64,000 bases of DNA from Octopus vulgaris (lineage: Eukaryota). Location of the stretch: NCBI GenBank assembly GCA_951406725.2, contig OX597821.1, forward strand, positions 89,590,001-89,654,000, written 5' to 3'. Made by a program: the position numbers and the translations under genes. Positions 1 to 64,000 of this stretch are shown here, one piece after another. Numbering within the stretch: position 1 is the first letter of the stretch; each line of letters begins with the position of its first letter. The notes below the pieces were generated by a model. It ran no database searches. It was not told the origin of the DNA and was given only the letters and a program-made list of their open reading frames with translations.

Positions 1-13728: not shown

Positions 13729-13918
13729 TGTGTGTGTGTTTATGTGCCTGTGTTTGTCCCCCCAAACATCGCTTAACAACTTAGCAGTTTGGCAAAAGAG
13801 ACCGATAGAATAAGTACTAAGCCTACAAAGAATAAGTCCTGGGGTCAATTTCCTCGATTAAAGGCAGTGCTCTAGCATGGCCACAGTCAGATGACTGAAG
13901 CAAGTAAAAGAGTAAAAA
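13485..13918 (+). mobile_element. SINE family B
   Basis: Matches family consensus. Confidence 0.9.
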
Positions 13919-14310
13919 AGATCAGGGCAGACAACAGCACAACTGTTACCAGTACTACCAGAAAGAACCTTTGGCATCCTCACAGAAACTCCTTGAAATA
14001 ACAGCCAAATGTTTCCTGAAATCATATTCTACCGTCTTTAAGTAAAAGAGAATACGTATGCAAATGCAATTCTGGATTGCCTATTTTCAAATAATCTGCA
14101 ATATATTTATGGTTAGAATGGGTGTAAGAATGATAGAATAATGTAATAAATGCTATAGATTATTTTATTTTCAGCCTCCAGGATTAACCCATTAGCATGT
14201 AACCTGGCCATTCCCAGCCAAAATATTCTATATGTTTTATATTCAAACTGACTAGACCTAACCTCTCACACCTTCACTACAATGTTCGTCTAAATATAAA
14301 CAATCATATC

Positions 14311-14510
14311 TGTGCGGGTGGCACGTAAAAAGCACCCACTACACTCATGGAGTGGTTGGCATTAGGAAGGGCATCCAGCCATAGAAACACTGCCAGATCT
14401 AACTGGGCCTGATGCGGTCTTCCGGCTTCACAGACCCCAGTTGAACCGTCCAACCCATGCTAGCATGGAAAACGGACGCTAAATGATGATGATGATGATG
14501 ATGATGATGA
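14311..14510 (+). mobile_element. Family C RTE 3' end nested in the MITE
   Basis: Matches family C, (GAT)n tail. Confidence 0.85.
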
Positions 14511-14572
14511 TATCATCAAAATCTTAAAAGTATGAAATAATGCGTGATTAATTCAAAACAATATTAATAAGT

Positions 14573-14893
14573 GTCCCTCCAGTCATGAATGACCATGGGA
14601 TTGTGTATTCCTCCAAGGCACAAGTCCAAGCTAGGTTGCTTATAGAAGAGCAGCAGTCACCATGCATACCGGCCTCCCCTCTCCATGCCACGGATGCTAT
14701 CTAAGGGAAAGACAAAGGCCAATACAGCTTGTCACCAGTGATGTTGCAACTCATTTCTACGGCTGAGTGAACTGGAATAACAAGAAGTAAAGTATCTTGT
14801 TCAAGAACACAACACACAACCCGGTCTGAGAACTGAACTCACTCCCTCATAATTGCAAGCCTAGCACTCTAATCACTGATCCATGTGCTTTCA
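14573..14893 (-). mobile_element. tRNA-derived CORE-like SINE (family H) nested in the MITE
   Basis: Homologous to 56118-56446. Confidence 0.8.
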
Positions 14894-15256
14894 TTTAATT
14901 AATATGCATTACAATTGACAGTGTAATCTGAATGTTAAAGGGTTAAACACATGACTAATTTCTGTCCTTGTGCTAACATGATAAGCTCTTAGTAGGAAGA
15001 TTCACCTGATTATCAGAATATCAGACAAAATGCTCTCCAGTATTGACTTGAGTCATTCTACATTTTTAGTTCAAAACCTGTCAAGGCTGATTTTGCTCTT
15101 TCTCTTTAAAAGATGGATAATATAAGGTTCCATTTAGCTATTAGCATCAACTTAATCAACAAATCCCTTACCCACAAATTTCTGGCTTCATGCTTATAAT
15201 AAAAACAATTTATCATTATTATTATTATCATCATCATCATCATTATTATCATTATT

Positions 15257-15298
<42 letters not shown>

Positions 15299-15622
15299 GT
15301 TGATATTATTATTATTGTTGTTGTTGTTGTTATTTTTGTTTTTGTTGTTGTTGAATCATTTTTATTATTATTATCATTATTATTATTTTAATAAGGCAGT
15401 GAGCAGGAGAATCATTAGCACACGAGGCAAAATGCTTAGCTGCAGTTCATCTCTCCTTCCATTCTGAGTTCAAACTCCACTGAGGGCAACTATACTTTTC
15501 ATCCTTTTGGGATTGATAATATAAGCATGAGCTGAGCACTTGGGAGTAATGTAATAAACTTACCCTCTCCTCAAAACATTGCCGAACTTGTGCCAAAATT
15601 TGAAATCATTATTATTATTATT

Positions 15623-16178
15623 GAGTGAGAGAGCAGTACATAACATCAAAGTGACACTGGGGTAAAATATACAAAGCCCAGTATATCCATCATGACTGCC
15701 CGTCTGATAAGGGTACACTAGGCACATACATCACAACCATAAGAGCATGACATGGTGATCTCATATCAAGATTAACAGCACATGACCTTGCAGGTCGGGC
15801 CTAGTTAGAAATTTCCTCAGGTCAAGTAGCCCATTCCACTCAAAAGATCCCTGAATGAGGGTTGTTGAAGGATGTTGAACAAACCACCCATGTTTCCAAA
15901 GGTGAATTATCCAAATCTCTAAGAATTCCTTTCAACACACGGCTATGATGCTCCCGCACTACTTCTGCTTATGATCAGAGATGCATTTATCGCCAGCCAC
16001 TAAGGGACATACTCAACTGGTTCAGGTCAAACAACTAACAAGCAAAGCTGTGGTATTGAGCAGAATATTTGTTGCAGCCAATTTTTTGTACCAAGACAAA
16101 ACAATGTACATGATAGCACTTCAAATCAGGGAAGATAAGAAGCCATGAGAGCCACAGCCTGGTACTGCATCAGGGCAT
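15623..16178 (-). mobile_element. Family D: about 560-bp non-coding retroposon in (TAA)n
   Basis: Three homologous copies (also 20889, 25059), same 3' end GCTCTCTCAC(T/C)C-(AAT)n. Confidence 0.8.
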
Positions 16179-16192
16179 AATATCATTATTAA

Positions 16193-16247
<55 letters not shown>

Positions 16248-16433
16248 ATTTAAGGATTGATGTTATTCCTCCTGAAGGTAAAGCAATAATAAGAAGAGCG
16301 TGACTGTTATCGAAATCCTTAAATGTTACCAAAACGAAGTAGATTCAGATGATTATTTTGAACTTGTGGAAGACACATGAAGTGTTGAGATATATATTTT
16401 CATTCAATAACAGTCGCACTCTTCTTATTGTTC

Positions 16434-16464
<31 letters not shown>

Positions 16465-16770
16465 AGTAGTTTTATTTTTATTGCGTGCTTTCACTTCACT
16501 ACCGAGTGCAGCTCTGTGTGCCTTAGGTATGTGCTATAGTTTTCTGTGAAGCTGTTACAGTTACTGTATTGAAAGTGCTTTGTGTAGGATGTGTGCAGTG
16601 CCCAGTAGTGCAATTTTCGGTATGTTATATATATTTGTAAGTCCTAGTGTTTTTGTTATGTATTTGACTGAATATTTTTTATCATACCTAATGCACCTAC
16701 TATGATAGGAATTGTTTCTGTTTTTAGATTCCACATTCGAGTTACCTCTATTTCCTTAGTTACCTCTATT
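16465..16770 (-). pseudogene. R4/Dong-like non-LTR 3' end
   Basis: IEVTRMWNLKTETIPIIVGALGMIKK...KIALLGTAHILHKALSIQ*, then 3' UTR and (TAA)n. Confidence 0.85.
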
Positions 16771-16789
16771 TTCTTCTTCTTCTTCTTCT

Positions 16790-17295
16790 TATTATTATCT
16801 TTTTTTTCCTCTTCTTTCAAATTTGCTTCCATTTCTTGCCGAGTGTCTTCCCGACACCTAGGGCAAAGAAACTCATAGTATACATTGGTAGGCCATTAAA
16901 CTAAACTCACTAGTTCGTTCATTTTTTTTTTTTAAAGCTAAATTAAAATACATGGGTACTGTAAGAGTTTGCGGTATGTCTCTCTTGAGATGGTCTACCT
17001 AATGCATAGTAATAAGCGTATATTACTTCTTTATACACTTCTCGGGTCCATTTGTTCCACTTACATTTTTCTTTCTGTGGTGGTTGTGGTGGTGAACTTG
17101 GAGGGCTCGAGTTGGGGAATTTCCCATTCAAGTGACCATCCATGTCCGTATTTGGAGAAGAGTTTGTGCCAGTTGATGACTTTTCGATCCCAGGCTGGCT
17201 GTTCCCTGGGGGACGCGCTTCCAGATTAACCATAGGACAAGCGATTTGGTATACTGATTTAGTTTTCCTTTTAGTTTCCAAAAACCTTTTGGTGC
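16790..17295 (-). pseudogene. R4-like element N-terminal ORF piece joined to a probable 3' UTR
   Basis: KWNKWTREVYKEVIYAYYYA resembles the R4-clade N-terminal KWT.E....YY motif; ends in (TAA/GAA)n. Confidence 0.55.
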
Positions 17296-17298
17296 TAC

Positions 17299-17478
17299 AT
17301 CATCATCATCATCGTTTAACGTTCGTTTTCCACGCTAGCACGGGTTAGACGATTCGACCGGGGTCTGGGAAGCCAGGGGCTGCACCAGGCTCCAGTCTGA
17401 TCTGGCAGTGTTTCTACAGCTGGATGCCCTTCCTAACGCCAACCACTCCGCAAGTGTAGTGGGTGCTTTTTATGTGCC
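17299..17478 (-). mobile_element. Family C RTE 3' end
   Basis: Matches family C. Confidence 0.85.
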
Positions 17479-17631
17479 TTTTTATGATAATGTTATCATT
17501 TTTGAGCTTTGATTGGCTCTTGGGGAGACGGCCATCATTGCCGTTACAATTATAATCGTACCATTATAGCAGCCGTAGTCGGCTTATTATTGTTATTATC
17601 ATCACCATTATTATCACTATTATCATTATCC

Positions 17632-17677
<46 letters not shown>

Positions 17678-17682
17678 CATCA

Positions 17683-17735
<53 letters not shown>

Positions 17736-17986
17736 ATTATTATTATTATTATTGTTAAAGCAATAAACTGGCAGAATTGTTACCTCTGATGGAAAAAGTG
17801 CTTAGCAGCATTTCTTCTGAATTTATGTTCTGAGTTCAAATGCCACTGGGATAGACTTTCACTTCCCTCTGTTTGGGGGTCAATAAAATAAATACCAGTT
17901 GAGCACTGAGCACTGAGGGCAATGCAATCAACTTTCTCCCACCCCCAAAATTTTGTGCCAAAATTTGAAATCGTTATTATTATTAT

Positions 17987-18017
<31 letters not shown>

Positions 18018-18019
18018 GG

Positions 18020-18325
18020 TGATTTAACTCAGGTTTAATCTTATTCCTGGTAGGATCTATTTGGTCTTTCGAGTGCTTAAAACGCTCCTGATAATCTTTC
18101 CTGTTCCAAAGAAGCAAGCTCTTTGTAAGTGCTCTACAGGGCGTTCTATTCTAATCTCCTTCAGTCATTTGTCAATATCTTTAATTACAGTTCCCAATGC
18201 ACCAATTATTACAGACACAAACTTTACAGTTTTCATATTCAAAATTCTTCTAATTTCAAATTTTATGGATTTGTATTTTTTGTTTTTGTTTTTATCCTCT
18301 TTCTTTACAATCTTGGAGTCAAACA
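18020..18325 (-). pseudogene. R4/Dong-like RLE C-terminus, second family
   Basis: KKYKSIKFEIRRILNMKTVKFVSVIIGALGTV...EHLQRACFFGTGKIIRSVL; (TAA)n tail. Confidence 0.8.
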
Positions 18326-18326
18326 T

Positions 18327-18334
18327 AAATAATG

Positions 18335-18381
<47 letters not shown>

Positions 18382-18395
18382 TATAATAATAATAC

Positions 18396-18455
<60 letters not shown>

Positions 18456-18467
18456 TATTATTATTAC

Positions 18468-18500
<33 letters not shown>

Positions 18501-18696
18501 GAAGAAGAAGAAGAAGAAGAAGAAGAAGAAGAAGAAGAAGAAGAAGAAGAAGAAGAAAGAAGAAGAAGAAGAAGAAGACGAAGACGAAGAAGAAGAAGAA
18601 GAACAAGAAGAACAAGAAGAAGAAGAAGAAGAAGAAGAAGAAGAAGAAGAAGAAGAAGAAGAAGAAGAAGAAGAAGAAGAAGAAGAAGAAGAAGAA
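18327..18696. repeat. (AAT)n-(TTA)n-(GAA)n compound microsatellite
   Basis: Directly visible. Confidence 0.95.
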
Positions 18697-18733
18697 TGCA
18701 ATAAAATTTGTAATAGATTGTTTATTTAACGGT

Positions 18734-18776
18734 TTGAACAATATTTCACCAGATCATCTGTCTTCTTCAGGTTCAA
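18734..18776 (-). ncRNA. Hammerhead ribozyme motif in the PLE 3' pLTR
   Basis: ttgaac CTGAAGA agacag-atgat-ctggt GAAA tatt gttcaa; 6-bp stem I, palindromic AATATT stem III. Confidence 0.75.
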
Positions 18777-19384
18777 AATCTGAAATGAAAATAGCTGCGG
18801 AAAAAAAGACAGAAATTCAAAATACAAACAAGGAAATCCTTCGTCCCTATTTTGATAGAATGACATCATCAGTTTTCACTTTTGTAACTAGTAAAAGGAA
18901 AAATAAAAATAAAACGAAAAGAAATAAAGAAAAAGAGGTGAATAGAGTACTTAGTCTAACAGTTTTGTGTAAATGTGATGAAATTCCTCTGTCATTCTAT
19001 TCATTCCTCAAGGGTGTGATTTTAGTAATTCACAAATATATTTGTCCTCATGCAATTTGACGACTGAAAGTGTAGTAGATTCAGAATATTTTCTGAGAAT
19101 GTGCACTTTCAGGTTTTCCTCAAAAGTGAAGCTGTGTAGTGTAAAATATTCAGCAAGTTCTGTCAAACCACTACTATTGTGCCTGGGCCTATTGAATCAT
19201 ATCTTTGCCTATTGAATCTTTTTTTAAATTTTTCTATTGTACAACCGACATAAATCGAGTTGTCTGGTGTATTCTGCTGCATGCACCAAATATGAATCTT
19301 TACACATCCCACTTTCTATATAAATCATAACATTTCTGTTATAATTCCTAACAGAATAGACTTAACACATATTGTTGCATAATG

Positions 19385-19796
19385 GCAGGAGTGGCTGTGT
19401 GGCAAGTAGCTTGTTTACCAACCACATGGTTCTGAGTTCAAGTCCCACTGCGTGGCACCTTGGGCAAGTGTCTTCTACTATAGCCTCGGGCCAACCAAAG
19501 TCTTGTGAGTGGATTTGGTAGATGGAAACTGAAAGAAGCTCGTCGTATATATGTATATATATATATATATATATGTGCGTGTGTGTTTGTGTGTCTGTGT
19601 TTGTCCTACTAGCATTGCTTGACAACCGATGCTGGTGTGTTTATGTCCCCCGTCACTTAGCGGTTCGGCAAAAGAGACCGATAGAATAAGTACTGGGCTT
19701 ACAAAGAATTGGTCCCGGGGTCGAGTTGCTCGATTAAAGGTGGTACTCCAGCATGGCCACAGTCAAATGACTGAAACAGGTAAAAGAGTAAAAGAA
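19385..19796 (+). mobile_element. SINE family B inserted in the PLE
   Basis: Matches consensus; splits PLE linker from GIY-YIG. Confidence 0.9.
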
Positions 19797-20714
19797 TGAA
19801 TATGGCTTACCTCTCTTGAGGTTGTATTTCAAGGTGCAGCAAGCAGAAACTCCAGTGTTAGTTTTCTTGAAGTTAGAGGTAGTGGTTAATATTTCTCTTA
19901 TATCTTTATTGTGTCTAAAAGCTACAATAGGTGACTGAGGGAATATTTGTTAGAAACAAGAATATTTTTTCTGCAAAATGCTGATAACTTTCATTGAACA
20001 CATGCAATGCCAGTGAAATTTTGGTGCCAGTTAATCACTAAAGCAATTTTATCACAAATTTTACTTTGGTTTCTAAAATTATGTGTGGAAGTTTAACATT
20101 TCTTGTTAATTTTATTTATGCCATTTGTGATTTCCTTTAATCGTGTTTGACATGATGGTGTACTAAAGAATTTGCACATTTCCAGTAATCCCTTACATCA
20201 ATACAAATCCGTTTTATCCTCAAACATTGGGATTTTGGGGTTTGACTTAATTATATGATGTGGATGATTGGAGCGGCGGTGAAGGTAAATGTGGGATGAA
20301 ATGGGCTTGTAAAATAACTCTGTCACTTTTCCGCCACTAGAAAACTTTACTTTTATGTTCAAAAACTCAACACTAGTTTTTGAAAAACTAGACATAAATT
20401 TTATACTGGACTTAAATCCATAGTTTTTAGAGTAAAAGTAACAGAAATGCAAGAAGTTAACTAAACTGTCCTGTGATCCTTCCCAGACAAAAAAAAATAT
20501 CATCAATGAACCATAACCAGAGTATTGTTTGATGACCATGCAGGGATTTGAATGTCTTCATTAACTCTGTCTTGAATTTCTTTATTATTTCTTTTTCCTT
20601 TTACCAGTTACGAAAGTGAAAACTGATGATGTCATTCTGTCAAAATAGAAATACAGGATTTCCTTGTTTGTATTTTGAATTTCTGTGTTTCTTCAGTTAT
20701 TTTAATTTTATCTT

Positions 20715-20757
20715 TTGAACTTGAAGAAGACAGCCAATCTGCTGAAATATTGTTCAA
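20715..20757 (+). ncRNA. Hammerhead motif in the inverted pLTR (C3 to U)
   Basis: ttgaac TTGAAGA agacag-ccaat-ctgct GAAA tatt gttcaa. Confidence 0.65.
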
Positions 20758-20832
20758 ACTGTTAAATAAACAATCACAACTTGCAATGTGCTCTTCTTAT
20801 TGTCTTTTTACCTTCATGAAGTGTTACATCAA

Positions 20833-20888
<56 letters not shown>

Positions 20889-21412
20889 GGGTGAGAGAGC
20901 AATACAAGCCTTCAAAGTGATGCTGGGGTACAAATATACAAAACCCAATATACCCATCATGGCTACCTGTCTGATAAGGGTACACCAGACACAAGCATCA
21001 CAACCACATGTGTATGACATGGTGATCTCATATCAAGATAAACAATGCATGACCTTGCAGGTGGGGTCCAGTTAGAATTTTCTTCAGGTTGAATTATTCA
21101 TCCTGCTCAAAAGGTCTCAGAGTAAGGGTTGTTTAAGCATGTTGAACAAAACACATATGTTTCTTCAGGTTGAATTATTTAAACTTCAAAGAATTCTTCT
21201 CAACATATGGATATGATGCTTCTCAACTACGTCTGTCCATGGTCAGAGATGCACATATTGTCAGCCACCAAGGGATATGCTCAACTGGTTAAGCAAATCA
21301 GTGGTATTAAGCAGAATACTTACTGTGGTCCATCTTTTATAGCAAGACAAACAATGTACATGATAACACTTCCAATCAGTTAAGATGAGAAACCATGAGA
21401 GCCACTGCCTGG
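20889..21412 (-). mobile_element. Family D retroposon
   Basis: Homologous to 15623-16178. Confidence 0.8.
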
Positions 21413-21431
21413 GTTTGCTTTATTATTATTA

Positions 21432-22725
21432 AGGAGGTGCATGTGGCAGGCTGGCAGGAATGTTAGCATGCTGGGTGAAATTGTAAGCGGTATTTCAAAA
21501 TTCCGCCGAGGTCTACTTTGCCTTTCATCCTTTTGGGGGTCAATAAATTAAGTACCAGTTGCATACTGAGGTAGATCTAATCAACTAGTTCCTTCCTCCA
21601 AAATTTCAGGCCTTGTGCCTAGAGTAAAAATGTATTATTATGGAGGTGATCTGGCAGAATCGTTAGCACACTGTGAAATACTTAACAGTGTTTCATCTGT
21701 TTTCACCTTCTGAGTTCAAATTCCGCTGAGGTCGACATTGCCTTTCATCCTTTTGGAGTCAATACCAGTTGAATATTGGAGTCGATATAATTGGCTATCT
21801 CCCTTCCCTTCCCTAAACTTCAGGCCTTGTGCCTTTTGTAGAAAGGGTCATCATCATCATTATCATCATCATCATCATTATTATTATTATTAGAAGACAG
21901 TGAGCTGGCAGAATTGTTAGCATGCTAGACGAAATATTTATTGGTATTTTGCCTGTCACTCCATTCTGAGCTCAAATTCTAGTAAGGTCAACTTTGCTTT
22001 ACATACTTTCGAGGTCAATAAAAGTAAATATTGGTTGAATGGTGGGGTCAATGTAATTGACTCATCCCCTCTCCCAAAATTGCTGCCCTTCTAACAAAAC
22101 TTGAAACCATTATCATTATTATTATTATTATTAGTAGTAGTAGTAGTAAGGTGGTGAGCTGGCAGAAACGTTAGCACGCTGGGCGAAATGCTTAGCGGTA
22201 TTTTGTCTGCCGTTACGTTCTGAGTTCAAATTCCGCCGAGGTCAATTTTGCCTTTCATCCTTTCGGGGTCGATTAAAGAAGTACCAGTTACGCACTGGGG
22301 TCGATGTAATCGACTTAATCCGTTTGTCTGTCCTTGTTTGTCCCCTCTGTGTTTAGCCCCTTGTGGGTAGTAAAGAAATAGGTATTTCGTCTAATGCTAC
22401 GTTCTGAGTTCAAATTCCGCCAAGGTTGACTTTGCCTTTCATCTTTTTGGGGGTCAATAAATTAAGTACTAGTTACGTACTGGGATCGATCTAATCGATT
22501 GTCTGTCCTTGTTTGTCCTCTCTGTGTTTAGCCCCTTGTGAGTAGTAAAGAAATAAGTATTTCGTCTGTCTTTACATTCTTAGTTCAAATTCCGCCAAGG
22601 TTGACATTGCCTTTCATCTTTTTGGGGGTCAATAAATTAAGTACTAGTTACGTACTGGGATCGATCTAATCGATTGGCCCCTTCCTCCAAAATTTCAGGC
22701 TTTGTACCTATAGTAGAAAGATTAT
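21432..22725 (+). mobile_element. Head-to-tail cluster of family A SINEs, ending in a trimer (22150-22725)
   Basis: Four heads (CTGGCAG.A..GTTAGCA), six cores, same orientation, separated by (TTA/TCA)n. Confidence 0.85.
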
Positions 22726-23278
22726 TATTATTAGTAGTAGCAACAGCAATATCAATGGCATTATTATTATTATTGCCATTTTTTACTGTTAGTTTGTTTT
22801 GCAAGTGGAATTAAGATACATTTTTTTTTATTTCCTATTCTAAACTAGAAACACATTCAAAAATCCTAAAATTAAATTCTCCCTTGCAATGGTTCATTTG
22901 AAAAGACAGTTTTCGCATTTTTTTTTTCAATTTTTAGTTTGTATTTTCTCTTTTTACATATTTTTCATTTTTTACTTTACTTTACTTTTCTTCTTTTTTT
23001 TTTTGTCATTTTCAAAACAAAAGAAATTAGTTCCATTCACTTTTTGAAAAATTCTGCAGAAATTATTTTACCCACAACAATATATAGATATGTATGTGTG
23101 CGTATATGTGTGCATGTATATGCATGTGTGTGTGTGTGTGTACACACATCCACACCCACACACACATGTATATATACATATATATATGTATGTGTATATG
23201 TGTGTCTGTGTATATGTGTGTGTGCATGTGTGTATGTGCATATGTGTATGTGCATGTGTGTGTGTGTATTTGGAACCA

Positions 23279-23323
<45 letters not shown>

Positions 23324-23448
23324 CATAATAATAATAATACCATCACCAACAGCAACAATAGACAAAAATGAAGAACTGCTGATGAATGTTAAAGGATTTA
23401 GCTCATTTAATGTCTCTGGTTTGAGAAGTAAATGTGTGTGTGTTTGTG

Positions 23449-23522
<74 letters not shown>

Positions 23523-23681
23523 TGTGCGTTTGTGTTTGTGTGTGTGTGTTTAGATTCAATTTTTCATTCTAGAATCAACATCTTTGAAAGTTTGATTCAA
23601 TTGGTACAAAGAGTAGAGAGCAGAATGGTACAAGAAAGATAAAGAGAGTGAGGGTGACAGTAGGACATAGAAAGACAGAGA

Positions 23682-23730
<49 letters not shown>

Positions 23731-23959
23731 TATCTGATGTAAATATAGAGATATCTTGAAAAAGAAAAAAAAATAACACATCTTTTCTGGGACATTTTAT
23801 TATTATCCAAGTTCAAAAGCTTATCTTTATTTGCTTTCTTTCTGAATACTATTTTATTTTATTTCATTTTATTTCATATTTTACTTACTTTTATAGAATA
23901 CAAGAAAATGTTATGTTGAATTGTGGCTAGCATTCATTTCAATAATATAGCTGTTATGA

Positions 23960-24850
23960 TCGAGCTGGCAGAAACGTTAGCACGCCGGGCGAAATGCTTA
24001 GCGGTATTTTGTCTGCAGTTACGTTCTGAGTTCAAATTTTGCCGAGGTCGACTCTGCCTTTCATCCTTTTGGGGTCGATTATATAAGTACTAGTTACACA
24101 CTGTGGTCGATATAATCGACTTAACTCGTTTGTCTGTCCTTGTTTGTCCCCTCTGTGTTTAACCCCTTGTGGCTAGTAAAGAAATAGGTATTTTGTCTGC
24201 CGCTACACTTTGAGTTTAAATTCCGCTGAGGTCGACTTTACCTTTCATCCTTTCGGGGTCAATAAAAGTACTGGTTGCGTACTGAGGTTGATCTAATCGA
24301 CTGCCCCCCCCCCCCAAGTTTCGGACCTTGTGCCTAGAGTAGAAATGAATATAGCTGTTATGATATTTTTGTTGTTGTTAGTGTTATTACTATTAGCATT
24401 GTTTTTAAGGCAATAACCTTGTAGAATCATTAACACACAGGGTTTAGCGGTATTTTGTCTGTCATTAATTTCTGCTGAGGTCAAGTTTGCCTGTCATTCT
24501 TTCAGGGTCGATAAAATAAGTACAATTTAAGCACTGGGGGTCAATGTAATCGACAGGTTCCTCTCCCACAAATTTCATGCCTTGTGCCTATAGAAGAAAG
24601 GATTATTATTATTGTTGCTGTTTTTATTCTTATCATTACCATTATTGTTATGTTCTAGATAGCAAGCTGGCAGAATCGTTAGCACACTGGAAAAAGTGCT
24701 TAGTGGTATTTTACCTGTCCCTATGTCATGAGTTCAAAGCTTGCCAAGGTCAATTTGCCTTTCCTCATTTCAGAGTCAATAAAATAAGTACCAGTTGCAT
24801 ATGGGGTCAATCTAATATTCAGGCCTTGTGCCTATAGTAGAAAGGATTAT
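23960..24850 (+). mobile_element. Family A SINE dimer plus two monomers
   Basis: Matches consensus; tail-core junction TAAAGAAATA|GGTATTT at about 24186. Confidence 0.85.
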
Positions 24851-25006
24851 TATTTTTTTTTTCATATATACTCAACTGATTAGATGTTGAAAAAGAAAAA
24901 AATTCCATCATCAAATTACAACCAATATACTGAGATGCCATGAACTCTCCTAACTATCCTAGTTGTCCCTAATAACGCTGTTTTCTGTACTAAACTGGGT
25001 TTTAAA

Positions 25007-25058
<52 letters not shown>

Positions 25059-25614
25059 GAGTGAGAGAGCAGTTCATGCCATCAAAGTGACACTGGGGTA
25101 AAATATACGAAGCCCAATATACCCATCATGACTACCCGTCTGATAAGGGTACACCAGGCACATGCATCACAACCATATGTGCGCGACATGGTGATCTCAT
25201 ATCAAGATAAACAGCACATGACCTTGCAGGTGGGGCCCAGTTAGAATTTTCTTCAGGTTGAGTAGCCCATCCCACTCAAAAGGTCCCTGAATAAAAGATA
25301 TTTAAGGATGTTGAAAGAAGCACCCATGTTTCCAGAGGTGAATTATTCAAACCCCAAAGAATCCCTCTCAACACATGGCTATGATGCTCCCCCACTACTT
25401 CTGCTCATGATTAGAGATGAACATATCGTCAGCCACTAAGGGACATGCTCAACTGGTTAAAGTCAAACAACTGACAATCAAATCTGTGGTATTGAGCAGA
25501 ATATTTGCTGTAGCCCATCTTTTATACCAAGACAAAACAATGTACATGATAACACTTCCAATCAGTTAAGATCAGAAGCCATGAGAGCCTTTAAGATCAG
25601 AAGCCATGAGAGCC
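25059..25614 (-). mobile_element. Family D retroposon with duplicated 5' end
   Basis: Homologous copy; TTAAGATCAGAAGCCATGAGAGCC occurs twice in tandem. Confidence 0.85.
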
Positions 25615-25633
25615 TTTATTATTATTATTATTA

Positions 25634-25679
<46 letters not shown>

Positions 25680-25887
25680 CATACACTCAACAGAGTAGAC
25701 TGTTGGAAAAGAAAAGAATCCTAACATCCGGCTACAACAAGTTCCCTTAGATGCCTAGAACCCTTCTATTGGATTACAACAAGTAACCTTAGATGTCAAG
25801 AACCCTCTTAAGTAATTATCTTCATCATCTTAAGTAATTATCTTAAGTAATTATCATCATCATCATCATCATCATTATTATAATTAT

Positions 25888-26050
25888 TTTGTCTTTGCAC
25901 AGCTTCTAATGCTGGAGATGTACTACAGTGTCAGCTGCTTACTACCAGTGAACCAGTGAACTGAGGTAACACCCCTTATTTTTCAAGCACCATCTGGAGT
26001 ATTGAAGCAGTGCTGTTTTCTGCAAGTGTTCCACTCTTATTGCATCCCCC
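25888..26050 (-). pseudogene. R4-like RLE extreme C-terminus and 3' UTR
   Basis: AIRVEHLQKTALL/ILQMVLEK*. Confidence 0.65.
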
Positions 26051-26348
26051 AACCATCATCATTATCAGGCAATATATCATTGTTATTTTTTTTACTAATC
26101 TGCAAAACTTACCTATATTTAGAATCCTATAGGCCCTTGAAAATTCTAGTGATATCAGGTGGGTGTATGTAAGGAAACCTATAATTAGACCACTATTTGG
26201 AGGTAACAATCTCTTGCTGCTGTAGATATTACCATCTGATATAAGTTCTTCTTTCTAGACTATTCTAGCCCTGCATTTGTCCATTTTTGCCCATGTTTGT
26301 TTGCACTTGTTGCATTGCTATAGAAAAATGTCTTGTGATTCTGAAGAA

Positions 26349-26559
26349 CTCTTTTACTCTTTTACTTGTTTCAGTCATTTGACTGCGGCCATGCTGGAGC
26401 ACCGCCTTTAGTCGAACAACTCGACCCCGGGACTTATTCTTTGTAAGCCCAGTACTTATTCTATCGGTATCTTTTGCCGAACCGCTAAGTGACGGGGACG
26501 TAAAAACACCAGCATCGGTCGTCAAGCAATGCTAGGGGGACAAACACAGACACACAAAC

Positions 26560-26594
<35 letters not shown>

Positions 26595-26769
26595 CATATA
26601 TATGACAGGCTTCTTTCAGTTTCCGTCTACCAAATCCAAATCCACTCACAAGGCATTGGTCGGCCCGAAGCTATAGCAGAAGACACTCGCCCAAGATGCC
26701 ACACAGTGGGACTGAACCCGGAACCATGTGGTTGGTTAGCAAGCTACTTACCACACAGCCACTCCTGCG
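26349..26769 (-). mobile_element. SINE family B
   Basis: Full-length match to consensus. Confidence 0.9.
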
Positions 26770-27609
26770 TCTATTTATTTATTTAATAGCTAAACCTAAG
26801 CAATATACATAAGACAATACAGTTCCATTTATATGAAAAGATGTGGTGGTCACAGCTAGAATACATTTGATCTCAGGTCTGCTGGGGCTAAATATTAACA
26901 ACCCTGTAGAAACTTTATTGTAGGCAGATGGAGCTCATTGATAAGCCTTACTACCATGAGCCTTATGGCAATACAAGTGGTGCATCATTAGGTTTTATAC
27001 TTGTTTGTGTTGTTTATTGATATTGGAATGTGACAAAGACATTTCAAGTAATATATGTTCTTGTAGTTTCAGAATGGTCCAGAAATCATCGCAGTTCTCT
27101 GACAGGTTAAAGATCACTGCGCATTGTCAGTCATATCTTAGCTATAATGTGAATGTAATGTTTGGAAAGGCTTTTGAGAATGTACGTGTGTATTTTAGTG
27201 CATGTATGTGTGGTGGTGGGGCACTTTGTTGTGTATGTGTGTGTTTATGAGAGAGAGAAAGTATGTGTGCTAATGCACCTGTCTCTCTCTTATGTTTGGA
27301 TGAGTTTCGCAATTCCATAAAACTTGTAATGTATTTAGGAATTCACAACTGTAAGCCAATTTATAAATCCTTCCTCCTTCATTGCCCAGTGTACACATAT
27401 GCATATTATACTGACATAGATACGCACGTATGAATATATACATGCATACGCACATACACACATGTACACAATCACACACACACAGATACATGCACACATG
27501 CTCGCACACAGGCACGTGAGCACACACTCATACACACAGCGGGGCACACATGTACGCACACACGCAAACATATACACACTGACACATGCACACACACACA
27601 CACACACAC

Positions 27610-27772
27610 ATGAGGTTTGATCAAAATGTTTCTGGATTGGTGCTATACAAAGAAAACTACATCATTTTACCATTTAATCTTCTTCAAAGTAGTCGTCTTC
27701 TGAAGCCACACACTTTATCGAGCATCATTTCCATTGATGGAACCATTCCTGGAACTCCTCTTTTAGGATAGC
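27610..27772 (-). pseudogene. Mariner transposase C-terminus plus TIR remnant
   Basis: AILKEEFQEWFHQWK*CSIKCVASEDDYFEED* resembles the mariner W....KC+...GDYFE ending. Confidence 0.65.
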
Positions 27773-27797
27773 AAATATATATGTATATATACATATG

Positions 27798-28402
27798 CAG
27801 GGCCATTGCTAAGCCCCTGCAACCCCTGTGGTCACAGGGGATCACTACGGTTGAGGGGGCCCCATATTAAGATCAAAGTACGTAGATGAGTCATCTATTT
27901 ACTTTGGTTATGATGTTGAACAAGAATTAAACTATCTATGTTAACTGAAAATTTCAAGAAATAAAATGGTAATACATTGTACCTGCAAAAGTTCTAGTAA
28001 GAATATTACATTGTACCGCGAATGCATACCAGACTTTGTGGAATGTCTATGATATCTATTGCACATGAACTGAGCTCTCAGCTTGATTATTCTGAACTGA
28101 GTGATGAATTTGCAAAGCAAAAAGTGTAGCATGTTCATCTTTGAAAGTTGCCTGGATTATAAAAGTGCTCCTTTATTCATATCTGGAAGTTTTACTTATT
28201 GAAATTTGTAATAGAGCTAAATAAATTTAGCTTGTACTTTTGAAGATGTTCTTTAGGATAACAGGAAATATTGAACTTCAGATAGAATAAAGTAAAACAT
28301 AGCTATGAATAAATGGAGCATAGATTATAAATTTCGATTGAAGGAATAGGGCCTCGAAACAAAAAGTTGCAAGGGACCTCTAAAAGTCATGTGATGGAGC
28401 TG
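27798..28402 (+). mobile_element. hAT deletion derivative
   Basis: CAGGGCC...GGAGCTG termini, TACATATG near both flanks, internal LCGMSMISIAHELSSQLDYSELSDEFAKQK like the hAT dimerisation-domain end. Confidence 0.65.
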
Positions 28403-28596
28403 TATACATATGTATATATATTTGTGTTTGTACACATTGAAAAAATACACCATTACCTCTCATAACCTATATATGTGTGTGTATATATATATATATATAT
28501 TAATGATGTTGTTGAGACCCAAAGGTGCCAGGTAATGCTGAATAAGCACTATAGATAGACCATAGTTAAGTTCCAGATTTGGTGATTATGCGAATA

Positions 28597-29171
28597 AGGG
28601 GTTCAACGTTGGTCATAAAAAAAAAATGGATCTACAAATACAATCTCCCTACTCATCTCACATCTATTTTCTCTCCTCCACCTCGCTCTCTATTTTGTAT
28701 CTAATCTAAATTAACTATTACTTAACCATTCTCTCATACCGTCTCCGATGAAGGGATATAACAAATATCCTGGAAACAGCTGTAAGACCTTCTATCTATA
28801 AATATTCTAAAATTTCCACAGCCTTGGTTTTTGTAGTGTCACGGATGAAGAGGACAACAGAAGGAGAAAGAAATACAACAGGTCTTACCTCGGCAAAGAT
28901 CAGGTCTCTCACCAAACTCGGTGCGTCAAGTCGCTTCCTCATCTCAGCTCGAACTGCCCACTTCGTTGATCGCCACACGTGCGTGCTGCTTGACTGCTTC
29001 CGCTTCCCACCACACATGCGCCCTCCAATCTTCCACCGGACCCTGCAAGCCCTACTTCCGCCCTCCCTTATCTGTCGTCCTCTCCACCGACACCACAGTT
29101 TTTTATTTTATTACAAAGAAAAAAAAAACTTTTATATGCATACGCTGACATATGACCAACGTTGAACCTCT
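28597..29171. mobile_element. TA-flanked element with inverted termini carrying a hammerhead motif
   Basis: ATAAGGGGTTCAACGTTGGTCATA (28594-28617) versus TATGACCAACGTTGAACCTCTTAT (29151-29174), one mismatch. Confidence 0.75.
28741..28788 (+). ncRNA. Minimal type-I hammerhead ribozyme motif (U4C core variant)
   Basis: gtct CCGATGA a gggatat-aacaa-atatcct g GAAA cagctg TA agac; palindromic stem III, GUA cleavage triplet. Confidence 0.75.
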
Positions 29172-29955
29172 TATCTCTTATTATAAAAGGCAGATTTTAT
29201 CTGCCTCCCTTTGGGAGTTATACAAATCTACAATATAGGATTTCTTCAATTACAATTTACCTAGCATTTTTGAGAGTACAATGCATCGCGTCATGCCAGG
29301 TCCAGTTTTTAAAATTTAAACTCCAATTAAGCAAAATTTACAGAAAACTCACATTCTGGTGTGTGTGTCAAATGCTTTTCTTAGTCTGGTTTACACCACA
29401 CGCAAACGCACACACACAGTGTGCGACGAATAAAATGAAAGTAAATGTAATATTTGTTTCTGTCTATCACGCTGATAGATACATGAGTAAAATGTATGGG
29501 AAGCTAACAGATAACAGTGAGTGAAAATGTTCTTGGAAGAGAGTAAATTAGCGACAGAGTGATTTGAGCAAGACTAAACTGAAAGTATGAAACAGTGTTT
29601 ATGTATAAACAGACGACACTTATATAAACCCTTTCGTTACCAAACCGCCCGAATTTAACTATTCATATTTAAATGAGAATATCAGAGTAAATCTCTTTAG
29701 TACATTTGCGAAAACACGTATTATACTTCGTAAACACTTCAAATACAGTTTTGTACAAAAATCGAAGTGTAATTTTAATTCCGTGAATTATGGGAGATTT
29801 TTTTCCGAAATTTGTTCCTATTGTGTTTTCAAAATTTGTAATTCTGACAAAAAATGGATACGAATTTCATTATATCAAGCAGCGAGTCAGAATTCGAAGG
29901 ATTTTCTACTGAAGACCTTCATAAATCTAACTCTATGACTGAAAAAAAATAAGCA

Positions 29956-30350
29956 TCTTTATATAAGAGTGAAGTTGTGTGTCTGTCCCCTTCGATTTAG
30001 ATTCGTAACTACTCCCACATTTTGCCGTGCAGTTTAACCAAAAGTGGGTATCTTATAGTCGTGATTCATATCGAGCCCTTCTGGGTATTAGCACGCGTCT
30101 ACGATGAGTCTACGATTTAAAAAAAATTTACCATCATATTTTTCCATTTGAATGCATTTTTTTCGCTTTTATATAAGGGAAGTAACTCTCTAAAAATATC
30201 TACGATGTGTCAACGATTTTAAAAAAAATTTACCTTAATTTTTTTTCAATTTCTAATGCATTTTTTTGCTATTTTTTGGCTATAACTCTCTAAAAATGGT
30301 TATATAGTTATTTCCCTTACAACCCGAGCAACGCCGGGAGATACTGCTAG
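29956..30350 (+). mobile_element. Non-autonomous Helitron, subtype 2
   Basis: A|TCTTTATATAAG ... CCCGAGCAACGCCGGG hairpin ... CTAG|T. Confidence 0.85.
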
Positions 30351-30816
30351 TTCGTATATATAAATATAAATATATCATATACAAACACATGTACACACAC
30401 ACATAAATACATCTATATGTATATCCATATCTGTAATATATACAAATGACTTTTCAAAAGCTACCTTACTCAATAAACTCAGTTTCACTTGGATCTATTA
30501 TAATTCATGATTTTATTTGCCTGTAGCTGATTGTTTACAAGTTCTGTAGTTTGGAATGACACAGGACAGATATTTTTCCATGACTGTGTGGTAAGAAGGT
30601 TGTTTCTCAACCACATGGTTCCTGGTTCAGTCCCACTGCATGGCACCTTGAGCATGTGTCTTCTACTATAGCCTCGGGCCAACCAAAGCCTTGTGAGTGG
30701 ATTTGGTAGACAGAAACTGAAATGAGTTCAGTTCTATATTTAAAGGATGAGGAATTATGTACATTATTTACATTATTTACATTTGACGGATATTTGTCTT
30801 CATCTTGTTTGTTGTT

Positions 30817-30860
30817 AACACAACTTTTCCGCTGATATACCCTCCAGCCTTCATCAGGTC
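30817..30860 (-). ncRNA. Hammerhead motif, left arm (stem I truncated)
   Basis: gac CTGATGA aggctg-gagggtatat-cagcg GAAA agtt gtgtt. Confidence 0.65.
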
Positions 30861-30898
30861 AATAATCATAAATAAACCCAGGTTCGAAATTTCCCCAT

Positions 30899-30944
30899 GA
30901 CACCTGATGAAGGCTGGAGGGTATATCAGCTGAAACGTTCTGTT
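30899..30944 (+). ncRNA. Hammerhead motif, right arm
   Basis: gacac CTGATGA a ggctg-gagggtatat-cagct GAAA cgtt ctgtt; palindromic AACGTT. Confidence 0.75.
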
Positions 30945-31231
30945 AACAACAAACAAGATGAGGATAAATATCCATCAAATGTAAATAATGTAAATAAGGA
31001 ACGAAGTTCATCGTATATATGTATATATATGTATGTGTGTCTGTGATTGTTCCCCTACCATCGCTTGACAACTGATGGTGGTGTTTTTACGTCTCCATAA
31101 CTTAGCGGTTCAGCAAAAGGGACTGATAGAATAAGTACTAGGCTTACAAAGAATAAGTCCTGGGCTTGATATCATCAACTAAAGGTGGTGCTCCAGCATA
31201 TAACAGGGTAAATGAGAAAAAGTTAATGAAT

Positions 31232-31605
31232 ACCAACCACATGGTTCCGGGTTCAGTCCCACTGCGTGGCACCTTGGGCAAGTGTCTTCTGCTATAGCCC
31301 TGGGCCGACCAATGCCTTGTGAGTGGATTTGGTAGACGGAAACTGAAAGAAGTCTGTCGTATATATATATATATATATATGTTTGTGTGTGTGTCTGTGT
31401 TTGTCCCCCTAGCATTGCTTGACAACCGATGCTGGTGTGTTTACATCCCCGTCACTTAGCGGTTCGGCAAAAGAGACGGATAAAATAAGTACTGGGCTTA
31501 CAAAGAATAAGTCCCGGGGTCGATTTGCTCGACTAAAAGGCAGTGCTCCAGCATGGCCACAGTCAAATGACTGAAACAAGTAAAAGAGTAAAAGAGTAAA
31601 AGAGT
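31232..31605 (+). mobile_element. SINE family B, 5'-truncated
   Basis: Matches consensus. Confidence 0.9.
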
Positions 31606-31903
31606 CAATAATTATAAATAAAACATAAATAAAAAAAAGAAAAGATTATTTTGATAAGTATACGTGTGTTCACAAACATAGATATTTGCTTTATCTTTTG
31701 TGATTTATTTATGATTAACTATATGTGGCAGGGAAAAAGCATCAATCTCATGTTATTCCAAGCCACAGCACCCGCAGGCAACCAGCTACCAGCAAATAAC
31801 AACATGCGTTATAACAGAACTGAGAAAAACCGAGTTTATTGAGCATGGTACTGACAAGACGCATCTGCTCTGAAGAATGAAAAACTACCAGTTGTATAGT
31901 ATC

Positions 31904-31950
31904 TCACCTGAGAGGAACCGATGCAAGATGGGTCGAAACAATTGTCATGA
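31904..31950 (+). ncRNA. Degenerate hammerhead motif
   Basis: tcac CTGA-GAG gaacc...ggtc GAAA caattg TC atga; one core base missing, palindromic CAATTG. Confidence 0.55.
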
Positions 31951-32220
31951 TTAATAATCAATCTTGTGAATTCCATCTTCTGTTACTCTCATTTGTTATA
32001 TACTTGGAAAACACTGAGGTTGATCCAGTGGCATTTATATCAATACTGTGGATGACATCAGGTAGTCATATACAATGAAAGTTCTTTAATCAGCATGCTA
32101 CCAGGTGTATACCCAAGGTTTTAATATACATACATAAATATATATATATATACACACAGACATATATTTCCATATATATGTATCTCTCTCTCTCTATCTA
32201 TCTATTTATCTAGCTATCTA

Positions 32221-32280
<60 letters not shown>

Positions 32281-32776
32281 CGTAGGTATGCATGTATGAA
32301 TTCATCAGGTTTGTGACAAACATTTCTGATGAACCAAAGCTGACAGAATGATATAAATGAACAAACGAATAAATATATTAATAAATAAATAAATAAGTAA
32401 ATAAAACCAATGGAACAAACAAATTTTCAAGAATAAAGAGATAGCAAAGTCAAAACACAAAGAAAAAAAACACCAACAAGTAAAAAGAAAGAAACCTGAG
32501 CACACACAATTTAGTTAAATTGATTAGGGATTTTGGTAAACAGCCAAAGGCTGGTACCTACCACTAGAGACCTCCTGAAGCATTTTATAGAATCATCTTG
32601 TTTTACATCACAGAATATTTTCTCTATCAGAGAAAATGTGGAGTATAAAGCAGCTACGTCGGTGGGGAGCAGGATGTGTATAAACAATAACAAAAAAAAA
32701 CAGAAATGAACAAAACAAATGCAACATCAGACACAAAATCTGAGCAAACCCGAAAGAAATTTTCTTTTAAATTGTT

Positions 32777-33440
<664 letters not shown>

Positions 33441-33724
33441 TCCCACAGATATAAAATTTAATAATAAGAAGCTGTAAGGAAAATATGCTTTTCATGTGCA
33501 ATGCAAAAAATATATTCCAATAAAATCTGCTTTTATTCAGTTTATGTTTTTGCTGCAGTGACTGATAGAAGAGGCACATTGAGAATTCTTAACATGCTAC
33601 CATCTTTTATTTTAGCTCACTCTTCTATTATTCCTATATTTTCTTCATGTGACTGAAGAAATACATGTGTTTATATATACGCATCAGACCTAACTTCCAC
33701 CTATGTAATATAGTGTGGTGTAAG

Positions 33725-34885
33725 ATGGTGGCGAGCTGGCAGAAACGTTAGCATGCTGGATGAAATGCTTAGTGATGTTATGTCTGTCTTTGCATTCTGA
33801 GATCAAATTCCGCCGAAGTTGACTTTGCCTTTCATCCTTTCATGGTCATTAAATTAAGTACCAGTTGCATACTGGGGTCGATCTAAATTAATTCTTTATT
33901 GCCCACAGGGGGCTAAACACAGAGGGGACAAACAAGAACAGACAAACGGATTAAGTCGATTATATCGACCCCAGTAACTGGTACTTATTTAATCGACCCC
34001 GAAAGGATGAAAGGCAAAGTCGACCTCGGCGGAATTTGAACTCAGAACGTAGCGGCAGACGAATTACCGCTAAGAATTTCGCTCGGTGTGCTAATGTTTC
34101 TGCCAGCTCGCCGCCTGGGGTCGATCTAATTGACTAGCCCCATCTCCCCTATGAATTAAGTACCTGTTTCTTACTAGGTCAATCTAATCTACTGCCCACC
34201 TCCTCCCAAAAAATTTCAGGATTTGTGCCTAGAGTAGGAAAAATTATTGGATTTATCTAAGGCAGTGAGCTGGCAGAACATCAGCACGCCGGGCGAAATG
34301 CTTAGCGGTATTTCATCTGTCTACGTTCTGAGTTCAAATTCCGCTGAGCTCGATTTTGCATTTTATTCTTTCATGGTCGTTATTATTAAGTACCAGTTGC
34401 ATACTGGGGTCGATCTACTTGACTGGCCCCACCTCCCCAAAAGTTTCGGGCCTTGTACCTAGAGTAGAAAAGATTATTGGATTTACCTAAGGTGGCAAGC
34501 TGGCAGAATCGTTAGCATGCCTGGCGAAATGCTAAGCGGTATTTCGTCTGCCGTTACGTTCTGTGTTCAAATTCCTCTGAGGTTGACTTTGCCTTTCATC
34601 CTTTCGAGTTCAATTAAATAAGTACCAGTTATGCACTGGGGTCGATATAACCAACTTAATCCGTTTGTCTGTCCTTGTTTGTCCTCTCTGTGTTTAGCCC
34701 ATTGTGGGCAGTAAAGAAATAGGTATTTCATCTGTCTTTACGTTCAAATTCTTCCAAGGTTGAATTTGTCTTTCATTCTTTCGGGATTGATAAATTAAAT
34801 ACCAGCTGCATACTGGGGTTAATATAATCTACTGTCCCCACCTCCCCCAAAACTTTGGACCCTGAGCCGAGAGTAGAAAAGAAAA
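33725..34885 (+). mobile_element. Cluster of family A SINEs
   Basis: Three plus-strand heads, one dimer, one nested minus copy. Confidence 0.85.
33887..34115 (-). mobile_element. Family A monomer with Tx1-like tail and 14-bp TSD
   Basis: TGGGGTCGATCTAA at 33873-33886 and 34116-34129. Confidence 0.9.
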
Positions 34886-35330
34886 TTCTGTGTATGTTTA
34901 TAAGCATAAGTATGTATTTGTGTGATTGTACTTTTATGTTTGTGAGTATGTTTTTTGTATACTCTGTGTGTGTGTGTATGTATATATATATATAAATATG
35001 TACATAAATACATGTATGCATATATGCATGTATAATTTTCTTATGTATGAATGTGTCTATATGCATTTTTATGTGCTTGTGTTTAGATGTTTAGATGTCT
35101 TACATGAAGATTCACAAGTGTTTTCTTCTATTCTTTTACTTGTTTCAGTAATTTCACTCTGTCTATACTGGAGCACCGACTTTATATGTATCAATGTATA
35201 TATGTATATATATGTGAATCATATGTGTATATATATATTTATATATATATATATATATAAATATATATATGTATGTATATGTATATATATCTGTGTGTGT
35301 GTGTATACATATGTATATGTATGTGTGTGC

Positions 35331-35361
<31 letters not shown>

Positions 35362-35479
35362 CACACACACACACACACATATGCATATATACATTTACAT
35401 ACATAAATACTTATATGTATATATATATATATATAGATAGATACATACATGCATATACGTACATATATGTAGATAAATA

Positions 35480-35792
35480 GTGGAGGCACATGGCCTAGTG
35501 GTTAGAGCAGCAGGTTTGCAGTCAAGGGATTGTGGGTTTGAATTTCAAACCGGGTGATATGTGTGTTTATGAGTGAAACACCTAAGCTCCACGCGGCTCC
35601 GGCAGAAGGCAATGGTGAACTTCTGCTGATATTTTTGCCACAACTTTCTTTCATGCTTTCCCCCTGCATCTTCCAGTTCACCTCTGATGGACCAGTGACC
35701 CATCCACATGGGGAACCTATATGCCAAGGAAACCAGGAAACCGGCCCTATGAGCAAGGCATGGTTCAAGAAGGAACAAACAGTAACAAACAA
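35480..35792 (+). mobile_element. tRNA-derived SINE, family G head with a different tail
   Basis: GTGGAGGCACATGGCCTAGTGG...AACACCTAAGCTCCACG.GGCTCCGGCAG shared with 10300-10685; (AAC)-rich tail. Confidence 0.8.
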
Positions 35793-35819
35793 TGTACATA
35801 AATAATACATATTTATATG

Positions 35820-35861
<42 letters not shown>

Positions 35862-35887
35862 TACATATATGCATGTATGTATGTATT

Positions 35888-35945
<58 letters not shown>

Positions 35946-36123
35946 TATATGTATATCTATACAGGTATATATATTATTATATGTTTGTATACATGTTTGT
36001 GTGTGTTTGGACATGTAGAGTATTCAAATGCAGATACCTGTATTTGTCTACTTGTGTGTACGTGCATACATATATTTGTGCATGTGTGTATGGACAGAAA
36101 AACATAAAAGGCATACACACTCA

Positions 36124-36199
<76 letters not shown>

Positions 36200-36981
36200 T
36201 GAGTGTGTGATATGTTATATATGCATGTGTGTGCACGAAGTGGTAGCAAAGAGTTTATATTTCCCCACTTTCTGCTCATTGCCTATCTTTTTGTCCCCAT
36301 TATCGATGTCACGACACTAAACAGGAGACATTGATAACTGTCAGCTTGATCGCTGTGGAATAGCCATTGAGATCATGACTCTGTCCGAGCAATCGACACA
36401 TTTGATCGACACTTTGCATCAGATAAACCAGCAAATTACACAGAAGGAGGCCATAACTTCCTTTGGATAGCTTTCACAATATGCTAACTGCAGTTAACAA
36501 TGACAACTGCAACAATGATAAATATTACTGATTCTGCTGCAACAACAACAAGAACATCAGTTCCAGTGGAACAAGAAATAAAAGCCAACAACAGCTGAAG
36601 TTATAGCAAGTCCAATAAGAAGAAGAAGAAGAACACAAAAATAAAGCAACGATATTAGTGAGAACTCAAGTGATGTCATGATAACAGTTGTAACAACAGT
36701 TGAGATAATATCAACATGAAAGCTAATAAGAGCAATAATGGAAACATGGTATTTGTTGGTTGGTCAACCAGCTACAGAAAAATACCCAAATCCATCTAAA
36801 ATCCTATCCTAATATCTTTCAAGAAAAAAGAAACAAGGTATTAGAAAGCATAGTCCTATAAACATCAGATAGTGTGGGATGAGCATGGCTGGGATCTCTC
36901 TGATCCTAGGCATGTTCAGCAGGATATACAAGTATAGCATGGGGCTAAAAGACAGTACAGCCTCAATACTACACAGGTATA

Positions 36982-37458
36982 TATAATATCCATTAATTAC
37001 ACAGTTATATATAGAGAGATACCACATTACTGTATAAAATATCAATTAATTACACAGTTATATATAGCGATACCACATTACCATATTTAATATCCATTAA
37101 TTACACAGTTATATATAGTGATACCACATTACCATATATAATATCCATTAATTACACAGTTATATATAGCGATACCACATTACCATATATAATATCAATT
37201 AATTAAACAGTTATATATAGTGATACCACATTACCATATATAATATCCATTAATTACAGTTATATATAGCGATACCACATTACCGTATATGATATCCATT
37301 AATTACACAGTTATATATAGCGATACCACATTACCGTATATGATATCCATTAATTACACAGTTATATATAGCGATACCATATTACCATATATATATAATA
37401 TCCATTAATTACACAGTTATATATAGCAATACCACATAACCATATATAATATGCCATT
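36982..37458. repeat. 51-bp minisatellite, about nine units
   Basis: Unit ATATCCATTAATTACACAGTTATATATAGCGATACCACATTACCATATATA. Confidence 0.95.
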
Positions 37459-37565
37459 GACTACGATGATATATATATTAAACTTTCACTGCAGTGTTAT
37501 ATATAACATAACATCACTATCTCACAACCATATCTAATAAGTCATCACTACATTATTATACTATA

Positions 37566-37755
37566 TGAGAAGTTGCTGAAGCATCCCTGGTTGGAGGCTC
37601 AACCTTCCGAGTTCTTTTACAGGGCTTAGAAAAACTTAAGGACCGTTACAATAAGTGTGTGAATCTGTGAGGGGAATATATTAAATAAAATCGTAATTAA
37701 CTGATACTCCTGTATTTTCTTTTACTCAAAACCAGGAACTTTTCAGCATTCCTTG
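37566..37755 (+). mobile_element. Mariner-derived MITE
   Basis: TA flanks, degenerate TIRs, residual WLEAQPSEF/QGLEKLKDRYNKCVNL*GEYIK. Confidence 0.75.
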
Positions 37756-37877
37756 TAAATAATTATACTATCTACTACACTATTATGTATGACACATTAC
37801 TATTTACATACCATCATATCTAGTATACCATCAGTTTACACTATTATGCAGAACATGGGGTTCTTATGGTTTCTGAA

Positions 37878-38255
37878 AGTGTGTGGCTGTGTAGTAAGTA
37901 GCTTGCTTATGAACCACATGGTTCCAGGCTCAGTCCCACTGCATGGCACCTTGGGTAAGTGTCTTCTACTATAGCCTTGGGCCAACCAAAACCTTGTGAG
38001 TGGATTTGGTAGACGGAAACTGAAAGAAGCCCGTCGTATATATGTATATATGTGTATGCGTGTGTTTGTGTGTCTGTGTTTGTCCCCCCAACATCACCTA
38101 ACAACCGACGCTGGTGTGTTTACGTCCCTGTAACTTAGCAGTTCGGTTAAAGAGACTGATAGAATAAGTACTGGGGTCGATTTGCTCGACTAAAGGTGGT
38201 GCTCCAGCATGGCCACAGTCACATGACTGAAGCAAGTAAAAGAGTAAAAGAGTAA
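37878..38255 (+). mobile_element. SINE family B
   Basis: Matches consensus. Confidence 0.9.
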
Positions 38256-38624
38256 GACTGAGAAAAACGGATAAGTGTTTTAGCAAATATCTTTGAAAGT
38301 AATTTGCTCTCTGGTTAATGCAAAACTGTAGCTACCTTTATTGATACTGATGGAGGAGTGATACATAAAAGCCTACTGTCATATGATACTATTAGACTTT
38401 GCAGGTCAAATATTTAATGGGTCTCTGTAAAGTATGGTGGACATGAAGTAAAAGGAACAGGAAGAAAAGCCATTAAGGCAACAAAGACTACCTTGGAAGG
38501 GGAATATAGTTTATGCAGTATAGAGTTGGTAAACAGATGGAAGAGTTTAAAAGAGGAAGGATTAAGGAATTATGTAAGGCACAAGAATGGTAGCATACAA
38601 TGCTTTCGGTAAAAGTGGGATACT

Positions 38625-39029
38625 CTCTGTTTACTCTTTTACTTGTTTCATCCATTTGACTGCGGCCATGCTGGAGCACCGCCTTTAGTCGAGCAAATCG
38701 ACCCCGGGACTTATTTTTTTGTAAGCCCAGTACTTATTCTATCGGTCTCTTTTGCCGAACCGCTAAGTGATGGGGACGTAAACACACCAGCATCGGTTGT
38801 CAAGCAATGCTAGGGGGACAAACACACACACACATATATATATATATACATATATATACATATATACGACAGGCTTCTTTCAGTTTCCGTCTACCAAATC
38901 CACTCACAAGGCTTTGGTCGGCCCGGGGCTATAGCAGAAGACACTTGCCGAAGATGCCACGCAGTGGGACTGAACGCGGAACCATGTGGTTGGTTAGCAA
39001 GCTACTTACCACACAGCCACTCCTGCGCC
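38625..39029 (-). mobile_element. SINE family B
   Basis: Matches consensus. Confidence 0.9.
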
Positions 39030-39425
39030 TATGTTATGGATTTGTTATGGATGTTATGGATTTGTTACTTGATCTCCAATATTATGTCTGGTTGGCACTA
39101 AAGAAAGAAGAGAGAAAAGCAATGATTGGTGGAGTGGAGATGGAAGCAGAAAATGCTCCAACTGGGGATACAGCAGTGACATATGAAAGGAAGACCAAAG
39201 CTGAGGGCAAACTACAAATTCTCAGCGAGTATTCAAGCGAAATAGTTGCTGCAAAAGTAATTACAACCCCTAACATGGGAAAATGTATGTTACAGTGAGG
39301 GTGAAAGAACCTAGTTATTACCTGGTTGCATGGAACAAACAAAAGAGCAATGCAGAAGGGAAGTGCTAAAATCATTGTGAATGTTAGTTAACAGCTGATA
39401 GAATGTGCAAGTAAAATATATAATA

Positions 39426-39821
39426 CTAGCAGTATCACCCGGTGTTGCTCGGGTTTGTAAGGGAAATAACTATATAAGCATTTTTAGAGATGTAAAGTAT
39501 AACAGCCATCTAAATATGGCTAACCACAAGGGGGGGAGTGTTACTCTAGCTTTTTACGTTCTGAGATTTAATAATAAATTTTTAGAGAGTTACTTCCCTT
39601 ATATATGCCAAAAATGCATTAAAAATGGGAAAAATTAATGGTAATTTTTTTTTAAATCGTAGACTCACCGTAGATGCGTTCTAATACCCAGAAGGGCTCG
39701 ATATGAATCACGACTATAAGATACTCGGTTTTGGTTAAACTGCACCGCAAAATGTGGGAGTAGTTAGGAATCTAAATCATAGGAGACAGACAGCACACAA
39801 CCTCACTGTTATATATAAAGA
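39426..39821 (-). mobile_element. Non-autonomous Helitron, subtype 1
   Basis: TC start, hairpin, CTAG end; near-identical to 4546-4939. Confidence 0.85.
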
Positions 39822-40423
39822 TATTACTTCAGCATATAGCTGCATATAACATAGCATCATTTCCACACTGCCTATATAATGTTATCATCAACTATGCTAA
39901 ATAACATCCCTGTAACCATGCAAGATTGTTCTGGTGAGAGCCATTGAGACCCCTGGTAGATTGGAGAATGAACTAGCTGAACTCTTGTAAAAAGTAGAGG
40001 TTGGTAGTAGTGGAGAGAGAGTTTTTTGGTCAGCAAGTCGATGCTGTTCAATAACACTGTGGGATGTTGGACGGAAGGTCCTGTTAAGAAGCTAGGGGTC
40101 TGGTTTGGTCCAGATCTCCAGGTAGAGGAGAATTGGGATGAGGTAACAAGCAAGGGAACTCCCCAAAACCAGACCTGCTAGAAAGGGCGGAGGTGACACG
40201 GAAGTTTACTGCATCCATTATCACCTACAGCCTAACCGTTGTGCCTTGTCCCGATTCGTAGCTGTGCAAGCTGGAGCGACTCCTCTTTCACTTTTTGTGG
40301 ATGTGGATACCACTTGTAAGGCACTCTATCTGCTGTCAAAATTTATAAAAATGGGAAGACGGAATAGTAACAGAAAAATAGGCAAAAGGATAAATATCAT
40401 AAGAGGCAAAAAATGGGAACACA

Positions 40424-40775
40424 TCATCATCATCATTGTTCGACCGTGGTCGAGACAATGGAATTTACCATGCTACACCAGACTTCACGGTCCATCATGG
40501 CATTACGGAGGTCCTGTTGCTGGATGCTTGTATCCCTGGAGATTAAATCAGGGTAGGAGAGTGTGCGCCCTCTGGTATTGCAAGTAGATGGCTTCCAGAG
40601 GAGAAGAGTAGAAATTACCTCTTTTTCAGCTCTACAACAATGTCCAGCAAACTGGACTCTCCTACCTTTCACAAGAGATGACACAGGTGGTAGTTTCCCA
40701 TATATTTGCATTTTGGTTGGATGGCACTTCCATGAGAGATTTTGAGCTCTCATAAGGAGGTGAGTGTAGGTTCCA
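40424..40775 (-). pseudogene. RTE/RTEX-like LINE C-terminus with (TGA)n tail
   Basis: GTYTHLLMRAQNLSWKCHPTKMQIYGKLPPVSSLVKGRRVQFAGHCCR...AMMDREVW. Confidence 0.85.
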
Positions 40776-42210
40776 CACAAAAGGCATTTAAACCAGCTAA
40801 AAAAATAGATATACAGAAAAAGGAAAAAGATATCCATTGAAGTGTTCTATGACACCTTTGATGTTCCAGTGCCATAAGAAATTGAACCTAGTCAAAGCAG
40901 CACAAGAAAGAGGAAACAAACAAAACGGTTGGAAATAATACCTAAACGGAAGAAATATTAAACTTCCCTAGGAGGAAACTCTCAACAAGAGAGATGTGAA
41001 GTTAATCTCAACAGGGGAGATGTGTGGTGAGAGTCATTGACACCCCTGGAGGACCGGAAGAATGGACTAGCCGAACTCTTATAAGAGTAGAGGTCAGCAG
41101 TAGTCAAGAGAGAGTGTTTTGGTAGTCTCACGAAGTATGTTGTGTGAACACATTGATTAAACCTCCACTACCTAATTTTATATATACCAACCTGTGGCAG
41201 AATATAAAAAATATATGTGATATGCTTTCATTGCACTATTATATAATGCAATACCATTATCAACCACAGCAGAATTGCATCAGTGCCTAATTGCAAAGGT
41301 GCTGTGAAAATATTAATATTTCAAAGTTTAAAGGTAGAGAGCTGGCAGAATCGATAGCACACAGGGTAAAATGCTTAATGGCATTTTGACCACCCTTCTG
41401 TTCTGAGGTCAAATTTTGCCAGTCAAGGCTGACTTTGCCTGTCATCCTTTAAGGGTTGATAAAATACATACCACTCGAACACTGGGATTGATTTCATCAA
41501 CTTAGCCTCTCCTCACCAAACCTACAGGCCAAAATTTGAAACTAATATTTCAAGGTATGAATGAAAAGTGACCATAACAGATTTCATATGTTCTTAAATG
41601 AGTAAAATGGCTTACATGGTGTAAAGTTGCATGCCGAACAAGTATATTAAAATACATTGTTATACACTTTTGTTGATAGGAAGAAAATGTTTCTTACAAA
41701 GGTCAAGCCTGATGTGCTTGTAACTAGCTTCAAAACGTCTGGCAATAAAGTACTGTTGGGTCTCTCTGTATGAGCATACTTCATTACAGAACCCTGTTTA
41801 TTAATCAAATTGTTTGTTACACGAGTAATTGGAATTCAAATAAATAGGGTTACTCTACTTCAGATCATCTTAAACTTCCCTTAGAGGCATGAAATGCTGT
41901 TTTATTTGCCAATCTATCATCATCATCATCGTCGTCATTTAGCGTCCGCTTTCCATGCTAGCATGGGTTGGACGGTTCAACTGGGGTCTGGAAGCCAGAA
42001 GGCTGCATCAGGCCCAGTCTGATCTGGCAGAGTTTCTACGGCTGGATGCCCTTTCTAACGCCAAATAACAAATAAATAACAAAATATCAAATAACAAAAT
42101 ATCAAAATATCAAATAACAAATAAATATAAATGAATTTGTGAGTGTGTTCATTGTTTTTACTATTTGTCTCACATTGTCAATCTATTTTAGCAAAAAATA
42201 GGAGAAATAT

Positions 42211-42383
42211 TTGCAGCGTGGAAGGTGTTTATAAGTCATGTAAGTGAACAGCCATTTGTTAGTGAACAGGTTGCGGTCTCAAAGCAATGAAAATATTTTG
42301 ACAAATTAAATTTAAATGTTGAAGTGAATCTAACGGATTTTGTGTGTTTCTTAAATGGCTTATAAACACCTTCCACGCTGCAA
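42211..42383. repeat. Inverted repeat with about 34-bp arms (MITE-like)
   Basis: TTGCAGCGTGGAAGGTGTTTATAAG versus CTTATAAACACCTTCCACGCTGCAA. Confidence 0.85.
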
Positions 42384-43844
42384 TTGTTTTCGTTCCAACA
42401 CACGATCTCTGATCAGATCCCTTGCTATGCAAATACATCTCCGTAATGAGAAATATTATTTTCTCTAAAATCATGAAAGTTTGCAAGCTACATGAAATGT
42501 TTTAATGAACTGCTTGCATATACTCTCTCATCTCTTTACATGTGTTTATTTTTCAAATTTCTGCTCACTGTCTGAAAAAAAAAATTGTTCATTTAGTATA
42601 CTGTTCATATATGTTGTCAGTACTATATGCATGTGTAATCCATCTGAGGATGTTGATCAAATTTTCGCTCGCTAAGCAAATGACTTTCCGGTCATATATA
42701 CAAGGGCCTGGGAACAGGGGGTGCAGCGGGTGCACCTGCACCCCTTGGAATTTTCAGGTGGTGCAAGATCAAAATTTGCTCCCCCTACATAACTTTACAG
42801 GTTTCAGAAAATAGTGTCTAAAAAATTATCTGTATAAGATGCTTAAAGCTAGACTTCGTTTCAAAGCAAAAACAAAGAACAGAAATAAATAAATAAAAGT
42901 GGTGAAGCTGGGCTTAAAATTCCCAAGGGAATTTATGACTAACCAACTTCTAAAGCAAATTAGCTTCAAAATAAAAAGTATGTGACAACAACAACAGTAG
43001 CAGCAAACAACAAGAACAACAACAAGACCAGCATCTACGGCTACTCTTCAATACATAGCATTACTTGGATTCTTGAAGACAGCTCTATTCTGACAAAAAT
43101 AACTCCAAAATCTTGCAATGCTGAAAATGTGTGAAAGTTCTTGTCCTCTCTCAGTCTGTCACCTCTCTCAAGTTCTTTGTAGTTGATGTTGCTAAAGACT
43201 GACGACATGGTTGAATGGATTCGACTGTTTGACCTCAGCCTAAAAGTAAAAGCCCTTTAAAAATTCTTTCAGTCATATCGGTTTTCACATTTAGGTTGTT
43301 AGGTCCAAAGTTTGACAAGGAAACAAAATGATTTATTTTTATCTTTGATATTTAATGCTCATTGTTAAATGCTTTGATACTTATTGCCCATTCGAAATAC
43401 TAGTCCAGTTTAATAAATAAAAGATTATGAAAGGAAGCATTTAACTATAAATGATTGCAGACCAACCCACGAAATTATCTACTTTGCAAAGAAATGTATT
43501 CGACAATTTCAGACTTATTTATATAAAAAGGAAATGATATTAAAAGCATTACCTACCGTCATCATGACGCGGTTAACCATGAAGATCAATTCAGAGGTGC
43601 ATTTTTTTCCTCTTAAGTCTAACCCTAGCTGAGACCAGCACACAGGCTAATGTGCTTTTAACAGGGGCCTTTAATTTTACTAATCTTAGCTAAGCTTAGC
43701 CTGGAATTAAGCAACTAAAGTGGAGGGATATGAACACTTTTCTCGATACAACAAAAGACTTTCCCAAAGAAATCATTACCCATCCAATAATAGGAAAATG
43801 ACATGCCCTACTGTCTTTATTCACAATCCTTTATTCCAAGGACT

Positions 43845-45840
43845 TCATAGCAAATTCCGAGGATTTCGTGGAAAGTTCCGAGGATTTCCTAACTTCCTGG
43901 AAAATTAATCGGAACCTTCCGAGGATTTCGTGTAAAAATTCCGAGGATTTCATGGAAAGTTCCGAGGATTTCATAACTTCCTGGAAAATTGGTCGCAAAC
44001 TCACAGGAAAGTTCCAATGATTCCATGGAAAGTTCCGATGATTCACTGGAAAGTTCCGATGGTTTCCTGGAAAATTCCTGAAAAGTTATGAGGATTTCAA
44101 GGAAAGTTCCAATGATTTCCGAACTTCCTGGAAAGAACTGGGGATTTCTTCACTTCCTGGAAAATTGACAGGCAACTTCCTGGAAAGTTCCGAGGATTTC
44201 ATGGGAAGTTCCGAGGATTTCCTACATACCTGGAAAATTGGACGGAAACTTCCGAGGATTTCTGGGGGAGTTCCGAGGATTTCATGGAGAGTTCCAAGGA
44301 TTTCTTATCTTCCTGGAAAATTGATCGAAAACTTCCTGGAAAGTTCCGAGGGTTCCATGGAAAGTTCCGATGATTTCCTGACTTCCTGGAAAATTAATCG
44401 GAAACTTCCTGGAAAGTTCCGAAGGTTTCTTCAATCACTGGAAAATTGGTCGGAATGTTCCTGGAAAGGACCTAGGATTTCATGGGAAATTCCGAGGATA
44501 TTATGGAAAGGTCCGAGGGTTTCCTAATTTCCTGGAAAATTGTTTGGGAACTTCCTGGAAGGTTCCGAGGGTGTCTTCACTTCCTGGAAAGTTCCGATGA
44601 ATTCGTGGGAAGTTCCGAGGATTTCCTACCTCCCTGGAAAATTGGACCGAAACTGCCGAGGATTTCTGGGGGAGTTCCGAGGATTTCATGGAGAGTTCCA
44701 AGGATTTCCTAACTTCCTGCAAAATTGATCGAAAACTTCCTGGAAAGTTCCGAAGGTTTCTTCACTCCCTGGAAAATTGGTCGGAATGTTCCTGCAAAGG
44801 TCCTAGGATTTCATGGGAAATTCCGAGGATTTTATGGAAAGTTCCGAGGACTTCCTAACTTCCTGGAAAATTGGTTGGGAACTTCCTGGAAGGTTCCGAG
44901 GATTTCTTCACTTCCTGGAAAATTGACCTGCAACTTCCTGGAAAGTTCCGAGGTTGTCATGGGAAGTTCCGAGGATTTCCTAACTTCCTGGAAAGTTCCG
45001 AGGATTCCATGGTAAGTACCAAGGATTACCTCACTTACATGAAAATTGAATTGAAACTTCCTGGAAAGTTCCGAGGATTTCCTAACTTTTTGGAAAATTG
45101 GTTGGGAACTTCCTGGAAGGTTCCGATGCTTTCTTCACTTCCTGGAAAATTGACCGACAACTTCCTGGAAAGTTCCGGGGTTTTCTTGGGAAGTTCCGAT
45201 GATTTCCTAACTTCCTGGAAAGTTCCGTGGATTCCATGGTAAGTACCAAGGATTACCTAACTTACAGGAAAATTGAACGGAGACTTCCTGGAAAGTTCCG
45301 CGGATTTCCTGACTTCTTGGAAAGTTGATCTAAAACTTCCTGGAAGGTTCCGATGATTCCATGGAAAGTTCCGATGATTTCCTAACTTCCTGGCAAGTTT
45401 CAAGGATTTCATGGAGAGTTCCGAGGATTTCCCAACTTCCTGGAAAATTGGCCGGGGACTTTTTAGAAAGTTCGGAGATTTCCATGGAATGTTCCATGTA
45501 TTTCTTCACTTCCTGGAAAATTGACTGGAAACTTCCGGTTATTTCTTCACTTCCTAGAATATAAACTGAAGACTTCCTGGTAAGATCCGGGGGGTTTCAT
45601 GGGAAGTTCCGAGGGTTTCCTGACGTCCTGGAATATTTAGCGGAAAGTTCCGATGATTCCATTGAAAGTTCCGATGATTTATGGGATGTTCCGAAGATTT
45701 CACGAAAATTTCCCAGGATTTCCTAACTTTCTGTGAAATTGGTCAGAAACTTATTGGAAAGTTCCGAGGATTCCATAGAAAGTTCCGATGATTTCATAGA
45801 AGGTTCCAAGGATTTTATGGGAAGTTCCAAGGATTTCATT
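43845..45840. repeat. Complex satellite of about 20-nt GGAAAGTTCCGAGGATTTC / ACTTCCTGGAAAATTG units with higher-order blocks
   Basis: Directly visible; longer blocks recur (44230/44633, 44411/44742, 45003/45230). Confidence 0.95.
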
Positions 45841-45845
45841 AGAAG

Positions 45846-46170
45846 AAAAATGGAAAGATTTTCACAAATGTAGATATGAACTGCAAAAGCAGAAATTCGA
45901 TCTACTGCATTAAATGCCCTAATTGCAAGGAACTATATATTGGTAAAACAAGGAATGCATTATCAGAATGCTCACGAGTTCACAGACAGCAAATACGGAA
46001 CACTAATATTCGCCAAATTCTATTGAGCCAATACATATAAACATGTGATCAGGAAATGTTTCTAATTTTTCCTTTCCACAAACTACATAACACAAATTAA
46101 GTTGGAAGAAAGATAATAGAGAAATGTTTTATTAAAATGTTCAAACCTGTTCTGAGTGGAAATAACCAAT
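45846..46170 (+). pseudogene. Penelope-like GIY-YIG endonuclease relic
   Basis: KNGKIFTNVDMNCKSRNSIYCIKCPNCKELYIGKTRNALSECSRVHRQQI. Confidence 0.85.
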
Positions 46171-46721
46171 AAAAAAAAGAACCAGTTAATGATGTGGATT
46201 AAAAAAAGATCTTTAACTTATGAATATAAACAAATTACAGAAGACTCCCACTGGTGGAAATATAAACGATCAAAATCAACTCAGTTTGCTCACTTATAAA
46301 GCCATTACTAGCTAATTGGTTAGAATAAGGGCAGGACTTATGCCAGTAATATTGGTGTGCTAGGCAAACCATGACATTGAAGCTGCATGCTGAGTGGTCA
46401 AAACTCTATTTGAAAGATTCAGCTTCTTGAAGCCTTCTAAAAAGTATAAAAAGGAAAAGTCAGTCATCTTACTACAGTTGTCAAGCACTCAACTGTCAGT
46501 TAAATACATTTCAAAATCTGATGGTTATTATGGAAATATGAAAGCACGTATTGCACTTTATGAACGTTACAAAATATTCACTTCAATGCAATAAAATTTT
46601 ATTTTAAATACAATAATAAAAACGTGGGAACGAAACCATGTTGTAACTTTATTCAAATGATATATTATTCTATATAACTAGATAGAAACTCTATAAGACC
46701 TACACAGTGTAAGCTATGAAC

Positions 46722-48100
46722 ACATAACAGGTGCAGCAATATCAAAGGAAGGCGAACTAGGAGGATAAGTTTTGTATGTGGCAGAGGCTCGGGAGCTATA
46801 AATAACACTGAAAATGTGCAGAGAATGACTTCTGCCACATTCCAAGGAGGAAAACTAGAACTAGTCGATAGCTTCCATTACCTAGGTGACCAAGTCAGTA
46901 GCGGGGTAGGGTGTGCTGAAAGTGTGGGTGCTCAAATAAGAATAGCCTGGGCCAAGTTCAGAGAGCTCTTACCTCTGCTGGTGACAAAGGGCCTCTCGCT
47001 CAGAGTAAAAGGTAGACTGTACAATGCATGTGTACGAACAGCCATGCTACATGGCAGTGAAACATGGGCCGTGACTGCTGCGGATATGCGTAAGCTTGCA
47101 AGGAATGAAGCCAGCATGCTCCGATGGATGTGTAATGTCAGTGTGCATTACCGATAGAGTGTAAATACCTTGAGAGAAAAGTTGGACCTAAGAAGCATCA
47201 GATGTAGTGTACAAGAGAGACAACTGCGCTGATATGGTCATGTGGCGAGAATGGATGTGGATAGCTGTGTGAAAATGTGCTACACCCTAGCATTTGAGGG
47301 AACCTGTGGAAGAGGTAGACCCAGGAAGACCTGGGATTAGGTGGTGAAGCATGACCTTCAAACATTGGGCCTCACCGAGGCAATGACTAGTGACTGGGAC
47401 CTCTGGAAATATGCTGTGCTTGAGAAGACTTGGCAAGCACAAGTGAGACCATAACCTTGTGGCCTATGCCAGGGGTGTAACCAGTTCACTTACGCGTGCC
47501 TTTCCTTCATTGGACACTAAACTCTGCTTGCAAAGATCTGTTGAGGCAAGTGAAATCGAAATTGAAATCTAACTCGATTGCAAAGACCTGTTGAGGCAAT
47601 CAAAATCGAAATCAAACTCGGTGACTGACATCCGTTGTTAGTGGAGCACTAAGAGTACCATACGAGTGAGATCACTGCCAGAGCAACAAGCTGACTTCCG
47701 TGCCGATGACACATTAAGAACACCATTCAAGCATGATCGTTACCTGCATTGCCTTACTAGCACTTGTGCTGGTGGCACGTGAAAAAAACATTTGAGCGAA
47801 GTCGTTGCCAGTGCCACTGAACTGGCTCTTGTGCAGGTGGCATATAAAAAGCACCATTTGAGCGTGGCCGTTGCCAGTACCACTTAACTGGAAATCATGC
47901 TGGTGGCACATAAAAGCACCCACTACACTCTTGGAGTGGTTGGTGTTAGGAAGGGCATCCAGCTGTAGAAACTCTACCAGATCAGATTGGAGTCTGGTGC
48001 AGCCATCTGGTTCGCCAGACCGCAGTCAAATCGTCCAACACAGCTAGCATGGAAAGCAGACATTAAGCGATGATGATGATGATGATGAGGATGATGATGA
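46722..48100 (+). mobile_element. 5'-truncated RTE-clade LINE (RT C-terminal part, 3' UTR, (GAT)n tail)
   Basis: LELVDSFHYLGD...IRIAWAKFREL...KGRLYNACVRTAMLHGSETW...YGHVARM...GRGRPRKTW with in-frame stops. Confidence 0.92.
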
Positions 48101-48139
48101 TTTCCACAAATTTGGAAGATATATATATATTATATATAT

Positions 48140-48518
48140 TATTTTATTCCTTTATTTGTTTCAGTCATTTGACTACAGCCATGCTGGAGCACTGCTTTAG
48201 TGGAAGAAATCAACCCCAGGACTTATTCTTTGTATGCCTAGTACTCCTCATATCTGTCTCTTTTGCCAAACTGCTAAGTTACAGGGACATAAAGACACCA
48301 ACATCATTGTCAAGTGATGGTGGGGGTGGGGGACAAACACAGACACACAAGCACACATACACATATTTATGATGGATTTCTTTCAGTTTCCGTCTACCAA
48401 ATCCATTCACAAGGTTTTGCTTGGCCTGAGACTAGAGTAGAAGACACTTCAGTGGGACTGAACCCAGAGCCAGGTAGTTGGTAAACAAGCTACTTACAAC
48501 ACAGCCACTCCTGCACCC
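48140..48518 (-). mobile_element. SINE family B, diverged
   Basis: Matches consensus. Confidence 0.8.
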
Positions 48519-48522
48519 ATGC

Positions 48523-48550
<28 letters not shown>

Positions 48551-48553
<3 letters not shown>

Positions 48554-48856
48554 AGAAATTAAAAAAGGAAAATACGCACACTTACATAGTTTTAATATAA
48601 TTTTTAATATATCGACCGGTTTCGCTATCGCTATTCATGATATTATGTTTTACTTATTTGAATATATATTTTTTCTTAAGAAGAAATTTGGCCATGTTGT
48701 GTGTGATGAAATTCACGAGTGAATGACTTCACAAGTAGATAAATAAAGGGAGGTAAGTGGTTGTCATTATTATTGTTATTGTTGTGGGTAAGGGAGATGT
48801 TAAAAATTATATTAAAACTATGTAAGTGTGCGTATTTTCCTATTTTAATTTCTTAT
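48551..48856. mobile_element. Fold-back insert in (TA)n with 57-bp inverted arms and a degenerate hammerhead
   Basis: Arms 48551-48607 and 48800-48856; minus strand 48609-48643 reads atatc ATGAATA gc-gata-gc GAAA ccgg TC gatat. Confidence 0.7.
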
Positions 48857-49074
48857 ATATATATATATATATATGAAGAATACCAGTATTACAATGCAAA
48901 TAAAGTGTCATTCTATTACTTATAGATTCAACTAATATGTACACGAAGCCATCACTACCATACCGTATTGCCATGTATTATGTGTTTAATCCTGTCGTTA
49001 GATATAACATAATATCAGTATGACACTATCATATATAATGTAGTTTCTGGTCTTGGCACATTGTTGTGCATGTA

Positions 49075-49294
49075 TGGGAGGGTGTTGAAAAATTACCAGT
49101 TTCAAGGGTATTGTGAAAGGCCTGGCTGGAGGTGCAACCTTCTGAGTTCTTCCAAGTTCTTTTACAGGAATTAGAAAAACTGATGAACTGCTGCAATAAA
49201 GTGTGTGAATCTGGGAAGTTGAATGAAATTGTAATTAACTGATTCTCCTGTATTTTCTGTTATACAAAGCCAAGAACTTTCCGGCTCATCTTCA
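49075..49294 (+). mobile_element. Mariner-derived MITE
   Basis: Homologous to 37566-37755; TA flanks. Confidence 0.7.
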
Positions 49295-49361
49295 TATTTT
49301 AAGAATACTCTTATGCATAACATACAGTTATGATCATACCACCAAGTATGATCATAACTGA

Positions 49362-49721
49362 CGCCGTGGTGATCTCATTCTTGCTCACAACATCATAAGT
49401 GGAAAGTGTAACCTCTCGAAAGAGCTGTTCATCACTCCTGCTCCACAGCGTCGGCTGCGGGGTCACTCTGAAAAGCTCTATCTGCGACGATTTCATCTCA
49501 GTCGAAGGAGAGGGGCTTTCTCCGTCCGGGTTGCGGATCCGTGGAATAAGCTGCCGGACGAGATGGTGAAGATGCCGACGACCGCTCGGTTCAAAGTCTC
49601 CCTTGACCACAAGTGGCCTGAACTCTTTACATGAACACCACCCTGTACATAACTCCATGTCCCCCTACATGGCCTTGCTTTTTGCTTTTTGAGCCAAAAA
49701 ATTAACTAACTAACTAACTAA
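49362..49721 (+). pseudogene. CR1/L2-group LINE 3' end with (CTAA)n tail
   Basis: Open frame RRGDLILAHNII...RLRGHSEKLY...RRGAFSVRVADPWNKLP...FKVSLD, stop at 49634. Confidence 0.9.
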
Positions 49722-51182
49722 GTATAATATACAAACAACCACACTGTTATATATATATATATATAACACGATGTTACATTGCTATATATAATATACCAAC
49801 TAAACTGTTATATACAACAAAACAGCAGTGTTTCACTGCTTTCACATCATCAACTTCACAATAATATATAACATGGCTGTCACACTAATTTATAATCTAG
49901 TACATTGTTATACACATACACACACACGATTTTATTGTTACCAGATTACTATATATAATATACCATCAACTACACTGGTAGATACATATTATAACAAAAG
50001 ATCACTACCTTCTGCCATATATAATATACTGCGAAATTTTTCATGTGTATATGTAATGGTGAGTGGATATAAAAGGCATGGTGTTTGATTCCTACTTTGG
50101 CTGATTCCAAGTAGGAAATCAAATATCAAATTCCAAGGCATGTATGTATGTATGTGAGTGTCAGTGCGTGTGTGTGTGTGAGAGAGTTAGTGGTATGTAT
50201 GTGTGTGTCTGTGTTATTAAATGCTTTTATTACTGGAATAATGCAGTAGCTGCTATGCTGATTCCAAAGGACTACATCAAGCTGCAAATGGTCAAAATAT
50301 TAAACAGAAAAACTTTCTGCTTGAATAAGCTGCAATCATCAATGAATGAATATTAGATAAAGTTAAAGTTTATTACATTATAATTCAAAAGAAAAATATT
50401 ATAGTGTTATGTATAAATTACAAAATGAAGAAAAAAATAAATAAAAGAAATGCAAGCTTGTATCAACAGGGCACAAATACACATATATGTGTGTATGTTA
50501 TGGATATTTGTCATATGAACTGCGTCGTCTCACAAAACAAGCTCATGACAGTCATCCGTCACTAAGTGTAGCTGGTTTTCATATTAGCATGTAATACAAC
50601 AGAAGTAAAACAAGTCGACAATGATAGCAGACAACATGAAAGTTGTTATGATAAATGCACAAGATATTATTAACAGCCGAACAATGAAAAACTTAACAGT
50701 CTCAGAGTTCCAATAAAGCTGCTGAAAATAGAACAAATTAATTGAAATGTCTTTAGAAATAAGTATAACTCAAAGGCCATAATTACCTTGTAGTTTGATA
50801 TACCGATTTATAATAACTGGTTATTTTGTGGTGATGTTATACAAAGCTCCTAATGTTTAACATTTGTGCTGGTGTTTCACTTAAGTGGTTGAATTGTGTG
50901 GCTGTTAAACTTCAGGTGTGGCTCACTGTGTGATGATAACCAAGTGACTATGTTTTGTAAGCTCAGAGAGCAACCAGTTGTTGAACAAGTGTAAATTCGG
51001 AAGAGAACTGAGCAAGCACAAGCTATGATGTTCAGTAGAAATGTCAAAACAGGGTGACAGTACCTCACCTACTGACAATAGTGCTGAAGACAAACCCTAG
51101 TTTGATAATGAAACTGTTTCAATCTGTGTTTCAATAGGTTTATAATTTCATATTTAATTGAATCATACAACACTCTCAACAA

Positions 51183-51409
51183 CAAGGGTTTGTTGAAAAG
51201 TTCTTGGCTTTGGGTAAAAGAAAATACACGATGATCAGTTAATTATGATTTTATTCAACATATTCCCCTCTCAGATTCACACCCTTATTGCAGTGGTTCT
51301 TCAGATTTGTTAAGCCTTGTATAAGAACTCAGAAGAACTTGGAAGGTTTGGCCTCCATCCAGGCCTTTCACAAAACCTGTAAAGTCAGGAACTTTACAGT
51401 ACCCTCTCA
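51183..51409 (-). mobile_element. Mariner-derived MITE
   Basis: Reverse complement of the 37566 and 49075 copies. Confidence 0.75.
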
Positions 51410-51534
51410 TACATGACATTTTTTCTCTCCATGTATTATACCTACAGATGTGAGTAATCATTAACTTCCAACCTCTCCAGTCCTTCATGCAACTCAGCAA
51501 GTTATTGGCTGGTCTTTCCATTGGTTGCTACTAA

Positions 51535-51762
51535 TCATCATCATCATCGTTTAACATCCGTTTTCCATGCTAGCATGGGTTGGATGGTTCAACTGGGGTC
51601 TGGGAAGCCAGAAGGCTGCGTCAGACTACAATTTGGTCTGGCAGTGTTTCTACAGCTGGATGCCCTTCCTAACGCCAACCACTCCATGAGTGTAGTCGGT
51701 GCTTTTTACATGCCACCTGCACAGGTGCCAGACGAAGCTGGCAAATGGCCACGATCGGATGG
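51535..51762 (-). mobile_element. Family C RTE 3' end
   Basis: Matches family C. Confidence 0.85.
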
Positions 51763-51769
51763 TACTAAT

Positions 51770-52080
51770 ATCATTGAATATCTTCTCTCTATATTCTACA
51801 TCTTCATCATTTCAGTTTTCTAATTGTCATTAAATTTTCAAGGTTTTATCTTCTTCTTTGAAGCCCAGTGAACTTAACTTGTTGCCTCCATCACATATTT
51901 CCAAGTGTTTTCTGCTTGTATAAAGTCTTCACCATCCGTTTCTCAATTTGTATAAGATATCTTCAGCATTCATCTTAAGAACTGCATCTCTGTAGCATTA
52001 ATAAACTTTTGTATTTGTTTGTTAATGTTCTAGGTTATTCAGCCACAAGGGTTCTCTGTATGCCCTGTAGACTCTTTTCC
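51770..52080 (-). pseudogene. Old RTE-like LINE C-terminal relic
   Basis: KFINATEMQFLR*MLKISYTN resembles the RTE A.EM.FLR.ML.ISW motif. Confidence 0.5.
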
Positions 52081-52423
52081 TCACTCGTTTTAATAGCTGT
52101 TTATTTTACAATATCATCCTTATCACATTGCTATAAATATATAACTATATATCATATTTAATACATATACAATACAGGTTATATATAAGACATATACAAT
52201 ACATGTATAACATCTACATTATTGTAAATAACTTTATGACAACACTGCCATACAATATACACTATACTATTGTTAGATACAATATGTCATTGACAGTATA
52301 TGATATAAATTCACCATTGCACTGCCATACATAATATACCATCAGTACACCGTCATATATACCAGTAATGCCCCTGACCCACTTCCCATAGCAGTAGAGC
52401 AACGGAACTTAGCACAGTTATTA

Positions 52424-52829
52424 GTTTTTTTCTACCTAGGAACCACTCAGATTTACGCATTTCTCCCATCGTTTGATACAGCTCCGGAGACCGTTTTTGT
52501 AGAAGACCTCAGCTTGTTCCTCCCACCACGACGTGACTTCAGAAATCAAGGCTGCATCATCTGGGAAACGCTTTCCTTTCAAAAACAACTTCATGGCTGG
52601 GAAGAGGTGAAGATCAGAGGGTGCAAGGGGAGGAGTTCATAGCTGCATGCCTGTGCTTCTGATCTGGCGACACGCGAGTTGTGGACTGGAACGTTGTCCT
52701 GCAGGAGGAGGATGCCTTTGCTGATCTTGCCCCGCCTCTTGATTTTGATAGCCTCTCTTAATTTCTTCAAAAGTGAAGCATAATAGGCCCCTGTAATTGT
52801 GGTACCCTTTGCCAGGAAATCGTAGCATA
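52424..52829 (-). pseudogene. Mariner (DD34D) transposase fragment
   Basis: DFLAKGTTITGAYYASLL...LLLQDNVPVH...APSDLHLFPAMK...RWEKCVNL; PYSPDL region deleted with a frameshift. Confidence 0.92.
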
Positions 52830-53107
52830 CCATTTCATTTACACTGCATTATATTATGCACCATCAAGTGCTGCTATATGATATGACATAATATCATGAT
52901 AAAACCGCCACATAAAATATACCTCTAACTATACTGCTTTAAATATACAATAGTATGTCTATTACAGTATTGTATATGCTATAACATCAACTGAACTGTT
53001 ATAGATAAGATTATGTTTCAATGGCTCTACCACATCAAAATCAACCATCACTACACTGTTTATATATATTGCAAAGCATCATTTTCGGAATTACCATCAA
53101 ATCAATC

Positions 53108-53524
53108 CTTTTATTCTTTTATTCTTTTAGTTGTTTCACTCATTTGGCTGTGGCCATGCTGGAGCACCACCTTTAAGTCGAACTAATCAACCCCAGAGCT
53201 TATTTTTTGTAAGTCTAGTTCTTATTCTATCAGTCTTGTTTGCCGAACTGCTAAGTTACAGGGTTGTAAACACACCAACATTGGTTGTTAAGCGATGGTT
53301 GCAATATAAACACAGACATAAATGCATACATACATACATATGTACATATGTACATACATACATGCATACATACATAAATATATAATGCATATACGACTGG
53401 CTTCTTTTAGTTTCTATCTACCAAATCCACTCACAAGGCCTTAGTCAGCAATAGTAGAAGACACTTGACCATGTGACATGCAGTGGGACTGAACCCAGAA
53501 CCATGTGGTTGAGAAGCAGGCTTC
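53108..53524 (-). mobile_element. SINE family B lacking its A-box
   Basis: Matches consensus from AAGCCTGCTTCTCAACCACATGG onward. Confidence 0.8.
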
Positions 53525-54109
53525 TTTCTTTCATTACATTTGCCATAAAGGCATAATACAGATGGAAGCTTGTGAGCTGGACACAGACACGATGATGATG
53601 ATGGAATGAAAAAAGAGATGGTTGGTGGGGGAAGAAGTCAACACCCGCCGACTGTTACTTCCTGATAACATTGTTCTTTTTTAAGAACACAAATGAGGTG
53701 TTGAACCTCTTACAACAATTACAAATTGAGGCACTGAGCCTCTTACCAATCAAAAAAAAGTCCAGCAAAGTATATTCAACTTGAGGCGCTAAGCCTCTTA
53801 CCGATCTCCATGTTTGAATCGAGGCATCAAGACCTCTTACTCTACCTCCTCAATTAAATCTCTTGCTGCCTGCAGGCAAGCCTGGGCCCCATAAGAGACA
53901 ATTATATTCATCCTTGGTAAAGGTATCTATCACTCTGTAGAAATAATTTTCTGCCATGACCTCCGCAGCCACCTGTGGAGACCAATCTGAGCCTTCAATG
54001 TAAGTCAGGACTGCCTGTTCCCGATCTTCCAGATTCCTCACAAAGTTCTCTATAGCCCCTATCAAACCAAGGTCACCTGGGTGAAAGCCAGGAACCCTAA
54101 ACACTGCTA
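53525..54109 (-). mobile_element. Chimeric retroposon: tRNA-Glu piece, unknown ORF, four hairpin repeats, Tx1-like tail
   Basis: Tail CCATCTGTATTATGCCTTTATGGCAAATGTAATGAAAGAAA resembles the LINE end at 59468-59515. Confidence 0.55.
54061..54109 (-). pseudogene. tRNA-Glu(TTC) fragment (D-arm end to T-loop)
   Basis: TTAGGGTTCCTGG-CTTTCAC-CCAGGTGACCTTGGTTTGAT: 5-bp anticodon stem, 7-nt loop with TTC; acceptor stem absent. Confidence 0.75.
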
Positions 54110-54144
54110 TGTATACATTTAATATGATAGGTATATTATATATA

Positions 54145-54542
54145 CTAGCAGTATCACCCGGCGTTGCTCGGGTTTGTAAGGGAAATAACTATATAAGCAT
54201 TTTTAGAGAGTTATAGTCAAAAAATAGCAAAAAAATGAATTAAAAATGGAAAAAAAATTATGGTAATTTTTTTTTTAAATCGTTGACTCATCGTAGACAT
54301 TTTTAGAGAGTTGCTTCCCTTATATAATAGCGAAAAAATGCATTAAAATGGAAAAAAATGATGGTAAATTATTTTTAAAATCGTAGACTCATCGTAGATG
54401 CATGCTAATACCCAGAAGGGCTCGATATGAATCACGACTATAAGATACCCGGTTTTGGTTACACTGCACCGCAAAATGTGGGAGTAGTTAGGAATCTAAA
54501 TCATAGGAGACAGACACACAACTTCACTTTTATATATAAAGA
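54145..54542 (-). mobile_element. Non-autonomous Helitron, subtype 2
   Basis: TC start, hairpin, CTAG end; matches 29956-30350. Confidence 0.85.
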
Positions 54543-56117
54543 TAACACTACTAATACATTCAAACACCATTACTACACTAGAATATATATTATACATATA
54601 ACTACCTTTTTGCCATAATAGTTCTTACACATTGAATTTGAAATTTATTCCAAAATAATTGTTAGATTTTTAAATAAAAGAAAAATAAAATTCCAATTTA
54701 ATGAAAATTAAATTGTTTATTTATTCAGTGTTTGGAACCATTAATTTTGTGAAGCATTTAAATAATTTAATTTACATTAAAGGTTAAATAAGAAGCATGT
54801 TCTTTTTTTTTCTTTTTTTCTCGCAATTCAAGTATTGTTAGTGTTACATTTAATGATATTTGGTAGCTGATTTTTCACTTGGAAGTTTTCCTTTATACAT
54901 ATTCCTAATTTGCTATAAATTATTTCCACTTGACAGCATGATGTACTTCATACATGTTTACAAAGTTAAGAAAAAACATGACTTAACATTATCATTAGTA
55001 TTTTTTTAATTGAGGGTATTTCTAACAGTTTCAATCAATTCGTTTCTATTTCACGTCAATGTTTGATGCCGTAAAGACTAAAGAGAGTTTAAAATTTTAA
55101 GGGACTGACAATTTAACTATAGATTCCATCATAATATATGCTGCAATTAAATTTAGACCTGCATTCATCACATGACATTTAACATGGCCTGCTGGCTTTT
55201 CAAATAGGCTATACTTTTCAATTTACAGTTGACATACCTTTTTAATCACCATTTCTATTTTTAAATTCTCACTTCTAATTACTTAACTTTCGCTACAGGG
55301 GTTCTTTTTGGCTGAATTTTTAAATAAATTTTGGCTGGTTTTATATATGCAAATGGCTATATTTCAGTTTTATGGTTCAATTATTGCTTTTACTAAATCT
55401 CAGCTTCGCACTGCTGTTATCATCATGAAGAAATCTTGTTGTAAATTGCAGGGTTTCTAGTTCATCAATTTCAATGTGATACTAGCCAGAAGGTGTTGTG
55501 CAATAAAATCATTTTATACTCATATGCACATGTGCATGTGGGCATATGCGCACCCACGCACACCTGCCCACACTCTCACCTGCCCACACTCTCACACACA
55601 TGCGTGCACACACACATACAAACATATGTATACACACATGTGCACACGCACATCTACATGCACACACACATACACACATGCATACACACTTGCACACACA
55701 CACACATGCACCCACATATACACACACATCCAAAAACACGTGCACATGCACACACATATACACACATGGACAGGCCATCAGAAGGTACATAATGGTTTGC
55801 TTTGGACTCAGCCTCATCCCACATGTGCACGCTTGTGTGTGTCAGTTTTACATAGAGAATAGGCAAACTAATTAATTCATCAAACAAAATACCTTGAAGT
55901 ACTTGTTATAGTTTCTTACACTCTGTGTTCAAATCCCATTCTCTCCTGTACTTCCAACCTCACTAAAATACCAATCAAATTACAAGAATAAATCCCTTTC
56001 TCTCCTCAGCTGTTATATCTCTCATGCACTACTGGATCAATTGTTTAAGGCACAGAAGCGTATCCGTGTTTGCTCATTACAATGGGAAAACCCAAAACAG
56101 GTGCAACAGCATATTGA

Positions 56118-56446
56118 GACCCCCTTCGGTCATGACTGACCATGGGATTGCACCTAGAAAGCTACTCTCCCAGGCACAAGTCCGGGCAAGGTTGTTTATG
56201 GAAGGCCAGCAGTCGCCCATGCATACTGGCCTCCCCTCTCCATGCCACCAGTGTAATCCAAGGGAGACAGCAGACACAGCTTGGCACCTGTGACATCGCA
56301 ACTCATTTCTACAGCTGAGTGAACTGGAGCAATGTGAAATAAAGTGTCTTGCTCAAGAACACAACACGCAGCCTGGTCCAGGATTCAAACTCACAACCTC
56401 ACAATCATAAGCTTGATGCTCTAACCACTGAGCCATGTGCCTTCAC
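56118..56446 (-). mobile_element. tRNA-derived CORE-like SINE (family H)
   Basis: Head GTGAAGGCACATGGCTCAGTGG...GTTTGAATCC, then TTCTTGAGCAAGACACTT; CAGCATA on both flanks. Confidence 0.85.
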
Positions 56447-56791
56447 ATCAGCATAGTACATGCTGTTATCATTCTAGGGGTGGTTTTTATATTAATTATC
56501 TGCCTTGCTATGCTTGTCTACAAAATTCCATTCACAATATATTGGTCCCAAAGTTCCAGTTTAAATTGGAACAAAATTGGCGAGAAAATACTGAAAATAC
56601 TCCATAGCTTTTGCTCTTCTATGCAAATTCTTAATGATCATTGTTACTGTTTAATTTGCCATACAAGAAATAGCAGCCAAATCTTCCTCAGTTTATGCCC
56701 TAGTAGCTTAGAAAAGAAAGTATTTGTGAGCTAATATAGTCTTAGATGCACTGTTCATTTAATAAACATTTGAAGCTCGGACAGAAAGTAA

Positions 56792-57578
56792 CCCTTTAGA
56801 ATTAAAACCAGCCATATCCACTCAAATATTCTACCAGTTTTATGTTCTTTCTGGTTAGATCTCATCTATCAAACCTTCCCTATAATGTTACAATGCCTTT
56901 CTAAAAACAAACAATCACATCAAATTCTCAAAGCTTCAAGATAATGCATGTTTACTGATGTTGGTTAAATGAATGCAATTGAGGCGAGAACCCTGATAAT
57001 GTTCTGTCTTCTGGTTAATGTAAGTCTGGATGAATATCAATAAGAAAATTCAAATGCAAGTTAAAATTGACTGCCCTGCAACATTTATTTCTGATGGTAA
57101 CATGAATACATCAACTGACGCAGCAATTAGAAGGCTGTTAAAAACATTACATGGTTTCAAAATATTTCTCAAAGTTGAAGATAAATGTTAGAAGAAGCAC
57201 AAAACATAGCATTAAAGATTCTGGTTACAAATCCCTTCATGTTGAAGCTGCAAAGTGGAATACACTGCTCTCATTGTTGAAGATCCAACTCTCTCATAGC
57301 CAACTCACCTCCCTAAGGAATTAGGGGGAAAATCATCTCTTAAATAGCTGATGTAAAGTAGCTTGACTAATCTCTCATGTTAAGGGGTGGACAGTTCATA
57401 TAAAGCTAAACAGACTTACCATCACACGATAAACTAAAATACATACCTGAAGGTAAAAAGGCACAATCAGGAAAGCAAAAAGTAAAGAGTGATCATACTT
57501 CTGCTACACATGAATAATTCAAAACAATATGAATAAATAAGCATTACATTTGACAGAAAAAAACTGAATGCTAAAAGT
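56792..57578 (+). mobile_element. piggyBac-type MITE with an unidentified 560-bp insert
   Basis: Both ends align with the MITE at 14188-14942; insert 56951-57508 has CATG at both junctions. Confidence 0.65.
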
Positions 57579-58025
57579 TTAAACAGCAAAAATAGGTAAG
57601 TATACTATATACAATATACACAATACGCATGCTACATGTTGGAAGAAACCTCTCTATAATCACTTCAGTAATTAGAAATATCAACAGAATCTCTGCTGTT
57701 TTAAATACAGATCACATAGGGTAATGCACTCTGGGACATATTATGTATAAGGAGAAAAAAATGATCATCGTAAAATGTCTTTCATCATAGGTCTGTTCAA
57801 ACAAGGCTGACTTGGGGGCAAAGCAATGATTGTTGTGAATATTTTAAATCTTTTTAAAATGGAAGTACTCACTAAAAGTGCAAGCATTCCAAATATAGAA
57901 AGAACCAGATTAATCTTAGTGTTAAAATGTTGAACTAAAAATGTTATGACTAAAAAAGAAATTTTGCCTTAGTGTGTGTATAATATTCACTCAGATACAC
58001 ATGTGTGTATGTATGTGTGCATGCG

Positions 58026-58077
<52 letters not shown>

Positions 58078-58124
58078 GTATATAGAGAGAGAGACGTATA
58101 TATGTATGTATATATGTAGTTATC

Positions 58125-58335
58125 ATCATTATCATCATCATCATCATTTAGCGTCCGCTTTCCATGCTAACATGGGTTGGATGGTTCAACTGGGGTCTGG
58201 GAAGCCAGAAGGCTGAACCAGGCCCAGTCTGATCTAGCAATGTTTCTACAGCTGGATGTCCTTCCTAACGCCAACCACTCCATGAGTGTAGTGGGTGCTT
58301 TTTACGTGCCACCGGCACGGGGGCCAGGCGAGGCT
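58125..58335 (-). mobile_element. Family C RTE 3' end
   Basis: Matches family C. Confidence 0.85.
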
Positions 58336-58815
58336 GTATATATATATATAAATATAGAAAGAGAAAGAGAGATAGACATATATATATATATGCATACATA
58401 TATACATATATATGTATTCATATATGTGTGTGTGTGTATGTGTGTGTGTGTACATAAACTTGTATTTACTGAAAACCTTTAGCTTTAAACTAAATCCTTG
58501 TTTTGTGTTTATGTCTGTAATTGTGTGTGTTTTTATTCTAATTTTTATACAGAAAAATATATACACACATGCCAAAAATTCTTCTTACATTATACACGTG
58601 CTCATAGATATACATGCACACCCTGAGAAATATGCAACCATTCGATTATATATCTTAGCTTTGATGTATACAAGCATGTATATACATATGCATGCATGTA
58701 TGTACATACATATGTATGCATACATATATATGTTTATGTCTGTCTACACGCACACACATATATATATGCATATAAATATATTCATATTTACATACACTAT
58801 ATACATATATATATA

Positions 58816-58896
<81 letters not shown>

Positions 58897-59467
58897 ATAT
58901 ATATATATATATATTTATATATTTATATATTTATATATATACACATATATATATATACATACATACATACATACATGCACAAACACTTATATACATGTGT
59001 GTGTGTGTATGAAGGCATATACATATTCATATAACTCTTTGAACAGATACATACCAAATTTTATTTTTAATGATTTTATAGAACAACATATTGGACTTTA
59101 CTTATTTATATTTATTTTTCCTGTTCAATAATTTCTAATCATAGAATTATTTTCTTAGCCTTAAGGAATAGTTGGAAAAAAGAAAGGAAAAAGAGAAAGA
59201 AAGAAAGAAAGGTAATGGTAACATCTAACAGCAGCTTTTAGCTAAGTAGTAATTCTTCATAATTTGCAAAAGGCATGCTGCTTCTAAGACTTGTTATTAT
59301 TATAATGTCCATGAAGACAGAAAGAATTCACACATATGGGCACTGACATACACACACACACGCACGCACACACACATATACAAAGAGAGAGGAGGGAGAG
59401 AAAGGGAGAGAGAAAGAGCGAGAGAGTGACAGACTGACAGACATACAGATAGCTAGGTAGATAGATA

Positions 59468-61277
59468 ACTTTCTTTTATTAGCCACACAGGGCTGAATAC
59501 AGAGGGGACAAATACAAATGCAGAGCTTTTCTTTTCGAGGGTGGAAAAAAATAAAAAATGTAAGATTGCGATCAAAAGGGATCGAGAGGAGGAAAAAAAA
59601 AAGGAAAAAAAGGAAAATCGTGTATCACAGAAATAATGGTATAAACATTGATATAACAAGATTGGGTTCATCCGTGGGAAGAAAAGCCTACAGAAAAGAC
59701 TACGGGAACCCCAGTCAGGGAGGAAATAAACACATGAGGTCAAAAATGCTCTCTTTCTTTCTTTTTTACGATCTACAGGATCATGCTCAAAATGGTTTCG
59801 TTACTAGCACGCACCATCTTTGCAACATTCACCCATCTTTTTTTAATCTTTCGCGAGACAAAACTTCCCTCTCCATTCTCACCTTCCTTTTCAAGTGGTA
59901 CTTGAAAAAGTTGATGAGCGATTGGCCAGAGAGGTAAGTGTTTGTCTCTAATCCTTTCGCTCGAGTCCACCTGAAATTATCTATGACGTCCCCCTTGTTT
60001 GGGTCTTTCTTGATCAGTGCCACTGCTCCTCGCTTTACAAAAGCAGGAATACTCCCGTTCTGCTGCCAGTTGCAGTAGACAGCTGCCAAGACGCCTCCAA
60101 ACAAGTCTGGCATATGAAAATAAAATTCGTAGGGCAGACCATCCAAGCCTGGTGACTTGTCTCTCGCGCAGCCTACCATCGCATCCTGTACATCCGCAGC
60201 TGTGATAGGCTTTTCACAAGACTCCACCTCCCTTGCTGAGAGTCGTGGCAAGGCATGCAGGTAGGCACTAAAGTCCACTCTGCTTTCTGTCTCACCACTT
60301 GTCCCAAACAGTTGGGTGAAGTGTTGTTGAAAAACCCCACACATCCTTTTAGGCTCGAGCAATTCGCGCCCCTGTTCATCTATAAGAGACTTGATGGTGG
60401 CTCTGTTGCCTCGTTGCGTCTCCACCACTCGGGCCTCTTGGGCGGCTCCAACTCCTTCGTTCCTCAGAGCACGCATCCTAGCTCTGACAACGCATCCCTC
60501 GTGTTTGGCGTTGAGGTGTTGGTCGAGGGCCAATCTCGCCGCCAGTACGTTGGACGCGATGCCAGTTCTAAGTGCCTCTTCTAAAACCTTAACTAATTCT
60601 CCCTCTATTCTATTTCGGTCTAATGCTAGGGCTCTACTGTATCTGACTGATTTTGCTTTAATCGCTTTTTTTAGGGCATACCACCATCTGTTGTTGATGA
60701 TGGTACCCGTCAAAGCTCTCTTAACTAATGTGCTGATCCGGTCCCTGTAAACCTGTCATGCTGTAAAAGACGCGTTCAGTTTCCAGTAACCAGGACCCTG
60801 CCTATGTGTCTTATCTAAGTCAAGTGTACAAGTCACAAACTTGTGATCTGTGTAACTGACTATATGAAATTGTGGACAACCTACACTATTTTTATCTATT
60901 GTCCTACAGAATACTCTATCTAAGTATGATCTGGACGACCCGATGCGGTTACTCCATGTCCACATTGGCACATTCGGGTGGTCCAGTCGGTACCTGTCAG
61001 ACAGTTGGAAACGTCTGAGCAGGTCTTTGAGGCATTTGCATCCTCTTCTATTGCTATCTCTGCCCACGTAGTCTAGATGCGTGTCCAGGGTGGCATTCCA
61101 ATCCCCCACTAAAAGTAAAGGACGAGACGTTCCCATGAAAGACTCTAGACGTCGAAAGAAATCTGGTCGGCCTGTTAAGGACGGAGCATAAACTGCTATC
61201 AGTCGAAAAGCACACTCATTGCTGCCATCGACATCCAAAACGACCAGCCTACCCTCCGGGTCTAGGAAATTTGCTCT
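59468..61277 (-). mobile_element. Tx1/L1-clade LINE ORF2: APE plus linker, RT deleted, 3' UTR intact
   Basis: DPEGRLVV..AVYAP..VGDWN..WTW..SYLDR..TDH..GYWKLN; KSPGLDGLPYEFY; DNFR fused directly to the C-terminal region; one in-frame stop at 60756. Confidence 0.92.
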
Positions 61278-61334
61278 TAGATAGAAAGATAGATAAATAG
61301 ATAGATGGATACATAGATAGATAGATAGATAGAT

Positions 61335-61411
<77 letters not shown>

Positions 61412-61461
61412 TTAGACAATCAGACAGACAGACAGAGAGATAGATAGACAGACAGATAGAC

Positions 61462-61510
<49 letters not shown>

Positions 61511-61625
61511 CATAGATAGAAAGATAGACAATCAGACAGACAGTTAGACAGATAGATAGATAGACAGATAGATAGATAGATAGATATATATGTATATATA
61601 TATATATATGTAGATATATGTGTAG

Positions 61626-61656
<31 letters not shown>

Positions 61657-61666
61657 TATGTAGATA

Positions 61667-61719
<53 letters not shown>

Positions 61720-61839
61720 TTGTGTGTCTGTGTTTGTCCCCTTAGATAGATAGATAAATAAATAGATAGACAGATAGATAGATAGAAAGATAGATAGATA
61801 GATAGACAATCAGACAGACAGACAGACAGACAGCCAGAC

Positions 61840-61883
<44 letters not shown>
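61278..61883. repeat. (GATA/GACA)n and (TA)n tract with an embedded family B fragment
   Basis: Directly visible; TGTGTGTCTGTGTTTGTCCCC at about 61720-61741. Confidence 0.9.
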
Positions 61884-62298
61884 GGGGAAAGAATGAGGGA
61901 GAGAGAGGAAGATCACACAATACTAATAAATGAACAAGACTTATATACCATGTAAAAAAAAAATGCTAATAACCACCCTCTGCAAATAAAAAAAAATTAT
62001 ATAAAAAGTATTTAAAATAAATTCCTGAGATTTTAATGTTTAAAACCATATTTTAGAAAATTATTTCATCATCATCATCACCAGCTTAATTTTGCTATAC
62101 TTTTGTCCCATATAACATTCACTGTGTCAGCAGTTATTTCTTCTTTGTTTTTTTTCTTTTTTTCTTTTTTTCAGTTTCTTCACATTGTGATGATGTTGGT
62201 TTTTCCATTTTGTTTATATTCTAGAAATATTTTAGTGCATCTTTGTATCATTTTTATAGTTGTCCTTTGTTGATTCTTTGAATTAGTAAAAATACAAA

Positions 62299-62384
62299 GG
62301 GCAAGTGTCTTCTGCTATAGCCCTGGGTCGACCAATGCCTTGTGAGTGGATTTGGTAGACGGAACCTGACAGAAGCCTGTCGTA

Positions 62385-62439
<55 letters not shown>

Positions 62440-62662
62440 TTGTGTGTCTGTGTTTGTCCCCCTAGTATTGCTTGACAACCGATGCTGGTGTGTTTACGTC
62501 CCCGTCACTTAGCGGTTCGGCAAAAGAGCCCGATAGAATAAGTACTGGGCTTACAAAGAATAAGTTCCGGGGTCGAGTTGCTCGACTAAAGGCGGTGCTC
62601 TAGCATGGCCAGAGTCAAATGACTGAAACAAGTAAAAGAGTAAAGAGTAAAGAGAAAGAGTA
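62299..62662 (+). mobile_element. SINE family B, 5'-truncated
   Basis: Matches consensus. Confidence 0.9.
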
Positions 62663-62663
62663 A

Positions 62664-63545
62664 AAATTGATGTTAATGAATTAAAACCAGTGTCTTAACA
62701 TATTTAAAAAAATCCGAAGATTAAAAATTGTGATACATACAAAATTAAGAGGAATGACCACTAAAGTGGACATCCTATTTGCTAAACATAGACGTCAAAT
62801 TGCCTTTAGCATGAAGAGCGTGTTCTCAAGAAAAAAATCTCCGTAAAACGCCAAAATGTTAAAAATGAGCAAGACAAATGAAAACATACGAAATAAAAAC
62901 GATTACCTATGTACCATTGGTTTTACTTGTTAATATCCACGTATATAACCACGCAGATATCTGCAAAATTATTAGCATGGTCTGTTGCTTACAAAACACA
63001 ATTTTCAGAACAAGATACAGAATGCACAACCGAAATCGAGTATGTATAAAGTTCTACAAATTATATTTGGGTATATTTTTTCAAATGCCTTCATATTGGG
63101 ACACCGAGGCCAGAAATTACTCTGCAGTTAATAAATTTCAGAAGCTAATTTACCAGTTAGAGAAATTGTTTTGTAAGTGACAGATTATGAAGGTTTTTTT
63201 CTTGAGAACACATTCATCATCATCATCATCATCATCGTTTAGCGTCCGTTTTCCATGCTAGCATGGGTTGGACGGTTCTACTGGGGTCTGTGAAGCCAGA
63301 AGGCTTCATCAGGCCCAGTCAAATCTGGCAGTGTTTCTACGGCTGGATGCCCTTCCTAACGCCAACCACTCCGTGAGTGTAGATTCTTCATGCTAATGGC
63401 GATTTGACATCTTTGTTTAGCATATAGGATGTCCACTTTAGTAGTCCTCCCCCTTAATTTTGTATGTATCACAATTATTAATCTTTGGATTTTTTAAAAA
63501 TATGCTAAGCCACTGGTTTTAATTGATTAACATCAATTTCTACCC
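62664..63545. mobile_element. Fold-back element with about 180-bp inverted arms; right arm split by family C (63214-63383)
   Basis: 62664-62845 is the reverse complement of 63185-63213 plus 63384-63540. Confidence 0.85.
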
Positions 63546-63872
63546 TTAATATTTAATTTATATGTATATATAAGGATAAGGTTAAAATTTAAATAATTTA
63601 TTATTAGTGGCTCGCATGCTTAATAAAAGTTACAAGACATAAAATGTTTTATATAAGAGTGTATAAAGATTTATATAGGGAGAGAAGACCTTGACTTACA
63701 TGTTAACAAGTTGGTTTGGGTTTAACTGCACCTTTTAGGATGTAAAGACTCCAGTCAAGGGTCTTCTCTCCATGTAAGTATGTGTGTATGTATGTATGTA
63801 TGTATCTGTGCTTCTGTCTGTTTGTCTTTCTTTTTCTCTGTCTCTCTGTCTCTCTCTGTCTCTGTGCCTGTC

Positions 63873-63944
<72 letters not shown>

Positions 63945-63947
<3 letters not shown>

Positions 63948-64000
63948 TCATCATCATCATCATCATCATTTAGCATCCGTTTTCCATGCTAGCATGGGTT
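63945..64000 (-). mobile_element. Family C RTE 3' end, runs off the window
   Basis: (CAT)n TTAGCATCCGTTTTCCATGCTAGCATGGGTT. Confidence 0.8.

Follow-up and report, generated by a model that had tools for sequence, protein, structure and literature searches.

Insertion of SINEs directed by Tx1-clade retrotransposons, SINE multimers that keep a single head, and plant and algal SINEs with L1-clade tails are all known already. In crocodilians, SINEU-3/Tx1-Mar is likewise a case in which Tx1-clade machinery inserted a SINE independently at fixed sites of another repeat, Mariner-N4_AMi, and the cited part of that report describes, as found here, two sites in one host and tandems formed by sequential insertion (PMC4494074). 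The SINEU elements described there have an snRNA head, a poly(A) tail, a DNA-transposon target and tandems that sandwich a duplication (PMC4494074), whereas the octopus SINE has its own family as target, a LINE-derived tail and mostly seamless joins. The SINE multimers of Scapharca broughtonii are similar in carrying one complete head, head-truncated repeats, a complete last tail and one flanking duplication, but their partners are CR1, CR1-Zenon, L2 and Nimb, the main text does not mention Tx1, and they account for ~3% of copies; recombination is suggested for them, and self-insertion is not described in the part of the paper cited (PMC11481361). In SINE/LINE pairs of maize, sorghum and Chlamydomonas the SINE also carries an L1-clade tail with a hairpin, but the lineages are plant and algal L1s, with a poly(A) end in the algal case, and the cited part of the paper describes no self-targeting (PMC3747384).

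For R1Bm and SART1Bm (PMC7265360) and melanogaster-type R1 (PMC2718515), the portions of the reports cited describe target-matching RNA that aids first-strand priming and cDNA that anneals to the upstream target to give precise 5' joins, both of which resemble what we propose below. Unlike our case, these are R1-clade LINEs that move autonomously and occupy rDNA or telomeres, and not a SINE within its own family. The SINE-derived satellites of squamates, as presented in the cited sections, share tandem units made from part of a SINE and longer terminal units, but are ascribed mainly to recombination (PMC10702118). Among octopus repeats, OR1 and OR2 appear in two partly consulted sources as CORE-SINEs (PMC4824008, PMC4758252), and a 2026 repeat annotation of Octopus vulgaris includes L1-Tx1 elements and 893 active SINE families that it leaves unclassified, its consulted part making no mention of a self-targeting SINE (PMC13282606). 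We found no description of a self-targeting SINE in the open literature, with Repbase/Dfam, subscription papers and most supplements lying outside the search. New here are an age test of array halves, duplications at double-head loci, a second site with its link to a subfamily, and a candidate sister clade of LINEs.

The 64,000-nucleotide stretch of octopus DNA that was analysed (the window) contains four arrays of this SINE (Table 1). The element, of ~232 bp, consists of a head of ~47 nt and a 122-nt body, to which type A adds tail T (62 nt) and type B adds tail B; the bodies of the two types are told apart by positions 14, 16, 94, 97, 110 and 120-122. The element may correspond to OR1 or OR2. 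Motifs resembling the A-box and B-box consensus were seen by eye; ARAGORN predicted 0 tRNA genes in the SINE and Rfam gave no tRNA match. Because the main junction falls between the A-box-like and the B-box-like motif, an A box is missing from inner units. The majority A body plus tail contains no stretch of four T, which would make read-through transcription plausible.

Table 1. Coordinates of the SINE arrays, their parts and the LINE copy in the window
Feature	Position	Strand	Remark
Trimer, head-body-T-body-T-body-B	10962..11539	-	
Trimer, head-body-T-body-T-body-B	22149-22725	+	
SINE head with A-box-like motif, sole head of the 22149-22725 array	22149..22196	+	motif seen by eye
Unit 1 body, young A type, with B-box-like motif; begins at the main junction site body+1	22197..22318	+	
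Tail T, homologous to L1/Tx1-type LINE 3' ends; weak 4-bp hairpin, then fixed end	22319..22380	+	
Unit 2 (175 bp), B-type body and tail T; likely local duplicate of unit 3 body	22381..22555	+	
Unit 3, older B-type body and tail B; putative host copy	22556..22725	+	
Dimer, head-body-T-body-B	23961..24345	+	17-bp duplication around whole: 23944-23960, 24348-24364
Tail-T monomer, antisense insertion into another SINE	33889..34112	-	15-bp duplication 33872-33886, 34115-34129
Dimer, head-body-T-body-B; no. 3 in a tandem of B-tail copies; final unit heavily decayed	34490..34879	+	
L1/Tx1-type LINE copy inside (TATC)n; 5'-truncated in endonuclease, without ORF2 aa ~519-1080	59468..61292	-	

The initial annotation had recognized that the tail is followed by the same point inside the tRNA-like head in four arrays, and a shared point was confirmed at six junctions (22380/1, 22555/6, 24186/7, 34721/2, 11310/09 and 11126/5). 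Six of the seven tail-bearing SINE units in the window thus join the first body base, the seventh being the antisense monomer. It had also assigned a different short tail to each array; if four distinct tails are meant, this did not hold, as all four finish in one tail B, as do ordinary monomers. In the 22149-22725 array the unit 2 body is identical to that of unit 3 at 108/117 positions and to that of unit 1 at 97/116, and units 2 and 3 have private changes in common; judged from these alignments, unit 2 is likely a local copy of the unit 3 body. Tail-B monomers also form full-head tandems spaced by a repeated flank (window 34193-34879; L052).

A junction census had been proposed and was carried out on 2.8 Gb of genome, where 23,974 exact main junctions were present compared to 68,622 exact tail cores and a reversed-pattern control gave 0. 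The head+16 junction occurred 2,777 times and double heads 55 times; the patterns were of unequal length, and ratios between these counts are therefore rough. With a length of ~232 bp, this copy number and target duplications with a median of 16 bp, the element is short, high-copy and interspersed, as a SINE should be. Within 1.41 Mb, 223 tail ends were located, 117 at body+1, 7 at head+16, 92 in other DNA and 7 at other SINE offsets; a set of 142 elements comprised 59 monomers, 35 A-only multimers, 42 with a host body at the end and 6 at head+16. The sample is non-random, drawn mostly from tail-core hits in the first 4.6 Mb of contig C1 and centred on one tail variant. Duplicate loci (L032, L055-L057, L177, L199) were removed, and loci selected by junction or head (L141-L201) stand outside this census.

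Target duplications were detected at 35/64 elements tested, or 32 after removal of three of low complexity (median 16 bp), and in 25/32 the duplication begins exactly at the tail end. The SINE therefore has a fixed 3' end, lacks poly(A) and shows a target bias of ~5 nt that resembles the start of its own body. In 214 kb of untargeted DNA, only 20/377 sites matching the 5-mer coincide with SINE body starts, yet 42/142 elements finish in a host body compared to 14 non-SINE junctions with a matching 5-mer; with so few matching sites being SINE starts, the 5-nt preference alone is too weak to account for the distribution. No LINE was found at body+1 among 105 of 150 zf-RVT ends (0/105; several ends were poorly located), in the 2.02 Mb examined, or by DNA and family searches.

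The initial annotation had also matched the tail to the end of a LINE, and the match was confirmed: positions 22319-22380 align to 59470-59512(-) at 36/43 nt (E 2e-6 within the window; shuffle z ~16). Of 35 LINE ends compared with the tail, 34 scored above all 300 shuffles, the window copy ranking 15th/35 by local score, and the tail is common to many sister L1/Tx1-type LINE families that form a radiation. The conclusion that the tail derives from L1/Tx1-type LINEs without poly(A) is supported. Six copies from one sister clade (L311-L328; support 100, apart from the window LINE family in a quick ORF2 tree of own-genome copies only) were compared with the terminal 26 nt and agreed at 24-25/26, whereas the window LINE matches 12/26 terminal nt of the SINE tail ungapped. 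Another group (L276, L287) is the better match to the 5' half of the tail; taken over the whole tail, the scores overlap (55-70 vs 56). None of the LINE ends compared matched the whole SINE tail. By these comparisons the donor lineage is narrowed but not pinned to one LINE, with the sister clade L311-L328 as the candidate. A 4-bp hairpin in the tail covaries (70.8% paired, 13 double changes, 0/500 shuffles), but it was picked from single folds of related sequences; RNAalifold gave no consensus and energy z values were -0.1 to -1.8.

The LINE at 59468 belongs to a family with the domains of the Tx1 clade. Its full-length relative L062 encodes ORF1, with a zf-CCHC (zinc knuckle) match below cut-off, and ORF2 with an APE endonuclease (PF03372), reverse transcriptase (PF00078) and C-terminal zinc finger (PF13966); the best solved relative is human L1 ORF2. 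The family hit 'Transposon TX1 uncharacterized 149 kDa protein' at 40% identity, and the best named relative is from Argonauta hians (70% identity). TATC repeats follow 30/30 of the closest copies, a target preference of the kind known for Tx1 and similar to that of the microsatellite-targeting Kibi and Koshi elements as described in the cited part of PMC4494074, although the motif differs. These 30/30 copies all carry the 3' end, which answers the earlier question of whether other copies lack it, with the proviso that the query used to choose them included the end. The proposal that this LINE is the partner of the SINE did not survive: its copies lie in (TATC)n (30/30), no TATC-led flank was present among the SINE flanks listed, only 12/26 terminal nucleotides agree, and its tail type occurs at the SINE site once genome-wide, in a hit that is itself a SINE variant. 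From these sequence comparisons, the LINE at 59468 is unlikely to be the partner.

Copies of the (TATC)n-targeting family are stacked head to tail (L061-L068, L003-L029), with ORF2 intact in L062, L065 and L067; the best 40 of 3,467 candidates are 97-100% identical. An old Tx1-like ORF2 fragment at window 40011-40342 (+) is 56-58% identical to this young family. Sister LINE families (L226-L229; L324, L326, L328; L316, L320, L321; L202-L213; L329, L369, L381) each have a fixed flank of their own, which is a unique site within another repeat, (ATT/ATC)n or (TC)n, and in every case follows one conserved tail that lacks poly(A). One further sister L1/Tx1-type family (L251, L253, L255, L267) occupies a single site within the head of another tRNA-like SINE.

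Two fixed sites are tied to two SINE subfamilies. A C at tail position -13 was present at 24/30 head+16 junctions compared to 14/117 body+1 junctions (p=1e-12; the sets were chosen differently), and outside SINEs the C-variant tails were followed by A in 19/33 vs 5/59 (p=5e-7). Also at head+16 are two copies derived from LINEs of the sister clade, L423 and L428, and four close relatives of these have non-SINE flanks that begin AGAA (6/30). In L423 (C1:105509849, -), which is of the ORF1-only type, ORF2 aa 2-27 run straight into aa 1077-1139; L428 and L425, a further derivative of this clade, match across the join. In two RNA-seq runs from one study of organism G, the joint from the tail to 22164 was covered by 1,073 and 584 reads, compared to depths of 226 and 172 at 22381, which are lowered by private changes in the query; these reads carry no strand information and cannot reveal where SINE transcripts end. 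Runs X16 and X17, but not X18, were listed with contigs that bridge body+1. Given these joint reads and contigs, the preferred insertion site seems to differ between lineages.

Two origins had been proposed for the arrays, repeated site-specific insertion of the SINE into its own head and propagation of an ancestral multimer, and the former is the better supported by age and nested inserts. Among 24 A-B arrays the first unit was 5.3% diverged and the last unit 9.8% (p=3e-5), values that compare with 4.8% for A monomers and 11.5% for B monomers; the halves are not of equal age, as those of a composite SINE copied from one master should be. Pairwise diversity was 0.168 for last units, 0.198 for B monomers and 0.106 for first units. 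Grouping of units by array position, the check suggested earlier, was weak for first and second units (0.57 vs 0.49; p=0.009 and 0.054) and absent for last units, which did not cluster apart from B monomers (p=0.29). The weak clustering of first and second units suggests that some multimer masters may exist.

Nested insertions were observed directly. At L088 an old head is interrupted at body+1 by a full-length A copy, with a duplication of 16 bp. At 18 of 28 distinct double-head loci the host resumes at body+1 after a full-length insert; 14 of these 18 have at least 13 nt duplicated, and 12 resemble the host more closely than the start of the insert itself. Against self-insertion, the host does not resume at 6/28 loci and no tail was found at 4/28. 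Later neighbouring units differ by 3.6%, units 1 and 2 by 8.7% and units of different arrays by 10.9%. Since dimer halves differ by 10.2% and later neighbours by only 3.6%, arrays of at least three units have grown locally; rolling-circle replication or same-template jumping was rejected for dimers because their halves differ as much as unrelated copies do. Separately, a 64-69-bp unit of head plus duplication, seeded by double-head inserts, occurs in tandem runs at L198, L201, L176 and C14:84691111-84691416.

The 5' joins were less uniform. Simple annealing to the top strand predicts host-type bases at positions 14 and 16 in both first and last units, and this was observed in 3/24 arrays, compared to 8 that were A-then-B and 6 that were A-A, suggesting that the 5' join is variable or that the host head is often replaced. 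Divergence of the heads was intermediate and not significantly different, and diagnostic positions in the heads did not show whether a head came from host or donor. Extra body-derived bases ahead of the duplication were present in only 1/7 offset cases.

With a fixed 3' end, ~16-bp duplications, older hosts, full-length inserts with host-specific duplications and near-identical later units demonstrated, we favour, on balance, the view that a young SINE with a tail shared with LINEs, likely using a LINE enzyme, inserts repeatedly into its own family at fixed sites, likely by pairing of run-on RNA. SINE RNA would borrow an L1/Tx1-type LINE enzyme through its 62-nt tail and be reverse transcribed by the ORF2 protein of the sister clade. 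The RNA would run on past the tail and pair with a nicked target at body+1, or at head+16 for the second subfamily, in older copies. The new DNA copy, being homologous to the host sequence upstream, may then anneal there, which would usually give a seamless join with one head and rarely two heads. The transcript of an array would carry the landing sequence behind the tail, a potential positive feedback, and unequal exchange or slippage between neighbouring units could lengthen arrays and keep the junction. The stronger proposition, that the SINE is its own guide, with a landing site that is inherited with read-through RNA, switched between subfamilies and species (head+16 versus body+1) and seeds tandem arrays, is a fair possibility but less likely than not. 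Besides the weak position clustering, the double-head loci where the host does not resume and the irregular 5' joins described above, the following count against the favoured explanation: no LINE was found at body+1, no LINE matched the whole tail, and the folding support is weak.

The same repeated self-insertion might instead have its sites set by the endonuclease of the partner LINE, acting on a longer sequence context, two partners in turn giving two sites with no RNA pairing. The preference for head+16 is shared by LINE derivatives (L423 and L428 at the site, and the AGAA flanks of four close relatives), which endonuclease specificity explains equally well; sister LINE families have fixed targets of their own, and the consulted part of PMC4494074 ascribes target choice in Tx1 elements to the endonuclease. 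This account is a serious competitor but an unlikely one, since the bias at non-SINE sites extends over only ~5 nt, such sites outnumber SINE sites by ~18 to 1, closely related LINE copies have quite different flanks, and body+1 yielded no LINE. If pairing is set aside altogether, one or a few ancestral multimers could have arisen once and been copied whole as composite SINEs. Single duplications around whole arrays (the 23960 dimer and 13 A-only multimers), the position clustering (p=0.009), correlated divergence of first and last units (rho 0.58) and a double-head element that looks copied as a unit (L173) fit such an origin. We nevertheless regard it as improbable: the halves of A-B arrays are about twofold apart in age, independent double-head inserts have host-specific duplications, and first and second A units are split by no position-specific marker except position 1, which may reflect CpG context, and a flanking duplication would likewise be expected where the host keeps its own.

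Least probable of all, and by our estimate very improbable, is a DNA-level transfer of the tail-plus-junction segment from arrays into older monomers, by gene conversion or the repair of breaks and with no local reverse transcription. It would account for seamless joins, mixed heads and the A-A plus A-B states at bases 14/16 (14/24), and local duplication is evident in long arrays. It cannot produce double-head inserts with 13-17 nt duplications or the matching bias at non-SINE sites, nor would it lead one to expect the host sequence that is duplicated in both units at L135 and L097.

If self-insertion guided by run-on RNA is correct, a Tx1-type LINE tail on a SINE would make stringent recognition testable in an animal L1-clade lineage, and a SINE would have its own family as its main target. 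As a natural experiment, the two subfamilies and their two sites could separate RNA-guided from endonuclease-guided insertion, which bears on programmable retrotransposon insertion, and the arrays show how dispersed repeats could give rise to tandem ones. Repeat libraries may break such arrays into many artificial families.

Other repeats were also noted in the window. A 51-bp tandem repeat occupies 36979-37458 (9.3 copies, 90% matches), and 43833-45844 is a complex 21/52-bp minisatellite region with higher-order periods. An interspersed repeat of ~400 bp is present in two copies that are similar by eye (39420-39820 and 54140-54540), one of which breaks a LINE-like stretch.

What the first reader, a model, noticed from the sequence alone, without database searches (positions are those of the whole stretch)
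28594..29174. TA-flanked inverted-terminus element carrying a near-intact hammerhead and a CpG-rich interior
Seen: 24-bp inverted termini including the TA, a well-paired hammerhead (28741-28788) and a GC- and CpG-rich segment (28880-29095) unlike the surroundings. Inferred: either a DNA-transposon MITE that captured a PLE ribozyme or a PLE derivative with very short inverted ends. If the unit is amplified as a whole, it would be an unusual ribozyme-carrying MITE.
Basis: partly seen in the sequence, partly recalled or inferred. Interest (0 to 1): 0.7.

Follow-up and report, generated by a model that had tools for sequence, protein, structure and literature searches.

The report
Three nested transposons mimicking a MITE
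The apparent ribozyme-carrying mini-transposon is a one-off pile-up of three ordinary jumping genes (a Penelope-like end, a lone retrotransposon LTR and a Helitron); the leads worth keeping are a family-wide change in the predicted ribozyme's core and an LTR family that likely starts copying from the front end of a tRNA.

Summary
Not a MITE. The 24-bp inverted match, the hammerhead motif and the CpG-rich block are all present, but they come from three elements. (1) The host is the 3' end of a Hydra-clade Penelope-like element (PLE). Its forward piece carries the hammerhead; an inverted piece of its tail (28501-28617) sits head-to-head with it, a known PLE layout. (2) The CpG-rich block is a 266-bp solo LTR of a Gypsy-type retrotransposon with a perfect GTTTT duplication. 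(3) A young 1177-bp Helitron-like element cuts the right arm, which creates the false end. No other scored copy joins these modules. The CCGAUGA (U4C) core is the majority state (2061 exact genomic matches) and likely that of the source element; cleavage is untested. All 8 putative 5' LTRs are followed by the complement of nucleotides 1-10/12 of host tRNA-Phe, which fits none of the three primer types listed in a plant survey. This scan had already noted Hydra-PLE end pairs, and a variant core, on other DNA.

The parts
28447..28470 (+). Last 24 nt of the PLE tail, facing the TA tract (a separate tiny insertion or a local flip; unexplained)
   Evidence: 100% match to the natural end of copy L041
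28469..28500 (.). TA/TG microsatellite, likely the PLE target
   Evidence: Sequence; family ends abut (TA)n
28501..28617 (-). Inverted, 5'-truncated piece of the PLE tail; contains the left 'TIR' arm (28594-28617)
   Evidence: 93% to L041 tail; 39 other copies stop matching at or before 28617
28618..28831 (+). Forward 5'-truncated PLE 3' UTR with the hammerhead; ends in the left target duplication GTTTT (28827-28831)
   Evidence: 21 matches at 89-92%; copies extend upstream into RT and GIY-YIG coding pieces
28741..28788 (+). Type I minimal hammerhead motif with U4C core and palindromic helix III
28832..29097 (-). Solo LTR (TG...CA, 266 bp) of a Gypsy-type retrotransposon: the CpG-rich interior
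   Evidence: Perfect 5-bp duplication; paired copies flank gag/protease/RT/integrase pieces in L031
29098..29173 (+). Right duplication GTTTT, then the PLE continues into its tail; contains the right 'TIR' arm
   Evidence: 84% to L041, colinear with 28618-28831
29174..30350 (+). Young non-coding Helitron-like element (5' TC, 3' hairpin and CTAG) inserted between A and T; creates the false right end
   Evidence: 39 other copies at 96-99%; A^T site in 11 of 11 other copies with both ends found
30351..30358 (+). PLE tail resumes for about 8 nt (7 of 8 match), then TA-rich repeat

Best explanation
The stretch is a one-off nest of three mobile elements: a truncated Hydra-clade Penelope-like element carrying a hammerhead motif, a Gypsy-type solo LTR inserted into it, and a Helitron-like element that cuts its right arm. 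Shown: the three modules, their boundaries, the 5-bp duplication, the A^T site, and the RT and GIY-YIG coding pieces upstream in longer copies. Inferred order: the PLE endonuclease likely nicked both strands of a TA tract, and copying of the element RNA from each nick left two truncated pieces head-to-head. The piece of tail present in both gives the inverted match. A Gypsy-type element then integrated at GTTTT and likely recombined down to one LTR. The Helitron came last (about 1-4% divergence between copies, against 8% or more for the others). The unit would not move as a whole. The hammerhead is predicted to cleave only as a dimer through its palindromic helix III, and weakly at best because of U4C.
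For: Modules occur separately. PLE copies without the LTR show the empty site, and the 'TIR' sequence is internal to them. Copies are colinear with PLE coding pieces: relatives at E 4e-20 to 9e-15; tblastn covers RT, thumb, CxCX5C linker and GIY-YIG in L169 and L170. 19 adjacent head-to-head pairs were found in other loci, 16 of them one long end plus one short end. LTR: 8 of 29 full-length copies are solo with a 5-bp duplication (0-1 mismatch), and L031 has an LTR pair with a 5-bp duplication around gag-pol pieces. Helitron ends.
Against: The window's forward piece ends about 40 nt into the tail. Only 1 of 93 ends in loci not picked on the tail falls in that bin, so a later deletion or an unusual start has to be assumed. 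Pfam did not recognise the PLE pieces. DKT reads DKA in the one decayed copy inspected. No Helitron Rep/helicase partner was sought. Genome searches scored only 40 candidates each.
Confidence: 0.95

Rival explanations
1. A TA-targeting MITE captured a PLE ribozyme and was amplified as a 581-bp unit by a DNA transposase.
For: 24-bp arms with TA at both outer ends.
Against: No second copy among scored hits. The left arm continues 93 bp beyond the TA. The right end coincides to the base with a Helitron 5' end, and the arm sequence resumes after it.
Confidence: 0.01
2. The PLE part is right, but the short right-hand copy of the tail arose later, by copying or conversion from the inverted arm, rather than at insertion.
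For: Other head-to-head pairs are nearly always one long end plus one short end (16 of 19), whereas both window pieces hold tail sequence.
Against: The right piece is colinear with the family through the short end and into the tail, including bases absent from the left arm. The arms differ at 1 of 24 sites.
Confidence: 0.1
3. The LTR family primes from its own transcript (Tf1-like self-priming), and the match to tRNA-Phe is incidental. This rival concerns the side lead only.
For: A motif about 65-75 nt from the LTR end pairs with 9 of the 12 primer-site bases, with wobble pairs, in 4 of 10 junctions.
Against: Predicted duplex energy is at best -11.7 against -18.7 kcal/mol for tRNA-Phe 1-12, and the self match drops to 5-8 bases in 5 of 10 junctions while the site is kept. 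A distant relative changes two bases in a way that still matches tRNA 5' ends.
Confidence: 0.2

Closest known systems
Hydra clade of C-terminal-endonuclease Penelope-like elements, including Hydra-1_Obim (Craig et al. 2021, PMC8557442; passages, section 11, supplement part 2 and supplement search hits seen)
   Same: RT then C-terminal GIY-YIG; CxCX5C linker; CxxC and CxH motifs; (TA)n targets; 3' hammerhead with long helix II and short palindromic helix III; inverted 5'-truncated copy and one-sided tail.
   Different: A different family from Hydra-1_Obim, whose listed hammerhead differs. Core is CCGAUGA, whereas all Hydra rows in supplement S2 begin ctga. Tail is about 140 nt against 30-40 bp. 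About 1 kb of 3' UTR makes the element over 3.5 kb against under 3 kb.
Minimal dimer-type hammerheads of metazoan PLEs (Cervera and De la Pena 2014, PMC4209133; parts 1-2 of 4 read)
   Same: Helix I 4 bp, helix II 7 bp, palindromic helix III, dispersed single and opposite-strand copies.
   Different: U4C core; the core variant described in the parts read is U3-A8. U4C is mentioned for a viroid, with low in vitro activity but retained infectivity (PMC3088659, passage citing Ambros and Flores 1998, which was not held).
Ty3/Gypsy-type LTR retrotransposons (lineage with DUF7047) and their solo LTRs
   Same: TG...CA LTRs, 5-bp duplication, purine-rich tract before the 3' LTR in one subfamily, order gag-protease-RT-RNase H-integrase in relative P0005.
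   Different: The primer site matches the 5' end of tRNA-Phe. The three primer types listed in PMC6317226 (passages) are the tRNA 3' end, a half tRNA cut in the anticodon stem, and a self primer.
Non-autonomous Helitrons (defining features recalled)
   Same: 5' TC, 3' hairpin plus CTAG, insertion between A and T, no duplication.
   Different: No coding partner was sought.
MITEs of the Tc1/mariner type (recalled)
   Same: Short inverted match with TA at the edges.
   Different: Not amplified as a unit; the TA is not a target duplication.

Membership tests
MITE | Many copies sharing both termini and the interior | tested here: not met
   Only the window spans the unit or its junctions
MITE | TA target duplication outside the termini | tested here: not met
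   TA is internal to the PLE tail; the last base of the right arm is the Helitron's first base
Hydra-clade PLE | RT followed by C-terminal GIY-YIG | tested here: met
   Broken but colinear pieces in L169 and L170 upstream of the hammerhead module
Hydra-clade PLE | CxCX5C linker; CxxC and CxH around the conserved E and N; no CCHH cysteine pair in the core | tested here: met
   Read directly in L169-L171 translations
Hydra-clade PLE | DKT motif | tested here: inconclusive
   DKA in the one decayed copy (L169); DKT in all 4 protein relatives
Hydra-clade PLE | N-terminal RWK motif; placement in an RT tree | not tested
   Region not covered by the alignments; no tree built
Hydra-clade PLE | (TA)n target and inverted/tailed insertions | tested here: met
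Hydra-clade PLE | Canonical hammerhead core CUGANGA | tested here: not met
   CCGATGA in 62 of 89 aligned copies and 2061 exact genomic matches
Hammerhead ribozyme | Three helices around the core, with an NUH cut site | tested here: met
   helix III is predicted to form between two molecules
Hammerhead ribozyme | Self-cleavage | not testable with these tools
   Needs an in vitro assay
Gypsy-type solo LTR | TG...CA ends with 4-6 bp duplication | tested here: met
   GTTTT in the window; 7 other solo copies
Gypsy-type solo LTR | Paired copies flank gag-pol with integrase after RT | tested here: met
   L031. The copy is broken into several frames and has no match over the RNase H stretch of P0005
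Gypsy-type solo LTR | Primer site complementary to a tRNA 3' end | tested here: not met
   Complementary to tRNA-Phe 1-10/12 instead. Only tRNA-Phe was compared directly
Helitron | 5' TC, 3' hairpin and CTRR, A^T target, no duplication | tested here: met
   11 of 11 other copies with both ends found; 7 of 20 loci missed the exact 5' motif
Helitron | Autonomous Rep/helicase partner | not tested
   Not sought

The most novel reading that the evidence does not exclude
The LTR in the middle belongs to a Gypsy lineage that primes reverse transcription with the first 10-12 nucleotides of a tRNA (tRNA-Phe here), released by a Tf1-like RNase H cut or supplied as a short 5' tRNA fragment. That would be a fourth kind of primer beside the tRNA 3' end, the anticodon-cut half tRNA and the self primer.
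Probability: 0.35. Interest if true: 0.65.

Novelty: new member of a known kind. Interest (0 to 1): 0.3.

Why it matters
As proposed, it does not: there is no ribozyme-carrying MITE. Two by-products are testable. First, a PLE family reached at least 2061 copies with a U4C core. Either U4C is tolerated in a dimer, or cleavage is dispensable for PLE spread. The second would match in vitro data in which catalytic mutants did not impair insertion (PMC11167929, passages) and bears on whether hammerheads merely ride on PLEs (raised in PMC8557442). Diverged relatives with the canonical core in the same genome give a natural control. Second, a primer site matching a tRNA 5' end would point to a priming route not found in my searches, and to a link with short 5' tRNA fragments.

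Tried and rejected
Rfam scans gave no hammerhead. Monomer folding was not significant. Pfam missed the PLE pieces and the P0001/P0002 relatives. A structured tail hairpin, suggested by earlier notes: single copies fold moderately (z -1.6 to -2.9), but 26 aligned tails of the 57 found give -2.39 kcal/mol with almost no covariation; inconclusive. No diagnostic site is clearly linked to CTG cores within the family (best p 0.006 before correction over about 200 columns). CACTA, Sola, Kolobok, Harbinger and Ginger readings of the termini were dropped once the 5-bp duplication and gag-pol were found. Four exact matches to the LTR-end/primer-site 16-mer in viral contigs: the two read (L208, L211) show no LTR context and are taken as chance. 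Three family motifs were absent from the supplement of PMC8557442 (line breaks could hide them). The bioRxiv retrozyme paper (10.64898/2026.07.22.740005, passages) had nothing on this case; its supplements were not seen. Literature searches found no report of U4C in a PLE or of a tRNA 5'-end primer site; the library lacks most subscription papers and Repbase.

Full report
Observation. The three features are in the sequence. The arms 28594-28617 and 29151-29174 match at 23 of 24 bases. A hammerhead-shaped motif lies at 28741-28788: helix I 4 bp, core CCGAUGA, helix II 7 bp, GAAA, palindromic helix III, GUA cut site. A descriptor written after seeing it finds it once in the window and never in 100 shuffles. 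The monomer's best predicted fold is a different one that pairs core bases (z -1.27); two copies pair through the palindrome. Rfam has no hit. The block 28880-29095 has CpG o/e 0.98 against 0.48 for the window.

The unit falls apart. A search of the 2.8-Gb genome with the whole stretch gave 49 matches from 40 scored of 4290 candidates. Only the window spans it; 21 matches cover only 28617-28835, 20 cover only 28832-29099, and 7 are short tail pieces. An 86-bp probe across the module junction is spanned only by the window (1 of 41). A probe across the left arm and its junction likewise (1 of 40).

Host element. Walking upstream led through about 1 kb of non-coding DNA into broken coding pieces. 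[quoted passage not shown] These are the diagnostic features of the Hydra clade (PMC8557442, section 11). DKT reads DKA in the one copy seen, RWK was not checked and no tree was built. The family has two 3' ends about 140 nt apart: 58 short and 27 long among 93 ends in loci not picked on the tail. Of 19 adjacent head-to-head pairs, 16 are one long plus one short; 11 of the 19 were picked on the tail, and among the other 8 the count is 7. Inverted truncated copies and a one-sided tail are described PLE traits, and the tail lies between two RT start sites in an anole element (PMC11167929). In the window the inverted piece is 28501-28617 and the forward piece starts at 28618. The forward piece ends unusually in mid-tail, which I cannot fully explain.

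Interior. 28832-29097 begins TGT, ends ACA and is flanked by GTTTT on both sides. Among 29 distinct full-length copies, 8 are solo with a 5-bp duplication (0-1 mismatch), 8 are putative 5' LTRs and 13 are putative 3' LTRs (sorted by hand). L031 holds an LTR pair with a 5-bp duplication around gag (zinc knuckle), protease, RT and integrase pieces. Its closest relative has the Gypsy domain order. The LTR reads on the minus strand.

Right end. At 29174 a 1177-bp repeat begins with TC and ends in a hairpin and CTAG at 30350. It has 39 other scored copies at 96-99% and sits between A and T in 11 of 11 other copies with both ends found. After it, the PLE tail resumes for about 8 bases. The apparent right terminus is therefore the Helitron's insertion point.

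The U4C core. Exact 18-mer counts are CCG 2061, CTG 1211 (minus) and CCA 287 (minus). With a family-specific 30-mer (414 matches) the first 100 listed are 64 CCG, 25 CTG and 11 CCA (counted by hand). Four close opposite-strand pairs in that list, likely single insertions, differ at this site (CCA/CTG twice, CCG/CCA, CCG/CTG), as CpG decay from CCG predicts. In 89 aligned copies (a few redundant) the core CpG decays like its neighbour (CG/TG/CA 67/12/6 against 61/13/11). Copies still attached to coding pieces carry CCG. So the source element likely had U4C. Against a pure-decay account, CTG exceeds CCA (25 to 11, p 0.03), and more so genome-wide. Diverged relatives with CTG exist, though I picked those loci for their CTG. 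All Hydra cores in the published table begin ctga. U4C lowers activity in a viroid (PMC3088659, passage). Cleavage here is untested.

Side lead. All 8 putative 5' LTRs, including a subfamily 67-73% identical to the window's LTR, are followed by the complement of positions 1-10/12 of the host tRNA-Phe. The first two bases and those beyond position 1 vary. A metagenome relative at 41% protein identity has, after its apparent LTR end, a site with two changed bases. Its complement starts 6 of 8 phage tRNA genes found with that motif extended by four typical tRNA letters (Thr and Leu, not the host's), which is weak support. Self-priming is not excluded. My searches found no description of such a primer.

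Earlier notes. My reading was recorded before the look-up. The scan has noted Hydra-PLE end pairs several times, and once a family-wide core change in another genome. One note calls this genome an octopus; I did not check that.

Verdict. An ordinary nested insertion and a new member of known kinds, with two modest testable leads. Interest 0.3.

Noticed in passing
L031:1295-1306; also L005, L007, L008, L011, L179, L180, L182, L184, L204: Primer site directly after the 5' LTR is complementary to the first 10-12 nt of host tRNA-Phe, not to a tRNA 3' end.
   Followed up: partly
L206:100-115: A distant relative of the LTR element has a similar site with two changed bases that still matches tRNA 5' ends.
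   Followed up: partly
L032:3731-5035: LTR pair only about 770 bp apart with a 5-bp duplication: a short non-autonomous form of the Gypsy family.
   Followed up: no
G000:C18:30147730-30157146: Tandem array of about 46 matches to the tRNA-Phe 5' motif at a 200-bp period.
   Followed up: no
window 30782-30979: About 200-bp near-perfect fold-back with CTGATGA-like cores on opposite strands; likely another head-to-head PLE end pair of a different family.
   Followed up: no
window 28447-28470: The last 24 nt of the PLE tail point into the same TA tract from the other side, overlapping the inverted piece by about 9 nt.
   Followed up: partly
L113:2096-2383: A piece of the family's RT thumb region is joined directly to its 3' UTR, an internally deleted copy.
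   Followed up: partly
window about 59830-60755, minus strand: 308-residue open frame that is not low-complexity; possibly a retrotransposon coding piece.
   Followed up: no
window 29955-30350; related pieces near 4779-4940, 39661-39822, 54385-54543: The Helitron's 3' part is shared with other repeats in the window, suggesting several related Helitron families.
   Followed up: no

Follow-up and report, generated by a model that had tools for sequence, protein, structure and literature searches.

Within a 64,000-nucleotide stretch of Octopus vulgaris DNA (hereafter, the window), a minus-strand segment is very probably the decayed 3' end of a retroelement that encodes only ORF1, lying at a fixed base in the head of a SINE, where a two-ORF, Tx1-like partner is likely to have supplied the endonuclease and reverse transcriptase for its insertion (Table 1). 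The copy is a dead, decayed and truncated member of a real and unusual SINE-targeting system. The first-pass annotation had described four modules here, a tRNA-Glu(TTC) piece, an open frame, an array of hairpins and a tail joined to a SINE, and had read them as a possible composite retroposon. All four are present on the minus strand where they had been placed; the composite reading is not supported, since the tRNA piece is absent from the 29 other element copies that were fetched.

Table 1. Layout of the window copy and its surroundings (window coordinates)
Feature	Position	Strand	Basis
3' 536 nt of a ~1.95-kb ORF1-only non-LTR retroelement, 5'-truncated copy	53525..54060	-	copy comparison
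tRNA-Glu(TTC) fragment, D-arm to T-loop; seen on the window copy only	54061..54105	-	alignment to genomic tRNA-Glu copies
ORF1 C-terminal remnant, frameshift near 53870-53885	53837..54060	-	frame comparison with relatives
Hairpin unit 1: 5-bp stem, U-G closing pair, 6-nt loop	53820..53840	-	folding
Hairpin unit 2: C-G closing pair	53782..53801	-	folding
Hairpin unit 3: C-G closing pair	53727..53746	-	folding
Hairpin unit 4: U-A closing pair	53694..53713	-	folding
GC-rich box, conserved in the hairpin lineage; candidate long-range partner 53572-53580	53642..53652	-	position only
Tail octamer, complementary to target-site duplication	53565..53572	-	sequence comparison
3'-terminal ~40 nt: stem-loop (53541-53553) and AATAAA-type end, no poly(A)	53525..53565	-	common to two-ORF partners
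Host SINE from SINE position 24 on; first 23 nt absent at window locus	53115..53524	-	SINE alignment

The family was recovered by a search of the animal's own genome (2.8 Gb in 227 contigs), in which 44 best-candidate matches were scored among 1043 candidates. None of the 44 scored matches covers the tRNA part of the query, and most start at query position 50. Eleven loci were extended, and all ten of those that hold the query (L038, which does not contain it, was left out; L100 is a duplicate of L012) yield an element of about 1.9-2.0 kb, framed in nine cases by a SINE head and a duplication and in the tenth (L041) by an inverted SINE. The element consists of a 5' UTR of about 400 nt, a single ORF (ORF1), a 3' UTR with hairpins, a terminal stem-loop and an AATAAA-type end without poly(A). 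No ORF2 or reverse transcriptase is found in the ~1.95-kb element, nor does any of 20 loci of 8.5 kb around young relatives, in which the ORF1 frame is open over 420 codons, contain an ORF2 match. Thirty copies, the window's included, comprise 12 that are full length and 18 that are 5'-truncated at varied points, so that the marks of retrotransposition, a fixed 3' end, variable 5' truncation and a tail shared with partners, are all present. Upstream of the point at which the window copy meets its tRNA piece, the 29 others carry further ORF1, a SINE head or unrelated flank, and never tRNA. From the family majority the window copy differs at 37 of 496 positions (7.5%).

Several further features of these elements were observed. 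At least one other ORF1-only lineage (L144, L145, L147-L150) occupies the same SINE base, with 24-31% ORF1 identity and UTR hairpins that are different from, and longer than, those of the window lineage. An internal-deletion derivative of about 90 nt (L203:1410-1508, oriented) retains the 5' end and the tail known from the young subfamily; its SINE head and duplication are both intact. In both subfamilies a strong motif resembling a 5' splice site follows about 110 nt after the start of the 5' UTR (L121:640-655 and the matching place in L031-L041); no clean splice joint was seen in contigs of four runs guessed to be RNA, in which the young subfamily is covered poorly and in parts.

The query contained no SINE sequence, and 24 of the 27 copies with a scorable 3' end join exactly the same SINE base (the exceptions are L018, L023 and L030). 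The target is a tRNA-type SINE of 420 nt, and the insertion base falls just past an A-box-like motif; the window's tail joins it at SINE position 24, precisely the kind of join, just past the A box, that had been described from the sequence at the outset. At their 5' ends, 11 of the 12 full-length copies have the first 23 nt of the SINE together with a duplication of ~13-15 bp, and 13 of the 17 other truncated copies are, like the window's, without the SINE head. Across the genome, two SINE variants show 102 and 444 exact junctions with the tail, against 0 for reversed-pattern controls. Rfam gives no tRNA match on the host SINE head and nothing at its gathering threshold in the window, the only matches near by being microsatellite-driven miRNA families. 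The SINE presumably includes a CORE-like stretch, which we recognised by the CORE motif. It thereby recalls OR2, the octopus CORE-SINE named in PMC4758252, and its relatives, in combining a tRNA-type head with such a stretch, a likeness of description that extends as far as the accessible text of that source.

Elements with the enzymes that the window's family lacks occur at the same base. ORF2 sequence is found there at 2 of 30 and 8 of 30 junction loci of the two SINE variants, and the partners were located through such tail-SINE junction patterns; a search with zf-RVT, tried as another way to the partner, led instead to Tx1-like families whose flanks differ and which, in the 30 loci fetched out of 150, bear no resemblance to the element. 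L192, L234 and L235 are full-length two-ORF elements with the same SINE head at the 5' end, and L230 and L235 have endonuclease, reverse transcriptase and zf-RVT domains. At four loci (L133, L189, L151 and L021) the regenerated target site bears a tandem stack of elements, among them an ORF1-only copy preceding a two-ORF copy. The two-ORF elements share only their terminal 30-40 nt with the window element; the earlier description of its tail as Tx1-like was right. Because they use the same SINE base and have these last 30-40 nt in common, they are likely to be the helpers of the ORF1-only elements, which would then be moved in trans by partner ORF2p. The partners are called Tx1-like on the strength of their domain layout (zf-RVT, CCHC ORF1) and their target specificity. 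For the window's older subfamily no intact two-ORF partner was found, L192 being decayed and the young partners examined carrying frameshifts. Mechanistically, the partner ORF2p would recognise the shared terminal stem-loop, nick the SINE and then copy the element RNA from its 3' end; in the window copy, copying or joining would have ended after 536 nt.

The tail also varies with the target. Among 40 tail clusters, 15 have a readable motif within the stretch searched: the tail reads AGCTT in all six clusters with an AAG target and AGCTA in all eight with a TAG target, one cluster having neither. The association of tail motif with SINE variant gives a Fisher p of 3e-4 when clusters are counted without correction for kinship, and individual copies lie in the other SINE variant in 3 of 25 cases in cluster 1 and 1 of 28 in the window's cluster.

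The open frame in the window runs for 85 codons, from 54107 to a stop at 53853-53855, of which about 69 lie past the tRNA part, in keeping with the 70 or so counted before. It had been left without a recognisable identity; since it is 63% identical to the matching frame, ORF1, of the full-length copy L034, it is the C-terminus of ORF1. The family stop codon falls within the first hairpin repeat unit. The nearest database protein to ORF1 is labelled Octopus sinensis, no homologues were found among longer proteins, and an atlas search with the C-terminal 104 residues gave no usable match. ORF1 shows a weak zf-CCHC (Pfam) match, under the curated cut-off, and in a feature comparison resembles ZCCHC3-like RNA-binding domains. 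A structure model made from a 17-sequence alignment (pLDDT 83; a single-sequence fold, at pLDDT 43, was discarded) matches tandem-RRM structures with a best E of 3.6e-5 and low TM-scores of 0.27-0.38. ORF1 is therefore predicted to be an RNA-binding protein with two RRMs and a CCHC knuckle. It is 28-34% identical to ORF1 of two-ORF LINEs in the same genome (E 4.5e-31 to L198 ORF1 and 7e-23 to L234 ORF1), and this distance, taken with a shared tail of just 30-40 nt, indicates that the ORF1-only elements are a long-separate lineage, not a recent deletion product.

Downstream of ORF1 lie the four hairpins, separated by spacers of 18, 35 and 13 nt. Every one folds with a 5-bp stem (-5.9 to -9.1 kcal/mol), and none of 1000 dinucleotide shuffles reaches four (mean 0.19, maximum 3), so that the array is as first described and exceeds chance. 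The unit has the pattern GAGG-N7/8-CCTC; CCTC follows at 24 of 74 GAGG sites, where random offsets give about 1. Within one ORF1-only lineage, 12 of 15 clusters have hairpins, at one to four per UTR; a strict match is absent in the other three clusters, several relatives have one unit or none, and none of four two-ORF tails has any. As the partners do without them, the hairpins should be dispensable for recognition by ORF2p, and their confinement to one ORF1 lineage makes a binding site for ORF1p the best guess. The conserved GC-rich box further downstream is paired locally in the minimum-energy fold of the window copy, and not with its candidate long-range partner.

The structure of the units was assessed in an alignment of 30 distinct examples picked by their 5' arm (alignment A2 omits one duplicate and five GAGG sites that fall in coding or A-rich stretches, and has the four window units in place of L013). 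Pairing holds up well, with 97.3% of stem cells paired and a closing pair that is U-G in 12 units, C-G in 10, U-A in 6 and something else in 2, but never C-A. Covariation, on which the first-pass annotation had proposed to judge the hairpins, is borderline: the observed values are reached by 27 and by 30 of 500 shuffles, and a separate test gives p=0.07. The stem shows no double change against the commonest pair, and four of its five pairs are nearly invariant; it is because the core arms hardly vary that covariation can be no more than borderline. Three subfamilies lengthen the stem by three different complementary flanks, and slid controls score as high for these outer pairs.

It is about an even bet that the hairpins are RNA binding sites for the element's own ORF1p, which would give the element RNA an advantage in the competition for partner ORF2p. 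They would offer a concrete candidate site, short and repeated, whereas the usual account of L1 ORF1p has it binding RNA irrespective of sequence. That the array instead has no function and arose as a side effect of recurrent short duplications within the 3' UTR has a somewhat smaller chance: the number of units does change between subfamilies, from none or one to four, and the near-invariance of the core arms leaves covariation borderline. Against it, subfamilies of ~70% identity differ in spacers and loops yet keep the arms, the closing pair is confined to U-G, C-G or U-A in 28 of 30 units, and the stem is extended in three subfamilies by different complementary sequences, the last point being weakened by the equally high slid controls. 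Two other roles were rejected. As second DNA landing sites the hairpins (GGTAAGAGG resembles the target GGTAAGAAG) have 1 genome-wide match outside an element context, with a control of 0, and as general 5' splice-site mimics they fail in that GTAAG is missing in at least three subfamilies. A joint reading, in which long-lived ORF1-only parasites find their one SINE base by RNA as well as protein, the tail octamer base-pairing to the target strand and altering as the SINE alters, and in which the hairpins added by the window's lineage load the tandem-RRM ORF1p so as to capture the partner's ORF2p, is put forward tentatively, as a possibility on the unlikely side. If true, it would provide a sequence-defined ORF1p binding site and RNA-assisted aiming in an L1-group LINE.

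There remains the tRNA piece. Aligned with a genomic tRNA-Glu copy, it agrees in 38 of 45 positions and reaches from the D-arm to the T-loop, the extent first reported for it; ARAGORN and Rfam call no tRNA within the window. Contigs of two other organism labels span the junction of tRNA and element (X4, 53773-54162; X6, 53936-54162), a third (X2) spans it with only 30 letters on one side, and X9 has no crossing contig among those listed. The junction is thus old and real, and not an assembly error. A tRNA-Glu piece joined to the element was found at none of 18 other tRNA-Glu matches and at none of 30 tRNA-Glu copies, two sets that overlap. The first-pass annotation had considered an undescribed family of tRNA-Glu-headed composite retroposons, and the junction, being real and shared by other organism labels, speaks for such a family. 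It is nevertheless hardly credible: no second junction copy was found among the best candidates scored (a few diverged copies could escape), the head, its A box incomplete, breaks off within the B box, the ORF that it would carry is a truncated ORF1, and tRNA is seen on 0 of 29 other copies. The suggestion of a tRNA-targeting Tx1 relic likewise falls, for the target is the SINE; none of 30 tRNA-Glu copies is interrupted, and the flank downstream of the element is SINE and not the 3' arm of tRNA-Glu.

The origin of the stub is better approached through the tRNA-Glu copies of the genome. The tRNA-Glu core has 151 exact matches, many of them in one gene cluster; a large tRNA-Glu gene cluster at G000:C10:81.83-81.96 Mb accounts for about 50 of the matches listed. 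The first 30 copies all retain the 3' arm and trailer, none ends in the T-loop, and fusion with the head or the tail of a SINE is seen in most. Five of the 30 sit directly before the head of the target SINE, and four more exact fusions of this kind were found separately. On this ground the stub most probably represents what is left of a tRNA-SINE fusion after clipping at the 5' junction of the element. The target SINE would already have borne a retrocopied pre-tRNA-Glu on its front before the insertion, some 50-60 bp of target (the tRNA 3' arm, the trailer and the SINE head) would have been lost at the 5' junction, during insertion or later, and the remaining stub would have been left abutting ORF1. 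The stub would then be a local accident of the window locus. The tRNA piece is more diverged from its majority (8/45) than the element (7.5%), with p=0.018, or 0.07 without CpG sites, which weakly favours a tRNA copy older than the element. No microhomology is seen at the junction, and no target duplication was found around the tRNA-SINE unit, for which controls are equally blank. As a separate observation, the dispersed tRNA-Glu copies L245-L272 are mostly pre-tRNA with trailer, fused to the heads or tails of several different SINEs, and their 5' ends cluster near tRNA positions 12-13 and 18-23.

A one-off template switch, in which the partner's reverse transcriptase jumped from the element RNA to a tRNA-Glu clipped at its 3' end and a target deletion removed the SINE head, is a rather unlikely origin, and a less likely one than the fusion remnant, so that the chimera suggested at first keeps some standing as an alternative. 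It has a parallel in crocodilian SINEU-2, likely moved by Tx1-Mar, which in the accessible text of PMC4494074 repeatedly gained 3'-truncated U1 pieces at its 5' ends; the loss of the SINE head, at 13 of 17 truncated copies, is common; and the 5' start of the stub agrees with that of many tRNA-Glu retrocopies. However, all 30 tRNA-Glu copies pass through the 3' arm into the trailer and 0 end in the T-loop, a SINE head followed by a tRNA-Glu piece was nowhere found (exact pattern only), and the higher divergence of the tRNA piece leans towards an older tRNA. Improbable, too, is that the truncated element and the 3' part of the SINE were moved as one read-through RNA, copied by the LINE partner of the SINE starting at the tail of the SINE itself, with a subsequent switch to tRNA. 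Such an RNA would account for those truncated copies that are without a SINE head, and tRNA capture is frequent for the target SINE's partner, but no duplication flanks the 5' end and SINE end in 14 such copies (controls also show none), and a tRNA clipped in the T-loop would still be required. The fusion remnant is therefore the reading retained here.

Each part of this system has relatives. Non-autonomous LINEs in which ORF1 is present are known from L1, Jockey and CR1, as HAL1, HeT-A and Ag-Sponge (PMC5753468; PMC5786205). As far as the accessible portions of these sources describe them, the octopus element resembles them in having ORF1 as the sole frame left between 5' UTR and 3' tail and in leaving 5'-truncated copies; unlike them it is related to Tx1-like elements and not to L1, Jockey or CR1, is site-specific and has no poly(A). 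Its single ORF is homologous to a LINE ORF1, as in the HAL1-like class, but it is not HAL1 proper, the mammalian L1-derived element, in that its ORF1 matches the local Tx1-like LINEs. With the Tx1 clade it shares sequence-specific insertion with target duplication (24/27 junctions; ~13-15 bp), and the ~1.95-kb element lacks the AP endonuclease, reverse transcriptase and C-terminal zinc region of ORF2 that mark an autonomous Tx1-clade LINE. Tx1-clade LINEs that target transposons include Tx1 in Tx1D of Xenopus, Tx1-Mar in Mariner-N4_AMi, with SINEU passengers, and Tx1-9_AMi in Harbinger (PMC4494074, accessible text). In these systems, as in the octopus, the target is another mobile element, non-autonomous passengers share it and insertions occur in tandem; judged by the same text, the octopus system differs in that the target is one base of a SINE head, the passengers encode a protein and the tail octamer tracks the target variant.

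The tRNA stub also has its parallels. U6-L1 chimeras are an example of template switching between a small RNA and a retroelement. The U1 and U2 extensions of SINEU-2 (PMC4494074, accessible text) are further small-RNA/retroelement chimeras of this kind, and these chimeras resemble the window copy in placing a copy of a structural RNA on the 5' end of a retroelement; the usual octopus fusion, by contrast, is of pre-tRNA with trailer on SINEs, and the junction of T-loop and ORF1 is likely secondary. Transposon-targeting LINEs and ORF1-only derivatives are thus known singly, and no example of the two together at a SINE head came up in the literature searched; Repbase and supplementary repeat libraries may include these families. 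The main text of the Octopus vulgaris repeat annotation (PMC13282606) does not mention a SINE-head target with ORF1-only passengers, and the accessible parts of PMC4758252, PMC8967140, PMC11203168 and PMC3747384 contain no such case. What is new is the distribution of the hairpin array and the account of the tRNA stub. With a 40-nt shared tail, a 14-bp target and young copies in which ORF1 is open, the system offers a compact test case.

Other mobile elements lie near by in the window. About 40 nt upstream of the tRNA stub, at 54145-54542 (minus strand), is a high-copy non-autonomous element which we take to be Helitron-like from its TC start, its hairpin and CTAG end and its position between A and T, and the boundaries of which agree with loose contig ends and depth. 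A further Tx1-like ORF2 fragment at 59853-61268 (minus strand) has a similar stem-loop tail, to about 59470, that ends in microsatellite-rich flank and not in a SINE. At 52500-52810 (minus strand) lies what is, judged by eye, presumably a mariner-type transposase fragment, and at 40035-40339 (plus strand) there is a short Tx1-like reverse transcriptase fragment.
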